This document shows positions 1-64,000 of a stretch of 64,000 bases of DNA, in pieces (the first letter of the stretch is position 1; each line of letters opens with the position of its first letter). The position numbers were made by a program, and so were the translations under genes. The DNA is from an uncultured cyanobacterium (lineage in GTDB: Bacteria > Cyanobacteriota > Cyanobacteriia > Cyanobacteriales > Cyanobacteriaceae), in NCBI GenBank assembly GCA_963749915.1, contig CAVVOP010000021.1, forward strand, positions 64,001 through 128,000, in the 5' to 3' direction. A model generated the notes under the pieces. It was given only the letters and a program-made list of their open reading frames with translations. It searched no databases and was not told the origin of the DNA.

Positions 1-184
1 CGCGTTAATCTTCCGCGAACAATTAGCCGCTACTAAGCTTGGACGCATTTAATTTACATCCTTGGATTGGGCATAAAAAGAGATTGTGGGCTCGTAGCGC
101 TTCGCTCCCACTCTTCAGTAGCGATCGCTCGCTCTCCCCATAGAAAGCACGTGGAATATTTGAACAATATAATTAGCGAAATAA

Positions 185-787
185 CTACGCTAACCTATTG
201 TGAGGAAGGAGTATCCGTGATGCCAATGCGGTTCCATCAGGAGCTAAAGCAGCAAAGCGAGAAATGCGAGTCCCGGCGAGGGGAACTCCTGAGCTCCAAG
301 CAAAGAGCCGCACCAGATTAATGGCCGTAGCTGTCGGAATATGTTGTCAATGAACTTTAGCTAAACCCAAATAACGAGCTTTCCGTAATCCAAAGGCTCT
401 TACCCCCTGTGAGATGGTTCCTTCGATTCCGGCACGACGATTATAGCCTTTTTGCCACTCCTTAGTTTGTTGTTGCTCTCGCCTTCTCTGAAGTGCCGTT
501 TGTTGTGCTTGGGGCAGAAGACGAAGGGTTCTGGGAAAACTGGTGGAACGAACACAATTTTTTCTCTGGCCACAAGCTAAACAATCTTGTTTGCCAAAAC
601 TGACCCTCAGACCCTCATTACCCCAACGGTCGATTCTCAGGTCTCCAGGTGGTGCTCTTTTTTCCTTGTGGACAAATCACTTGCTCTTTTTGCCAGTCCA
701 CCTTAAATTGAGACAGCTCATAAGCCTCCTCTGTTTGAGCTTGCCAAGAGGAATTGGGGCGTACTGGACCATCAAATTATGACCTTC
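185..787 (-). pseudogene. IS1182-family transposase, C-terminal remnant (frameshift and premature stop)
   Basis: Manual minus-strand translation: GPVRPNSSWQAQ..FKVDWQKEQVICPQGKKS, frameshift near 635, then CLACGQRKNC..YNRRAGIEGTISQGVRAFGLRKARYLGLAKVH*(TGA 347-349)QHIPTATAINLVRL..SRFAAL; ends at TAG 185-187. Motifs match recalled IS1182 DDE C-terminus. Confidence 0.8.
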
Positions 788-958
788 GCTAGTATAATTA
801 AAAATAGAGGATTAGTAGCGGTAGGGCATACCGTGAATGAAATTGCTTACGAAGGCGTACTGACGGGGATTAAGCAAGGTAACTTGGTCAATCTAGTTAA
901 GTGCTGATGAGGTAAGAATCCCCCGACATAATCTTTGATTTGTCGGTGGGAGTGTCAA
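788..958 (+). mobile_element. tnpB: IS200/IS605 tnpB 3' remnant plus right end (hairpin, terminal TCAA)
   Basis: Frame ASIIKNRGLVAVGHTVNEIAYEGVLTG..KC* resembles the cyanobacterial TnpB tail; followed by GAATCCCCCGACATAATCTTTGATTTGTCGGTGGGAGTGTCAA, a subterminal hairpin ending in TCAA. Confidence 0.75.
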
Positions 959-1061
959 CACTTAAAGATTTTAATATTTGGGCGAAGGTGAGACTTGGAA
1001 GAGGGGGAAGATTTTTCAACCAAAGAATAGGCTTTTCACTCCCTTGTCTACTTTCCCTCCT

Positions 1062-1112
1062 CTCTTGGTCAGCATTCCCTTGCGACTGTCGTCGTCGCGG
1101 GGTCTGACCGCT
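1062..1112 (-). repeat. 51-nt structured dispersed repeat, copy 1
   Basis: Reverse complement AGCGGTCAGACCCCGCGACGACGACAGTCGCAAGGGAATGCTGACCAAGAG aligns without gaps to the two copies at 34629-34730. Confidence 0.85.
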
Positions 1113-1239
1113 TGTCCTCCTTGTCTTGTCAACACCTAATTATAAAAAAACCTACCCTTGTAAGGCTAACCCTCCTCCTGCGCGGATGCCTTTCAACTCC
1201 TGCCTTCTTTAATTTTTAGCCTTGTTATTCAATTACTTA

Positions 1240-2880
1240 CTATTGGGCATTTTGTCTTTCATAATTAGAAATATTTCCGAGGGTATAAGTAGGAGGTGTT
1301 ACATTTGGTACGGTGCGATTTTCTGTGACTTGATAGTCTCCATAATTCCCTACCGCGTCAATTTTTACTTTTGAGTTACCAGAACTAGAATCCCATGCTT
1401 TAATCCACATAGAACCTCTAAAGTTTCCGTTAGTGTTCCCACCACCATTAACACTACCAGTGGCGGCGGGGGCATGAACAAAAGCTTTTACCGTACCAGT
1501 ACCGTTAAAATGAGCTTGTAAGGTGGGACAATTTGTCCCCACCGTTAATGAACCACAACCATATTTTGTATTGTTGCCAGTAGTGTAAGTATTGCCATAA
1601 ATTTGTAAATTTTTTGATGTATTACTAGCACTAGGGTTAATATCAGGATTACCACTTAGGTTAATATTACCTCTAACATAAAAAATAACTTTTGCGTTAT
1701 CTGCAATAGTTACATTACTACCGCCACTAATATTTAAATTATCGATAAGGTAATGATAGTAGCCATTCGCATCAGGAGTATCTCCGGGGGTAGCAGGAAC
1801 AGCAGGAACAGCAGGGGTTTTTATGCTACCATTCCCTTTATAAGTAGCGGGAATTGCTGGTGTACCAGGTGTCCCGGGTCGGGGGAATGTCATCCCGGCA
1901 ACAGACCCTGTAACGGTATAGAGGTTTGATGTGGGTAACGGAGGTGTATCGGGGATTGGTTCTTTCGAGATAGAAATAGATTGAGTACTTGTATTGTAAA
2001 GGTTACTGTTATCCGGTGCACCTGTTATTTGTGCCAGAGTTTTACAGGTAGGAGAATAAATTTTTATATTTCCATTAACTTTATCATTTGCCCAATCATT
2101 ACCCACTTCAGAAATCCATAGACCCGGTACCTGTTCCGCAGTAGAGAGAATGGTTCCACCACCACCCCCACTGGCCACATTAGCATCAAAGTCCACTTTT
2201 ATTTGTGCTTTTGAAGCGTTGTTTGATCCTACCTGTCCTTGAATAGTTAGACTAGCTTTGCTATTAGCACCTGTCCCACGACTATAACTTACAAGTTTAA
2301 ATTTTCCTTTATCAGGATTATTCGGATCTAATGCAACCCAAGTATTATTGGCATTAATAATATTAGATGGTACTTTGATTGCTCCACCTTGCAATTGGTC
2401 AATGATTTCCTGAGCCTTTTGAGATGTTAAAGATGTGCCAGCAGTGGTTCCAGAGCTAGGACTACAACTATAAGTAGCGGTGCTGGTGGTTCCTGATGTT
2501 CCCGCCGCCGTGTTTGCGGCATTATTTAATACTGTGTCTAGCTGAGTTGGTGCCGTGTTAGCGATAGTCGTCCATTCATTGTGGCTTGATACCATAGCTA
2601 AACGAGGCTCTTTAATAAATAAACTTTGCATTCTTGTCACCCCAGTTTCAGCAACAGCAATCGCTTGTTTAGTCATCTCATCAGACACTACGTTCGTTTT
2701 TAATTGATTTGCTTGAGCGATAGCTAAAGTGCCCGTGCCCAGACCCAATAAACCTATCGCTGTCCCAGTTATAAGGGTTGTACCCGCTTGATTCTGTTTC
2801 TTGATAGAGAGTAATCTATAGACAAAATTTGATTTTAGGGTGTTTTTTTGGTTATTGCTCTGGCGATTGTTGAATAACAT
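1240..2880 (-). CDS. PilX-like / minor pilin-like secreted protein
   Basis: N-terminal QAG^TTL plus hydrophobic helix, then QAIAVAETGVTR (PilX N-terminal type); Gly/Asn/Thr-rich C-terminal domain. Confidence 0.6.
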   Translation of the reverse strand: MLFNNRQSNNQKNTLKSNFVYRLLSIKKQNQAGTTLITGTAIGLLGLGTGTLAIAQANQLKTNVVSDEMTKQAIAVAETGVTRMQSLFIKEPRLAMVSSHNEWTTIANTAPTQLDTVLNNAANTAAGTSGTTSTATYSCSPSSGTTAGTSLTSQKAQEIIDQLQGGAIKVPSNIINANNTWVALDPNNPDKGKFKLVSYSRGTGANSKASLTIQGQVGSNNASKAQIKVDFDANVASGGGGGTILSTAEQVPGLWISEVGNDWANDKVNGNIKIYSPTCKTLAQITGAPDNSNLYNTSTQSISISKEPIPDTPPLPTSNLYTVTGSVAGMTFPRPGTPGTPAIPATYKGNGSIKTPAVPAVPATPGDTPDANGYYHYLIDNLNISGGSNVTIADNAKVIFYVRGNINLSGNPDINPSASNTSKNLQIYGNTYTTGNNTKYGCGSLTVGTNCPTLQAHFNGTGTVKAFVHAPAATGSVNGGGNTNGNFRGSMWIKAWDSSSGNSKVKIDAVGNYGDYQVTENRTVPNVTPPTYTLGNISNYERQNAQ

Positions 2881-3112
2881 GGTAGTGTCCTCTTTTTTAA
2901 TAATAATTGCTTTGTTATAGTTGCTATATCTAGGATGCCTTTTCCAGAAGAAAAAACCAACCGCAGAATCACGGGATTATGTGCATTAGGTTTCTGTAAA
3001 GTTATCGGTATAAATACTTCCCCAGGGTTCTAAGTAAGGGGAAAAATATATGAGGATGATGAAGCGATCGCCATATAATAAATTGAAGGAATAGATTGGT
3101 TAGAAAAGTTAG

Positions 3113-3562
3113 ATGAATTATCAAAAAATCTTGCCGCCTTTTTGGTTTCTCCTCTCGATTATTTTGATGGTAGGATCTAATTGGTTGCTACCCGTCAAAC
3201 AGTTAATTACTCCGCCTTTTAATTATGGGGGGCTAGGGGCGATAGTCGTCGGTATTTTCATGGTTGTCTCTTGTGACCGAATATTTCGGCAAAAAGGGAC
3301 GACCATCAAGCCTTTTGAAGAATCGAGTTCCCTAGTCCAAGAAGGGCTTTTTCATTATAGTCGAAACCCGATTTATTTGGGCATGGTCGTTTTTTTATTC
3401 GGGCTTTGGTTTTTCTTAGGGAGTCTAACCCCTGTGGCGGTAATTCCCTTGTTTATTTGGCTGATTCAGGAAAAGTTTATCAAAGAAGAGGAACAGATGC
3501 TCTCCGACAAATTTGGCGAGGAATATCAGCAATACGAAACCAAAGTAAGGCGCTGGATTTGA
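3113..3562 (+). CDS. Isoprenylcysteine carboxyl methyltransferase (ICMT/PEMT) family membrane protein
   Basis: LVQEGLFHYSRNPIYLG, EEEQML..FGEEYQQY..VRRWI motifs. Confidence 0.85.
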   Translation: MNYQKILPPFWFLLSIILMVGSNWLLPVKQLITPPFNYGGLGAIVVGIFMVVSCDRIFRQKGTTIKPFEESSSLVQEGLFHYSRNPIYLGMVVFLFGLWFFLGSLTPVAVIPLFIWLIQEKFIKEEEQMLSDKFGEEYQQYETKVRRWI

Positions 3563-3660
3563 AACTTTCTTGAGTTAGCTGTAAACTGTCGAACTCGACC
3601 AAGGCATACTAAAGATCTGGACAATGGCTATAACCTATTTGTTTCGGGGTTGTACCCTAG

Positions 3661-4527
3661 CTAAAGAACTTTAATGGCTAGTGCTAATCCTTGGCAAACT
3701 TTAGTTAAGAAATCTAGATTTATGGTATCAATGGTGTCTTTTGCCTTATGGTAATTAGGGTTTCTCAGATTGGCGGTATCAGTTACCATAATAGCATTGT
3801 ATCCGTGATCCCAAAAAGGTGCGTGATCACTTCGGCGTGTTTCCGGCAAAGCATTCCCTCTTAATATCATGGGTAACCACTCACAAGCTACATTGGCTTG
3901 TTTGATACTCTTACTAATCCTGACTAAATCCGGAATAGTTCTGGCATTGCCAATTAGAGCCAGAAAATTTCCGCGGGAGGGGTAAAAATATTTCAAGACC
4001 GGTGGGTAAGACTGAGATCCCCGTTGATTGTCGTAGTAGCCTAGCATTTCTAAGGATAACATGAGCCGAAGCTTCTGTTTTTCCTTACTAAGTAGATGGC
4101 TGTAGGCTTTGCTTCCCAGCAAGCCATATTCCTCTAAATCAAAAGCGACAAGGCGAACGGGAAGTCGAGGTGGTTCCTGAGTGAAAAATTTAGCTAATTC
4201 CAGTAATACTGAAACTCCAGTTGCGTTATCGTCAGCACCAGGAGAACCGGGAACCGTATCATAATGTGCGCCAATCAAAATAGGATAAGCATTCATTAAG
4301 CCTTGATCATCACAGAGATCCAAAATAAGATTTTCATAGATTTTCCCCTTCAGATTAAATGGATGAGTTCTGACCTCGCCGAATTTTGCTAACTCTTGAC
4401 GTATGTACTCCTTGACATAGTAATGACCAGCACTACCTAGATAGGGATCTCTTTCCCTGACAATTTGACACAGATGCTGGTAGAGGCTATTTTTTATTTG
4501 TTGATTGATCTTTATCTGTTGCTTCAT
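3661..4527 (-). CDS. M28 family metallopeptidase
   Basis: IGAHYDTV, GADDNATG, DLEEYGLLGS, RSDHAPF, YH motifs. Confidence 0.9.
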   Translation of the reverse strand: MKQQIKINQQIKNSLYQHLCQIVRERDPYLGSAGHYYVKEYIRQELAKFGEVRTHPFNLKGKIYENLILDLCDDQGLMNAYPILIGAHYDTVPGSPGADDNATGVSVLLELAKFFTQEPPRLPVRLVAFDLEEYGLLGSKAYSHLLSKEKQKLRLMLSLEMLGYYDNQRGSQSYPPVLKYFYPSRGNFLALIGNARTIPDLVRISKSIKQANVACEWLPMILRGNALPETRRSDHAPFWDHGYNAIMVTDTANLRNPNYHKAKDTIDTINLDFLTKVCQGLALAIKVL

Positions 4528-4716
4528 TCTATCACACAGTTGTAGTTAGCTTAGTTTTTGCCTTTTAACTTCTTCTCTTCATTATTGATGAACAAAAATC
4601 AAAAAAGACAAATTGATGATTTCAGGGTTCTCAGGTTAGAAAGAGTTAATAATTCATAATTTTGAATTGGAGCGAAACGACTTGATTTTATATAAAGAGA
4701 GCTGCTAATATTCAAT

Positions 4717-4764
4717 CTTACCTCCCCCACTATCATCTTTGATTTAGTGGAGGTAGAATGTCAA
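4717..4764 (+). mobile_element. Isolated IS200/IS605-type right-end hairpin
   Basis: CCACTA-TCATCTTTGATT-TAGTGG..TGTCAA shares the loop core ATCTTTGATT and the terminal TGTCAA with 915-958, with a compensated stem. Confidence 0.55.
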
Positions 4765-4818
4765 TAAACTGTATTTATTTCAAGGCAGAATAAAAAATTT
4801 AATTAGTTATGAATAATC

Positions 4819-5532
4819 ATGATCCCCTTAACAGACATATTTACCAATAACTCCTTAGATACTAATAAAGTGGTAGAAATTAGAAACTTAGATTTTTATT
4901 ATCGCAATAATTATATTGAAAAACAGACTCTTTTTGATATTAATTTAACCTTAAAAAAAGGAGAAGTGGTCATCATGAAAGGACCTTCTGGTTCAGGAAA
5001 AACTACTTTATTAACCTTAATGGGTGCCTTAAGAAGTGCTAGTTATGGTAGTTTGAAAGTATTTGGCCAGGAATTGGTAAAAGCTAATAATAATTTGTTA
5101 ATTCAAACTAGAAGAAATATTGGTTATATTTTCCAAGCTCATAATTTATTAAAATCTCTCACAGCGAGACAAAATGTACAAATGTCCGTAGAGTTACACC
5201 CAGAATTTTCTCCTAGAGAAGCCAAACAAAAATCAATCGAAATGTTAACGGCGGTTGGGTTGGGTGACAGAATTGATTACTACCCTGACAATCTTTCTGG
5301 TGGACAAAAACAACGAGTTGCCATCGCTCGTGCCTTAGTTTCGCATCCCAAGTTAGTTTTAGCTGATGAACCCACCGCCGCCTTAGATAGTAAATCTGGT
5401 AGGGGTGTGGTGGAAATTATGCAAAAATTAGCCAAGGAGCAAGGTTGTACTATTCTTATTGTCACCCATGACGATCGCATTTTAGATGTAGCAGAACGTA
5501 TCATTGAATTAGAAGACGGATTATTAGTTTAA
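4819..5532 (+). CDS. devA: DevA-family ABC exporter ATP-binding subunit
   Basis: GPSGSGKTT, GYIFQAHNL, LSGGQKQRVAIARAL, LADEPTAALDSKSGR. Confidence 0.85.
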   Translation: MIPLTDIFTNNSLDTNKVVEIRNLDFYYRNNYIEKQTLFDINLTLKKGEVVIMKGPSGSGKTTLLTLMGALRSASYGSLKVFGQELVKANNNLLIQTRRNIGYIFQAHNLLKSLTARQNVQMSVELHPEFSPREAKQKSIEMLTAVGLGDRIDYYPDNLSGGQKQRVAIARALVSHPKLVLADEPTAALDSKSGRGVVEIMQKLAKEQGCTILIVTHDDRILDVAERIIELEDGLLV

Positions 5533-5722
5533 GGATCTATTCCATGAGTACCTTTTTTCAACAGTGGAGAAATCGATTCATTTCCCTAGGCTTTTTCAGT
5601 AACATCCCCCTAAATAAATTCGGTTTTCCACCTAATAGAAGCAGGAAATTTATGACACAATAAGGATGTCAATAAAAGTTAAATACATAAGTCATTAAAT
5701 CGCCCACGAGGAGGTAAAAATT

Positions 5723-6196
5723 ATGTCTTTAGTTCGTTTCTATCCCTTATCAGATATTGATGGTTTGCATCGTCAAATGAATCGACTTTTTGACGAAATA
5801 ACTTCTTGGGACAAAACTAGTAGTAATGTATTACAGCCGTCAGTAGAGCTGTTGGACAATAAAGATAGTTTAACTTTGAGAGTTTTAGTGCCGGGTATTG
5901 AGAAAAAAGATCTCGATATTAGTGTTACCAGTGAAGCAGTGAAAATTAGTGGCGAATACCGTCATCAAGAAGAACAGAAGGATAGTGGTTATTATCTTTC
6001 TGAATTTAATTATGGTAAATTTGAGCGTACTATCAATTTGCCTGTGGCTGTTCGCAATGAAGAAGTCATTGCTGACTATACTGATGGTATTTTAACCCTA
6101 ACTTTGCCGAAAATTGAAGAAGCTAAAAATAAAGTATTTAAAGTTAGCTTGGAGGGGGATAATCAACCCACCTTGGATGCGAAAGCCGATCAGTAA
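5723..6196 (+). CDS. hspA: Small heat-shock protein Hsp20
   Basis: RQMNRLFD, SEFNYGKFERTINLP, ADYTDGILTLTLPK; RBS AGGAGG upstream. Confidence 0.9.
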   Translation: MSLVRFYPLSDIDGLHRQMNRLFDEITSWDKTSSNVLQPSVELLDNKDSLTLRVLVPGIEKKDLDISVTSEAVKISGEYRHQEEQKDSGYYLSEFNYGKFERTINLPVAVRNEEVIADYTDGILTLTLPKIEEAKNKVFKVSLEGDNQPTLDAKADQ

Positions 6197-6243
6197 TCTT
6201 CGGTTTTTATCTGAATTTAACTAATAAATAATTGTAATTTGTG

Positions 6244-6268
6244 CCTGTCCTCGGTGGCAGGTTTTTTT
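6244..6268 (+). terminator. Intrinsic terminator of hspA
   Basis: CCTGTC-CTCGGT-GGCAGG hairpin followed by a T7 run. Confidence 0.7.
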
Positions 6269-6465
6269 ATTATGGTTCTCTCAGACTGGTTGTGATCAAT
6301 TAATTACTACTTTCAATACCTTCGTCAAAAAAAGATCATAAAAAGTACCAGTATTTCTCTCTTCCTTGTCTACTTTCCTTCCTTGTCCCCCAAGTCTCAC
6401 CCTCACCAGAATCTAATTGTAAAAAACCTAACCTGATAAGCCCCTAACCCCTAATACCTAACCTA

Positions 6466-7014
6466 ACTTTTCACGGCATCTTTTTCGGTTGACAGGTGTT
6501 AGGTGTTAGGGGTTGGGTGTTAGGATTAGGGATTGAGGATAAGCTTTAATAGTTGAACAGTCAAAAAAAACACTTAGAAACTGATGGGAATACAATCCTA
6601 TAGAGACTTAAAGGTTTGGCAAACAGGCATGGATTTAGCAGAAGAATGCTACTTAGTTACTCGCAATTTCCCCAAAGAAGAACTTTACGGGTTAATTTCT
6701 CAGATTCGTCGAGCATCAGCCTCTATTCCCGCCAATGTCGCTGAGGGGCATGGTCGAAAAACCCGAAAAGAATATATACAGTTTTTATACATAGCACAAG
6801 GCTCTCTTAAAGAATTAGAAACTCATCTTTTATTGTCGAAAAGGGTAAAGTTAGGAGAGGGGAAAGTCATTGATTCTCTTTTAAATAGATGTGAATCCCT
6901 CGGAAGATTATTATCAGCATTGATTCGTGCCCTCGAAAACAAAAACTGAATTTTCCCTATCACCCAACCCCTAACACCCAAACCCTTTCTCAGGGAAAAG
7001 ATACCGTGAAAAGT
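6466..7014. mobile_element. Inverted-repeat-bounded cassette carrying the four-helix-bundle gene
   Basis: Outer IR 6466-6484/6996-7014 (18 of 19 match); inner perfect 18-bp IR 6502-6519/6961-6978. Confidence 0.55.
6584..6949 (+). CDS. Four helix bundle protein (23S rRNA intervening-sequence protein / Avd-like family)
   Basis: YRDLKVWQ, FPKEELYGLISQIRRASASIPANVAEG, FLYIAQGSLKELETHL. Confidence 0.9.
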   Translation: MGIQSYRDLKVWQTGMDLAEECYLVTRNFPKEELYGLISQIRRASASIPANVAEGHGRKTRKEYIQFLYIAQGSLKELETHLLLSKRVKLGEGKVIDSLLNRCESLGRLLSALIRALENKN

Positions 7015-7098
7015 CAGAATACCTAACACCTTTTATTCAGTATCTATGTACTGGTGCAAGATGTGAGTAGGAGAGGGTTAATTGTTAATTGTTAATAA

Positions 7099-8616
7099 CT
7101 AAAATGAAGCTCTACCATAAAGATAGGTTAAATATTTGAGGTGTTCGCTAATATCGTCAGTTAAAACATCCTCTTCATAGCGCCAACTCCAATTATCTTC
7201 AGTGGTACCCGGGGTGTTCATTTTCGAGTCTGAACCTAACCCTAACAGATCCTGCACAGGGAAAACAGCCAAATTGGCCACTGAGGATAATGCTAAACGA
7301 ATTAAACTCCAGTGGATTCCTTCATTACAAATACCGCCGAGAAAATCTACTACTCTTTGTCTTTCACTAAAGGATCGTTTTTCGAACCATCCCACCGTTG
7401 TATCATTATCGTGAGTACCTGCATAAACAACACAGTTACGATCGGTGTAATTATAAGGTAAAAAACCATTAGCTCGATCAGAGTCGAAGGCAAAATGTAA
7501 AACTTTCATCCCGGGAAATTTATACTTATCTCGTAATTCTTCTACTTCTGGAGTAATAACGCCTAAATCCTCCGCCACAATGGGTAAAACGCCTAACTCT
7601 TGCTCAAGAATGGTAAAAAACTTATCGCCCGGTGCTTCTAGCCATTCCCCATTAATAGCAGTGGTTTCTCCCTCAGGCACAGCCCAATAAGCCTCAAAGC
7701 CTCGAAAATGGTCAATACGCATAATGTCAACATATTCTAACATTCCTTTAATGCGTTGCACCCACCATGCAAAATCGGTTTTTTCTAGCACCTCCCAATC
7801 ATAAACAGGATTACCCCATAACTGACCAGTGGCACTAAAATAATCAGGTGGAACACCAGCCATTAAAGCCGCCGCACCCGTTTTGACATCTAAACAAAAA
7901 ATCTCTTGATTTGCCCACACATCAACACTATCATGGGCGACGTAGATAGGAATATCTCCAAAAATTTTGACGTTTTTCTCGTTGGCATATTCTTTTAAGT
8001 TTCGCCATTGTTTAAAGAAGCTAAACTGTAAAAATTTATGATAGAACATTTCATGACCAAGTTTGATTTGCCATCGGGAAATCGCAGAAGGGTTACGTTT
8101 AGCAATAGATTCATCCCACTGAAACCAAGCACTACCTTGATGATAGTCTTTTAACGCCATGTAGAGAGAAAAATCTTCCAACCAGTAACTATAATCTTCG
8201 CAAAATTGAGCAAATTCTTGTTTATATTCGTCGTCGTCTCGTGCTTGGAATGCTTCAAAAGCTTTACGATATAGGGGATATTTTTCCTTAATGACTAAAT
8301 CAAAGTTGACACGGGATTTTTTTTCTTTCTCAAAAACGGTTTTAACGGTTTCTAAATCTTCTTCTGTTAATAAATCATCACCATAAAGAATATCTGGGCT
8401 AATCATTAAGGGATTTCCGGCTAAAGCAGAATAGGCCAAATAAGGAGAATTTCCCGCACCAGTAGGCCCCAAAGGCAATATCTGCCAAACCTGTTGATCA
8501 CCTTTTTCCAAAAAATCCACGAATCGATAAGCACCATTTCCTAAATCACCAATGCCATAAGCACTAGGTAAGGAGGTTGGATGTAGTAAAATACCACTCA
8601 GTCTGCGATCGAACAT
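7099..8616 (-). CDS. malQ: 4-alpha-glucanotransferase (GH77)
   Basis: GILLHPTSLP, WQILPLGP, GVPPDYFSATGQLWGNP, RIDHFRGF, AEDLG, GTHDNDT. Confidence 0.97.
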   Translation of the reverse strand: MFDRRLSGILLHPTSLPSAYGIGDLGNGAYRFVDFLEKGDQQVWQILPLGPTGAGNSPYLAYSALAGNPLMISPDILYGDDLLTEEDLETVKTVFEKEKKSRVNFDLVIKEKYPLYRKAFEAFQARDDDEYKQEFAQFCEDYSYWLEDFSLYMALKDYHQGSAWFQWDESIAKRNPSAISRWQIKLGHEMFYHKFLQFSFFKQWRNLKEYANEKNVKIFGDIPIYVAHDSVDVWANQEIFCLDVKTGAAALMAGVPPDYFSATGQLWGNPVYDWEVLEKTDFAWWVQRIKGMLEYVDIMRIDHFRGFEAYWAVPEGETTAINGEWLEAPGDKFFTILEQELGVLPIVAEDLGVITPEVEELRDKYKFPGMKVLHFAFDSDRANGFLPYNYTDRNCVVYAGTHDNDTTVGWFEKRSFSERQRVVDFLGGICNEGIHWSLIRLALSSVANLAVFPVQDLLGLGSDSKMNTPGTTEDNWSWRYEEDVLTDDISEHLKYLTYLYGRASF

Positions 8617-8806
8617 AAAAACAGCATCCCCTGAACTTTGATTAATCTTGTAGAGCTAACTAATCTTAGTTCAATCAGAGATCAGAAATTCATAATATTA
8701 AGAAACGTAACAGGTAATAGATAAATATTTGGATGTCCGTTATAACTGGTGAAAAAGAATCATAAGTTACAATGATCATATAGTCTTGAATCTCTATTAT
8801 TAATTT

Positions 8807-9469
8807 ATGACGACGAACTGTAATCCCAATGAATATACTGATGGGCAAATTTCTGCATGGTTAAGGGGTTTACTCACCGTTGCCTATGCCGATGGTCATT
8901 TTGATTCTGAAGAACAAGAATTGATTGCTAGTTTAACTCAAGATGAGCTTATCCCCCATACAGATTTGGGCAATTTGGACACAATTTCCCCTCAAGGGTT
9001 AGCAGAGGCTTTAGGGAATGATATTAACACCAGAGAAAATTTTTTGCGTACTGCTGTGATGATGGCCATTGCAGACGGGGTGTATAGTAAACAAGAGGCG
9101 GATATAGTCCACGAATTTCAGTCGGCTTTGGGGTTAGATTTAGAAGCCTTAAAATCCTTAGAAGCAACCCTTTGGCATCCCGAAGTAGGAACAACAGGAG
9201 AGGAAAAACATCCGGATTTGTTACAACCTGTTAAAAAATGGTTAGATGGTATGGATGTGAATGATCCCAGGGTAGCTCGTTTCTTGTGTAAAATGATACC
9301 CTCAGAATGCCCCTTTGAGCGGGACATAAAATTATTTGGGAAAAAAATTGTCCATATTCCCCCAATGTGTAAACTTAACCCCTTATATGATCAAATGGTA
9401 GGTTTAAGATTTCGCTCTCTTTCCTTTTTAGCGGATGACTGTAAAGAAGACGTTACACCCTACTTATAA
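8807..9469 (+). CDS. TerB-like plus 'Mo-dependent nitrogenase C-terminal' domain protein
   Basis: AYADGHF and AIADGVYS (TerB-like); IPSECPFERD..IPPMCKLNPLYDQ. Confidence 0.85.
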   Translation: MTTNCNPNEYTDGQISAWLRGLLTVAYADGHFDSEEQELIASLTQDELIPHTDLGNLDTISPQGLAEALGNDINTRENFLRTAVMMAIADGVYSKQEADIVHEFQSALGLDLEALKSLEATLWHPEVGTTGEEKHPDLLQPVKKWLDGMDVNDPRVARFLCKMIPSECPFERDIKLFGKKIVHIPPMCKLNPLYDQMVGLRFRSLSFLADDCKEDVTPYL

Positions 9470-9640
9470 TCGATGGTTTACCCATAAGTCCATAAGTCTC
9501 TTAGGCCGCATTGGGAAGAAGTTGAGCTAGTATCTACATTTGCCAAGCCCATCATAACAAAATGTTTCTTTATCCTTATTGTAGAAATAGCTTTTGCGAA
9601 TTGGTATTAAACATAATTTCCGATTAAAGTATGTTTTTAT

Positions 9641-10684
9641 TTACATTTTAAGGGGTGAGATTAATTGATGGGCTTGACTTACTCCTTGCCATAACAATTC
9701 AGGATATTCCTCTAATTGATTATTAATCGAAATTTCCTCTAACTTATGAAGAATATTAGCTATTAATTTTCGCCCTTTACTGCCATAGGCAACCCCGGAA
9801 ATTTGCGAAGGTATTAAGTTTAAAGATTGTATTTTTTCAACAGTATATTCATTCGTACCTCCAGCTAATTGAATAAATCCAGGTAGATTTAATTCCTTCA
9901 TTTTTTGAGCATATTTTATGGTTAAATGGGTTGTACCTGCCCCAATATCTCCACTCATTGGTCTGCCATCTGTTTGCCAAATTAAAGGAATTTCAATAGG
10001 TTTTATATAATCATAAATTTGGGTTAAATATTCAGTTACATTTTCACTATAAGGGCAACTAATGGCGATTAATTTTAGTTTAAAAAGATGAAATTTTATG
10101 GTTTCCCAAACTTGCCTAAATTCTAAAAAATGTCCCTGTTGGGTGTGAATTTCGATGGCATTTATTGGTAAAATATCTAACCATTGTAAAACCCCTTCTA
10201 TACTTATAATTTTTGATTCTGTTTGAATAATATTTATCGGGCAAATTGGCAAACATCTTCCGCAACCATAGCATAATTCTTCGATTACTCCTTGATGATG
10301 ATGATTGAATTTTATCGCCTCCGCAGGGCAAATTTTTTCACAGGGGCGATCGCAATCCGTCGGGCAAAGGTTAGGATTAAAGTAGGCCTTCCGAAAATGT
10401 GGATCTTCTCCGTCATTAATGCTTACCATTAGAAAAGGCTTTTCATGGGGATTATAACCGAAATCTTGGGCTTGTTGTCGATAATTATGGGCGATTTTGA
10501 TACCTTCTAAGGCACTATGAATCACAGCTTGGTCAGCGGCAACATCAAGACAGTCAGCCCCTGCTAAAGTATAAACTAAGGCAAGATTGCGAATAGAGGG
10601 TGAATGTTGATAACTAGCACCACAAATCAATTTAAACCAATTACCCTTTTGTAACGATGTTAGAGGAGAAAAATTAACCATCAA
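9641..10684 (-). CDS. ldpA: Circadian input Fe-S protein LdpA
   Basis: WFKLICGASY, two 4Fe-4S motifs, WQTDGRPMSGDIG, QLAGGTN. Confidence 0.93.
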   Translation of the reverse strand: MMVNFSPLTSLQKGNWFKLICGASYQHSPSIRNLALVYTLAGADCLDVAADQAVIHSALEGIKIAHNYRQQAQDFGYNPHEKPFLMVSINDGEDPHFRKAYFNPNLCPTDCDRPCEKICPAEAIKFNHHHQGVIEELCYGCGRCLPICPINIIQTESKIISIEGVLQWLDILPINAIEIHTQQGHFLEFRQVWETIKFHLFKLKLIAISCPYSENVTEYLTQIYDYIKPIEIPLIWQTDGRPMSGDIGAGTTHLTIKYAQKMKELNLPGFIQLAGGTNEYTVEKIQSLNLIPSQISGVAYGSKGRKLIANILHKLEEISINNQLEEYPELLWQGVSQAHQLISPLKM

Positions 10685-10827
10685 AAATAATTAACAGTGA
10701 CAATTCTCACTATAGTCAAATCATTGGGTTTTGTAAATGTTCCAGTGGAAACCATTGTCAGCCTCCTAAACCTGGGGACTAAGGAGGCAAATGTGTAAGT
10801 AAGTCCAGATACTTTAACTTCTGAATC

Positions 10828-12351
10828 TTAATTGATTTTACTGCCTAATAAAAATAAACTAAAAAGTGTGCCGCTATTCCATAAACTGTGCACTGTTATT
10901 GATGCTAATAAACTGCGAGATCGAGTGTAAACTATTCCTAAAATAATGCCCAAAGTGGCTAAAGGTATAATTTCCGCTAAACTTAGATGTGCCACTGCAA
11001 AGATTACTCCACTAAGGACAATTGCACCCCAAACTGGGAGATAACGGGTGAGAGAAGGAAGCAAAAAACCACGAAACATGATTTCTTCAAAAATAGGTGC
11101 GGCAATGGAGGCGGTGATAAAAAAGATGGCTAAAGCGAATTTATCTTGAGATTCTAAGGCTAATAATAATAGGGGGTTACTGCCTCCTCTGCCTTGCCAT
11201 AATTGTTGATTGAGAATCGACACCAAAAATACCGAAGGAATTGCCACCACATAGCCTCCAATCCCCCATAAATACCAATTTTTATTTGTTAACTTAAACC
11301 AGTCTTGGGGTAGCGGGAAAAAGGATTTCAAGGATAGGTATAATACCAATAACCCTCCTCCTGCCATGAAAAAATAACTGGCTAACACATATAACGCTTT
11401 TCCTTTGATGGTTAAACCAGCGGGGTTAAAACCACTCAAGCCGAAGAATATCGGTAATAAAACTTGACTGAGGAAGAAAAAACCGACAATAAATACTTGC
11501 CAAATAATTTCCCAGTCCCAAGGAGATTCCCATAATCGATTATAGTTAGTCGCTAAAATTGAGTTCTCTTTTTTGATAGCTAATTGAATAATTAAAAAGA
11601 TAATTAACCCAAAACCTACTAGGCCTCCAACAACAGGAATTATGGTCAGGGTAAATAATCGGTAAACTGCTTTTTTTGCTAATATTTCTTGTTTTGATTG
11701 AACTTCTGATAACTTAACCTGATCATTTTGATTTTCGTATAATTGAGTTAAAGTGTTTAATTGAAACCAATTATCTAATTTTTGGGTAACAATTGCTTCT
11801 GCTTTACTGCCAATTTGTGGTTTTTTATTCCAAATGTCAGTTAATACTTTTTTAAATTCTTCATCAGAAATATTAGCCCAATACTTATTTGCTGTATTTA
11901 ACTGATTCTCTTTAGCGGCTATAATTCCTATTTTGATATTAAGATCATTAATTAACTTTTGATTCTTTTGAATGTTTTGTTTTAACTGTTGTTTGGATCT
12001 ATCCGATGCGATTACTTTTACACTTACACTGTCTAAAAGAGACTTATTTTTATTTTCTAAATTATGTAAAGAATCCTTCGTCAACTTTAAGGCTTTTTCG
12101 TACTGAGTTTGTGCTACAGTATAGGCATCATTACCAATTAAACCTTGGGCAATATTACCGACATTGCCACTATCGGAAATTAGAGGATTAGAAGATTGAT
12201 TCAATGATGCGGCGTTGAGAATCAAATTAGTTTGATATAATTCCAGCTGAGCTTGAACTTGAGGTTCACCTAAACTTTGACTAAGGGCAAGAAAGACACT
12301 GTACATTGATATTACAGTGAGAATAGCTAACAGCGATCGCTTCCAGTTCAT
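10828..12351 (-). CDS. CPBP (CAAX protease-like) intramembrane metalloprotease
   Basis: APIFEEIMFRGFL, FAVAH, VHSLWN; start placed at MNWKR. Confidence 0.88.
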   Translation of the reverse strand: MNWKRSLLAILTVISMYSVFLALSQSLGEPQVQAQLELYQTNLILNAASLNQSSNPLISDSGNVGNIAQGLIGNDAYTVAQTQYEKALKLTKDSLHNLENKNKSLLDSVSVKVIASDRSKQQLKQNIQKNQKLINDLNIKIGIIAAKENQLNTANKYWANISDEEFKKVLTDIWNKKPQIGSKAEAIVTQKLDNWFQLNTLTQLYENQNDQVKLSEVQSKQEILAKKAVYRLFTLTIIPVVGGLVGFGLIIFLIIQLAIKKENSILATNYNRLWESPWDWEIIWQVFIVGFFFLSQVLLPIFFGLSGFNPAGLTIKGKALYVLASYFFMAGGGLLVLYLSLKSFFPLPQDWFKLTNKNWYLWGIGGYVVAIPSVFLVSILNQQLWQGRGGSNPLLLLALESQDKFALAIFFITASIAAPIFEEIMFRGFLLPSLTRYLPVWGAIVLSGVIFAVAHLSLAEIIPLATLGIILGIVYTRSRSLLASITVHSLWNSGTLFSLFLLGSKIN

Positions 12352-12603
12352 AAATATTTTTACCGAACAAAACCTTATTTTTACTCGCAAAACTATAGGG
12401 ACTCGAAGACAAGTCAAGCCCCTACAAGTTAATAGTTGATTGTTGATGGTTAATGGTTGATAGTCGAGTTCAATTATAGCAGGATCTTTTTTTCTTGTCA
12501 AATCCACTTTTTTATTAATTATTTTTAATCATTAATCCTCACAAATATTTCACAAATTACTCAGGTTTTAATCATTTTCTGAAGATAGAATATGGGAATC
12601 AAT

Positions 12604-12930
12604 ATATCACTATAATCGGTGGTGGTGCGATCCCTTGCAAGTTAGGACAAGCATTAAGAAGATTAGGGGCGGAAATCATCGAAAATCAATTTTATAGAAG
12701 AAGGCATCAAAATAATTAAGTAGGCAAAGGCAGAAAAAGTAGAAGTAATTAACGGGAAAAATTGGTTTTTGTCAACGGTGAAAAGTTAATTGCTGAGGAA
12801 ATTTTAGTATCTATTGGACGTACTCCTAACATTAAATCTCTCAATTTAGAAAAAGCAAAAGTTAAGCATAATAATCAAGGAATTGAGGTTAATAATAAAC
12901 TGCAAACTAGCAACAAAAAAATTTACGGTA
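12604..12930 (+). pseudogene. Fragment of a pyridine nucleotide-disulfide oxidoreductase (MerA/Lpd-like)
   Basis: ITIIGGGAIPCKLGQALRRLGAE, then a deletion, frameshifts and a stop; EEILVSIGRTPNIKSLNLEKA..VNNKLQTSNKKIYG; truncated at both ends. Confidence 0.75.
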
Positions 12931-13225
12931 GAAATAATCTTAAAGTAACCGCCACCACGCTGGTTTCTGGGCAGGAAGCCTAAACTGTAATCTCTGATTC
13001 AGTGTAGGTAGTTCACTCCCTAAATCTAAAATCAACTCATTGAAGTCTGTCGTTATAAAAAAAATATATCTAACTAATTAAAAAATATCAATAAAGATTG
13101 TTGCTTTTTCCAGATGTTAGCTGTGTCATAATCTTTTATAGAAATAAGTAAATGGTTTTTGATTAATTCATAGATTTTTATGTATAACAATGTCAACTCT
13201 GACTCTATTGCCGTAAGGAGGTTAA

Positions 13226-14128
13226 ATGTCTAAATTTTCCCGTCGTCAATTTATTTTTACAGCTGGTATTTCAGCAAGTGCAGTTTTATTAAAAGGCTGT
13301 TTGGGTAATCCTCCTGAACCAGGGCGTGAAAATGCCGGTAGGTTCTTTGCCACTCCCACACAAATAAGTCCAGAAATGATGCCCGAAACCACGAAAGTTA
13401 AATTAGGTTATATCCCCATTGTGGAATCTGCAGCGATGATTATTGCTAAAGAAAAGGGCTTTTTTGCTAAGTATGGCATGACAGAAGTTGAGGTTTCTAA
13501 ACAGGCTAACTGGGCTTCTGCGAAGGATAATGTAACCATTGGTTCTCAAGGTGGTGGTATTGATGGCGGACAATGGCAAATGCCTATGCCTCATTTGATT
13601 ACTGAGGGGATTATCACCAATGGTAATAAGGTACCCATGTATGGGTTAACCGTTCGTCAAAATATCGCTTTAGCCGTTGATGAAGTCATGAAGGGTTATT
13701 CAGATTCAGAAAGAAGACAAATTGTCAATGAGCATATTGATCTTGTCGGTTTAAGTCCTGCCGCTGATAAACTGCCGAATCAGTTATCTGGGGGTATGAA
13801 GCAAAGGGTTGCCATCCCCCGTGCCTTAGCAATTCGTCCCAAATTATTGCTCTTAGATGAACCATTCGGGGCATTAGATGCCCTCACCAGAGGTAATTTA
13901 CAGGAACAATTAATGCAAATTTGTACCCGTTATCAGATTACTGCTGTAATGGTGACTCATGATGTGGATGAAGCCGTATTTCTCTCCGATCGCATTGTGA
14001 TGTTAACTAACGGACCAGGATCAAAAAGGCTAACAGTATTTGAAAACGTTTATCTAGCCATTGATTCAGTGTATCCAGGATGTTGCTTAATTAAATATCT
14101 CCCTTATCTGGTTTTCAGTTGGTTTTAA
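13226..14128 (+). pseudogene. cmpA: Collapsed cmpA'-'cmpC'-'cmpD' chimera (BCT1 bicarbonate ABC transporter remnant)
   Basis: CmpA N-terminus ([53 protein letters not shown]) to about 13642; CmpC-type ATPase half without Walker A to about 14027; short CmpD-type piece [16 protein letters not shown]. Confidence 0.85.
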
Positions 14129-14130
14129 CA

Positions 14131-15138
14131 TTATTTTGACAGTGAAGAATTGGACTCAATTCGGTCGGAGGTAACTTCCTGAAATTGATCCACTCGGAAA
14201 ATAAGATGAAAACGCTGTCCCAGAGTCCTGTAAAGAAAGTTCTCAACTTCACCAACCTGCTTCGGGGTAACAACTTGTCGAGAACTAACTGTTAAGATCA
14301 CTGTTGCCGGTTTATTACTCCAGGGAAGACCACTCCAGTTCACCTCCATTTTGAGCAACTCTACTTGCTTTCCGACAGTGATGGTCTGGTTTTTAAGCAG
14401 GTCTTTAATAGTCGATTGAAGAGTCTTTTGCTTAAGCAAAATTGCTAGACTGATAAACAGAGGGATAATGAAGAGGATACTCATGAATAGACACCAGCGA
14501 AGTGCACTGCGCATTCTCAGAGGGTCAACGTAGTAGCCACCCCAGACAAAAACGAGCAGGCAGGCAAGGGTAATGCCTAACAGGTTAGTCCCGTAGAGAA
14601 CCAATGCCCCGCCACTCGCCATCCAACCCCCCTGGGATAGGGTAATACCAACCACACAGAGGGGAGGCATTAAGGCAACGGCAACGGCTGTTCCCGCTAA
14701 AGCATCGCCGATGCGAGGTCGAATCTTGGCAAAGCCACTGATGGCACCAGCCGCAAGTGCCACGAAAAAGTCCGCAAGGTTCGGTTGAGTGCGGGCGAGG
14801 ATTTCCGTCCCAAATTCAGAGGTTGGCAAGCCGAACACCCTACCGATCAACCAAGCAATACCAATGGACAGTAAAGTCCCTCCCCCCACAGTGGTTAGGC
14901 TTTGATTGAACAGCTCTGTGTCAGCCGTCAGAATGGCTAGTGCAAGTCCCCGCAGGGGAAGTATTAAGGGTGCGATAATCATAGCTCCAATAATGACGGC
15001 AGTGCTGTTCATCAGCAGACCGAGACTGGCAATAGTACAAGCACTTATGGTGAGCACGACGAAGTTGAGGTTGAACTGGGCATCTGAAGATAAGTATCGC
15101 TTTAGTTTTTCAATGGTTTTTGAAGGGGCTTTTGACAT
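14131..15138 (-). CDS. DUF389 family membrane protein
   Basis: NSTAVIIGAMIIAPL, EILARTQPNL, AGTAVAVALMPPL. Confidence 0.88.
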   Translation of the reverse strand: MSKAPSKTIEKLKRYLSSDAQFNLNFVVLTISACTIASLGLLMNSTAVIIGAMIIAPLILPLRGLALAILTADTELFNQSLTTVGGGTLLSIGIAWLIGRVFGLPTSEFGTEILARTQPNLADFFVALAAGAISGFAKIRPRIGDALAGTAVAVALMPPLCVVGITLSQGGWMASGGALVLYGTNLLGITLACLLVFVWGGYYVDPLRMRSALRWCLFMSILFIIPLFISLAILLKQKTLQSTIKDLLKNQTITVGKQVELLKMEVNWSGLPWSNKPATVILTVSSRQVVTPKQVGEVENFLYRTLGQRFHLIFRVDQFQEVTSDRIESNSSLSK

Positions 15139-15302
15139 ATCATAAGGACGTTTTTAAAAGGTTTTTCCACTAATTTTACAATTAATCCGTCGATTTTTCC
15201 TCTCCATTTCCTCCAACCATCAGGGTAAACGCATCTTAAAAGAGAGTAAGAGTAATTTCTTACCAAAATCTAATCAACATAATATTCATTGTCAAGTAAA
15301 AA

Positions 15303-15335
15303 GCGATCGCTGAAAGCGCCTGCTTCGCAGATCGC
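15303..15335. repeat. HIP1-associated short double-hairpin element (SDR5-like)
   Basis: GCGATCGC-TGAAAGCG-CCTGCTTCGCA-GATCGC: two mini-hairpins between duplicated GATCGC. Confidence 0.45.
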
Positions 15336-15465
15336 CAAAGGAAGAATAGAGGTTTCAGGTGTTATGAGAGTCACCCAACCAAGATGAATTCACTCTATAT
15401 CTTCATAAATATCGCTTGGATATTATACTAGGAAAGGAATATAGGATTTCACAACAGTCGGCTAA

Positions 15466-16008
15466 CTAACACGAATTTTCTTGTTGAAAACAAACGGCAC
15501 AAATACCCCAACGTTTTAATTCTCCTTTTGGGCAATTTGTTCTACAACTAGGGCAAATTTCCCATGTAGTTGCTCTTTTTTTGATGATTTCTAACCATTT
15601 TTCTAAGGCTTCTTGAGGATTATCGACAGGAAGTAAATTAAAGGAAGATTTAGGGATAATGGTGCTGGGATGTTCTTTAGTATCATCTTCTCGATCTACT
15701 GATATAGGCCGATTTTGATACCATTTAACGGGAGAAAAATGTAAATCTTTAATGGGAGATTCTACACGACGATTTATTTTGACAATAAAAGAACGTCTTT
15801 GTAAATTTAAGTCCTGTGCCCATGCTGAACTAGATGTGGCAATAAATAAAACTTCATCTCGCAAAGAAACAGGACGGCTATGTTGTGCTACTCTGTGATT
15901 GACGACTTGATACCAAAATTTGGTTAATTCATGGTATCTTCTTTGTTTATCCCATTGTGGTTGTGAGAGAATTTGATTTAATAATTTGTCTATAGAATAA
16001 AGTGTCAT
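15466..16008 (-). CDS. DUF721/DciA family protein with C-terminal Zn ribbon
   Basis: W..VV...VAQHSRPV..VLFIATSSSAWAQDL; CPSC..ELKRWGICAVC; start placed at MTLYS. Confidence 0.85.
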   Translation of the reverse strand: MTLYSIDKLLNQILSQPQWDKQRRYHELTKFWYQVVNHRVAQHSRPVSLRDEVLFIATSSSAWAQDLNLQRRSFIVKINRRVESPIKDLHFSPVKWYQNRPISVDREDDTKEHPSTIIPKSSFNLLPVDNPQEALEKWLEIIKKRATTWEICPSCRTNCPKGELKRWGICAVCFQQENSC

Positions 16009-16014
16009 TAATTT

Positions 16015-16962
16015 ATGAGTCAATCAGTAGTGCCGGTGCATCCGCAAATTAAAAAAATTATTCAAAACCTTGATTTGGACTTGGGTTTAGAGTTGAATAG
16101 ATATGAAAATAGTCATCTTCAAGAGTCTTTATTGATCGCTGATCCTATTGTAGAAGAATCTATCCTCTACCACGAAAAAGAATCTAACCCTCAAGACACC
16201 CATTCTTTTTTAGTTTATAATCCTGATGGGGTTGATTCAGAAGATCCAATACCTGTGGCTTCTCGTCTTATTAGCGATCCCTCATCCCTTTTAGATGTGA
16301 TACTGAGCCCTTGGGGTATGATTGGAATTATTTTATTTTTTGGTGCAAATATTTTCATTTTCTTTAACCTAGATAGAGAAAGTCTGGTTAACAACAACCC
16401 TGAGAGTGAAACCTCAACAAATAAGATTGAAAATCAGAATCCAGACCATAACCTAAACTTATCTAACTTAGAACAAACTGAGGATAAAACCCCTAATATT
16501 GACATTCAACCCCCACCTTTACCCACACCATTACCAGAAATTAATAACTCTAATCCTATTAATAATTCCTCTGAAAATTCTTCCCTTTATCCTGACTTAA
16601 AAACTGCTTTATTTGCGGAAATTCAGAAAAATCAAGAAACGTTACCATCGCCTTCATCAAATAACACTCCAACACTTCCCTTCCCGGCAAATAATCCGCC
16701 CCTGGAAAATCCCCCTCGTCAAGTTCCCGTTAATCCCCCTAAGCCAAAAGTAGAGCAAAAATATTATCTATTAAGTAACTATCAAAATATGGATAATTTT
16801 AACCGTATTAAGAAAGTTGCACCCAACGCCCTGATTATGAATTTGAATCAAGAGATGAAAATTCAGTTAGGGATATTTAATACGGAAACGGAAGCTAAAA
16901 ATCAGGCAAAAAAATTACAAAGTCGGGGAATTAAAATTTATGTTCAGCCTGTTAATAATTAG
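16015..16962 (+). CDS. Membrane-anchored protein with C-terminal SPOR-like domain
   Basis: Single TM helix (SPWGMIGIILFFGAN), Pro/Asn-rich linker, IQLGIFNTETEAKNQAKKLQSRGI. Confidence 0.65.
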   Translation: MSQSVVPVHPQIKKIIQNLDLDLGLELNRYENSHLQESLLIADPIVEESILYHEKESNPQDTHSFLVYNPDGVDSEDPIPVASRLISDPSSLLDVILSPWGMIGIILFFGANIFIFFNLDRESLVNNNPESETSTNKIENQNPDHNLNLSNLEQTEDKTPNIDIQPPPLPTPLPEINNSNPINNSSENSSLYPDLKTALFAEIQKNQETLPSPSSNNTPTLPFPANNPPLENPPRQVPVNPPKPKVEQKYYLLSNYQNMDNFNRIKKVAPNALIMNLNQEMKIQLGIFNTETEAKNQAKKLQSRGIKIYVQPVNN

Positions 16963-16989
16963 GAATTACGGAATGACATCGTTTAAGAG

Positions 16990-17073
16990 TGCGGAACTCG
17001 GGACTTGAACCCGAAAGTCCTTGCGAACACTAGAACCTGAATCTAGCGCGTCTACCAATTCCGCCAGTCCCGC
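16990..17073 (-). tRNA. trnL: tRNA-Leu(CAG)
   Basis: Reverse complement GCGGGACTGGCGGAATTGGTAGACGCGCTAGATT-CAG-GTTCTAG..GGGTTCAAGTCCC GAGTTCCGCA; long variable arm. Confidence 0.95.
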
Positions 17074-17107
17074 ATTGCTCACTTAGAAATTTTAGCGTAT
17101 TTAATCA

Positions 17108-17956
17108 CTATTTTGCACAATATTTATCATTGTGAACGAGTTGTTTTTCTTTGATGATAATTTCTGCTAAAGGTTGAAAAATAGAGAGCAGATTTTCCCG
17201 TGCGACGGCTAAACAGGGAAAACTTATATCACCATAATTTAGTCCTCTGGTTAAAGGAAAACAACCTTTTTGTCCTAGATGAACTAAACTTCCCCCAGCC
17301 CCCCGTAAGATAGGATAAGCTCCAGCAATATCCCAAATTTTGGGACTGGCTTCGATGGCCCCTAGTGTAGCACCGAAAGCGACTGACATTAGATCATAGC
17401 TAGTAACTCCCGTTATCCTAATTTTGCAAGGAAAATTGTGTTTTAATACATCTAAACTTCTATTGCACAACATAAAAACGTGATTAAAACTAGGGTCATC
17501 ATAACTAGTATAAATAGGAGTATTATTGAGAAAAGAGCCTTTGGGACCTGTTAAACTGGTATTTTCGCAATAATAACCGTGATATGTCTGCTGAATTTGC
17601 GGAAAATGGATAAATCCGAATACTGCTACCCCCTGATAAAGCAAGCCCATAGAGATACCCCAAATAGGAATACCCCGAGTAAAATTAGTTGTGCCGTCAA
17701 TGGGATCAATGACCCAGCACCAGTCAGTATGAGGTAGAATATGTTCTGTTTCTTCTGTCAAAACTCCGTGAGTGGGAAAACACTGCTTGATTGCTTTTCT
17801 TAATTCATGATCTGCCCATTTATCGGCCTCAGTTACTAGACTACCATCAGCTTTACGAGTTGGCTCTAGTTTGGCAAAATCTTCTAATAACTTTTCTCCG
17901 ATACGGTGGGTTATTTGCCGACAAAAATTATATACTTCCTGCCAAAAATAAATCAT
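17108..17956 (-). CDS. Inositol monophosphatase family protein
   Basis: LVTEAD, LTEE, WVIDPIDGTTNF, WDIAG. Confidence 0.92.
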   Translation of the reverse strand: MIYFWQEVYNFCRQITHRIGEKLLEDFAKLEPTRKADGSLVTEADKWADHELRKAIKQCFPTHGVLTEETEHILPHTDWCWVIDPIDGTTNFTRGIPIWGISMGLLYQGVAVFGFIHFPQIQQTYHGYYCENTSLTGPKGSFLNNTPIYTSYDDPSFNHVFMLCNRSLDVLKHNFPCKIRITGVTSYDLMSVAFGATLGAIEASPKIWDIAGAYPILRGAGGSLVHLGQKGCFPLTRGLNYGDISFPCLAVARENLLSIFQPLAEIIIKEKQLVHNDKYCAK

Positions 17957-18071
17957 CTTTTTTCCCTGTTTGGTTAATTTGACGGACGAAGCCTTCAGCT
18001 ATCAGCTCAAAATCTATCCTTTCAAAGTATAATTGATATTTTCTAACCCGTTAAATCCTTTATTTATTAAT

Positions 18072-19142
18072 GTGTCTGTCAACAATCCTAATCTATTAAT
18101 TGCCGCCAGTGGCACGGGTGGCCATTTATTCCCTGCTTTAGCCACCGCTCAACAATTACCTGATTATAATATTTCATGGTTGGGGGTGCCTCACCGTCTC
18201 GAAACGTCTTTAGTTCCAGAATCTTATCCTCTGTTTACCGTTGATATTGATGGTTTTCAAACAGGTTTCGGGGTTAAAACTGTTTTTGTAATACCAAAGA
18301 TAATTAAGGCGATCGCCAAAACCTACAAACTAATAAAGTCGAGGAAAATAGATATAATATTTACTACTGGAGGATATATTGCCGCCCCGGCCATTATTGG
18401 TGCAAAATTGGCTAAAATTCCCGTTATTTTACATGAATCGAACTATATTCCCGGAAAGGTAACTAAATTATTCGGCAGTTGGTGTGATCTTGTTGGCATT
18501 GGTTTTACCGGCACAAGTAAATATTTACCAAAGGCCAAAACCCAATGGGTAAGTACTCCCGTTAGGGACGAATTTTTATCGCCTCAACCGTTAGAATTTG
18601 GTATTCCTGATAATGTGCCTTTAATTGCCGCTGTAGGGGGTTCCCAAGGGGCAGTGGGGCTCAATAAATTAGTGAGGGCATCGGCACCCCATTTATTAGA
18701 GACGGGGGCCTATATTGTCCATTTAACAGGGACACAAGACGATGAAGTAGGCACATTGCACCATGATCATTACCTAGAAATGCCTTTTTATGATAACATG
18801 GCTGGGTTACTACAACGGGCGGATCTGGCCATAAGTCGGTCGGGTGCAGGTACATTGACAGAGTTAGCCATCACGAAAACTCCTTCTATATTAATACCCT
18901 ATCCTTTTGCTGCCGAGGATCATCAGTTTTATAATGGGCAGGAATTTGTCAGTGTCGAGGCTTCCTTACTTTTCAGACAAGATCAATTAACTTCAGATTT
19001 ACTCACAGAAACGGTGTTAAATTTATTAAATAATCCCGATAAATTAGCCAACATGGCAGAAAAAGCTAGTAATTTAGCCTTAAAAGATAGTGCTAAAATT
19101 TTGGCAAAAATAATCAAAAAAATTGCAACAATTAGTAATTAA
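18072..19142 (+). CDS. murG: Undecaprenyl-PP-MurNAc-pentapeptide GlcNAc transferase
   Basis: ASGTGGHLFP, TGGY, HESN, GGSQGA, SRSGAGT, PYP..EDHQ..N; GTG start assumed. Confidence 0.95.
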   Translation: MSVNNPNLLIAASGTGGHLFPALATAQQLPDYNISWLGVPHRLETSLVPESYPLFTVDIDGFQTGFGVKTVFVIPKIIKAIAKTYKLIKSRKIDIIFTTGGYIAAPAIIGAKLAKIPVILHESNYIPGKVTKLFGSWCDLVGIGFTGTSKYLPKAKTQWVSTPVRDEFLSPQPLEFGIPDNVPLIAAVGGSQGAVGLNKLVRASAPHLLETGAYIVHLTGTQDDEVGTLHHDHYLEMPFYDNMAGLLQRADLAISRSGAGTLTELAITKTPSILIPYPFAAEDHQFYNGQEFVSVEASLLFRQDQLTSDLLTETVLNLLNNPDKLANMAEKASNLALKDSAKILAKIIKKIATISN

Positions 19143-19243
19143 CAGCTAACTTATTTAGCTCTTCTCGATTGGTTGCGACAAAAAAGTACAATTAATGAAT
19201 GGTACTTTTTACCGAATAACTCAAAATTAATTCTTTTTTCTTT

Positions 19244-19279
19244 ACCTAAAACCCAAAACCTAAAACCTAAAACCTAAAA
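19244..19279. repeat. Heptamer tandem repeat (STRR-like) ACCTAAA, about 5 copies
   Basis: acctaaa acccaaa acctaaa acctaaa acctaaa seen directly. Confidence 0.7.
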
Positions 19280-19315
19280 ACTGAGATGTTTTTAACAAGG
19301 TGTAAGATCTCAATC

Positions 19316-19449
19316 CTAGTACTCTGACAACTTTGTTTTGAAGGATAAACAGAAGATTAAAAACTCAAACAAAAATCTTCTCTCCCAACTCCCACCGCCC
19401 TTCTCCCCTGCTACCACAACCCCTGATTTCAAAATTGTTCAAGCACTAG
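19316..19449 (+). mobile_element. MITE of about 134 bp, copy 1
   Basis: Near-identical inverted copy at 40254-40388; imperfect TIR CTAGTACTCTGACAACTTTG / CTAGTGCTTGAACAATTTTG. Confidence 0.8.
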
Positions 19450-19550
19450 TCTTTTTGTCTCCTTTACCCCCTTTACCTCCGAACTTCCAGATATTATTTT
19501 TTATGGTATCTTGATAGGTGAATCTTTTTCCTATTTAATGATTTCCGATT

Positions 19551-20294
19551 ATGTCAACGCCCGCTAAGCTTTACGAAGGTAAAGCCAAAATTATCTATAG
19601 TACGGGGAACGAGCAAGAATACTTAACTTATTTTAAAGATGATGCTACAGCATTTAATGCTCTCAAAAAAGGTACTATCCAAGGAAAAGGGGAAATAAAT
19701 TGCACGGTTTCCTCGGTATTATTCAAAATATTGGGTAACAAGGGTATTGCAAACCATTTTTTAGCACAAAAATCGGAACGGGAAATGTTAGTGAAAGCTT
19801 TACAAATTATCCCGTTAGAAGTCGTTGTCAGAAATATTGCCGCCGGAAGTTTGTGCAGACAAACAGGTTTAGAAGAAGGGTTAAAGTTACCTTTTCCTTT
19901 GGTGGAATTTTACCTGAAAAATGATGACTTAGGGGATCCTCTTTTAACTAGCGATCGCCTGAAGATATTGAATATAGCAACTCCTGAGCAAATTGAAGAA
20001 TTAAAAAATAAGGCTCTAAAAATTGACCAATATCTCATAGAATTTTTTGCCCGTTGTGAGATTATCTTAGTCGATTTTAAACTAGAATTTGGCTTAGACG
20101 TCAATGGAAATCTACTGTTAGCCGATGAAATTAGCCCTGATACCTGTCGTTTGTGGGATTCTTTGGAACAAAATACCGACAAAAGAGTCTTGGACAAAGA
20201 TCGCTTTCGTCGAGATTTAGGTAAAGTTGAATCGGCATATCAGCAAGTACAAAAAAGAGTTTTAACTCAAATTGAAAAACTGGGGAATACCTAG
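19551..20294 (+). CDS. purC: SAICAR synthase
   Basis: LYEGKAK, FKDDATAFN, IPLEVVVRN, VDFKLEFG, LADEISPDTCRLWD. Confidence 0.97.
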   Translation: MSTPAKLYEGKAKIIYSTGNEQEYLTYFKDDATAFNALKKGTIQGKGEINCTVSSVLFKILGNKGIANHFLAQKSEREMLVKALQIIPLEVVVRNIAAGSLCRQTGLEEGLKLPFPLVEFYLKNDDLGDPLLTSDRLKILNIATPEQIEELKNKALKIDQYLIEFFARCEIILVDFKLEFGLDVNGNLLLADEISPDTCRLWDSLEQNTDKRVLDKDRFRRDLGKVESAYQQVQKRVLTQIEKLGNT

Positions 20295-20332
20295 TATATT
20301 TAAAAACAATTATTGCAATTAAATTTTGGTGT

Positions 20333-22861
20333 GTGGCAGTGAAAAACAAGAAAATTCAATATCATTCCTTTACAGCTAATGAAGGTAAATCGGCTCTGAG
20401 GTCGGCTTTTTTTGGTCAACAAGACAAAAAACAACCAATTATCCCTAAAATTGATCCCCCTAAACTTAAAAATAACCCTTCATGGCGGGAAATTTTGATT
20501 TTCACACTTTTATCAACTTTTAGTTTAACATTTCCTTCTAAGGCGATCGCATCATCAGATCCCATCATCGCTTCCATCCCCGTTGATGTGGTCTCGGTAA
20601 CAGAAGAAAAATCCTCTGGAGAATCAGAAAATATTACCCACTCTAGTCCCATTGTTGAATCATCAAGGCAAGAAAAAAAAGAGGAATTATCCAAAAATTT
20701 AATTGCCCAAATAGAAACATCGCCATCTCAACCAACCCCAGAATCTCAACCAACCCCAGAATTTCAACCAACCCCAGAATCTCAACCAACCCCAGAATTT
20801 CAACCAACCCCAGAATCTCAACCAACCCCAGAATCTCAAACAACCCCAGAATCTCAAACAACCCCAGAATCTCAAACAACCCCAGAATTTCAACCAACCC
20901 CAGAATTTCAACCAACCCCAGAATTTCAACCAACCCCAGAATCTCAACCAACTCCAGAATCTCAAACAACCCCAGAATCTCAACCAACCCCAGAATCTCA
21001 ACCAACTCCAGAATTTCAACCAACCCCAGAATCTCAAACAACCCCAGAATCTCAAACAACGACAGAAGAACAGAGAGTATTAGTATCTGAAGTATCTGTT
21101 GTAGGGGTAGAGGGAGAATTACAAGATCTAGTATTTAATGCCATTAGAACAAATCCCGGACGTACAACGACTCGATCGAGATTACAAGAAGATATTAACG
21201 CTATCTATGCTACAGGATATTTTAGTAACGTTAAAGTAACCCCTGAAGATACTCAGTATGGAGTAAAAATTACCTATGAAGTACAGCCTAATCCTGTATT
21301 AACAGAAATTCGCATTCAAACCCTTCCGGAAAAACCTGATGGAGAAGGTTCTCTTGTGCCACCGGAAGTCCTTGAAACAGCCTTTACAGATCAATACGGT
21401 AAGATTCTCAATCTTAGAGATTTACAAGAGGGAATTACCGAAATAAATAAATGGTACACCGACAATGGTTATGACTTAGCTCAAGTGGTAGGTGCACCCC
21501 AAATAAGTCCGACCGGTGTAGTCACTTTAATTATTGCACAAGGAGAATTAGAAGATATTAAAGTTAGATTTTTTAATAGTGAAGAAGAAGAAATTAAAAG
21601 CAGGACAAGAGATTTCATTGTCACCAGGGAAATGCAACTTAAACCCGGTGATGTCTTTAATCGGCGTACAGCACAACAAGATTTACAAAGAGTATTTGGT
21701 TTAGGAATTTTTGAAGATGTAAAACTGTCATTTAGTCCGGGACAAGATCCTTCGGGAGTTGTCATGAATGTTGATATTGTTCCTACCAATACAGGATCTT
21801 TAGCGGCAGGGGCGGGTATTAGTTCCACCAGTGGTTTATTCGGTACCGTTAGTTATCAAGAAAAAAATTTGGGAGGTAATAATCAAACCGTTGGGGTAGA
21901 ATTTCAGTTAGGGGAAAGAGAATTATTGTTTGACCTCAGTTTTCAAGATCCTTGGATTGGGGGAGATCCTTATCGTACTTCCTATGGTGCTAACCTTTTT
22001 CGCAGGAGATCTATTTCTTTAGTTTATGATGGTACTGATACCGAAAGTATTCGTACCGAAAGAAATAACGATAGTCCCAGGGTAGTGCGTACAGGGGCAG
22101 GTTTATCTTTTTCTCGTCCTTTAGCCAAAGATCCTTTTTCTCCTGCTGATTGGGTGATTAGTGGAGGTTTAGTATATCAGCACATAGAAATACAAGATGC
22201 TGACGGAAATCTCTCACCTCGTTCAGGACAAGCCTTTGGCAGTCAAAAATTAGCCTATAACAACAGTGGTATTGATGATTTAATTACCCTTAGATTAAAT
22301 GTTTCTCAAGACACCCGCGATAACAGTTTAATCCCCACCACTGGCAGTTTATTATTGTTAGGGATGGAGCAAACTTTACCCTTTACTTCCATTTTATATA
22401 ACCGTCTTCGTGCCAATTATAGTTATTATTTACCCTTAAAACTACTCAATTTTGATTTTATGAAAGGTCCTCAAACTTTGGCTTTCAATTTTCAAGGGGG
22501 GACAGTTTTAGGGGATTTACCGCCCTATGAAGCCTTTGTTATTGGTGGTAGTAACTCTGTTCGCGGTTATGGAGAAGGAGATTTAGGTAACGGGCGATCG
22601 TTTTTTCAAGCTACGGCAGAATATCGTTTCCCCATAGTCTCCTTTTTGGGTGGTGCACTCTTTTTTGACTATGGTACTACTCTTGGTTCAGGAGGTGCGG
22701 TTATCGGTAAACCTGCGGAGGTAAGAGGCTTAAAGGGCGATGGTTTTGGTTACGGATTAGGGGTTCGAGTTCAATCCCCTGTAGGTCCTATTCGTATAGA
22801 TTACGCCATTAATAATGAGGGTGATAGTCGTATTCATTTTGGCATCGGCCAGAAGTTTTAA
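20333..22861 (+). CDS. bamA: BamA/Omp85 outer-membrane protein assembly factor (start uncertain)
   Basis: POTRA domains, GGSNSVRGY, GPIRIDYA, terminal HFGIGQKF. Confidence 0.93.
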   Translation: MAVKNKKIQYHSFTANEGKSALRSAFFGQQDKKQPIIPKIDPPKLKNNPSWREILIFTLLSTFSLTFPSKAIASSDPIIASIPVDVVSVTEEKSSGESENITHSSPIVESSRQEKKEELSKNLIAQIETSPSQPTPESQPTPEFQPTPESQPTPEFQPTPESQPTPESQTTPESQTTPESQTTPEFQPTPEFQPTPEFQPTPESQPTPESQTTPESQPTPESQPTPEFQPTPESQTTPESQTTTEEQRVLVSEVSVVGVEGELQDLVFNAIRTNPGRTTTRSRLQEDINAIYATGYFSNVKVTPEDTQYGVKITYEVQPNPVLTEIRIQTLPEKPDGEGSLVPPEVLETAFTDQYGKILNLRDLQEGITEINKWYTDNGYDLAQVVGAPQISPTGVVTLIIAQGELEDIKVRFFNSEEEEIKSRTRDFIVTREMQLKPGDVFNRRTAQQDLQRVFGLGIFEDVKLSFSPGQDPSGVVMNVDIVPTNTGSLAAGAGISSTSGLFGTVSYQEKNLGGNNQTVGVEFQLGERELLFDLSFQDPWIGGDPYRTSYGANLFRRRSISLVYDGTDTESIRTERNNDSPRVVRTGAGLSFSRPLAKDPFSPADWVISGGLVYQHIEIQDADGNLSPRSGQAFGSQKLAYNNSGIDDLITLRLNVSQDTRDNSLIPTTGSLLLLGMEQTLPFTSILYNRLRANYSYYLPLKLLNFDFMKGPQTLAFNFQGGTVLGDLPPYEAFVIGGSNSVRGYGEGDLGNGRSFFQATAEYRFPIVSFLGGALFFDYGTTLGSGGAVIGKPAEVRGLKGDGFGYGLGVRVQSPVGPIRIDYAINNEGDSRIHFGIGQKF
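20726..21067 (+). repeat. In-frame 18-bp tandem repeat, 18 full units plus 1 degenerate, encoding (S/F)Q(P/T)TPE
   Basis: T(C/T)TCAA(C/A)CAACCCCAGAA units read directly; unit count taken from the translation. Confidence 0.95.
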
Positions 22862-22906
22862 GCATAACAGTCGATAACTGATAATTATGTTAACCATCGC
22901 ACTACT

Positions 22907-22977
22907 AATGAGAATAATTTGCAATAATTTTCGAGATGAGATATATTATTAAATAAGTATTTGATAAAGATTATCAA
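22907..22977 (+). promoter_or_regulatory. Putative Fur boxes
   Basis: AATGAGAATAATTTGCAAT (22907-22925) and the near-palindrome TTGATAAAGATTATCAA (22961-22977) resemble GATAATGATAATCATTATC. Confidence 0.6.
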
Positions 22978-23063
22978 TAAGAATCGGTTACCGTGTATTC
23001 AGCAAGATCAAAGTAAATATCTTGCTGATACTTTTTTTAATTAGTTAGCAACAATTGAGAAAT

Positions 23064-23825
23064 ATGTTTAAAAATACTGATGTACTATGGTTAAGCACCA
23101 ACCCTTATTTACTCCGTTTTAATTTACCTATCATTAAATATTTATCTAGTCACGTCAAAATTGGTCAATGGGAGTATCAGATCAACGAAGATGAAGGGAC
23201 ATCCACGGATCAAGCGATAGAGTTATTAGACGATTATTTAAGTTTAATCGAAAAACCAGTGCATTTAGTTGGTCATAGTACCTGCGGATTATTAGGTTTC
23301 TATTATGCTCAAAAATATCCAGAAAAAGTTAAATCGTTGACAATTTTAGGCGTAGGTGGTAATGCTGGTTGGGATTGGGTTAGCTATTACTATATTATGC
23401 GATCAAATCTTAAATGCAGTAAAGAAGTAATTTTAGCAAGATTAGCGAAAAATTTATTTGGTTATCATAACCAGTATTATCAAAAAGCCTTTATTAAACT
23501 ATTAGAAAAAGCCTTATTATATTCTCTATCCCCTCATTCCCTTTATCAAAGATTTAATTTGTCTATAACCCCAATTGCTTCACCGTTAATGGTTTGCGGT
23601 AGTCAAAATGATCAAATAGTTTCTTGGGATGAGATCAAAAAATGGGAACCTTATTTAAAGCCTGAAGATTATTTATGGCAGTGTCCAGAAGGCGATCATT
23701 TTTTCCATTATTTTCAACCTAAATTATTATCAGAAAAAATAGTTGAATTTTGGGGTTTATTATCTAAAGACGAAGCTAAGATAAAAAGTATGCAAGATCT
23801 CAGTAATATGCGGAATGTGGGTTAA
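23064..23825 (+). CDS. Alpha/beta hydrolase, IsiC-like (iron-stress)
   Basis: DVLWLSTNP, QWEY..DE, VHLVGHSTCGLLG, YPEKVKSLTIL, GDHFFHYF; resembles recalled Synechocystis IsiC; Fur-like boxes upstream. Confidence 0.75.
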   Translation: MFKNTDVLWLSTNPYLLRFNLPIIKYLSSHVKIGQWEYQINEDEGTSTDQAIELLDDYLSLIEKPVHLVGHSTCGLLGFYYAQKYPEKVKSLTILGVGGNAGWDWVSYYYIMRSNLKCSKEVILARLAKNLFGYHNQYYQKAFIKLLEKALLYSLSPHSLYQRFNLSITPIASPLMVCGSQNDQIVSWDEIKKWEPYLKPEDYLWQCPEGDHFFHYFQPKLLSEKIVEFWGLLSKDEAKIKSMQDLSNMRNVG

Positions 23826-23908
23826 GCATAACAGTCGATGATTGACAGTTAATAGTTGTTTAGCTTTTTAATAATATGTTTGTAAACAAATCTGCTTTTG
23901 CATCCCAC

Positions 23909-24625
23909 TTACATTTCTGGTTGTAAGCCGAACCAATACCCCTTACCGTAAATAGTGTGAATTAAAATAGGTTCATTTTCTTTCTCAATTTTACGCCGTA
24001 GTAACCGTACCATAGCTGCTACAACGTTACTACTAGGGGCTTCTTCTTCTGACCAAAGATATTCAAAAATCTCTTCTTGAGTTACTAATTGACGAATATT
24101 GCGACTGAAAAACTCCAATAATTTAACTTCTTTTTCTGATAATTTAATCAATCTGCCGTTACGATAAGCTAATTGATTCTCGATTTCGATTTCTAGGTCT
24201 GCAACCTGTAATTTACCGCTATTTACCTGATTTTGTGGTTCTATATTCCCCGATCGCCTTAGTAATGCCCGAACTCTGGCTAATAATTCCCTCAACTCAA
24301 AGGGTTTGATTAAATAATCGTCAGCACCAGCATCTAAGCCAATTACTCGATCATCCAGGGTATCTTTTGCTGTTAAAAATAATACAGGGGTTGTCGCTAT
24401 AGATTGATCAAAATGTGATCGTAAAAATTGACAAATTTCTAAGCCAGTTTTATTCGGTAACATCCAATCAAGAATCAGTAAATGATAATTTTCTCTCAAT
24501 GCTAAGGTTAAACCCTCTTCGCCATCATGGCATAATTGCACCTCATAACCTTCCTGAGTCAAAATCCTTGCCAAACTTTCCCCCAACTCTTTCTCGTCTT
24601 CCACCAATAAAATCTTCATTGACAT
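23909..24625 (-). CDS. OmpR-family response regulator (RppA-like)
   Basis: ILLVEDE, LDWMLP, FLTAKD, GADDYLIKPF, winged-helix IHTIYGKGY. Confidence 0.92.
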   Translation of the reverse strand: MSMKILLVEDEKELGESLARILTQEGYEVQLCHDGEEGLTLALRENYHLLILDWMLPNKTGLEICQFLRSHFDQSIATTPVLFLTAKDTLDDRVIGLDAGADDYLIKPFELRELLARVRALLRRSGNIEPQNQVNSGKLQVADLEIEIENQLAYRNGRLIKLSEKEVKLLEFFSRNIRQLVTQEEIFEYLWSEEEAPSSNVVAAMVRLLRRKIEKENEPILIHTIYGKGYWFGLQPEM

Positions 24626-24676
24626 GATCTACTCTTAACTGATAATTAATAAAGAACTGTAAAAATACTGATAATT

Positions 24677-25306
24677 ATGTTAACCATCGCACTACCTAAA
24701 GGCGCACTTTTAAAGGAAAGCATCGAACTTTGTCAACAAATAGGCCTTGATTTTAGTTTATTTCTTTCTTCAAATAATCGTCAACTACAAATAGAAGATC
24801 CTCAAGGATTAGCCAAAGCCTTACTGGTTAGGGCACAAGATGTACCCGTATATGTAGAATATGGTCAAGCTCATTTAGGTTTTGTTGGTTATGATGTGTT
24901 AAGGGAAAAACAAGCCAGTGTTGCCAATATCGCCAATTTAGGTTTTGGTTATTGCCGAATGTCCGTAGCTGTGCCCGAAAACAGTTCTTATCGTAGTTCT
25001 GTTGATCTACCTGCCCATGGTATTGTTGCCTCTAAATTTGTAAACTGTGCTAAAGAATATTTTCGATCCCTGGATTTGCCCGTAGAAATTGTACCCCTTT
25101 ATGGTTCGGTGGAATTGGGTCCGATTACGGGAATGTCAGAGGCGATCGTAGATTTAGTTTCAACGGGAAAAACCTTAAGAGAAAACGGCTTAATCGAAAT
25201 CGACGTTTTATTTGAAAGTAGTGCCTATTTAGTAGCGAATCCCCTTACTTATCGCCTCAACACCCATAACCTTAACCACTGGGTAAAAAAAATAATTAGC
25301 AATTAA
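24677..25306 (+). CDS. hisG: ATP phosphoribosyltransferase, short form
   Basis: [40 protein letters not shown]. Confidence 0.97.
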
Positions 25307-25687
25307 TCTTAGAGTGGGTATTGCCTACATTCTCGTTATAAGTACGTAGGAAGGGAAAGACCACAACCAAAATAAACACCAATTATTCTATATAACCTGA
25401 GTTTTGGTTAACTTGAAGATCGAGTGTAATCTTCTTGTTAACATTAAACAGCCCCCAAGAGAGGGGGCCGGAAGTTAATAAGTAATAAGTAATGTGTTCA
25501 TTATAACAAAAAAAACCCCACAGGACTTTCTGATTGGAGAATAATTTATGCAAGATATTCTTTACTTTTCAACTCAACTTTTACCAATGAATGAAGACTG
25601 GTTTCCTGAAAGGTAATACTAATAATTTATGGGATGATTTGTAGAGGTTAAATCTTAAATCTCCCAAATACCTCTACTTAGGGTCAA

Positions 25688-25876
25688 TTATTTTTTCTTT
25701 TTAGGATCAACTACTTCTAACTCAGATAATCTAAAAGTAATCAGTTTATCCCAGTTGCCACCTTCAAATAAAACCGCCGCTTTACCATCAGTGACTCTTT
25801 GCACTAAACCTTCAAAACGATAGTAAATATCATTCGCATTATTAACCGTAACTATGGTGCCGGGTAAAATTATCAT
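25688..25876 (-). CDS. ndhS: NDH-1 subunit S
   Basis: ILPG..V....[39 protein letters not shown]. Confidence 0.95.
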
Positions 25877-26006
25877 AATTATTTATGGGATTAACGTCAT
25901 CAAGTTTTGTTCTTCCACCAATTTTAATCCATAGAAGTCTCATGAGAAAGAAATTGATACTTTATAATTGATCATGCTGTGACAAATATTTTTAACTTAC
26001 CATTTA

Positions 26007-26525
26007 ATGGATATCAATACCTTTTTAGATAAATTTGCCGGTGACTGGTTTTCTCAACGCACCACTTATAATATTTCCGAGGATGAAGTTGACAACAGCA
26101 AAGCCAATTTAACTATTCATCTTTTATCTCCTATGGAGTCACAAGTCACCCAATTGTGCCATCAGTATAACCTGAATTTAGATTTAAGTCTAGGAATAAT
26201 CACTTCTAGTTGGGATAATTCTCCTGATTGGGGTAAGGCAAAACAAGTCGGAAGTAGTTTAATGCTCATTTTGAGAGACGACAATGACAACAATACGGGG
26301 AAAATTCTACGAGTTTTAAATGATAATAAAGGGTTAATCGGTAAATATGTTTTAGCGGAAGATGAATCTTTAACTCTAGTTATTGAAGAAAGTAATCAGT
26401 ATATTGAAGAAAGAATTTGGTTTGCTAGTGATAATTTACGCTTACGCAACACCATTGTTAAAAAGGAGGGAAAAGTTAATCAAACCTGTTTTTATTCTGA
26501 AATCCGCAAAGTAGTCAACAATTGA
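26007..26525 (+). CDS. CpcS/CpeS-type phycobiliprotein lyase
   Basis: GDWFSQRTTY, EERIWFASDNLRLR, FYSEIRK. Confidence 0.88.
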   Translation: MDINTFLDKFAGDWFSQRTTYNISEDEVDNSKANLTIHLLSPMESQVTQLCHQYNLNLDLSLGIITSSWDNSPDWGKAKQVGSSLMLILRDDNDNNTGKILRVLNDNKGLIGKYVLAEDESLTLVIEESNQYIEERIWFASDNLRLRNTIVKKEGKVNQTCFYSEIRKVVNN

Positions 26526-26570
26526 TAATGAATAATTAACAATGTCAAAGTAAATTACCTTAACTAAGTA

Positions 26571-28142
26571 ATGTGTAATCAAATTTTAAATATAAACCCT
26601 TTAAATATAATGCTTAAAAAATTTTTTCCTTGGTGTTTTATAATTCTTTTAACTTGGAATATTTTTCCCGGTTTAGCATCTGCAAAAACTTCCCTAGTAA
26701 ATCCATCGACATCAATTCAACCTTATTTAGAGCAAGTTAAAGCTAATATTACAGAATTTACTTTAGATAATAATATCAAATTTATTGTCTTAGAAAATAA
26801 AAATGCACCTATTATTTCCTTTGTTACTTATGTTGATGTGGGGGGAGCAAATGAGCCCGATGGTAAAACAGGAGTTGCCCATTTTTTAGAACACTTAGCC
26901 TTTAAAGGCACTTCAGAAATTGGTACTAATAACTATCAGAAAGAAAAGATTATTTTAGATCAATTAGATAAACTTTTTCAAGAAATAAAACAGGTAAAAA
27001 AAGAAGGTAATCAGGAAAAACTGGCAGAATTAGAAACTCAATTTCAAAAATTAAATGCACAAGCTAGTAAATTTGTCAACCAAAATGAATTTGGGCAAAT
27101 TATTGAATTAGAGGGAGGAGTTGGCTTAAATGCGGCGACTTCTGCCGATGCGACAGTTTATTTCTATAACTTCCCTGCCAATAAATTAGAATTATGGATG
27201 TATTTAGAATCTGATCGTTTTTTAAATCCTGTGTTTAGGGAATTTTACACAGAAAAACAGGTAATTTTAGAGGAAAGAAAACTGCGCACGGAAAACTCTC
27301 CTATCGGTAAAATGGTAGAAGCCTTTTTAGATACTGCCTTCACTCAACATCCCTATAAACGTCCTGTAATTGGATATGAGACAGATATAATTAATCTTAC
27401 CCGTAACGATGTGCAAAATTTCTTTGACAGTTATTACGGCGGCAGTAATATTACCATTGCCATTGTCGGTGACGTTAATCCCCAAGAGGTTAAAACGATG
27501 GCACAAAAATATTTTGGGCGTTTTCCTACTACTATGAAACCTGCTAATTTAACAATAAACGAACCCAAACAAACTCAAACCAAAGAAGTTACGGTGGAAT
27601 ATCCTTCTCAACCTGTTTACTTTGAGGGTTATCATATACCTGACTCGAATCATCCCGATTTTGTGGTTTACGACATGATTGGCTCAATTTTAAGTGATGG
27701 GCGCACTTCCCGACTCTATAAATCTCTGGTGGAAGAAAAACAAATTGCTTTAATGGCAGAGGGTTTTACTGGTTATCCGGGGGATAAATATCCCAATTTA
27801 ATGCTATTTTACGCCATGTCTGCTCCTAAGCGTGACCTTGATGAGTTAGAAATCTCTTTACATTCAGAAATTGAGAAATTAAAAACTCAAGCTGTCACCC
27901 AAGATGAATTAGAAAGAGTGAAAACTCAAGCAAAAGCAGGTTTATTAAGAGGGGTTAATTCTAATGCGGGAATGGCGAAATTATTGGCAGAATATCAAGC
28001 AAAAACTGGAGATTGGCGTAGTTTATTTACCCGTTTAGATGCTATTTCCGCCGTTACCGCTGAAGATATTCAACGGGTAGCGAAGGAAACTTTTACCCCT
28101 GAAAATAAAACTATCGGCAAAATAAAAACAATTAACAATTAA
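26571..28142 (+). CDS. M16 (pitrilysin) family zinc protease
   Basis: TGVAHFLEHLAFKGT (HxxEH), LNAATS, ESDRF, HPYKRPVIG; true start may be 26610. Confidence 0.93.
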   Translation: MCNQILNINPLNIMLKKFFPWCFIILLTWNIFPGLASAKTSLVNPSTSIQPYLEQVKANITEFTLDNNIKFIVLENKNAPIISFVTYVDVGGANEPDGKTGVAHFLEHLAFKGTSEIGTNNYQKEKIILDQLDKLFQEIKQVKKEGNQEKLAELETQFQKLNAQASKFVNQNEFGQIIELEGGVGLNAATSADATVYFYNFPANKLELWMYLESDRFLNPVFREFYTEKQVILEERKLRTENSPIGKMVEAFLDTAFTQHPYKRPVIGYETDIINLTRNDVQNFFDSYYGGSNITIAIVGDVNPQEVKTMAQKYFGRFPTTMKPANLTINEPKQTQTKEVTVEYPSQPVYFEGYHIPDSNHPDFVVYDMIGSILSDGRTSRLYKSLVEEKQIALMAEGFTGYPGDKYPNLMLFYAMSAPKRDLDELEISLHSEIEKLKTQAVTQDELERVKTQAKAGLLRGVNSNAGMAKLLAEYQAKTGDWRSLFTRLDAISAVTAEDIQRVAKETFTPENKTIGKIKTINN

Positions 28143-28234
28143 TGGGTATTTAAACTATTACCTATTGTCAAAGATAATTTTAAACAAAAATGATAAAATA
28201 ATAGTTATTATTTTCTATTAATACTTTTTGAAAA

Positions 28235-28738
28235 ATGGGACAACCCCTAATGACTTCTCACAATAAAAATAAAGTTTTCTTCTCCATGTTAATTTTATTT
28301 TTGTTTGTAATCATAACGACTTTAAAAGTTCAAGTTCAAGCCCAACATAATCAAAATCATGAGCAAAATAATCACCAAGAAAAAATGGAGGATAATCACA
28401 ACCATAAAACCTTAGATATTTCTGCTAACGCGGCAATTCCTACTATTAAAATTGGGGTTTCTCCAGATAAGATGAAAGGGTGGAATTTAAAGATAAAAAC
28501 TACTAATTTTGCCTTTAATCCTGAAAATGTTAATAAAGATAGTAATCCCAATGAAGGACACGCCCATCTTTATGTTAACGGGAAAAAAGTTACAAGAATT
28601 TATGGTGACTGGTATTATATCCCTGATTTACCAAAAGGCGAAAATGAGATCAAAGTTACCCTAAATACTAATCTTCATGAGGAATTAATTAATAATGCTA
28701 GTGTCATTGGCGATGCGGTCATTCTCAGTAATAAGTAA
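28235..28738 (+). CDS. Secreted His-rich hypothetical protein (possible metal binding)
   Basis: Signal/TM segment, His-rich linker, GWNL..NF.F.PE, EGHAHLYVNG, LNTNLH. Confidence 0.7.
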   Translation: MGQPLMTSHNKNKVFFSMLILFLFVIITTLKVQVQAQHNQNHEQNNHQEKMEDNHNHKTLDISANAAIPTIKIGVSPDKMKGWNLKIKTTNFAFNPENVNKDSNPNEGHAHLYVNGKKVTRIYGDWYYIPDLPKGENEIKVTLNTNLHEELINNASVIGDAVILSNK

Positions 28739-28742
28739 TAAA

Positions 28743-29780
28743 ATGAGACGAGCAATAATTTGCGGTTATTATGGTCAAGGAAATGCAGGAGATGAGGCTT
28801 TATTAGTATGCATTTTAGAAAGACTACCTAATAATTTTCTACCCATCGTTTTATCAGGAAATCCTAGTAAAACCAGTGAAGATTATAAAGTTATAAGCTA
28901 TTCTCGTCTAGGAATTATTAAGCAAATTTTAAAATTAGGAAAAAAAGACTTATTGATCTGGGGAGGGGGAAGTTTAATCCAAGATGCCACCAGTATAAAA
29001 AGCCCTCTTTTTTACCTAGGTTTGACAATTTTAGCAAACTTAAAAGGTTTAAAAACTATCGCTTATGCCCAAGGAATTGGTCCTATAAAAACTCCTTTTA
29101 TTCAATGGTTGACTAGACAAGTACTAAAAAAATGTCATGGTGTTAGTGTGAGAGATAAAGAATCAGCTAAACTATTAACAACATGGGGTGTAAAATATCT
29201 AATAGCCGCTGACCCGGTATGGGCATTATCCAGCAAAATAAAGGAGGATTTACAATTATTACCAAGTCCTAGAATTGCGGTTAATTTGCGATCCCATAGT
29301 AGTTTGACAGAGAAAAGAATAGGGGTAATAAGTCAAGGTTTAATCAACTTAAAAGAAGAAACAAAAGCGAATATCATATTAGTGCCTTTTCAAAAATCAA
29401 AAGATTTGAGTATCTGTGAAAAAGTGGCGGAAAAGTTGGGTGGCAATTGTCAAATTATTATGATAGAAAATCCCCAAGAATTAAAGGGGTTATTTAAAAA
29501 AGTTGAGATGATAATTGGAATGCGTTTACATAGCCTAATTATGGCAAAAAGTGAAAAGTGTAAGTGTTTTGCATTATCTTATGATCCTAAAGTTACTAAT
29601 TTAATGACAGAAATCGCCATAGAAGGTTATGAATTAGAGAATTTGCCCAATAAGGTAAATCTAATCACGGAAAAATGGTTAAAAATTTATGAAAATGTCG
29701 CAAATTTACCCGATAATAAAACAGAATCATTAGCTGAAAGTGCTTCACAACATCAACAACTATTTGATTCACTTACTTAG
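28743..29780 (+). CDS. csaB: Polysaccharide pyruvyl transferase
   Basis: CGYYGQGNAGDEA, WGGGSLIQD, AQGIGP, SVRD, GMRLHSLI, SYDPKV. Confidence 0.92.
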   Translation: MRRAIICGYYGQGNAGDEALLVCILERLPNNFLPIVLSGNPSKTSEDYKVISYSRLGIIKQILKLGKKDLLIWGGGSLIQDATSIKSPLFYLGLTILANLKGLKTIAYAQGIGPIKTPFIQWLTRQVLKKCHGVSVRDKESAKLLTTWGVKYLIAADPVWALSSKIKEDLQLLPSPRIAVNLRSHSSLTEKRIGVISQGLINLKEETKANIILVPFQKSKDLSICEKVAEKLGGNCQIIMIENPQELKGLFKKVEMIIGMRLHSLIMAKSEKCKCFALSYDPKVTNLMTEIAIEGYELENLPNKVNLITEKWLKIYENVANLPDNKTESLAESASQHQQLFDSLT

Positions 29781-29819
29781 CTTCTATAAATATATGGGTG
29801 TCTATTAACTAATAATGAT

Positions 29820-30527
29820 ATGAAAACTTTTTCTGTGCTTAATTTACCAGTTCATTTGAGCGATAATTATGAAGATTTACTAATCAATCGCGTTGAGAAA
29901 GAAGAATCTACCCACGTTATCACCATGAATTCAGAAATGGCAATGATGGCACAAAAAAACCTCGAGTTGGCTAACGTTATCAAAAAAGCTGATTTAGTCG
30001 TACCGGATGGTTCTGGTATTATATTTTATTTATGGCGTAGAGGGCAAAAACAACAACGAATCGCAGGGATAGAATTAGCGACTTCTTTGGTGGAAAAGTT
30101 AGGTAAGAGAGGGAAAGACTATCCTCTCTGTTTCTATGGTGGTGCACCCGGGGTTACGGAAAAAGCGGCTAAAGCATGGCGGGAAAGGGTGCCGGGTATC
30201 AATATCACCTATAATCACGGTTATATCTCCGACTCAGAATTAACGGCTTGGTGTGAGACTGTTCAACAAATACAACCGAAATTGATCTTAGTAGGTTTAG
30301 GTGTTCCAAGGCAAGAGTTATGGATTGCCAATTATCGTCACTTAGCACCGAGTGCAGTGTGGATTGGTGTCGGCGGTAGTTTTGACATTTGGGGAGGGGT
30401 GAAAGAAAGAGCTCCAGAATTTTTCTGTAATAATAATTTAGAATGGCTATATAGATTATATCAAGAACCTTATCGCTGGAAAAGAATGTTAGCCTTACCA
30501 CGGTTTTTTCTCAGGGCAATTTTTTAA
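29820..30527 (+). CDS. WecB/TagA/CpsF glycosyltransferase
   Basis: VPDGSG, GLGVPRQE, GVGGSFD, LEWLYRLYQEP.R. Confidence 0.93.
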   Translation: MKTFSVLNLPVHLSDNYEDLLINRVEKEESTHVITMNSEMAMMAQKNLELANVIKKADLVVPDGSGIIFYLWRRGQKQQRIAGIELATSLVEKLGKRGKDYPLCFYGGAPGVTEKAAKAWRERVPGINITYNHGYISDSELTAWCETVQQIQPKLILVGLGVPRQELWIANYRHLAPSAVWIGVGGSFDIWGGVKERAPEFFCNNNLEWLYRLYQEPYRWKRMLALPRFFLRAIF

Positions 30528-30690
30528 CTGCCTTCTGCCTCCTGCCTCCTGCCTTTCAACTCCTGCCTTCTTTAAAGTAATGAACAATTAATGTAACTGC
30601 CGAGGTCATCAAATTTTAAGAAAAGACAACAACCTCGCATTTGAGAGCTTGGATCATAATAATAATAATTAAGCAATCAATCACAAATTC

Positions 30691-32505
30691 ATGGGATTAG
30701 CAAACTTAGTCAAAAAACCTAAAGGTAATTATATTAGGCGCAAAAGGAATACTAGAAATCCTGTTAGCAGTGAACAGAAAAAAGTTTGGTTAACCGTAGG
30801 ACAAAATGACCAACCAGTGTTTATTATGCTCTTAATTAGTCTTTTTCTTTTGGGGGCCATTGGCTTTCGTCTAGGATATCTACAAATAGTCGAGGGTGAC
30901 AAGTACTCTGTTAAAGCTGAGAATAACCGCACTAAGATTATGCCTAAACCCCCTGTTAGGGGTAATTTATTTGATCGCAAAGGTAAAATTTTAGCAGCAA
31001 CTCGACTATCACATTCCGCTTACCTGTGGCCTGTGGCCCAAAAAAAGGAGAATTGGCCCGAAGCAAAAGCGATGTTAGCCATCATCCTTCGCCTGTCCGA
31101 AGAAAAATTACAAAATATTTTAGAAAAAGAAGGTTATGATTCTCCTACTCTTGTACGCATCGCCCGTAATTTAACCCCTCAACAAATCACCGCCATTGAA
31201 GAAAATCGTAATTTACTCTCAGAAGTGGAAGTGGATACCGATACCGTCAGATATTACCCCCATAATAAAATTGGTTCTCATGTTTTAGGTTATACCAGAG
31301 AAATTAACGCTGACGAATTAAAAGAGCGTCAAAAAGAAGGTTATCGCCTGGGAGATGTCATCGGTAAAATGGGTGTAGAGGCTGGTTTTGAATCGAAGTT
31401 GCGGGGAGAATGGGGTGGGATTCTCATGGAAAGAGATGGCACGGGAAAAGTTATCCGTAAACTGGGCATCAAACAAGCTAAAGCCGGAAATGATGTTACT
31501 CTTACCCTTGACCTAGAATTACAAAAAGCCGCCGAAAAAGCTCTTGGCGATCGCAAAGGTGCAGTAGTGGCAATTGATCCCCGTGATGGAGCTGTATTGG
31601 CCATGGTAAGCTATCCGGCCTTTGATCCTAATATTTTTTCAGGAAGAATTACAGAACAACTCTGGCAAGAAGTACAAGCAAAAGGCTATCCTTTAATTAA
31701 CCGTGCCCTAATGGGTTTTCCTCCAGCTTCCACCTTTAAAATCGTCACCGCCACCGCCGGAATGGAATCAGGGAAGTTTTCCCCTAAAACCATTTTACCG
31801 ACTTATGCCTATCTTCATGTAGGGGGTACAGCTTTTGGAGAATGGAATCGGGCAGGATTTGGACCCATGGGCTTTGTAAAAGCTTTGCAATGGAGTAGTA
31901 ATACTTTTTTCGGGCAAATCGGTAACGGTGTGGGAGGAGAAACCCTGATAAAATGGGCTAGAAACTATGGTTTTGGCAGTAAGACGGGCATTGAAATCCC
32001 CGAAGAAACCCCCGGATTAATCGCCGATAATCAATGGAAAAAAGACCGATTTAACTGGGAATGGACAGTGGGCGACACCGTTAATATGTCCATAGGGCAA
32101 GGCTTTACCCTTGCGACTCCCCTACAACTAGCGGTCATGTTTGCTGTACCTGCCAATGGCGGTTATAAAGTTATCCCCCATCTCTATCAAGACAAAGCCA
32201 CCTATCTCAAAAAACGTGAATCCCTCAATTTAAAACCCCAAACCGTTAGTACCATTCGAGAAGGATTACGAGCAGTCGTAAATGGAGGTACAGGTACTAG
32301 AGCCAGTATTCCAGGAGTCGCCGTAGCGGGGAAAAGTGGTACAGCCGAAGCACCTCCGGGAAAATCCCATACCTGGTTCGGTGGTTTTGCCCCCTATGAG
32401 AAGCCTGAAATCGTCGTAGTTGCTTTTGTTGAACATTCTGGTGGAGGGGGTGGTTCAACGGCTGGACCTATTGTCAGACAAGTTTTAGAGGCATATTTCA
32501 AATGA
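30691..32505 (+). CDS. mrdA: Penicillin-binding protein 2
   Basis: RGNLFDR, PPASTFK (SxxK), SSN, KSGTAE. Confidence 0.93.
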   Translation: MGLANLVKKPKGNYIRRKRNTRNPVSSEQKKVWLTVGQNDQPVFIMLLISLFLLGAIGFRLGYLQIVEGDKYSVKAENNRTKIMPKPPVRGNLFDRKGKILAATRLSHSAYLWPVAQKKENWPEAKAMLAIILRLSEEKLQNILEKEGYDSPTLVRIARNLTPQQITAIEENRNLLSEVEVDTDTVRYYPHNKIGSHVLGYTREINADELKERQKEGYRLGDVIGKMGVEAGFESKLRGEWGGILMERDGTGKVIRKLGIKQAKAGNDVTLTLDLELQKAAEKALGDRKGAVVAIDPRDGAVLAMVSYPAFDPNIFSGRITEQLWQEVQAKGYPLINRALMGFPPASTFKIVTATAGMESGKFSPKTILPTYAYLHVGGTAFGEWNRAGFGPMGFVKALQWSSNTFFGQIGNGVGGETLIKWARNYGFGSKTGIEIPEETPGLIADNQWKKDRFNWEWTVGDTVNMSIGQGFTLATPLQLAVMFAVPANGGYKVIPHLYQDKATYLKKRESLNLKPQTVSTIREGLRAVVNGGTGTRASIPGVAVAGKSGTAEAPPGKSHTWFGGFAPYEKPEIVVVAFVEHSGGGGGSTAGPIVRQVLEAYFK

Positions 32506-32520
32506 TTGATAATTGATAAT

Positions 32521-32536
32521 CATTAGACCTCTTGCA
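32521..32536 (+). repeat. Left arm of a 16-bp inverted repeat (CATTAGACCTCTTGCA)
   Basis: Exact reverse complement at 34759-34774. Confidence 0.8.
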
Positions 32537-32680
32537 CAAGTCGGGGAATCGGGAATCGGGAAATTTTTAATCCAGAAAATCGACTCCCTACTCCTTACCT
32601 CTTGCTTCCAATTCTGGAAGAGAAAAAGAAACAATGGAAATTTGTGTCAAGATAATGATTAAGCAATTATCAAGGGAAAA

Positions 32681-34627
32681 ATGACACAAACAACAATGGC
32701 AAGTTATGGTTCATGGCGATCGCCTATTAGTTCTGATTTAATTGTATCTGATACCATTGGTTTAGGGGCAGTAAAATTTGACGGTGATAATATCTATTGG
32801 TTAGAAAGTCGCCCATCAGAAGGCGGTAGATCCGTGATCGTCAGTTTAAAAGAGGATAGTACAACGGAAGATATTACCCCCAAACCCTTCAATGTACGTA
32901 GTCGTGTCCATGAATATGGCGGTGGTGCATTTTTTGTTCATGAAAGCACAATTTATTTTACCAATTTTGCAGATCAACGGGTATATCTACAAAGAAAAGG
33001 AGAAACACCTCAACCCTTAACTGGTGAATCTTTCCTTCGTTATGCCGATTTTTCCTTCGATAAGCCTCGTCATCGTTTAATTTGTGTCGCCGAAGATCAT
33101 AGTAATCCTCATACTGAACCGGAAAATAAGTTAGTTACTATTGATTTAAGCACAGGAGAAGTGAAAACTCTGGTAAGGGGTGCAGATTTTTACTCCTCTC
33201 CCCGTATTTCTCCCGATCACTCTCGATTGGCATGGTTAGCATGGCATCATCCGAATATGCCTTGGGATAGTACAGAATTATATTTAGCCCATATTAACCC
33301 TGATGGTAGTTTAACCCATATAGAATTAGTGGCAGGGGGTAAAAATGAGTCGGTTTGTCAGCCGGAATTTAGCCCCAATGGCACATTATATTTTAGTTGC
33401 GATCGCCGTAATTGGTGGAATATTTATCGCCGAGAAAACAACGGAGAAGTCAAGTCATTGTACGCCTTGGACGCGGAGTTTGGTTATCCTCACTGGGTTT
33501 TCGGGGAATCAGTTTATGGTTTTGCCGATGAGAATACTATCATTTGTACCTATACTCAAGACGGTATTTCTCATTTAGCCAGTTTACACACCCACAATAA
33601 AAGCCTAACAGATCTCAATATTTCCTTTACCAATATTGCTTATTTACAAGTAAACGGTGATAACACTTTGTTTATAGGAGGCTCACCTACTCAACCCACT
33701 GGGGTAATAACAATCAATATTGCCACTGGTGAAACTAAAATTCTGAAACAATCAAGTAACCTACATATAGATACAGGTTACTTAACTCAACCCCAACAAA
33801 TCGAATTTCCCACCAGTAATGGTAAAACCGCTTTTGCATGGTATTATCCTCCGAAAAACAAGGATTTTTGTGCACCAGAAGGAGAATTACCACCTTTATT
33901 GGTCAAAAGTCATGGGGGGCCAACGGCGGCAACTAGTGCCAATTATAATTTAAGAATACAATACTGGACAAGTAGGGGTTTTGCTTTTGTGGACGTCAAC
34001 TACGGTGGTAGCACTGGATACGGACGAGATTATCGCCAGAGGTTAAATAAAAATTGGGGAATTGTCGATGTAGAAGATTGTATTAATGTTGCTAAATATT
34101 TAGTGCAACAGGGTCAAGTTGACGGGGAAAAATTAGCTATTTCGGGCGGTAGTGCTGGAGGTTATACAACTTTAGCCGCCCTTACTTTTCATGATACTTT
34201 TAAAGCAGGGGCGAGTTATTATGGTGTCAGCGATTTAGAAGCCCTAGCCAAAGATACCCATAAATTTGAGTCTCGTTATTTAGATAATTTAATCGGCAAA
34301 TATCCCGAAGAAAAAGCAATTTATCAACAGCGATCGCCTATTAATCACCTAGATAAATTATCATGTCCTCTGGCATTTTTTCAGGGATTAGAAGATAAGA
34401 TTGTTCCTCCAAATCAAGCAGAAATGATGGTCAAAGCTCTTGAAAAAAAAGGAATTAAAACAATTTATATCACCTTTCCTGACGAACAACATGGATTTAG
34501 AAAAGCTGAAAATATTAAACGAGCTTTAGACAGTGAATTTGAATTTTATGCTCTTATTTTTAATTATCAAATAGCTGATAAAATAGTCGATTTACAAGGT
34601 TTTCCCAATCCAAAATCCAAAATCTAA
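32681..34627 (+). CDS. S9 family (prolyl oligopeptidase / acylaminoacyl) peptidase
   Basis: YGSWRSPI, HGGPT, GGSAGG nucleophile, QGLED, EQHGFR. Confidence 0.93.
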   Translation: MTQTTMASYGSWRSPISSDLIVSDTIGLGAVKFDGDNIYWLESRPSEGGRSVIVSLKEDSTTEDITPKPFNVRSRVHEYGGGAFFVHESTIYFTNFADQRVYLQRKGETPQPLTGESFLRYADFSFDKPRHRLICVAEDHSNPHTEPENKLVTIDLSTGEVKTLVRGADFYSSPRISPDHSRLAWLAWHHPNMPWDSTELYLAHINPDGSLTHIELVAGGKNESVCQPEFSPNGTLYFSCDRRNWWNIYRRENNGEVKSLYALDAEFGYPHWVFGESVYGFADENTIICTYTQDGISHLASLHTHNKSLTDLNISFTNIAYLQVNGDNTLFIGGSPTQPTGVITINIATGETKILKQSSNLHIDTGYLTQPQQIEFPTSNGKTAFAWYYPPKNKDFCAPEGELPPLLVKSHGGPTAATSANYNLRIQYWTSRGFAFVDVNYGGSTGYGRDYRQRLNKNWGIVDVEDCINVAKYLVQQGQVDGEKLAISGGSAGGYTTLAALTFHDTFKAGASYYGVSDLEALAKDTHKFESRYLDNLIGKYPEEKAIYQQRSPINHLDKLSCPLAFFQGLEDKIVPPNQAEMMVKALEKKGIKTIYITFPDEQHGFRKAENIKRALDSEFEFYALIFNYQIADKIVDLQGFPNPKSKI

Positions 34628-34628
34628 A

Positions 34629-34730
34629 AGCGGTCGGACCCCGCGCCGCTGAAAGGCGCAAGCGGTGGAAGCCCGCGACGACGGAAGTCGCAAGGGAACG
34701 TCCACCAAGAGAGGGAATGCCGACCAAGAG
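34629..34730 (+). repeat. Two nested copies of the 51-nt structured repeat
   Basis: Inner copy 34661-34711 interrupts the outer copy (34629-34660 plus 34712-34730); each is exactly 51 nt. Confidence 0.85.
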
Positions 34731-34758
34731 ATCCAAAATTAACCGAGAAATCTATTTT

Positions 34759-34774
34759 TGCAAGAGGTCTAATG
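34759..34774 (-). repeat. Right arm of the 16-bp inverted repeat (TGCAAGAGGTCTAATG)
   Basis: Reverse complement of 32521-32536. Confidence 0.8.
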
Positions 34775-34903
34775 TTGGTTTTTAAGATAATATTTTTGTT
34801 TATTATTTATTTCATAAATGCCGTTAATTCCTTCACTGTCTAGGTTTTTGTCTTCCGTGTCTAGGTTTTATCCACAAAATTGAGATAAAACTTAATATTT
34901 CTG

Positions 34904-34932
34904 TTGACAGTTCTGAAAAAAAGAGATATACT
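34904..34932 (+). promoter_or_regulatory. Near-consensus sigma70 promoter
   Basis: TTGACA-N17-TATACT. Confidence 0.75.
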
Positions 34933-34938
34933 AACAAC

Positions 34939-35035
34939 TATGAAGGATGAAAATTCCTTTTCGGGTGTGAGGAAATTAAATAGAACAACCTTTGGGGTCG
35001 AAACATGGCAAGACTCCCAGGGGTTTTTCTTTTTT
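34939..35035 (+). ncRNA. Probable sRNA, PsrR1 (SyR1)-like
   Basis: Own promoter; 3' hairpin CCTTTGGGGTC-GAAACATGGCAA-GACTCCCAGGGG plus U tract; GAAACA..AAGACTCC resembles the recalled PsrR1 conserved core. Confidence 0.55.
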
Positions 35036-35050
35036 AGGGCGAAATTTACC

Positions 35051-36001
35051 ATGAGCAAGCAAAATCCATCTTTACCGACATCATTTGTAATTGTTACGGG
35101 CAGATTTATCTGGAAAAGTCTATGGCGGTTGATGATGTCTCAATTAGCACCTAGCGATGAGAAGGGAAGCTATAATCGTCCATCAAGTCAATTTCGTCAC
35201 CAAATCAATCAAGAAAAAGACAGTATTTATACGGCAGAAAAGGGGCGCTATTGTTTATATGTGGGGATAAGTTGTCCTTGGGCTCATCGTACTTTAATGG
35301 TAAGGACATTGAAAGGCTTAGAGGATGTAATAGACTTTTATGTCGTTATTCCCGCAGTAAATGAGGGGGGGTGGGTAATGACAAACATCTCCGAAAATTG
35401 CCGAACTTTGCGCCAACTTTATGAATTATCCCAACCCAATTATAAGGGACGTTGCACGGTGCCAGTATTGTGGGATAAAAAAACGAAAACTATTGTTAAT
35501 AATGAAAGTAGTGATATAATCACTCTCCTTAATAATGAGTTTAATAATTTTGCCAAAAATGCAGATTTAAACTTATATCCCGATGATCTGAAATGGAGAA
35601 TCGATCAATGGAATGAGAAAATTTATCATCATATCAATAACGGTGTTTATCGTTGTGGTTTTGCTCAAACTCAAGTAGCTTATGAGGAGGCTTGTAAAGG
35701 ATTATTTGCGACTTTAGATGAAATTGAGGTAATTTTGACTAATAATCTTTATTTATGTGGTGATAGACTAACTTTAGCAGACATTCGACTATTTACTACT
35801 TTAATCCGTTTTGATAAGGTTTATTATAGTTTATTCAAATGTAGCTTAAAAGCCCTGGCAGATTACCCTAATTTAAGTAGATATATTCAAGAAATTGACA
35901 ACTTACCAGGCATAAAAGATACCTATAATTTAACGGTTATTAAACAAGATTATTATGGTAATTTATTCCCTCTTAATCCCAGTGGAATTATACCTTTATA
36001 A
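35051..36001 (+). CDS. Glutathione S-transferase, glutathionyl-hydroquinone reductase (YqjG/Xi-class) type
   Basis: CPWAHR, TVPVLWD, IVNNESS, NNGVYRCGFA, ADIRLFTTLIRFD, NPSGIIP. Confidence 0.92.
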   Translation: MSKQNPSLPTSFVIVTGRFIWKSLWRLMMSQLAPSDEKGSYNRPSSQFRHQINQEKDSIYTAEKGRYCLYVGISCPWAHRTLMVRTLKGLEDVIDFYVVIPAVNEGGWVMTNISENCRTLRQLYELSQPNYKGRCTVPVLWDKKTKTIVNNESSDIITLLNNEFNNFAKNADLNLYPDDLKWRIDQWNEKIYHHINNGVYRCGFAQTQVAYEEACKGLFATLDEIEVILTNNLYLCGDRLTLADIRLFTTLIRFDKVYYSLFKCSLKALADYPNLSRYIQEIDNLPGIKDTYNLTVIKQDYYGNLFPLNPSGIIPL

Positions 36002-36094
36002 AATCTAGCTAATAGCTTTATGTTTGAAAATTGAACTCTTTTTCCATAGGGTTTTCAGGACTTTTTTGCATCACTGAGCTTCACAAGAGGATTT

Positions 36095-36745
36095 TTAACG
36101 CCTTCTTTCTTGTAATTTTTTATAGACATCTCTTAAGTTAACTTGGTGATAAGCTAAAGCTACTAAGGAATGATAAAATAAGTCGGCGATTTCTCCAGCA
36201 ATTTCTTCTGGGTTATCGTCTTTACAAGCCATTACCACTTCTGCTGCTTCCTCCCCAATTTTTTTCAATATTTTATTATCTCCTCCTTCATATAAAATAC
36301 AAGTGTAAGAACCTTCCACTGGATGCTCTTTCCGATCGCAAATTAACTTAAACAATTCCGATAAAGTGTCCGCAGGAGGTGGAGATTTAGAATGATCTAT
36401 ATGATGAAAACAACTTCTTTCGCCAGTATGACAAGCCACATCACCAATTTGCTCAATAGTCAATAACAAAGCATCACTATCACAATCGTAGCGAATAGTT
36501 TTTACTTTTTGAATATGCCCGGAAGTTGCACCTTTATGCCATAATTCTCGACGAGAGCGACTCCAATAATACGCCTCTCCAGTCTCTAAGGTTTTTTGTA
36601 ATGATTCTCCATTCATCCATGCCATCATCAACACTGTGCCGTCTAGATAGTCTTGAGTAATAACTGGTACTAATCCTTGCTCATTGTAGCTAATTTTATC
36701 AACGGGGATTGATTGACTTAGAGGAATTGAAGGATTAATAGACAT
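36095..36745 (-). CDS. hisIE: Bifunctional phosphoribosyl-AMP cyclohydrolase / phosphoribosyl-ATP diphosphatase
   Basis: [40 protein letters not shown]. Confidence 0.96.
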
Positions 36746-36875
36746 GGGCCAAGAATGATTTATGATTAACTAGAATTCAGTTTTCTATAATCATATCAGG
36801 ACTAGGTGACAAAAATTTGGTTTTTCTGAATATTTAGGATTAGGAACAGAGAATAGTAGTTAGCCAGAAAATTTT

Positions 36876-37706
36876 ATGACAATTAGACCCCGTAAACAGT
36901 TTGGACAACATTGGTTAAAAAGTGAAAATGCTCTCAATCAAATTATTATTGCCGCCGAACTTAAAAGGAGGGATCGTATTTTAGAAATAGGACCTGGATT
37001 AGGTGTTTTAACCGAGAGAATTTTTCCCTATGTTGACAAATTATTAGCGGTAGAAATAGATCGAGATTTATGTAAGAAGTTAGTATTTAAATACGGTAAA
37101 ATAAGTAATTTTTTATTAATTGAAGGAGATTTTTTAGATCTAAATTTAAATAATATTTTACAAAAATTTAATACTTTTCAAAATTATAATAAAGTCGTTG
37201 CTAACATTCCTTATAATATCACAGGACCCATTATTGAGAAATTATTAGGTACCATTAGTAACCCGGCCGAAAAACCTTTAGAATCCATCGTTTTATTAAT
37301 TCAAAAAGAAGTTGGCTATCGCCTTGTTGCCAGTCCAAATAATAAGGTATATGGTGCGTTGTCAGTCAAAGTGCAATATTTGGCAGACTGTGAAATTTTC
37401 TGTGATGTACCAGCAAAAGAATTTTATCCCCGCCCAAAAGTTGACTCAGTGGTAGTGAAAATAACGCCTAAAAAAATAGATAACCCAGCGGATAATCCTA
37501 AATTTTTAGACAGTCTGATCAAATTGGGATTTGCAAGTCGTAGAAAAATGCTAAAAAATAATTTAAAATCTATTATTGAACCAAAAAAATTAACGGATTT
37601 ACTAACAAAATTAAAGATCAACGATCAAGCCCGTGCTGAAAATTTAAGTGTGTCAGAATGGATTAATTTAAGCAACGGTTTAAACCAAATGATTAAAGAA
37701 TCTTAA
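36876..37706 (+). CDS. rsmA: 16S rRNA adenine dimethyltransferase
   Basis: KQFGQHWL, LEIGPGLG, VANIPYNIT, PRPKVDS, RRKMLKN, RAENL. Confidence 0.96.
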   Translation: MTIRPRKQFGQHWLKSENALNQIIIAAELKRRDRILEIGPGLGVLTERIFPYVDKLLAVEIDRDLCKKLVFKYGKISNFLLIEGDFLDLNLNNILQKFNTFQNYNKVVANIPYNITGPIIEKLLGTISNPAEKPLESIVLLIQKEVGYRLVASPNNKVYGALSVKVQYLADCEIFCDVPAKEFYPRPKVDSVVVKITPKKIDNPADNPKFLDSLIKLGFASRRKMLKNNLKSIIEPKKLTDLLTKLKINDQARAENLSVSEWINLSNGLNQMIKES

Positions 37707-37886
37707 ATGAGCAATTTTGGGTACTTTTTGCCTCTTCTACAGTAGTTATGATAGTTAAGGAAAAGTCTTGATCTTATGACTATTTGGTATGTTACCTGAA
37801 AAGTTTCTTGCTATCATCAAAAAATATCCGGAAAATTTCCTGAGATCATAAATACAAGATTAAGTTCTCGAGCCTTGAGGAAGATT

Positions 37887-39173
37887 ATGAGTACAACAAT
37901 TGATCATGAGTCCAAGTTAACGTTCTTGGGACAACCTGCAGAGCAAGGCAGATGGTTCCTAATTCCTTTGGGGATGATAATTTTACTCTGCTTGGGAAGT
38001 GTGTATTCCTGGAGCATTTTTAGAACCCCCTTGGAAAATGAACTGGGAATTAGTGCGACTCAAAGTCTTTTGCCATATACCTTTGCTTTGGTTTTTTATG
38101 CGGCAACAATGCCCTTCGCTGGTTTTTACATTCCTCGGATTGGTACCCGTGTCACAACGGGGATCGGAGGTATTATCGTAGGCTTGGGCTACATTCTTTC
38201 CAGCTTTGCCACGGAGATCGGAAACCTAGTCTTCACCTACGGGGTTATTGCTGGCGCTGGAGTTGGTATGGCCTATGGTGTCCCCATGGTGGTCATATCG
38301 CGCTGGTTTCCTGACCAGAAAGGATTGGCTCTGGGATTGACGATCATTGGATTTGGGCTTTCGCCCCTGATCACCGCTCCTCTTGCCAACCAACTCATCA
38401 GTACCTACACGGTTCGACCCACCTTGCGTATTGCTGGTATCGCTTTTACAGTCATTATTCTAGCCCTGGCCCTGACTATGAAGTTACCGCCTAAGGGCTG
38501 GCATCCTCGGCCGAATGTCGCAACTTCTTCTACAGTGACCTCGGCCTCAGCCTACCCTAGGAACTTATTCAAGAGTCGATCTTTTTACGGGCTTTGGATT
38601 TGCTACGGCATTGGAACCCTAGTTGGTTTGAGCGCGATTGGTATTTCCAGTCCAGTTGGGGAGGAAATTATTGAGATCAATCCGACTGTGGCTGCTGGCA
38701 GTGTCTCCTTGTTTGCCCTGTTTAATGGAGTAAGTCGCCCGTTGTTCGGTTGGTTAAGCGATCGATTCAAGCCTCACCATATCGCCATTTTCTCCTATGT
38801 GCTGATCTTAATAGCCTGTGTATTAATGGTGAATGCTCGAACTGGCCAGATCGCCACCTATCTCATTGCCTTTTGCCTGTTTTGGTTCTGTCTTGGTGGT
38901 TGGTTGGCCATGGCCCCAACCATAACGCTGCGCTTCTTTAATCCTGACCAATATGCTCAAAACTATGGCATTGTCTTCACAGCCTATGGCGTTGGTGCTT
39001 TGATTGGAACGTTGGTGACGGGTCGCATTCGAGATTTATTTGGGTCATATAACTATGTGTTTTACCCGATGGCGTTTTTGGCGATTATTGGGATTTTTAT
39101 AGCCTGTATGCTGCTTAAACGGGAAAGATCCACAGTAGACCCCGTTCTGGATGAGAACATAAATCAAGAATAG
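37887..39173 (+). CDS. OFA-family MFS transporter (oxalate/formate/lactate type)
   Basis: GSVYSWSIF, RWFPDQKGLA.G, FNGVSRPLFGWLSDR, NYGIVFTAYG; about 12 TM segments. Confidence 0.88.
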   Translation: MSTTIDHESKLTFLGQPAEQGRWFLIPLGMIILLCLGSVYSWSIFRTPLENELGISATQSLLPYTFALVFYAATMPFAGFYIPRIGTRVTTGIGGIIVGLGYILSSFATEIGNLVFTYGVIAGAGVGMAYGVPMVVISRWFPDQKGLALGLTIIGFGLSPLITAPLANQLISTYTVRPTLRIAGIAFTVIILALALTMKLPPKGWHPRPNVATSSTVTSASAYPRNLFKSRSFYGLWICYGIGTLVGLSAIGISSPVGEEIIEINPTVAAGSVSLFALFNGVSRPLFGWLSDRFKPHHIAIFSYVLILIACVLMVNARTGQIATYLIAFCLFWFCLGGWLAMAPTITLRFFNPDQYAQNYGIVFTAYGVGALIGTLVTGRIRDLFGSYNYVFYPMAFLAIIGIFIACMLLKRERSTVDPVLDENINQE

Positions 39174-39206
39174 TGGATGATTAACATCAGTTAAGTACTG
39201 TAAATG

Positions 39207-40235
39207 TTAAACCATTTGCCACCTCATCTCTTGACCTGCCCATAAGGGAACGAGTCCAGATTCCAGAAAGGGAACTTCATCGGGTATACGCCAGGTTGTT
39301 TTGGTCAAAGTAATCTGTTCGGTATTGCGCGGGAGTTGATAAAAATCCGGTCCATAGAAACTGGCAAAAGCTTCAAGTTTATCAAGTAAATTAGCACTCT
39401 CAAAAGCTTCTGCGTATAACTCCATGGCATGCAGAGCGGAATAGCAACCCGCACAGCCACAGGAATTTTCTTTGCTATTGCGGGGATGGGGGGCGCTATC
39501 GGTGCCCAGAAAAAACTTGGGATTGCCAGATGTTGCTGCTTGCAAAAGTGCCAAGCGATGCTTCTCTCGTTTTAAAATTGGTAAACAATAAAAATGGGGG
39601 CGAATGCCACCTTGGAAGAGAATATTACGGCTAAATAGTAGATGTTGTGGCGTGATGGTGGCGGCGATCTTATTGGTTGCTAGGACAAACTGCACGGCAT
39701 CGGAGGTGGTAATGTGTTCTAGTACCACCCGCAGCTGGGGAAATCGCTGCTTGAGGGGAATCAAATGTTTCTCTATAAAGACCTTCTCGCGGTCAAACAC
39801 ATCAACATCTCGGTCTGTCACTTCCCCGTGCAGTAATAAAGGTATGTCTACCTGCTGCATCATTTCCAAGACGTGATCGCATTTACTAATGTCACTTACA
39901 CCGAAGTCTGAATTGGTGGTGGCACCGGCTGGATAGTACTTTACCCCTTTGACAAACTGGGATGCTTTAGCTGCGATAATTTCTTCGGGGCTGGTGTTAT
40001 CGGTGAGATAGAGTGTCATCAGTGGCTCAAACTGTTTGTCAGTAGGAATTGCTGCGATAATGCGATCGCGATAGGCAGCAGCATCAGCTACTGAGCGTAT
40101 TGGAGGCTTTAAATTCGGCATGATGATGGCGCGGGCAAACTGATGTACGGTATGTGGCAGAACTGCTTTGAGTGCCTCGCCGTCTCGTAGATGCAGATGC
40201 CAGTCGTCGGGTCGGGTTAGAGTAAGATTTTGCAT
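39207..40235 (-). CDS. pyrC: Dihydroorotase (E. coli-type homodimeric)
   Basis: PDDWHLHLRDG, MPNL, YPAGATTNS, EHITT, FLGTDSAPH; start placed at MQNL. Confidence 0.96.
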   Translation of the reverse strand: MQNLTLTRPDDWHLHLRDGEALKAVLPHTVHQFARAIIMPNLKPPIRSVADAAAYRDRIIAAIPTDKQFEPLMTLYLTDNTSPEEIIAAKASQFVKGVKYYPAGATTNSDFGVSDISKCDHVLEMMQQVDIPLLLHGEVTDRDVDVFDREKVFIEKHLIPLKQRFPQLRVVLEHITTSDAVQFVLATNKIAATITPQHLLFSRNILFQGGIRPHFYCLPILKREKHRLALLQAATSGNPKFFLGTDSAPHPRNSKENSCGCAGCYSALHAMELYAEAFESANLLDKLEAFASFYGPDFYQLPRNTEQITLTKTTWRIPDEVPFLESGLVPLWAGQEMRWQMV

Positions 40236-40253
40236 TTTTCTATCATAAAGCAC

Positions 40254-40388
40254 CTAGTGCTTGAACAATTTTGAAATTAGGGGTTGTGGTAGCAGGGGAG
40301 AAGGGCGGTGGGAGTTGGCAGAGAAGATTTTTTGTTTGAGTTTTTAATCTTCTGTTTATCCTTCAAAACAAAGTTGTCAGAGTAGTAG
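40254..40388 (-). mobile_element. MITE of about 135 bp, copy 2
   Basis: Inverted near-identical copy of 19316-19449. Confidence 0.8.
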
Positions 40389-40424
40389 AAATAAATTGCC
40401 CCAACTATGCCGTTTTTGGCTACA

Positions 40425-43175
40425 TTAACGATTACCTACAGCTTTTGCTGGCGGTGGGTCAATTCGGTTGACGAAGATGGCCATCGGCACCATGGGCAGC
40501 ATTGGGAGTAAACAGATTAGCCACTGATTCCGGGTTAGCGGGGCTGTTTGAAATAGGGTATTCATCACCCCCCATTGGCTAAACAAAACCTGTAATACGA
40601 TTGAAGCGATGATACCACCAATCAGGATTGGTGCATTGGTGATACATTTTGACTGACGACGCATATAGTTGAACAAACTAATCCCCAATTGACTGATACT
40701 CAGAAGGTAGATAATGCGAGCAGCAACAAGGGCTTGAATTGCCATCGTACGTGCTACGGCAATATCTCCCGTTGTTGATTCAGCCCATTCAAAAATACCG
40801 AAAATCAGAATCCAGTTAAACAGGGAAACTGCCAAAATTCGACGTAATAATTTTGGGGTGAGCAACGGTTCATTGGGGTTACGCGGCGGCTGTTGCATCG
40901 TTCCATTAGATTTTGGTTCAAAAGCAAGAGGAACCGTCATGGTTAGCGAGTTGATCATGTTGAGCCAGAGCACTTGTAAGGCAAGAATGGGCAAATCTCG
41001 TGCGAGAAAGGCACTAATCAAGATAGTCATGGATTCACCACCATTGACGGGTAAGAGAAAGGCGATCGCTTTGCGCAAGTTTTGATAGACGGTACGCCCT
41101 TCTTCAACCGCCGCTTCGATGGAGGCAAAGTTATCATCGGTGAGCAGCATATCCGCGGATTCCCGTGCGACTTCCGTTCCTCCTTTCCCCATCGCAATGC
41201 CGATGTCGGCTTGTTTGAGAGCGGGTGCATCATTCACGCCATCCCCCGTCATGGCGACAATTTCTCCCTTAGACTGAAGTGCTTCTACCAGTTGCAGCTT
41301 CTGGGCAGGAGCGACTCTGGCAAACACCGATCCCGCTTCAACCGCTTGAGCAATTTGGCGATCGTCCATTTGGGATAATTGTTGCCCTTCAAAACCTAAA
41401 ACCTTTCCTGCTGTTTGAATGCCCATGCGTTGCGCGATCGCCTGTGCTGTAGCAATATGATCCCCGGTGATCATCTTCACCTGAATTCCGGCAGACTGAC
41501 AGGCATGGACGGCGGCGATCGCCTCGGGTCGGGGCGGGTCAATCATCCCTTGCAATCCCAGAAAGACCAAACCCGTTTCGATATCCTCGTGTTCGACCGA
41601 ATGCTGATGGGCGTGTACTTCCTTTTTGGCAAAGGCTAGCACCCGTAACCCTTGTTCTGCCATTTTTTCGACAACTTGCTCAATCTGTTCTGGGTGGAGG
41701 GTAATAGTAATAGTCTGTCCATTCCGATCTATCATCCGAGAGCAACGATTTATCAGTGCCTCCAATGCTCCTTTGATATAGATCGTACGGGGAGTTCCAT
41801 CATGCAAGGTTGCCATATATTGGTACTGGGATTCAAAGGGAATTGCATCTAGTCGAGGTCTTGAGGCTAATAGCCCTGATTGACTCAGACCTGCTTTTGC
41901 GGCGGCTGTAATCAGCGCCCCTTCCGTCGGATCGCCAACAACCGCCCAACCTTCCCCCTCTTGTTTTAGTTGAGAATCATTACACAGTAACCCAGACACC
42001 AGACAGTCTTCTAAACCTGGCGGCAACCCATCCTGGAATGGCTCACTGGGGTTGCCATTGGTCGTCAGACTCAGTTCTCCTTTGGGACTATAGCCGCTAC
42101 CGCTGACGGTATAGTATTGCCCCCCAGCGTAAATAGCTTGTACCGTCATTTGATTTTCCGTGAGCGTTCCCGTTTTGTCGGAACAAATGACCGTCGCGCT
42201 TCCCAAGGCCTCCACCGCCGGCAGCTTGCGAATAATGGCATGACGCTCGGCCATGCGGTTAACGCCAATGGCCAAGGTAATGGTGACCACTGCTGGCAGC
42301 CCTTCAGGAATGGCACTAACAGCTAGGGCAACAGCGGCTTCAAACATATAAAGCCAGGACTCTCCCTGCCCCAGCCCGATGGCGAAAGTTAGAGTTGCCA
42401 GGGTCAAAATTCCGTAGAGTAGGGTGCGGCTAAACTTGGCGAACTTACGGGTCAGCGGTGTACTGAGGCTGACTCGACTTTCCATGGACTGAGAAATCTG
42501 CCCAACTTCCGTGGCATTGGCGATGGCAACTACGATGCCCTTCCCCTGCCCAAAAGTGATGAAACTTCCTGCGAAGGCCATGTTGGTCCGTTCTGCTAGT
42601 GGGGTGTCCAGTGGTAAAGGTTCGACAGATTTATCGACGGGCACAGATTCCCCCGTCAGGGCAGACTCATCTACCTGCAAATTGCGAACCTTCAGCAGCC
42701 TCAGATCCGCTGGAACTTTATCTCCCGATGCCAGTAAGACTACATCTCCCACCACCAAATCCCGCGAGGGAATCCGTAGGGTTTGTCCCTCACGCAGCAC
42801 GGTTGTTTCTGTCGTTACCGCTTTGGCAAGGGACGCGATCGCATTTTCCGCCTTAGCTTCCTGAACATAGCCAATAATGGCATTGATAAAAGTAACGCCC
42901 CAAATTACTGCTGAATTTGTCCATGAACCCAGGAGTGCCTTAACAGTCCCCGCAAGCAGCAGAATATAGAGAAGCGGCTGATGAAATTGCAAGAGAAATC
43001 TCAACCAGGCTGATTTTCCAGGCTTGAATTTTAGTTCATTCCAGCCATACTTTTCATAGCGACTGGCGACTTCTTCTGCGGTTAAGCCTACTTCTGCATC
43101 GCTACCACAATATTCTATGACTTCTCGATCGTCCAGGTCATAATAAGAGCGCAATTGTAATTGAATTGGTATCAT
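40425..43175 (-). CDS. P-type cation-transporting ATPase (P2A-like)
   Basis: TGES, IPEGLP, DKTGTLT, TGD, GDGVNDAPAL. Confidence 0.95.
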   Translation of the reverse strand: MIPIQLQLRSYYDLDDREVIEYCGSDAEVGLTAEEVASRYEKYGWNELKFKPGKSAWLRFLLQFHQPLLYILLLAGTVKALLGSWTNSAVIWGVTFINAIIGYVQEAKAENAIASLAKAVTTETTVLREGQTLRIPSRDLVVGDVVLLASGDKVPADLRLLKVRNLQVDESALTGESVPVDKSVEPLPLDTPLAERTNMAFAGSFITFGQGKGIVVAIANATEVGQISQSMESRVSLSTPLTRKFAKFSRTLLYGILTLATLTFAIGLGQGESWLYMFEAAVALAVSAIPEGLPAVVTITLAIGVNRMAERHAIIRKLPAVEALGSATVICSDKTGTLTENQMTVQAIYAGGQYYTVSGSGYSPKGELSLTTNGNPSEPFQDGLPPGLEDCLVSGLLCNDSQLKQEGEGWAVVGDPTEGALITAAAKAGLSQSGLLASRPRLDAIPFESQYQYMATLHDGTPRTIYIKGALEALINRCSRMIDRNGQTITITLHPEQIEQVVEKMAEQGLRVLAFAKKEVHAHQHSVEHEDIETGLVFLGLQGMIDPPRPEAIAAVHACQSAGIQVKMITGDHIATAQAIAQRMGIQTAGKVLGFEGQQLSQMDDRQIAQAVEAGSVFARVAPAQKLQLVEALQSKGEIVAMTGDGVNDAPALKQADIGIAMGKGGTEVARESADMLLTDDNFASIEAAVEEGRTVYQNLRKAIAFLLPVNGGESMTILISAFLARDLPILALQVLWLNMINSLTMTVPLAFEPKSNGTMQQPPRNPNEPLLTPKLLRRILAVSLFNWILIFGIFEWAESTTGDIAVARTMAIQALVAARIIYLLSISQLGISLFNYMRRQSKCITNAPILIGGIIASIVLQVLFSQWGVMNTLFQTAPLTRNQWLICLLPMLPMVPMAIFVNRIDPPPAKAVGNR

Positions 43176-43275
43176 GTTCTTCCATTCAATAGTTTTACGG
43201 TTACATTTTCGGGGTTAAAGACTGGCAGAATAAATGCCACAACGCCACCAGATGTGCCAGATACCAGGGACTATG

Positions 43276-44100
43276 CTAATTATTTAAGGCGATCGCCATA
43301 GCCTTAGATGGGACAGTATGATAAACCTGGGCTAAATATTGCATAACCGCCTGGGAATCATTATAGGATAAAGGAATATCACCCAATACATCAAGGATAT
43401 TTTTATTTTCCGTTGGTGGCACAATTACCGCCAGAGAAGAATCTAAAGCTTCCTCATATTCCCAAAAATTATCGATGGTTAAAGGTGCGGCAGTTCTATT
43501 AGTATGGTGTTTACGCTTGGGAATTGACTTAATTTTACCCAACATTTCCGGCTGCAAAGTTTTACCCGATAGCTGCTGACTACGAGAAACCCGTAACGCT
43601 TCTAAAATTTGCTCTTTACTTCTACCCCTTAACTGAAATATGATAAAAGGGTCTTCACTAAAACGATCGGCTAATTGATAATAAACTGCACCAATATGTT
43701 TACAAGGGTTAGCCTTGTCAGGGCAAGTGCAACGAGATTTGACATCAGTTAAATTAAAGGGGAATAAACTTAAGCCATTTTTGATGAAAACTTGTTCTAT
43801 TTCTGAAGGCATTTCTCCTACTAATAATTGTGCCGCCAAAATTGACTTTTCGGACATACTTATAATCACATATCCCCAATCTTCATCAGAAAAAGCATCT
43901 AACCCTAATGTCACTTTATAAGGCTTTTCTTCTGTGCCTTGGACTTCCGCCACTAACTGGGATTGTTTAAACTCGATATTTAAAACATTACCTTCTCTCG
44001 AATAATTCCGTGCTCTTTCTAATCTTTTTTTAAAACGGTAAGAATCTAGTAATTCTAGCCATTTGTCTACCCACCATTGTCTATTAATCATGTTATCCAC
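43276..44100 (-). CDS. SWIM zinc finger family protein
   Basis: RLERARNY, CTCPD..NPCKH, DPF..FQLRG. Confidence 0.9.
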   Translation of the reverse strand: MDNMINRQWWVDKWLELLDSYRFKKRLERARNYSREGNVLNIEFKQSQLVAEVQGTEEKPYKVTLGLDAFSDEDWGYVIISMSEKSILAAQLLVGEMPSEIEQVFIKNGLSLFPFNLTDVKSRCTCPDKANPCKHIGAVYYQLADRFSEDPFIIFQLRGRSKEQILEALRVSRSQQLSGKTLQPEMLGKIKSIPKRKHHTNRTAAPLTIDNFWEYEEALDSSLAVIVPPTENKNILDVLGDIPLSYNDSQAVMQYLAQVYHTVPSKAMAIALNN

Positions 44101-44318
44101 TTTTTCCTAAAGTTATCAAAATTTTTGATACTTTTAATATTGTAATATTGCAAAGCGAAGTGCGAAAAGTGGGGTTCAACCTCTAACCTCGTAATCTGAA
44201 TTTATACAGTTTGACGTGCGGGATGTGGGGTGAAAATTTTTTTTTCATGGGGACTGCCTTCTGCCCTACCCTCGACCACATTGATATTTTCCAAAACCCT
44301 CGCAGTATTGCCACAGGA

Positions 44319-45161
44319 CTACCGTAACTTAGTAGTAAGTTGACGAGCTTTGTAAAAAGTCTCTAAACTATGGGTATCCCCCACAAAACGCCAATGCCAA
44401 GGCTCATAAATGATACCCTGTAAATTATCGGGGGTAAAAGATAACTCAAAACTGTATTTTGGCGCATTTTGACTTAACCATTTGTAAGCGGATGTCTTTT
44501 CAAAACTAGTATTTAAGTTAGTTGCAGGGGCGTTACCATCACCAATATCGATGGCATAACCTGTATGATGTTCACTATAACCCGGAGGTGCACTCACTTC
44601 TGCCCTTTTTGAGGTGGGTTGTTTTCGTTGTTCTTTTATCTGAAAAAAAAGGTATTCTTGATCTTTAATTGATCGAAACCCCGAAATCGGTGCTAGGATG
44701 ACACCTTGTGCCCTTGCGTCTTTCTGCATTTGTAAAAATTTATCGGCGGCTTTTTGTCTTAATTTAATTCCTCCATCGCGGGTGACAGCTTTTAACTCCA
44801 TTTGAGGGGCTTCCTCATAAACTAAATGTCCTAAAATATTATCGGGTATTTTTTCCTGGTTATTCGATTCTTCGGCAAATTTATCAGAAATAACGGAAGC
44901 AGTATTATTAACGGTTTCCGCAGGAGAAGGAACATTAACCTGTGGTGATTGGGGATTACGGCTAAACAAGAATAAAATCAATGCCAACAACCCCACGAGA
45001 GTGCCGATAACAGCAATATTAACCCTGCTTGTGGAGATCGAATTTGATTTAACAGTTTTGTTAGCTTCCCTTAAAGCGACTGGAATTTCATCCATAGACG
45101 TTACATTTCTTGACTTGATGTTAATTATTTTAGCCCTTTGTGGTGGATCAATCATCATCAT
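44319..45161 (-). CDS. D-alanyl-D-alanine carboxypeptidase (VanY/M15B)
   Basis: SGFRS, SAPPGYSEHHTGYAID, EPWHWRF. Confidence 0.92.
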   Translation of the reverse strand: MMMIDPPQRAKIINIKSRNVTSMDEIPVALREANKTVKSNSISTSRVNIAVIGTLVGLLALILFLFSRNPQSPQVNVPSPAETVNNTASVISDKFAEESNNQEKIPDNILGHLVYEEAPQMELKAVTRDGGIKLRQKAADKFLQMQKDARAQGVILAPISGFRSIKDQEYLFFQIKEQRKQPTSKRAEVSAPPGYSEHHTGYAIDIGDGNAPATNLNTSFEKTSAYKWLSQNAPKYSFELSFTPDNLQGIIYEPWHWRFVGDTHSLETFYKARQLTTKLR

Positions 45162-45276
45162 TATTAGTTTCAGCGTATCTTCAGCTAAATTTCAGGTAAA
45201 CTAGCTTTAATAAACGATAGACGATTAATAATAAGTTTAGATTAATTATTAAGAACTATTTAAGGACAAAATTAAA

Positions 45277-46122
45277 ATGAGTTACGATATTGAAAAATCC
45301 GTTATTAGCAGATACGACAATGGGGCAAAAGAACATCAACCTAGTTTATGTTGTCCTACAGAATATGATCCTAAATTTTTGCAAATTATTCCCGATGAAA
45401 TTATAGCAAAAGATTATGGTTGCGGTGATCCTACTTCATACGTTAACGAAGGAGAAATTGTGGTCGATTTAGGATCAGGGGTAGGAAAAAATTGTTATAT
45501 TATGGCTCAGAAAGTCGGCAAAAATGGTCAAGTTATCGGTATTGATTTTAATGATAACATGCTCAATTTATCCCGTAAATATCAACAACAAATTGGTGAT
45601 AAATTAGGTTATAGTAACACTAAATTTGTTAAGGGTAAAATTCAAGATTTAAAATTGCCTTTAGACAAGGTTGAATCCTTGTTAAAAAACAACCCTATTG
45701 ATAGCTTACAACAATTACGCACCTTTGAAATAGAATGCGATCGCCTCCGTAAAGAAGAAACCCTCATCAAAGATGATTCCATTGATGTAGTGGTCTCTAA
45801 TTGTGTTTTAAACTTAGTAAAACCTGAAGATAAAGAACAACTTTTTCGTGAAATTTATCGAGTGTTAAAATGGGGGGGGAAGGCCGTTATTTCTGATATA
45901 GTATGTGATCAAGATTTACCTCCAGAAATAATTAATGATCCCGAATTATGGAGTGGTTGTATAGCAGGAGCATTTAGGGAAGATTTATTTATTAAAATGT
46001 TTGAAAATGCCGAATTTAATGCCGTCGAAATAGTAGCCCGACAAAGCGAACCTTGGCAAGTCATTAAAGGTATCGAGTTTCGATCTTTAACCGTCAAAGC
46101 ATATAAGGGAAAAAAAGGATAA
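45277..46122 (+). CDS. SAM-dependent methyltransferase, ArsM-like
   Basis: LCCP, YGCGDP, VDLGSG.G, SNCVLNL, WSGCIAGA. Confidence 0.8.
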   Translation: MSYDIEKSVISRYDNGAKEHQPSLCCPTEYDPKFLQIIPDEIIAKDYGCGDPTSYVNEGEIVVDLGSGVGKNCYIMAQKVGKNGQVIGIDFNDNMLNLSRKYQQQIGDKLGYSNTKFVKGKIQDLKLPLDKVESLLKNNPIDSLQQLRTFEIECDRLRKEETLIKDDSIDVVVSNCVLNLVKPEDKEQLFREIYRVLKWGGKAVISDIVCDQDLPPEIINDPELWSGCIAGAFREDLFIKMFENAEFNAVEIVARQSEPWQVIKGIEFRSLTVKAYKGKKG

Positions 46123-46243
46123 AATTCACTTATGAAAACAAAAAAATCGCACTTTTGAACATTGATTATGAATCATTGAGGATTGCTATTTCACCCCATC
46201 AAGAGATAATAACAATATTAGTATTGTAAAAGTATTTAAACTA

Positions 46244-47200
46244 ATGAACCAACAAACCCTCAAAGCTTATCTCGATTTAATTCAAGGACTTTTGAGTTGT
46301 CCCAGAGGAGAAGAATGGATACTGCTAAGACAGAATGAAGAATTGGTTAATCCTGAACTAGTAGAAGTGATGGAACAAGTCGCCAGTCATTTAGCCATAG
46401 AAGGTCAAATCAAAGCAGCTAAGTATTTGCACAACTGGGCAGGGAAACTGCATCATATTTTGACAGAGAATGTTCCCACTCCCAAAAATAATAACGATAA
46501 AACCAAAGCCTATCTGGAACTTATCGAAGCCTTACTCAGTTCTCCCAAAGGTTCTGAAGAGGAAATTTTGGCAGCCCATCAGGAGTTAATCGGTCCAGAA
46601 TTAGTCAAGATCATGAAACAAGTCGCTAGTCAGATCGCAGCCGAAGGAGATCAAGAAAAAGCTAATTTGTTAAATAATTTGGCTACAGAGTTAAACAGCA
46701 CTTGGCTTAAAAACCATGAATTTCAACCGACTCTAAAAAAAGAGGTGGCTGCCGATCCTTGGTTAGAGGAGAATTCTCCACCAACACATCCATCAGAAAC
46801 AAAAACGGAAACAGAAACAAAAACAGAAATAGAAACCCAACCAACCGAAAATGAAATACCAGCGGTGGAAGAACCCGTAAGCCCATCTTCCGAACCGAAA
46901 ACTTCGAGGGAGGTACAACTGGCAGAACAGCTGGAGAAGATCGCCGATTCTTTAGCCAAGTTAGAAACCACCTTAGCTTCGCGACTGCAAGTATCAAACC
47001 CTTTATGGTATATGGATATTCTCGAAAAAGCCGAGACGGCCAACTGGATCTTAACCACTGATGAAATAGAACATTTAATCGGTATTAAACCCCAATGTCA
47101 TCACGAGGAGACTTCTTACCACAGAGGTAGCTGGATATTTATTAAAGCAGGAAAAATTGGCCCACAGACGGGCTGGCAAGTTAAGAAAGTTTCCGCCTAA
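46244..47200 (+). CDS. Hypothetical protein with duplicated N-terminal helical domain
   Basis: Two copies of KAYL.LI..LLS.P.G.E..L....EL..PELV..M.QVAS; acidic linker; coiled coil. Confidence 0.75.
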   Translation: MNQQTLKAYLDLIQGLLSCPRGEEWILLRQNEELVNPELVEVMEQVASHLAIEGQIKAAKYLHNWAGKLHHILTENVPTPKNNNDKTKAYLELIEALLSSPKGSEEEILAAHQELIGPELVKIMKQVASQIAAEGDQEKANLLNNLATELNSTWLKNHEFQPTLKKEVAADPWLEENSPPTHPSETKTETETKTEIETQPTENEIPAVEEPVSPSSEPKTSREVQLAEQLEKIADSLAKLETTLASRLQVSNPLWYMDILEKAETANWILTTDEIEHLIGIKPQCHHEETSYHRGSWIFIKAGKIGPQTGWQVKKVSA

Positions 47201-47641
47201 TCGGCTCAGGTACAAATAAATAATACATCTCTTTGTTTAACTCGTCGGTCTGGGGTGAACAATCTCTTTGTAATTACAATAATCACGTTTTGTTCTTTTA
47301 GAAGGGTCCTCAGGCTTTAGCTGTGCCGGGGTGCGATCGTTCAGAGTCAAGAACCTGAAAGGGTTATAAGACCTTATGGCGATCGCAAAAATATTAAGTG
47401 TTCCTCGATAATCTGTCAAATAAGCGAGAGAAGCTGGGCGGTCAGTCCTCAATCCATATCTCGCACTTCGGATTGTAGCTTTTAAGTTATTCCCCCAATA
47501 CTGCGAGGGATTTGAATAATTATGTGTTGTGACAAGGATAGGGAAGAGGGGGAAGCTTTCGGGTGTAGGTTTTTAATATTTGGGCGAAGGTGAGACTTGG
47601 AAGATGGGGAAGATGGGGAAGAGGGGGAAGAAAAATCCCAC

Positions 47642-47677
47642 ACTCCTCATTTGATCAAGACTCCTCATTTGATCAAG
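47642..47677. repeat. Perfect 18-bp tandem duplication ACTCCTCATTTGATCAAG x2
   Basis: Seen directly. Confidence 0.85.
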
Positions 47678-48064
47678 TTTTTCAGCTTAACCGAATTGAT
47701 AAGGGATAATAAAATTATTTTTGAGATTTTTTATACTTTGAGAATTCCTATGGTATAAGGGCCTCTAAAGATTTTAATGTGAATTAAAGTAACTAATTAT
47801 TATTATATGTTAACTTTGTGATTTCCCCTAAGATTATTAATTTAAAATGAGAAAGAGTGAAAGACAATATTAACTATTTGAGGGATTATTTTCCTGGTAA
47901 TAAAGGTAGATAAATGTGCAAAAAATGCTTAATACAATAATGTTAAAGTCTCCACCACAAACAGCTAACACAGCTAAAGCTCAATTTTCCTTCGGTCATT
48001 TAAATGTTAGCCCTCTACTTTTAAGTTATACATTATCAACTGTCAACTATCAACTGTTAAAACC

Positions 48065-48781
48065 ATGTCCGTGAATACATTAAAAATTGATGGTATTGAC
48101 GTAGCGGTAGAATCTGGTACATCAATATTAAAAGCCGCCCAAGAAGCGGGGATAAGGATTCCCACTCTCTGCCATTTTCAAGGGGTTTCCAATGTGGGAG
48201 CTTGTCGTATGTGTTTAGTGGAAATTAAAGGTAATTCTAATCTTGTATCGAGTTGCGTGACTGAGGCCCAAGAAGGGATGGAAGTTATTACTCGAACAGA
48301 GCAGTTACAAGAATATCGCAAAATGATTATAGAATTGCTTTTTGCTGAAGGTAATCATGTTTGTGCGGTATGTGTTGCTAACAATAATTGTCAACTGCAA
48401 GATATAGCAATTGAAGTGGGGATGGATCATACAAGGTTTAATTATCGTTACCCCCAAAGGGATGTTGATTTATCTCATCCGCAATTTGGCATTGATCATA
48501 ATCGCTGTATCCTCTGTACTAGATGCGTTCGAGTCTGTGCTGAAATTGAATCTGCCCATGTTTGGAATGTGGCATTTCGAGGGGCAGCGGCGAAAATCAT
48601 TAGTGGTTTGAATCAGCCTTGGGGAGAGGTATCCGCTTGTACTTCCTGCGGTAAATGTGTGGATGCTTGTCCTACGGGTAGTATTTTCCGTAAAGGTGAT
48701 ACCGTAGCGGAAACGGAAAAAGATCGTGATGAAATTGAATTTTTGAATAGAGCACGGGAGAAACATCAATGGACAAGATAA
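48065..48781 (+). CDS. hoxU: Bidirectional hydrogenase diaphorase subunit U
   Basis: IPTLCH, GACRMC, EGNHVCAVCVANNNC, CILCTRCVRVC, CTSCGKCVDACP. Confidence 0.96.
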   Translation: MSVNTLKIDGIDVAVESGTSILKAAQEAGIRIPTLCHFQGVSNVGACRMCLVEIKGNSNLVSSCVTEAQEGMEVITRTEQLQEYRKMIIELLFAEGNHVCAVCVANNNCQLQDIAIEVGMDHTRFNYRYPQRDVDLSHPQFGIDHNRCILCTRCVRVCAEIESAHVWNVAFRGAAAKIISGLNQPWGEVSACTSCGKCVDACPTGSIFRKGDTVAETEKDRDEIEFLNRAREKHQWTR

Positions 48782-49317
48782 GATTTGCAACGGTGTGGTT
48801 GGCTGGTTGTTCGGGTTGTCATATGTCATTCCTGGATCTAGATGAGTTTTTATTCGATGTTGCCGAGGCGGTGGATGTAGTTTATAGTCCTGTTGCTAGT
48901 GACATCAAAGAGTATCCCGACAATGTTGATATCTGTCTCGTGGAAGGTGCCATCGCCAATGAGGAAAATTTAAAATTACTATTGAAAGTAAGACAACGCA
49001 CTAAATTTTTAATTTCCTTCGGGGATTGTGCTGTAACTGCCAATGTGCCAGCTATGCGCAATATGTTAAACGGTACAGATCCAGTTTTAAAACGTTGCTA
49101 TTTAGAGTTAAGCGATGATTCGGGACAAATACCAAAAGACTCCGACATTGTACCGGAATTATTGGAAAAAGTACAGCCCATTCATCACCTGATAGATGTG
49201 GATTTATTCTTGCCGGGTTGCCCTCCTTCCGCCCAAAGAATCAAAGATGCCATCGCACCTCTGTTAAAAGGAGAAAGACCAGTCATGGAAGGGCGAGAAA
49301 TGATCAAATTTGGTTAA
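48769..49317 (+). CDS. hoxY: Bidirectional [NiFe] hydrogenase small subunit
   Basis: WLAGCSGCHMS, FGDCAV, PGCPP; overlaps the end of hoxU. Confidence 0.96.
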   Translation: MDKIRFATVWLAGCSGCHMSFLDLDEFLFDVAEAVDVVYSPVASDIKEYPDNVDICLVEGAIANEENLKLLLKVRQRTKFLISFGDCAVTANVPAMRNMLNGTDPVLKRCYLELSDDSGQIPKDSDIVPELLEKVQPIHHLIDVDLFLPGCPPSAQRIKDAIAPLLKGERPVMEGREMIKFG

Positions 49318-49362
49318 CATCAAAGACCATGATTAGAAATAGAAATCAACCTGAATTATGAT

Positions 49363-50112
49363 ATGGAAAATTCCACAGAATATATTACAACTCTTATTTC
49401 CTTACATCGGGGTTTAAAGCGTCAAGGACCTGGGGATGATAACTTATCTCATCAAATACTGAATAGTTTAAATTTACCAGTTCAACCAAAAATAGCTGAT
49501 CTAGGATGTGGAAGTGGAAGTGCATCCATATTACTAGCTCAGTTTTTTCATAGTCCAGTCATCGCCTTAGATATATCTGATTCCTTTCTGAAAGAGCTTA
49601 CAAATCGAGCTAAAATATTGAACCTAGATCATTTGATTACTCCTATTCAAGGAGATATGGCAAAGTTAGGCTGGTTGCCTAATTCTTTTGATTTATTTTG
49701 GTCTGAAGGGGCAGTATATAATATAGGGTTTGAAAAGGCTTTACATCTTTGGCGACCATTTTTAAAGGAAGGTGGCAAGGCAGTCATTTCCGAGATTAGC
49801 TGGTTTGTTCAAGATATTCCCGACAAACTTTTTGAATATTGGCACTCGATATATCCGAAAATAGCTACGGAGGAACAAAATATCTCTTTTGCCGAAACTG
49901 CCAATTTTAAAGTTCTTAACACTTATCGATTGTCTAGTCATTCTTGGTGGAAAAATTACTATAATCCCTTAAAAATAAATATAGAAAAATTTAATTCGAA
50001 CACTGATCCTATGAATCAATTAGTCATTAGTGAATTTGAGTCAGAAATGAATTTATTTAAAAAATATAGTGATTTCTATGGATATACTTTTTATGTTCTT
50101 CAAGCCTCTTAA
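49363..50112 (+). CDS. Class I SAM-dependent methyltransferase
   Basis: RQGPG, IADLGCGSG, FDLFWSEGAVYNIGF, YGYTFYV. Confidence 0.9.
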   Translation: MENSTEYITTLISLHRGLKRQGPGDDNLSHQILNSLNLPVQPKIADLGCGSGSASILLAQFFHSPVIALDISDSFLKELTNRAKILNLDHLITPIQGDMAKLGWLPNSFDLFWSEGAVYNIGFEKALHLWRPFLKEGGKAVISEISWFVQDIPDKLFEYWHSIYPKIATEEQNISFAETANFKVLNTYRLSSHSWWKNYYNPLKINIEKFNSNTDPMNQLVISEFESEMNLFKKYSDFYGYTFYVLQAS

Positions 50113-50204
50113 AAACTGAATAAGAGCCTTGATCACTTACCATAATTAAGATATTTGTAAAAAAAATAAGGATTATTTTAAATACTAATAATAAGGAGAT
50201 AAAA

Positions 50205-50846
50205 ATGCTTTTAGCCCTAGAAAAAATTAATGTTTTAGAAGGACAAACTCTTGTTATTAATGATGTCAATTGGCAACAGTTTGAGGAAATTTTATTAGAA
50301 TTAGGAGAACATCGCAATAGTAAAATCGCTTATTACGATCAAACTTTAGAAATTATGAGTCCATTACCAGAACACGAGAGCGATAAAGTTTTAATTACTA
50401 ATATTTTAGAAATTTTATTAGAAGAACTTGATATAGAATTTTGGAGTTTGGGTTCCACTACTTTTAAAAGCGAATTATTGCAAAAAGGACTAGAACCCGA
50501 TAACTGTTTTTACATTCAAAATGAAGCTAAAATTAGAGGTAAAAAAAGGATAGATTTAAGTATCGATCCTCCTCCTGATTTAGCCTTAGAAATTGACCTA
50601 ACTTCTCGTACTTATCCTAATATTTATTTAGCTTTAGGAGTTCTTGAATTATGGCGTTTTGAACAGAACAATTTACAAATAAATATTTTGGACAATGGGC
50701 AATATATTCAACAAGAATTTAGTCCTATTTTTCCAAATATTCCCATTAAAAAATTAATTCCTGAATATCTTTATAAGTGTAAAATAGAAGGAAGAAATAA
50801 AACGTTAAAAGCCTTTAGAAATCTGATTAAAGAATATATAAAATAG
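50205..50846 (+). CDS. Uma2 family putative endonuclease
   Basis: LEIMSPLPEHE, GSTT, EPDNCFY, PPPDLALEID, LGV.ELWR. Confidence 0.92.
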   Translation: MLLALEKINVLEGQTLVINDVNWQQFEEILLELGEHRNSKIAYYDQTLEIMSPLPEHESDKVLITNILEILLEELDIEFWSLGSTTFKSELLQKGLEPDNCFYIQNEAKIRGKKRIDLSIDPPPDLALEIDLTSRTYPNIYLALGVLELWRFEQNNLQINILDNGQYIQQEFSPIFPNIPIKKLIPEYLYKCKIEGRNKTLKAFRNLIKEYIK

Positions 50847-50903
50847 GAGCTTTACAAACAAGAGTTTCTGAAGTTTTAAAATTGTTAGAATAGGTAAAAA
50901 AAT

Positions 50904-52334
50904 ATGTCAAAAACTATTATCATTGATCCCGTTACCCGCATCGAAGGACACGCTAAAATATCCATTTATTTAGACGACAATGGACAAGTAAATGATGCTC
51001 GTTTTCATGTGGTAGAATTTCGGGGTTTTGAAAAATTTTGTGAAGGAAGACCAATGTTTGAAATGGCGGGAATTACCGCCCGAATTTGTGGAATTTGTCC
51101 TGTCAGCCATTTACTCGCTTCTGCGAAAACTGGGGACAAAATTTTAGGAGTAAAAATTCCTCCCGCAGGAGAAAAGTTACGACGGTTAATGAATTTAGCA
51201 CAATTAACTCAGTCTCACGCTCTTTCTTTTTTTCACCTTAGTAGCCCTGATTTTCTCTTGGGTTGGGACTCTAATCCTTCTACCCGTAACGTTTTTGGTT
51301 TGATGGCGGCTGATCCCGACTTAGCACGGGCAGGGATTCGTTTACGCGCTTTTGGACAAAATATCATTGAATTACTCGGAGCAAGAAAAATTCATGCGGC
51401 ATGGGCAGTCCCCGGGGGAGTGCGATCGCCGCTTACTCCGGAAAATCGTCAATGGATTGAGGATAATCTGCCGGAAGCTAAGCAAACCACAGAATTAGCC
51501 TTAAATCTCTTTAAAAGGCTCTTAGATAGGGAATTAACCACGGAAATCAACGTATTTGGCAACTTTGATTCTTTGTTTATGAGTTTGGTTGCCCCGAATG
51601 GTAATTGGGAACATTATGGGGGACATTTGCGTTTCGTTGATAGTCAGGGTAACATCGTCGCTGATGGCTTGAGTGAAGATAATTACAACGACTTTTTGGG
51701 GGAAGCGGTAGAAAATTGGTCGTATCTCAAATTCCCCTACTATAGTCCTTTGGGCTATCCTGATGGTATTTATCGAGTTGGTCCTTTGGCACGCTTAAAT
51801 GTCTGCGATCGCATCGGTACACCCCAAGCAGATCAAGAATTATGGGAATTTCGCCATCGGGCAGGAGGGCGTATAGCTACTTCTTCATTCTTCTATCATT
51901 ACGCTCGACTAGTTGAAATTGTCGCTTGTTTAGAGGCGATCGAGAACTTGATAAACGATGCTGACATTTTGTCAACCAGAGTACGTGCGGAGGCAGGAAT
52001 CAACTATTTAGAAGGCATTGGGGTAAGTGAAGCACCCAGAGGCACACTGTTTCACCACTACCAAGTGGATGACAATGGCTTAATCAAAAAGGTAAACCTA
52101 ATTATTGCCACTGGACACAATAACCTTGCCATGAATAAAACCGTCACCCAAATCGCTAAACACTATATTAACAGTACGGACATTTCCGAAGCTATGTTAA
52201 ACCGTGTAGAGGCGGGAATTAGAGCATTTGATCCCTGTTTGAGTTGTTCCACTCATGCCATCGGACAAATGCCATTACACATCGAATTAGTGGATTGTGA
52301 GGGGAAAATTATCAAGGAAATTTATAAAAATTAA
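50904..52334 (+). CDS. hoxH: Bidirectional [NiFe] hydrogenase large subunit (group 3d)
   Basis: TRIEGH, RGFE, L1 [19 protein letters not shown]2 DPCLSCSTH plus cleavable C-terminal tail. Confidence 0.97.
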
Positions 52335-52421
52335 TTGACAAATAATCAGGTTTGTAGTGAACTCTTGAGGGCAAAAAAAGCCTCAAGCTTTTACTGCGAA
52401 ACTTATATAGGAGTCAAAATT

Positions 52422-52679
52422 ATGATCAAAGAAAACTTATATTTATGTATGGGTTCGGCCTGTCATCAACTGGGGGTTTATGAAGTTTTACCTAAGCTAC
52501 AATCTTTGATTAAGAAACATAATCTTAACAGTAAAATTGAATTAAAGGGATCATTTTGTTTAGAAAGTTGTAGCTCAGGAATTGTGATGAAATTTAGGGA
52601 TAAACACTTTGTTGGCATCAGTCCTCAGAATTTAGAAGATAAATTTGTGAAAGAAATATTACCCATGATTAAAAAATAA
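52422..52679 (+). CDS. Thioredoxin-like [2Fe-2S] ferredoxin (HfsA-like / NuoE C-domain)
   Basis: CMGSAC (C-x4-C) and FCLESC (C-x3-C); 85 aa from an ATG with AGGAG RBS. Confidence 0.88.
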   Translation: MIKENLYLCMGSACHQLGVYEVLPKLQSLIKKHNLNSKIELKGSFCLESCSSGIVMKFRDKHFVGISPQNLEDKFVKEILPMIKK

Positions 52680-52709
52680 AAATAGATAATAAAAATTTAA
52701 TAATTAAAT

Positions 52710-53210
52710 ATGTTGGAAAGTAGCCAAAATCATCTTTATCAATTATTATGGGAATATGACCCTAACGCCTTAATTGCCACAGATTCTGAATTAATAATTA
52801 AATTAGTAAATCCATCTTTTTGTCAACTATTTAAAATAGAAAATACTGAGATAATTGGTCAATTGGCCATCGATATATTAGGAAATATTGAGCATATAAA
52901 AGAGGCATGGGAAAAAAATCAGGTAATAAAAAATAGAGAGACAGAATATTTAAAACATAATATTATTGTTAAAGAATTTATTTTTCCTATTCAAGAAGAA
53001 AATTTTATTTTGTGCATTATGACGGATATAACCGCTGAAATACGGCAACAGAAAGAATTAAAAGAAATGCAGGAAGAAATGATCAATAAAGTGAATAAAG
53101 TTGTCCATAATCAAATGAAAGTTGCCCAAGAAATAGCAGGATTATTAGGAGAAACCACCGCAGAAACTAAAGTTACTTTATTTAAACTGTTAGAACTTTT
53201 TAACAAATAA
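52710..53210 (+). CDS. Stand-alone PAS protein with HydS/HfsB-type C-terminal helix
   Basis: DPNALIATD..IKLVNPSFCQLF..IIGQ (PAS), DIT, then VNKVVHNQMKVAQEIAGLLGETTAETKVTL. Confidence 0.85.
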   Translation: MLESSQNHLYQLLWEYDPNALIATDSELIIKLVNPSFCQLFKIENTEIIGQLAIDILGNIEHIKEAWEKNQVIKNRETEYLKHNIIVKEFIFPIQEENFILCIMTDITAEIRQQKELKEMQEEMINKVNKVVHNQMKVAQEIAGLLGETTAETKVTLFKLLELFNK

Positions 53211-53263
53211 CTATTTAGTCTCTTATTTATTGTTAATTTTTTATTGTTTATGTAACTAAACTT

Positions 53264-54430
53264 ATGATAGAAGATAATTTTTTCGATATTTATTATTATA
53301 GTTTAAATAAACAAAATGAAGAATTATGTGGTGATCAAGTAAAATTTACTAAAACGGAAACAAAAAGTACCATCGTACTTTCAGATGGCTTAGGAAGCGG
53401 TGTTAAAGCTAGTATTTTAGCCACTTTAACCACCGAAATACTAATTACGATGCTCGATGCAGATTTGCCCCTCAAAGAAGTCATCGAAACCATTGTTGGC
53501 ACCTTACCCATTTGTCAAGTAAGAAATATTGCCTATGCAACTTTTACTATTATTAGCCTTGATCACATTACCAATAAATTTCATGTAATTAACTTTGATA
53601 ATCCTCCTATTTTTCTTCTAAAAAGGGGGATTATTGTACCCTTGCAACATCAAACTGAACAAATATTAAACAAAAAAATTAACTCCTGTCAAGGCCTCTT
53701 AGAAAGAGGCGATTTTTTAGGGGCGGCGAGTGATGGAATTCTCTATGCCGGTTTAGGAAATACCATGAATTTTGGTTGGGGTTGGGAAAATATTGCTAAA
53801 TTTATGGAAAATATTTTTCGCAATAAAGCCACTAATTCTCGTTATATTATTGAGCAAATTATTAATGAAACTAAAAAATTATACTGTGATCATATTGGCG
53901 ACGATGCCACTTTTGTCGGGGTATATATTCGTAAACCTAAACCGTTGATGATTTTTACAGGACCTCCATTAGATGTTACCAGAGATGAAGAATATGCGGA
54001 ACAATTATTGAGTTTTCCCGGCAGAAAAATTATTTGTGGAGGCACCACTGGTAATATTGTCGCCAATTATATGGGAGAAACCATCGAAATGGATATTATG
54101 ACGATGAGTAAAGAATTGCCACCCATTGGTAAACTGAAAGAAATTGATTTAGTTACCGAGGGAATTTTAACTATTTCTAAAGCAAAAGAAGTATTAATTA
54201 AATGTAAATTTGATATTACTAGATTACCTACTATCAAAAATGGGGCGGTATTATTAGCTAGAGAAATTTTAGAAGCTGACTCAATTTATTTCTTAGTTGG
54301 ACAACAAATTAATGAATTTTATCAAAATCCTTTGTTACCAAAAAATATATCTATTCGTCGTAGTTTAATAGAAGATTTAGTACAGCTTTTACGCAACCAT
54401 CAAAAACAAATTATTCTTGAATATTGTTAA
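53264..54430 (+). CDS. SpoIIE/PP2C-family Ser/Thr phosphatase, HfsC-like
   Basis: ELCGD, LSDGLGSGVKASILA, YATFT, SDG, GDDAT; extra C-domain FTGPP..KIICGGTT..DLVTEGILT. Confidence 0.9.
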   Translation: MIEDNFFDIYYYSLNKQNEELCGDQVKFTKTETKSTIVLSDGLGSGVKASILATLTTEILITMLDADLPLKEVIETIVGTLPICQVRNIAYATFTIISLDHITNKFHVINFDNPPIFLLKRGIIVPLQHQTEQILNKKINSCQGLLERGDFLGAASDGILYAGLGNTMNFGWGWENIAKFMENIFRNKATNSRYIIEQIINETKKLYCDHIGDDATFVGVYIRKPKPLMIFTGPPLDVTRDEEYAEQLLSFPGRKIICGGTTGNIVANYMGETIEMDIMTMSKELPPIGKLKEIDLVTEGILTISKAKEVLIKCKFDITRLPTIKNGAVLLAREILEADSIYFLVGQQINEFYQNPLLPKNISIRRSLIEDLVQLLRNHQKQIILEYC

Positions 54431-54625
54431 ATAAATTTGGTCGTGAAACAAAAAATTGTTAGCCATTTAACCTTTTTACTTCAGAAGAGCCGCACCCTTC
54501 TTCATTTCTATCCTATCCTACCCCATCAGATAAACTAATCAGTCTTATTCGTCTTATATTATCATCCAAACCATAAAGTTCAGTGAGTATTTCATATTGA
54601 TTTTAATTTTAGTTTTGCAATAGGT

Positions 54626-55237
54626 CTATTTAATCGATTTCAAAACAAAATCCCTGACTAAGTGCATTTCGGCGGGGATAATTTCATGGGCGATGTCAAA
54701 TTCTTTGTATTCTACACAAACCCCTACACCTTCTAATTTTCGTTTTGCCTCTTGGGCGGTATGAATAGGGACAACAGGATCAAGTTTTCCATGACAAATT
54801 AACGTAGGGGGAAACGGATTTCTGTCAGGGGTGGGTTCAAAATGTAGGTAACCGCTCATGCTAACGACCCCAGCAACAGGTAACTGTAATCCTACATCTA
54901 AACTCATCGCTCCTCCCTGAGAAAATCCCCCAACGATGGTTTTCGATAAAGGTATTTCTGTTATATCTTCTAGGGATAACAACCATTGGTAAAACTGATC
55001 CAAACTGGCTTCTATTCCTTCATTCTGATTTTCTAAAGCGTACCACGCCCTGCCACCGGGGACTTGATAATGTGCAAAAGGAGCATTGGGAAACAAATAT
55101 AAACAAGAGGGTAAATTTAACATGGAAGTAAGGGCGGTCAAATCATGATAATTAGCTCCCCAACCATGCAACAACACGAATGAAAATTCGGGTTTTTGCT
55201 CATTTTCGGGAGCAATGGAAATAACATCAAGATTCAT
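54626..55237 (-). CDS. Phospholipase/carboxylesterase (alpha/beta hydrolase)
   Basis: LHGWGAN, GFSQGG, HGKLDPVV, HEI. Confidence 0.92.
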   Translation of the reverse strand: MNLDVISIAPENEQKPEFSFVLLHGWGANYHDLTALTSMLNLPSCLYLFPNAPFAHYQVPGGRAWYALENQNEGIEASLDQFYQWLLSLEDITEIPLSKTIVGGFSQGGAMSLDVGLQLPVAGVVSMSGYLHFEPTPDRNPFPPTLICHGKLDPVVPIHTAQEAKRKLEGVGVCVEYKEFDIAHEIIPAEMHLVRDFVLKSIK

Positions 55238-55331
55238 AAAAAAAATAATAGTTAATATACAATGGATGGTTGTGTTGGCTGTGTATTAATTCTGGCGAGT
55301 AAGAGAGAATATTTGTAGAACATACAATTAC

Positions 55332-56687
55332 TTATGCTACAACTAAATATAAAGCCTCACCAGTTAAACTAAAAGGACGAACTTCCGTTATTTTTACAGG
55401 GATAATTTTTCCCTTTAACTCTTGTATATTTCCCGAAAAAAAAGTTAATCTGTTACCGTCAGTTCTACCCATGACTTGGGTGTTATTTTTAGGGTTAACA
55501 TCTTCTACTAATACTTTTTCTACTCGATTTAAGTATCTTTGAGATCTTTGTGCAGCTTTTATCGATACTAAATGATTTAACTGTTGAAGGCGATCGCCTT
55601 TTTCTTCTTCACTGAGTTGATTCTCCCACACTGCGGCTGGAGTATTTGGACGAGGGGAATAAGCCGCCGTATTTAGTTGATCAAAACCAATATCATTGAC
55701 CAAGGTTAAAGTATTCTGGAATTGTGCTTCTGTTTCCCCTGGAAAACCAACAATAGCATCGGCACTAATGGACGCATGGGGCATATAATGACGAATTTTA
55801 GTGATAATATCCCGATAACGCTCATGGGTGTAACCCCGTTTCATGGCTTTGAGAATGTCATTATCCCCAGACTGGAAGGGGATATGGAAATGTTCGCACA
55901 CTTTCGGTAACTCATGACAAGCCTTAATTAAACGTTCGGTAAAATAACGGGGGTGAGAGGTTGCAAAACGGATGCGCTCAATACCCTCCACGTCATGAAT
56001 ATAGTAAAGTAAATCTGTGAAAGTGTATAAGTTTCGCCCTGTTTCCGTCGTGCCGGGTAAATCACGGCCATAAGCATCAATATTTTGACCTAATAACGTT
56101 ACCTCCTTATAACCTTGACGGGCAATGTCTTCAATTTCCGCTTTAATGGATTCAGGAGTCCGAGATTGTTCTACACCCCTAACATTCGGCACAACGCAAT
56201 AACTACATCTTTCATTGCAACCATAAATAACATTTACCCATGCGGAAATCTCACTTTCACGACGAGGCTTAGTAATATCCTCATAAATATGTATAGGATC
56301 AGTTGCTACAATCTGGTTACCAGCAAAAACCTGTTCTAATAAACTATCTAAACGATTAGCATGTTGTGGTCCCATAACCAAGTCTAACTCAGGTACACGT
56401 CTTAATAATTTTTCTCCTTCCTGTTGGGCAACACATCCAGCAACCACTAAAGTCAAATCTGCTTCAATATGTTTCCGTTTTGCTTGTCTGCCCAGATAAG
56501 AATAAACTTTTTGCTCAGCATTATCTCGGATGGTACAGGTATTATACACAATAACGTTAGCATTATTTGGATCTTCAGTACATTCAAAACCCATATTTTC
56601 TAAAATACCCGCCATGCGCTCAGAATCTGCCTTATTCATCTGACAGCCAAAGGTAGTAATATTATAAAGACGTTTTTTCTCGGTCAT
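55332..56687 (-). CDS. miaB: tRNA-2-methylthio-N6-dimethylallyladenosine synthase
   Basis: [41 protein letters not shown] domain. Confidence 0.97.
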
Positions 56688-57005
56688 AGTTTTAGATAAA
56701 AATAATCATCAAATTTTGCCTAACCTTTCTAGTATAAGTTAAGGGACAGTCTAATGAGTTTGAGGTTGGGAATTATATCAGGGAAAAAGGGTTATTTTTT
56801 TGATTACTTTTTTCATCTCAAAATATCAGTATCAGCAAATTTAGCTGGGGATATTTTGTCTTTTTTGACACGGAGTCGAGATATATTTTGCCAGTGGAGA
56901 ATAAATACCAGAATATTCACATATATCTTTTTATTTACCAGTGGTGGATTAGAATAAAACTGAAGGTATAATGAAGTGTCATTTCAGTTATTCAATGTGC
57001 TATTT

Positions 57006-57992
57006 ATGTGGAGAAAAAAAACCCAGTTTAATTTCTTTTTGGTAATTTTTAGCTTGATTGTTTTATTATTATGGGGGCAAAATATCTTAGCTAAGGAAAC
57101 CCTACTCAATAACAATGATGTTACGTTTAGTCCCATAAAAGAACAAATCATTGCCCAACAAGACTTCGAGAAAGTAGAAATCAAAACCATTCCCATTAAA
57201 GCTAATCTTTATATGTTAGAAGGGGAAGGCGGAAATATAGGAGTTTCTGTCGGCAAAGATGGAGTTATAATCATTGACAGTCAATTTGCACCATTATCTG
57301 CAAAAATTAACTCTGCCATTGGTAAAATTAGTGATCAACCTATCCGTTATTTAGTCAATACCCATTATCACTTAGATCATACGGGAGGAAATGAAAACTT
57401 TGCCAATGGTGGCACCGTGATTATTGCCCATGATAACGTAATTAAACAAATGAAAGTACCCCATTCTTATAAGGTTTTGGGAATGGAAATACCTGCGTTC
57501 TCTAATAACGCTTTACCGAAAATTACCTTTAGTGATAGTGAGACTTTTAATCTTAATGATAATCAAATCAAGGCTTTTCATCTTCCCCTAGCCCATACCG
57601 ATGGCGATATAGTAATTCATTTTAGCGATCAAAATGTCATCCATACAGGAGATTTATTCTTTAACGGTATATATCCCTTTGTTGATAATGGTGTAGGTGG
57701 TTCAGTACAAGGTATGATTGCGGCAATTGATCAAATTTTACCCTTATGCGATGACCAAACCTTAATTATTCCGGGTCATGGTAAATTATCTAATCGTCAA
57801 GAATTAATGGCTTTTCAGGAAATGCTTAAAACCGTTAATCAGAGAGTAAAAGAAGGTTTAGAGAAAAATATGACTTTAGATGATTTAATAAAAGCGAAAA
57901 CTTTAGCAGACCTAGACGAAACTTGGGGTAAAGGATTTTTAAATTCTGACCAATTTTTAACTATTGCCTATGAAGGCTTGAAAAATAGCTAA
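57006..57992 (+). CDS. Secreted MBL-fold metallo-hydrolase
   Basis: Signal peptide; NTHYHLDHTGGN, AHTDGD, HTGD, PGHG. Confidence 0.9.
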   Translation: MWRKKTQFNFFLVIFSLIVLLLWGQNILAKETLLNNNDVTFSPIKEQIIAQQDFEKVEIKTIPIKANLYMLEGEGGNIGVSVGKDGVIIIDSQFAPLSAKINSAIGKISDQPIRYLVNTHYHLDHTGGNENFANGGTVIIAHDNVIKQMKVPHSYKVLGMEIPAFSNNALPKITFSDSETFNLNDNQIKAFHLPLAHTDGDIVIHFSDQNVIHTGDLFFNGIYPFVDNGVGGSVQGMIAAIDQILPLCDDQTLIIPGHGKLSNRQELMAFQEMLKTVNQRVKEGLEKNMTLDDLIKAKTLADLDETWGKGFLNSDQFLTIAYEGLKNS

Positions 57993-58013
57993 CAATAATT
58001 ATTCTACACAAGT

Positions 58014-58040
58014 AAAAAAAATAGCCCCGGTTCCGGGGCT
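58014..58040 (-). terminator. Intrinsic terminator of psbD
   Basis: AGCCCCGG-TT-CCGGGGCT hairpin adjacent to an A run (U tract on the minus strand). Confidence 0.8.
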
Positions 58041-58074
58041 TGGAATTTAGATGATTGTTAACTTATCTTCAAAT

Positions 58075-59133
58075 TTAGAGAGCGTTACCACGAGGTAATA
58101 CTTCTTCAGGGAAGACGAATTTTTCATGGGGTTGATCTTGAGGCGCCATCCATGCGCGCAACCCTTCGTTTAAGAGGATGTTTTTGGTATAAAAAGTCTC
58201 AAACTCTGGATCTTCCGCCGCTCTTAATTCTTGAGAGACGAAGTCATAAGCACGGAGGTTAAAGGCTAAACCGACAATCCCAATGGAACTCATCCACAAT
58301 CCAGTGACGGGTACAAACAACATAAAGAAGTGTAACCAACGTTTGTTGGAGAATGCAATTCCGAAGATTTGAGACCAGAAACGGTTTGCTGTCACCATAG
58401 AATAGGTTTCTTCAGCTTGGGTAGGTTCAAAGGCACGGAAAGTGTTTGCCTGTTCACCATCTTGGAATAAGGTATTTTCTACCGTTGCACCGTGAATAGC
58501 ACAAAGCAATGCACCACCCAAAATTCCGGCAACACCCATCATGTGGAAGGGGTTGAGTGTCCAGTTATGAAATCCTTGTAAGAATAAGATAAAGCGGAAG
58601 ATTCCTGCTACTCCAAAAGAAGGAGCAAAAAACCAGCTAGATTGTCCTAAAGGATACATTAAAAACACACTAACAAATACGGCTATAGGACCAGAGAAAG
58701 CGATAGCATTATAAGGACGAATCCCCACAAGACGAGAAATCTCAAATTGGCGTAACATGAAGCCGATTAAAGCAAAAGCTCCGTGTAAGGCTACGAAAGG
58801 CCATAAACCACCGATTTGAAACCAGCGAGTTAAACTTCCTTGAGCTTCAGGTCCCCACAAAAACAGTAAGGAATGTCCAAAAACGTCCGCGGGACTAGAT
58901 ACAGCCACAGTTAAGAAGTTAGCACCTTCTAAATAAGAACTGGCTAAACCGTGAGTGTACCAAGAGGTAACGAAGGTCGTACCAGTTAACCAGCCTCCTA
59001 ATGCTAAATAAGCACAGGGAAACAGAAGAATACCAGACCAACCAACGAATACAAAGCGGTCTCTTTTGAGCCAGTCATCAAGGGCATCAAACCACCCTCT
59101 TTCTGCTGGTGCACGTCCGACTGCAATGGTCAT
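58075..59133 (-). CDS. psbD: Photosystem II D2 protein (stand-alone psbD2-type copy, no psbC behind it)
   Basis: [33 protein letters not shown], 352 aa. Confidence 0.99.
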
Positions 59134-59379
59134 AAAATAAACTCCAAATGAATATAATTACTAAAACGTTACTTTTAGGTTTTCTCTTGTCCTAATTTTA
59201 GGTTAAGACTATTTTCTGAGAAAAATTTACTTTTCTTAACGTTAACTTATACTAACATTTTATGGGAAAGTTGCAATGTTTAACAAGTAAATTGTTAAAA
59301 AATGCTTAAAAATATTAAAATTGATTAAGTTTATCTCCCTTTCTCGTAACTTAAAGTAATTAAAGTACAAACAAAAATT

Positions 59380-59652
59380 ATGTTTACCATTGATTTGTTA
59401 GTTAGATACATTCCCGTTCCTTTATCCGTTGACAAAAAAGAAGAGTCTGAAGCCCAAGCTATGTACCAAAGTATCTTGGAAGCAATCAAAAGTAATGATG
59501 TGCAAGTTATCGAATTAACTTGCGATAAGCAGACCGATAAAAAAATCGCTGTTTTGAGTGATCAAGTTACTGGGGTTGTGATTTCTCAGAAAGATGGTGT
59601 CATGGCTGGAAGTAAAGTTCCGGGATTTTTTGCCACATTAACCGATAAATAA
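59380..59652 (+). CDS. Conserved cyanobacterial small protein (UPF0367-like)
   Basis: MFTIDL..P.PLSV..K..A...Y..I...IELTCDKQ..KKIAVLS. Confidence 0.75.
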   Translation: MFTIDLLVRYIPVPLSVDKKEESEAQAMYQSILEAIKSNDVQVIELTCDKQTDKKIAVLSDQVTGVVISQKDGVMAGSKVPGFFATLTDK

Positions 59653-59780
59653 ATTGATAATTAACCATTAACCATTGACAATTGACAGTTAACAACCATT
59701 AAACTTCTTTAATTAACTATTTATTGGAGATGTTTATTTTTCATTAACTATTAACTATTAACTATTAGCCATTAATTTTC

Positions 59781-60443
59781 TTGATTAACTCTAATTTTGC
59801 CGTCGTCGTCGAGGATTTAAATTTTGGTTGGAATCCTCAAACTAACGTCTTAAATACTTGCTGTCTTAAGGTGCCAAAAGGACAATTTTGGATGTTATTG
59901 GGGAATAATGGTTGTGGGAAATCAACTTTATTGAGATTGTTAGCAGGCTTACTTACTCCCGATAGCGGTACCACAAAAACTGACGCACCTTTAGGATTTG
60001 TGTTTCAAAACCCCGATCATCAATTAGTAATGCCCACTGTGGCCGCCGATATTGCCTTTGGGTTAGTCGAGGAAAAACTGAACCTATCCCAAGTAAAATT
60101 AAGAGTAGAAGAGGCCCTGACGGCAGTTAACCTAAGAGAGTTAGAACGTCGCCCTATTTATGCCCTTAGTGGTGGACAAAAACAACGTATTGCCATTGCA
60201 GGAGCGATCGCCCGTCATTGTCAGGTATTATTATTAGATGAACCAACGGCATTATTAGATCCAGATACTCAGATAGAGTTAGTCGCCTTAGTGCAAAAAT
60301 TGGTAAAGGAAAGGGGAATAACGGCTTTATGGGTGACACATCGTTTAGAAGAGTTGAACTATGCTGACGGCTATTTTTTATTAAAACAAGGACAAGTGGT
60401 GAGTCAAGGAAATCCTCAACAATTATTTGAAAATTTGCGGTAA
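59781..60443 (+). CDS. ECF/CbiO-type ABC ATP-binding protein
   Basis: GNNGCGKST, FVFQNPDHQ, LSGGQKQR, LLDEPT. Confidence 0.9.
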   Translation: MINSNFAVVVEDLNFGWNPQTNVLNTCCLKVPKGQFWMLLGNNGCGKSTLLRLLAGLLTPDSGTTKTDAPLGFVFQNPDHQLVMPTVAADIAFGLVEEKLNLSQVKLRVEEALTAVNLRELERRPIYALSGGQKQRIAIAGAIARHCQVLLLDEPTALLDPDTQIELVALVQKLVKERGITALWVTHRLEELNYADGYFLLKQGQVVSQGNPQQLFENLR

Positions 60444-60531
60444 TAAACACACCGAAAATCTTAAATTTTTGTTAAAATCTACCATTATGACATCATAAAA
60501 ATCACCCTTAGTTAAATACGTATGCAAAGAA

Positions 60532-61077
60532 ATGGTTTCTACTACTTCTCAAGCTATCTTGTTGGTAGATGGCTACAACATAATTGGGACATGGTACTGG
60601 CTAAAAAAAATCAGAGATAAAAACGGTTTAGAACACGCTAGGGACTCTTTAATTGAGAGTTTAGTTAACTATACAGGTTATAAAGAATTGAACGCAAAAA
60701 TAGTCTTCGATGCTCATTACCAAAAAACTCCTAGCTACGAAGAAAAACATGGTAAAACCCTATCAGTTCACTATACATCTTATTCTGAAACGGCGGATAC
60801 CTATATTGAAAAATTTTGTGCTTCTTTTCCTCGCCGTAATCCGCAAACTGAGACAAGAATCATTGTAGCCACTTCAGATCAGGCACAACGTCACACTGTT
60901 GTCGGATACGGAGCAGAATGGCTGTCAGCTCAAGGATTAGCTAAAGAAATTGATTCCACAAAAAACAAAGAAAAGCGAAATTTTCGCTCTCGTCAGAAAT
61001 CTCACGGGCGCTTTCTATTTAATTCCCTTGATAGCAAAACCCAAAAGGCTTTGGTTCAGATGCGCTTTGGTAACTAA
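60532..61077 (+). CDS. NYN-domain (YacP/Rae1-like) ribonuclease
   Basis: LLVDGYNIIG, VFDA, ETADTYIE, VATSD. Confidence 0.9.
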   Translation: MVSTTSQAILLVDGYNIIGTWYWLKKIRDKNGLEHARDSLIESLVNYTGYKELNAKIVFDAHYQKTPSYEEKHGKTLSVHYTSYSETADTYIEKFCASFPRRNPQTETRIIVATSDQAQRHTVVGYGAEWLSAQGLAKEIDSTKNKEKRNFRSRQKSHGRFLFNSLDSKTQKALVQMRFGN

Positions 61078-61153
61078 CAATACTACTGGCAAATAACCAG
61101 TCAATGGAGTTGAATTATTTTCCTAAGACTGTTACCATGGTAAATGGTCTTAA

Positions 61154-61234
61154 GCGGACGTGGCGGAATTGGTAGACGCGCTAGATTTAGGTTCTAGTAT
61201 CATTGATGTGAGAGTTCGAGTCTCTCCGTCCGCA
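61154..61234 (+). tRNA. trnL: tRNA-Leu(TAG)
   Basis: GCGGACGTGGCGGAATTGGTAGACGCGCTAGATT-TAG-GTTCTAG..GAGAGTTCGAGTCTCTC CGTCCGCA. Confidence 0.95.
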
Positions 61235-61320
61235 TATTGTAGGTTATTGATTTGGCCTCTCGGAAGATTATGAGGTTTTTTTCAAGAAGCCTTAAATAGT
61301 TGACCATGGAACAAGAAAAA

Positions 61321-62124
61321 TTAGTAGGCATAAGGGTTTCGTGGTGTAGAAATAGTTTTGACTTCTGTCGCTTTTAACACTAATTGACGTTTATCTTTTC
61401 TTTCCTTGTGAGAAGAGGAATCAAGGAGAGGTAGAGTTTCGGTTTTCATTATTCCTTGTATTTCTAACCAACTATCAGCCGAAAAATTGCTTTTCGATTT
61501 TGGTAACTCGACGAGGATACCCACAGGATAAGCATCGACGGCACAACAAGTGAGCACAAAACGGGATAAGTAAATATAATTGTTCGGTAGTTGGTCCAAA
61601 TGTACGACAAATCCTGTAATATTTGCTTTTTGTCCTGTATAGGTATCTGGTTCAGGATAAACATTAAGGACTCTTACCCATTCTATCAGCGATCGCTTTT
61701 CTGGGGATGTTTGGGTGAAAAAAGACTGAGTTTGTAGTGTCGTAGGGGGCAAGGAATCAACCACTCCTCTTTGTATAGCTGTTTGACTACTCAATACCAT
61801 CGGTTTAGTTATTAAGCCTAAAACTGCGACGAAAGTTAATAAACTACTAGCCCATCCTTTTGGTAATAAATTAGAGTGTTGATTATTGGTAGCATTGTTT
61901 TGATTATAGTTTTTTTTACTATAGATAAATAATTGAATTATTTTGGCTATAAAGAATAGAAATAAAACTAAACTACTAATTAATACTAGGATAAAATAAT
62001 TGGGATGTATTAATAAATTTAACTCTCCGGTAACCCAATATTTAAACAGTAATAACGACCATAAAAAAAATGCTACTATATCAAAAATGTTCAACCATAA
62101 TTCCTTTTTTTTAAAATTATTCAT
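61321..62124 (-). CDS. TIGR03943/DUF1980 putative permease subunit
   Basis: LLIHPNY, YPEPD.Y.GQ..ITGFV, SRFVLTCCAVDA; paired with the DUF318 permease. Confidence 0.88.
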   Translation of the reverse strand: MNNFKKKELWLNIFDIVAFFLWSLLLFKYWVTGELNLLIHPNYFILVLISSLVLFLFFIAKIIQLFIYSKKNYNQNNATNNQHSNLLPKGWASSLLTFVAVLGLITKPMVLSSQTAIQRGVVDSLPPTTLQTQSFFTQTSPEKRSLIEWVRVLNVYPEPDTYTGQKANITGFVVHLDQLPNNYIYLSRFVLTCCAVDAYPVGILVELPKSKSNFSADSWLEIQGIMKTETLPLLDSSSHKERKDKRQLVLKATEVKTISTPRNPYAY

Positions 62125-62146
62125 TTGCTTGTATTACTTGGTATGT

Positions 62147-63181
62147 CTAAAAAAAATAACTATAGGATAAGGTGAAAATAAAAGTTAGTTGAGCGACGAT
62201 GGCTGTCAAATAAATAATCATTCTGGGCTTAAAAATAGACAGCATTAAACCAATTGCTTTAATATCAATCATAGGACCAAAAACTAAAAAAGCCACTAAA
62301 GATCCTGTGGTAAAAGTAGAGGCAAAAGACAAAACAAAGAAAGAATCGACAGTGGAACAAATAGAAACTACGACGGCTAAAATCATCATTGCGAGAATAG
62401 AAGAAATGGTATCTTGTCCTAAATTCAAGATTATTTCCCTAGGGACAAAAACTTGAATAAAAGCGGCGATGGCACTACCTAAAATTAAAATGCCCCCTAA
62501 TTCTCGTAACTCAATTTGTACATTATTAATAAATAAATCCCATTTTTGCCACCATGAAACTTTCATATTTTGATTATCAGCAGTTTTGAGCAAATCTTCA
62601 TCCATTTTTATCGTTTTACCCTCTCCTCCCAAAATAAAACTTCCTGATTGCAATAAAGTATATTCTTTGACTTTTGTCTGTTTAGGAGCTAACTTTTCGG
62701 CTTCATTTGTTTGCATTAAAACCGTTAAACGCTTGGCTAATAAAGGTTTGAGAAGAGGACGAGGATCGGATTGAAAACTAAAAATACACCCCATAGTGAT
62801 AGCAATGGCGAGGGAAAAAATAATTCTTAACCAGACGATGTGAGGTTGTCCTCGAAAAGCAACATAGGTTGACCATAAAACTACAGGATTAACCGCTGGT
62901 GCGGCTAAAAGGAATGAAATGGCGACGGAAGTGGGTAAACCTTTCAATAAAAATCTACGAGCTACAGGCACATTTCCACATTCACAAACGGGGAAAAAAA
63001 AGCCAAAAATACTGCCGATAATTGCACCGATAAAAGGATTTTTGGGAAGTTTAGTAATTAATACATTTTCATCGATAAAAAATATCAGGCTACTAGATAA
63101 CAAGACCCCAATTAAAAGAAAAGGCATTGCTTCTACTAATAAACTGGTAAAGAGTGTAAAAGCACTATATATTTGATTCAT
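62147..63181 (-). CDS. Predicted permease (DUF318 family)
   Basis: EAMPFLLIG, PVCECGNVP, FLLAAP.NP, SICSTVD, FGPMIDIK. Confidence 0.9.
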   Translation of the reverse strand: MNQIYSAFTLFTSLLVEAMPFLLIGVLLSSSLIFFIDENVLITKLPKNPFIGAIIGSIFGFFFPVCECGNVPVARRFLLKGLPTSVAISFLLAAPAVNPVVLWSTYVAFRGQPHIVWLRIIFSLAIAITMGCIFSFQSDPRPLLKPLLAKRLTVLMQTNEAEKLAPKQTKVKEYTLLQSGSFILGGEGKTIKMDEDLLKTADNQNMKVSWWQKWDLFINNVQIELRELGGILILGSAIAAFIQVFVPREIILNLGQDTISSILAMMILAVVVSICSTVDSFFVLSFASTFTTGSLVAFLVFGPMIDIKAIGLMLSIFKPRMIIYLTAIVAQLTFIFTLSYSYFF

Positions 63182-63237
63182 AAAACTATAATAAACAATT
63201 AGCCATTAGCAATTAATTAGCTATTTACTGTCAACTG

Positions 63238-64000
63238 TCAATAGTTAACTAACATTATTTGCACATCATCGCCGATTTCAATTAAATTGGTACCGGTGGG
63301 AATAATGGCTAAAGCATTAATTTGTTGTAAATTAACTAAATTTCCTGAGTTGTGAGAACCTTTGGCAAGGTTAAACTGATAATGTCCTTTGATCCAGTTC
63401 GCATTACCCCAGAGATAAGTTTCTCTTGTACCTTGTGATCGCAAATGATTATGGGTGATAGCTTGAATCATAAGAGGATAATTATAATTTGTTCTGGCGG
63501 ATAATTTTTCCATGGCTGTCTGTAAAAAGCGCCAACAAGTCACCATGGTGGAAACAGGATTTCCCGGAATGCCAAAATATAATTTATCTTCGCCAAAAGT
63601 CGCTACGGTTAAGGGTTTGCCTGGCTTCATTTTCACCCCTTTGACTTGAATTTCCCCCCCCAATTTTTCCAAGATTTGATCCACATAATCATAATCTCCC
63701 ACAGATACCCCACCAGTAGAAATCACCCAGTCGGCTTTATTTAAGGCAGAAGTAATGGCATTTTCCAAGGCTACAGGATTATCGGGAGTAATACCTAAAG
63801 GCAAGGGAATTCCACCATTTTGTTGGATAAAACTAGCTAATAAATATTGATTAGAGTCTATGATTTTGCCTTTTTTCATAGGTTGATCTGGGGTAATTAA
63901 CTCATCCCCAGTGGAAAGAATAGCAATAATGGGCGATCGCACCACAGGTACTTGTAAACATTGAGCAGTGGCTAAAATAGCCATTTCTGGGGGATTAATT
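63238..64000 (-). CDS. moeA: Molybdopterin molybdotransferase (5' part lies beyond the window)
   Basis: ILSTGDEL, DSNQY, STGGVSVGDYD, MKPGKP, GIPGNPVS. Confidence 0.93.
   Translation of the reverse strand, partial: INPPEMAILATAQCLQVPVVRSPIIAILSTGDELITPDQPMKKGKIIDSNQYLLASFIQQNGGIPLPLGITPDNPVALENAITSALNKADWVISTGGVSVGDYDYVDQILEKLGGEIQVKGVKMKPGKPLTVATFGEDKLYFGIPGNPVSTMVTCWRFLQTAMEKLSARTNYNYPLMIQAITHNHLRSQGTRETYLWGNANWIKGHYQFNLAKGSHNSGNLVNLQQINALAIIPTGTNLIEIGDDVQIMLVNY

Follow-up and report, generated by a model that had tools for sequence, protein, structure and literature searches.

Three closely spaced genes behind hoxH, which encodes the large subunit of the cyanobacterial bidirectional [NiFe]-hydrogenase, specify a small Fe-S protein, a PAS protein with a helical tail and a PPM/SpoIIE phosphatase. 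Judged by homology, this trio is the output half of the ferredoxin-HydS-phosphatase cassette, with a HydS that lacks its H-cluster and Fe-S domains. We lean towards reading it as a redox-gated protein-phosphatase switch that would serve NAD(H)-linked hydrogenase metabolism at the H2/ethanol branch of dark fermentation, a reading in which we infer the signal, the contacts and the substrate. The trio probably helps to set whether the surplus electrons of fermenting cells leave as hydrogen or as ethanol.

In the window, the whole 64,000-nucleotide stretch that was analysed, hoxU and hoxY (48065..49317, + strand; HoxU above the NF005745 cut-off, PF01058) are followed by SAM methyltransferase and Uma2-family genes (49363..50846, +; Pfam) and by hoxH (50904..52334, +; PF00374). 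The 476-aa HoxH belongs to group 3d and carries both Ni-binding motifs, R-x-C-G-x-C at 60 and D-P-C-x-x-C-x-x-H at 443. In the related loci the methyltransferase and Uma2 genes are absent from between hoxY and hoxH, and their position is not conserved. The genes of the trio lie on the same strand, with gaps of 87, 30 and 53 bp counted from hoxH onwards, and the ORF coordinates agree with the spacing given in the original prediction. The 3' neighbour of the phosphatase gene is an esterase gene on the opposite strand. The hox genes of the source genome are split, as hoxEF is located on contig C33 and hoxW-hypA-hypB on contig C22; all five Hox subunits were found along with hoxW-like, hypA, hypB and hypF genes, which assigns the enzyme to group 3d HoxEFUYH. 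A scan of 47200-54700 for promoters and terminators was uninformative: the number of promoter-like sites (32) was what chance would give (28.2 +/- 5.1), and the + strand had nothing terminator-like from hoxH to the start of the phosphatase gene. RNA contigs in three of four Arthrospira-type runs span from hoxE to past the phosphatase gene. RNA cover is low past 13.2 kb of locus L059 and, being contig data, carries no weight as a transcript end.

The first protein of the trio (52422..52679, +; 85 aa) is a stand-alone, HfsA-like thioredoxin-like protein whose cysteines 9, 14, 46 and 50 form a C-x4-C-x31-C-x3-C pattern, invariant in all 52 aligned relatives. The single-sequence match to PF01257 is weak (18.9 bits, below the cut-off of 24.8). 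Profile comparison gives the C-terminal domain of Thermotoga HydA as the best solved match (7p5h_A, residues 568-642, E 1e-16), followed by HydC/NuoE. Its cysteine pattern and profile matches mark the protein as a thioredoxin-like [2Fe-2S] ferredoxin of the NuoE type, with the cluster itself predicted.

The second protein (52710..53210, +; 166 aa) has a PAS domain at about residues 8-109 (PAS_9, above the Pfam cut-off) and a helical tail, in which a QMKVAQEIAG motif starts at residue 135. The invariant residues of the tail, Q-x-I-A-x-L-L-G-E, are common to 112 aligned rows, HydS tails included. The [FeFe] domain PF02906 is present in 118 of the 120 best longer homologues, and the PAS protein aligns to their C-terminus. 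By this alignment the 166-aa protein is a free-standing HydS/HfsB C-terminus. It has no match to the PF02906 H-cluster domain, to Fer4 or to PF04060, and only two cysteine columns. Residues W14, D17 and C38 are conserved in the short forms only; C38 occurs in 69 of the 70 short forms but in 1 of the 35 HydS tails. At one locus (L153) a tail lacking the PAS core directly precedes the phosphatase.

The third protein (53264..54430, +; 388 aa) is an HfsC-like phosphatase consisting of a PPM/SpoIIE domain (residues 1-225; SpoIIE Pfam match above the cut-off at 34-220) and a family-specific alpha/beta domain (226-388). The metal-site residues D24, D41, D157, D213 and D214 are invariant in 112 rows, and the structure model (pLDDT 88.5) superposes on SpoIIE (5ucg) with Z 25.2 and rmsd 2.7 over 215 aligned residues. 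The model thus depicts a PPM/SpoIIE fold with an intact metal site, for which Ser/Thr phosphatase activity is predicted. The first aligned motif comes after no more than 18 residues, leaving no N-terminal regulatory linker. TGPP, CGGTT and LVTEG occur at 232, 258 and 296, so that these motifs, like those of the Fe-S protein and the PAS tail, were recovered as first described.

The C-terminal domain of the phosphatase, among the best 150 of 782 matches, is seen only in this architecture or as fragments. Residues 226-388 of the window phosphatase have no Pfam match and no match in a PDB sequence search, and the Atlas matches are unnamed clusters only. NBD_C is found in 4 of 121 family members, at E 0.008 or weaker. 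The candidate identities compared were a molybdopterin-oxidoreductase-type, an MGS-like and an NBD_C domain. The fold search gave a best Z of 9.5 (NuoG, rmsd 3.9 over 122 aligned residues; FhcB, rmsd 3.2 over 114) and a Z of 7.0 for MGS; Foldseek returned no match at E<=0.001, and the HHalign probabilities are weak (10.6 for NBD_C, 8 for MGS).

The trio was originally matched to the hfsABC-type cassette of ferredoxin, HydS and phosphatase, and this assignment is borne out by the same gene order together with homology at loci L078 and L090-L097. All three window proteins have homologues at the full-architecture loci L078, L090 and L091; likeness to HfsA/HfsB/HfsC of Thermoanaerobacterium saccharolyticum is judged from architecture and from how PMC11837493 describes these proteins. 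In the hfsABCD operon of T. saccharolyticum and T. thermosaccharolyticum (PMC5707799, PMC11837493), a small Fe-S protein, a PAS-bearing protein and a serine-phosphatase-like protein are encoded in the same order beside a hydrogenase. However, the trio's PAS protein lacks the H-cluster and Fe-S domains, and there is no fourth gene for the ferredoxin-linked [FeFe] enzyme HfsD; the partner is instead a group 3d [NiFe] enzyme in an oxygenic phototroph. PMC13104023 and PMC11837493 describe group C (M2f) putative sensory [FeFe]-hydrogenases, such as HydS of Thermotoga maritima and Ruminococcus albus, which share the PAS domain and terminal tail and have an adjacent phosphatase. Unlike these, the window protein is devoid of the defining H-cluster and of the N- and C-terminal [4Fe-4S] domains and has its own conserved W/D/C residues. 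On sequence grounds it is like the output half of a group C HydS and not a member of the group.

The source genome (100% complete) contains no PF02906 domain and no HydG match, and a HydF query gave only GTPase-domain matches below the cut-off, in line with the expected lack of an [FeFe]-hydrogenase. A full HydS query matched this genome only through HydS residues 412-562. The further proposal, that a sensor had been dropped and its output wired instead to the group 3d enzyme of cyanobacteria, finds no support in that form. The H-cluster-less form is one clade, common to cyanobacteria (as one branch), Chloroflexi, Verrucomicrobia and others, which rules out an H-cluster loss specific to cyanobacteria. 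The short form also flanks [FeFe] HydCBA operons (L056, L129, L132, L171) and is therefore not a [NiFe]-specific rewiring. Outside cyanobacteria the trio usually does not adjoin hydrogenase genes, and several copies have no adjacent ferredoxin gene. Vertical descent from the HydS of non-photosynthetic sister classes was rejected, as the PAS tails and phosphatases of these classes share 19-39% identity with the cyanobacterial proteins and group well away from them.

Among 401 cyanobacterial genomes surveyed, the phosphatase is present in 31 and hoxH in 135, and all 31 have hoxH. Independence within families would give a co-occurrence of 17.1 of 30 (P about 1e-4 with one genome per family). The PAS and ferredoxin genes are found in 29 of 30 other phosphatase-positive genomes and in 0 of 38 phosphatase-negative ones. 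The three genes are thus kept or lost as a unit and, in cyanobacteria, only where Hox is present. Thirty genomes have an intact trio, which in 28 lies behind hoxH in the same order, so that the anticipated recurrent linkage is real. Trios occur in relatives of Arthrospira, Planktothrix, Phormidium, Geitlerinema and Leptolyngbya and are confined to one HoxH clade, in which the trio looks ancestral and repeatedly lost. We found no description of the trio in the literature searched; ORFs in the hox region of Lyngbya (PMC2674450, PMC3858816) are not this trio.

A link to ethanol formation, which the original prediction had not foreseen, also emerged. Of the 30 trio genomes 28 have adhE, compared with 36 of the 104 Hox genomes that lack the trio (within six mixed families, P about 2e-4), and PFOR is present in 30 of 30 against 36 of 50 comparison genomes. 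In G547 and G490 adhE is situated between hoxH and the ferredoxin gene and in G422 directly after hoxH; no adhE match was found in the trio genomes G158 and G433 of the sample, nor in G238. Related genomes are not independent of one another. adhE, PFOR and the trio may all be markers of a strongly fermentative lifestyle. Of the 135 Hox genomes 104 do without the trio, and adhE is present in 36 of those; the trio is therefore dispensable for both pathways. The association echoes the hfsB-adhE genetics of Thermoanaerobacterium, where deletion of hfsA or hfsB raises adhE transcripts and ADH activity in a manner that requires hfsC/D (PMC5707799). That work deals with the full HydS, and hfsD and polarity confound its results.

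The proposed switch would work in three steps. It is rather likely that the PAS protein uses its invariant tail to bind and gate the phosphatase in trans, the contact site probably being the conserved alpha1/alpha2 switch helices. In Thermoanaerobacterium, hfsA/B and hfsC/D deletions are opposite in phenotype, which suggests that the gating is restraint and not activation. With the H-cluster missing, the input could be the redox poise of the ferredoxin/NAD(H) pool feeding Hox, a step we judge as likely as not, delivered by the [2Fe-2S] protein and/or by the PAS-domain face with the newly conserved Trp/Asp/Cys; the C-terminal domain of the phosphatase may add a phosphate-bearing ligand. The output might equally well shift electrons between H2 (Hox) and ethanol (AdhE) as not, via a dephosphorylated enzyme or regulator. 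A tentative and somewhat doubtful wider reading is that, in their main clade, cyanobacterial bidirectional hydrogenases originally came with a phospho-signalling unit of their own, since lost in laboratory models. This unit would be a version of HydS that tolerates oxygen and has no H-cluster; in it the [2Fe-2S] protein and the cysteine-bearing PAS domain would read Hox or the electron pool, while the tail would gate the phosphatase in trans and determine how electrons divide between H2 and ethanol.

A more specific circuit, in which Hox replaces the H-cluster as H2 receptor and the [2Fe-2S] protein, docked on HoxEF(U), relays H2-driven reduction to the PAS protein, appears unlikely. It would account for the strict hoxH dependence in cyanobacteria, and among the non-cyanobacterial genomes a HoxH-like gene at 49-67% is present in 14 of 15 (short-form genomes alone being counted) and PF02906 is without a match in 12 of 15. 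The position of the trio in Anaerolineaceae, directly behind nuoE/nuoF-like genes, and the resemblance of the ferredoxin to the Trx-like domain of HydA/HydC also fit it; however, the copies beside [FeFe] HydCBA and those with no adjacent ferredoxin gene do not. We also regard as improbable a general anoxia, oxygen or nitric-oxide switch of fermentation that merely resides in the hox operon, neither reading nor controlling Hox, with a labile [2Fe-2S] cluster or the PAS cysteine as sensor. The near-exclusive occurrence of C38 in short forms and the full fermentation kit (PFOR, AdhE) of the trio genomes argue for such a switch, as does a neighbour gene in several of the same operons which we take to be hcp. 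The hcp label draws in part on PMC2674450. Two genomes of the window's own family (G230, G077) speak against it: adhE is retained in them, whereas hoxH and the entire trio are missing, which ties the trio to Hox and not to general fermentation.

A role in Hox assembly or electron transfer, either as a maturation aid in the hoxH-hoxW-hypAB slot or with the ferredoxin as an extra electron carrier, would agree with the hoxW-like, hypA and hypB (hypF) genes which follow the phosphatase gene in many loci. Nevertheless, the intact PPM metal site, the PAS domain, the same trio beside [FeFe] enzymes with different maturases and the majority of Hox operons that do without it make a non-signalling accessory quite unlikely. 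Patchy spread (30 of 135 Hox genomes) and a decayed remnant in G434 might point to inert cargo that travelled with a horizontally transferred hox operon and is now being lost, but this is very improbable given intact frames at 62-95% identity in at least eleven families, invariant catalytic residues and retention of all three genes, though scattered round the chromosome, in four genomes of the window's own family.

The wider reading, an ancestral phospho-signalling unit of these hydrogenases, would if true mean that hydrogen metabolism in cyanobacteria has a post-translational control by phosphorylation, the first of its kind, and would expose the output mechanism of all group C sensory hydrogenases. 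What the C-terminal domains of sensory [FeFe]-hydrogenases do is called untested in a 2026 paper (PMC13104023), and no mediator of the hfs regulatory cascade was identified (PMC5707799). A three-protein version free of the oxygen-sensitive H-cluster should be far easier to purify, allowing direct tests of tail-phosphatase gating and of the substrate. The trio suggests a level of Hox control that cyanobacterial model strains do not have and, by analogy with hfsB deletions, may offer a handle on H2 versus ethanol yield. In Synechocystis PCC 6803 the same enzyme is controlled by LexA, AbrB1 and AbrB2 (PMC4264147). HoxBC-HoxJ-HoxA of Ralstonia eutropha (summarised in PMC5707799) also couples a hydrogenase to phospho-signalling, but its dedicated sensory hydrogenase, histidine kinase and response regulator are all absent from the trio.

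Homologue searches and trees group the trio with HydS-operon proteins and not with generic RsbU/RsbP proteins, as predicted. The phosphatase shares the PPM fold, the metal ligands and the invariant alpha1/alpha2 residues with RsbU/RsbP/SpoIIE (PMC12143880), and the PAS-coil-phosphatase logic of RsbP resembles that of the trio. In RsbU/RsbP, however, sensor and phosphatase are not separate proteins as they are here; the trio phosphatase also differs in lacking the N-terminal linker, in its extra C-terminal domain and in having no STAS or kinase neighbour. Homology of the tail to the RsbU/RsbP linker was rejected, as the profile score against 17 linkers (10.2) falls within the shuffle range (6.9-12.9); the two may still be analogous in function. 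No recurrent kinase or STAS gene was found among the neighbours of 112 loci, and five short STAS frames are located elsewhere in the source genome.

Three ORFs follow hoxH (50904..52334) on the forward strand, and their lengths, motifs and gaps are as originally described: a gene for an HfsA-like thioredoxin-like [2Fe-2S] protein (Fd; 52422..52679, 85 aa), one for a PAS protein (52710..53210, 166 aa) and one for an HfsC-like PPM/SpoIIE phosphatase (53264..54430, 388 aa). Pfam identifies PAS_9 and SpoIIE in the latter two and the thioredoxin-like [2Fe-2S] family weakly, under cut-off, in the first. The upstream gene encodes HoxH of the group 3d type, and both of its nickel motifs are present. 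The window also contains hoxU and hoxY, while hoxEF are located on contig C33 of the same genome, a hoxW-like gene with hypA and hypB on C22, and hypF on C5. The labels hoxW, hcp and Rex are presumed from motifs and position, and Pfam gives no match at 1e-5 for the hoxW-like ORF. Genes for a methyltransferase and a Uma2 protein (49363-50846), low in GC3 (0.25, 0.17), separate hoxY from hoxH; GC3 values of the trio (0.22-0.28) are likewise below those of hoxU/Y/H (0.30-0.38). An 18-bp tandem duplication and short purine-rich repeats are visible by eye at ~47640-47680, in a long non-coding stretch upstream of hoxU. The named proteins closest to the phosphatase come from Geminocystis (91-95%), one genome of which carries a partial second copy of the gene (L032:14089-14739; 216 aa, 91% identical) 3 kb from the full copy.

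The PAS protein corresponds to the C-terminus of the group C sensory [FeFe]-hydrogenase HydS/HfsB, as had been proposed: 118 of its best 120 longer homologues contain the [FeFe] domain (PF02906), and it aligns to their C-terminus, with a median of 4 residues past the tail. The order Fd, 570-aa protein, phosphatase is present in one Lachnospiraceae locus and in nine fetched loci that belong to non-photosynthetic classes of the cyanobacterial phylum (families f34/f37), which we infer to be Gastranaerophilales; several of these loci then carry a further [FeFe] enzyme. They share the architecture of Thermoanaerobacterium hfsABCD, going by the description in the accessible part of PMC11837493. The four cysteines of Fd are invariant in 52 aligned rows; among solved structures, the C-terminal domain of Thermotoga HydA matches Fd best. 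The phosphatase is modelled well (pLDDT 88.5; SpoIIE match with Z 25.2) and its metal aspartates are all kept across 112 rows. Its C-terminal domain, a confident alpha/beta model (pLDDT 95), occurs among the best 150 of 782 hits only in proteins of the same architecture or fragments. Two invariant glycine-rich loops, together with a middling likeness to molybdopterin-family and MGS-like domains, lead us to guess that this domain would bind a phosphate ligand.

As expected earlier, the window's genome (100% complete) lacks an [FeFe]-hydrogenase: genome-wide search gives no [FeFe] domain, no HydG and only HydF matches under cut-off. No [FeFe] enzymes are reported for 130 cyanobacterial genomes in the accessible part of PMC5186783. 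Since the H-cluster and Fe-S domains that define group C hydrogenases (PMC13104023, as far as accessible) are absent, the trio is not a member of that group; it works like the output half of one. In full-text searches covering the main texts of openly available papers we found no description of such a trio, alone or in hox operons, nor a mention in the accessible parts of PMC2674450, PMC3858816, PMC5186783 and PMC4918915. The trio is real, and is a new form of an already known cassette type.

The H-cluster-less trio is also present in Chloroflexota, Verrucomicrobiota, Desulfobacteraceae, Armatimonadota, Tepidisphaeraceae and Omnitrophota. In a quick PAS tree, with HydS rows picked by similarity to the query, all 44 short forms (free PAS-tail proteins) fall in one group (SH 100), within which the 30 cyanobacterial rows form one group (94); HydS tails of the sister classes lie far away. 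The phosphatase tree (FastTree) agrees, and suggests a second, independent short-form lineage. Loci L171 and L188 have short PAS forms with phosphatases placed, by FastTree only, among HydS-linked ones, suggestive of a second, separate loss of the H-cluster part. Because the cyanobacterial short forms nest in this wider group, loss of the sensor domain predates cyanobacteria or happened outside them; the original inference that the sensor was dropped and the output rewired to the group 3d enzyme is not supported in that form. The short form also adjoins [FeFe] HydCBA, at an Omnitrophota locus and at metagenome loci L129, L132 and L171. A HoxH-like gene occurs in 14 of 15 non-cyanobacterial short-form genomes (raw count), and PF02906 has no match in 12 of these 15, which are of unstated completeness; contiguous hoxEFUYH, apart from the trio, is found in 7 of 10 fetched. 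The shared partner is thus an NAD(H)-linked hydrogenase, either [NiFe] or [FeFe]. No Fd gene adjoins the short form in L126, L129, L132, L133, L136, L137 and L146, so the constant core is PAS-tail protein plus phosphatase. Among 121 Anaerolineae genomes, the short form is confined to the sample's centre genome and longer frames occur in 15. Short forms carry W14 (70/70), D17 (68/70) and C38 (69/70), found in 0, 0 and 1 of 35 HydS tails; these residues are a candidate new input surface, though the rows share ancestry. In Anaerolineaceae (L045, L049, L051, L058, L111) the trio lies downstream of genes for a histidine kinase, LuxR response regulator, CBS protein, and nuoE-like and nuoF-like proteins, with hoxYH elsewhere. 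A Rex-like gene (named from a motif) adjoins short and full cassettes outside cyanobacteria at 12 loci (e.g. L135:6944-7642) and has no match in the window's genome.

In a set of 401 genomes spread evenly over the class, to which the window's own belongs, 31 have the phosphatase and 135 have HoxH, the 31 being all among them. Expected overlap within the eleven families concerned is 17.1 of 30, and with one genome taken per family the association has P about 1e-4. Since related genomes do not count as independent, both figures are upper bounds on its strength. PAS and Fd genes are found in 29 of the 30 other phosphatase-positive genomes and in none of 38 chosen negatives. The exception, G434, has a trio remnant alone, a decayed phosphatase gene piece between hoxH and a hoxW-like gene (L199:743-3281, contig C64), neither Fd nor PAS gene being found in the genome; this is trio loss in progress. 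The predicted linkage to hoxH does recur: Fd lies <4 kb downstream in 28/30 genomes (<500 bp in 25), and the phosphatase <5 kb in 27/31, with two of the remainder at contig ends. Four genomes of the window's family retain the whole trio with dispersed genes; in G230 (window's genus, 99% complete) and G077 (same family), both of which keep adhE, neither hoxH nor any trio gene had a match. Named carriers include Arthrospira platensis PCC 7345, Planktothrix, Phormidium, Geitlerinema, Baaleninema, Leptolyngbya and Coleofasciculaceae.

A HoxH tree was made from 68 hand-picked rows (27 trio-bearing, 30 trio-less, 1 remnant, 10 non-cyanobacterial), and every trio-bearing row falls in one 49-row clade (SH 99). 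Its earliest branches have the trio, and 21 trio-less rows are nested inside, many with hoxW directly after hoxH. The simplest reading is that the trio was present at the base and then lost repeatedly; repeated gain is conceivable. Accessible text states that in S. elongatus and PCC 7002 the gene next after hoxH is hoxW (PMC3858816), and lists a Synechocystis hox operon without trio-like genes (PMC4264147), which would explain why the trio has been overlooked. Three verrucomicrobial HoxH (L283-L285) lie inside a second cyanobacterial group (support 93 and 83), a possible sign of hoxEFUYH transfer between phyla.

RNA contigs from four runs of four studies were aligned on the Arthrospira locus. 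In three, a single ~10.6 kb contig spans hoxE to beyond hoxW, trio included, and in the fourth the locus is covered in pieces. These contigs show neither strand nor single transcript and cross one opposite-strand gene, and so do no more than hint at expression; data on how the trio genes are expressed may exist in the supplements of Arthrospira transcriptome papers.

Across all 135 Hox genomes, AdhE is present in 28/30 trio-bearing genomes, in 36/104 trio-less ones and in the remnant genome; within six mixed families, P is about 2e-4. PFOR is also commoner with the trio (30/30 against 36 of the 50 trio-less genomes searched out of 104), so the adhE signal is partly one of lifestyle. In two different families adhE lies between hoxH and the Fd gene (G547:C1:2594743-2597334, G490:C10:35773-38364), and in G422 directly after hoxH. 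Five genomes of one trio-less genus (G443, G465, G475, G545, G551) have adhE matches with one or two internal stops, which may be match-end effects or decay. In T. saccharolyticum, according to the accessible part of PMC5707799, strains deleted for hfsA or hfsB make more ethanol and have more adhE transcript and higher ADH activity, with no such rise in ALDH activity. Deletion of hfsC or hfsD lacks this effect, and control at a post-transcriptional level is suspected by the authors.

We somewhat favour the trio as a redox-gated phosphatase switch acting on the H2/ethanol branch. In PPM phosphatases, an N-terminal coiled coil exerts control via the alpha1/alpha2 switch helices (PMC12143880, accessible part). 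The trio phosphatase starts at its catalytic domain without a regulatory linker, residues in its alpha1/alpha2 region are invariant, and the preceding gene always encodes an invariant helical tail at its end; gating in trans by the PAS-protein tail would be the natural inference. Homology of this tail to RsbU linkers is not detectable. By analogy, hfs genetics suggests that gating would restrain the phosphatase. The neighbourhoods of 112 loci share no recurrent kinase or STAS gene.

True H2 sensing through Hox would suit the constant presence of HoxH in the cyanobacterial carriers, and the short form stands beside [FeFe] HydCBA as well; we consider it unlikely. A general anoxia/O2/NO switch, which the PFOR and AdhE of trio-bearing genomes would suit, seems just as improbable, since G230 and G077 keep adhE without hoxH or the trio. 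An accessory role in maturation or electron transfer is slightly more doubtful still: most Hox genomes lack the trio, and its phosphatase keeps all metal aspartates. That it is an inert passenger, as the decayed copy in G434 might look, is very improbable given the invariant metal aspartates and the retention of all three genes where they are dispersed. For the favoured phosphatase switch, one further locus concerns the tail: L153:5153-10190 contains two H-cluster-type domains, two Fd genes and a single free PAS-tail gene, and directly before its phosphatase stands a tail that lacks the PAS core, an arrangement suggesting that the tail is a movable output unit.
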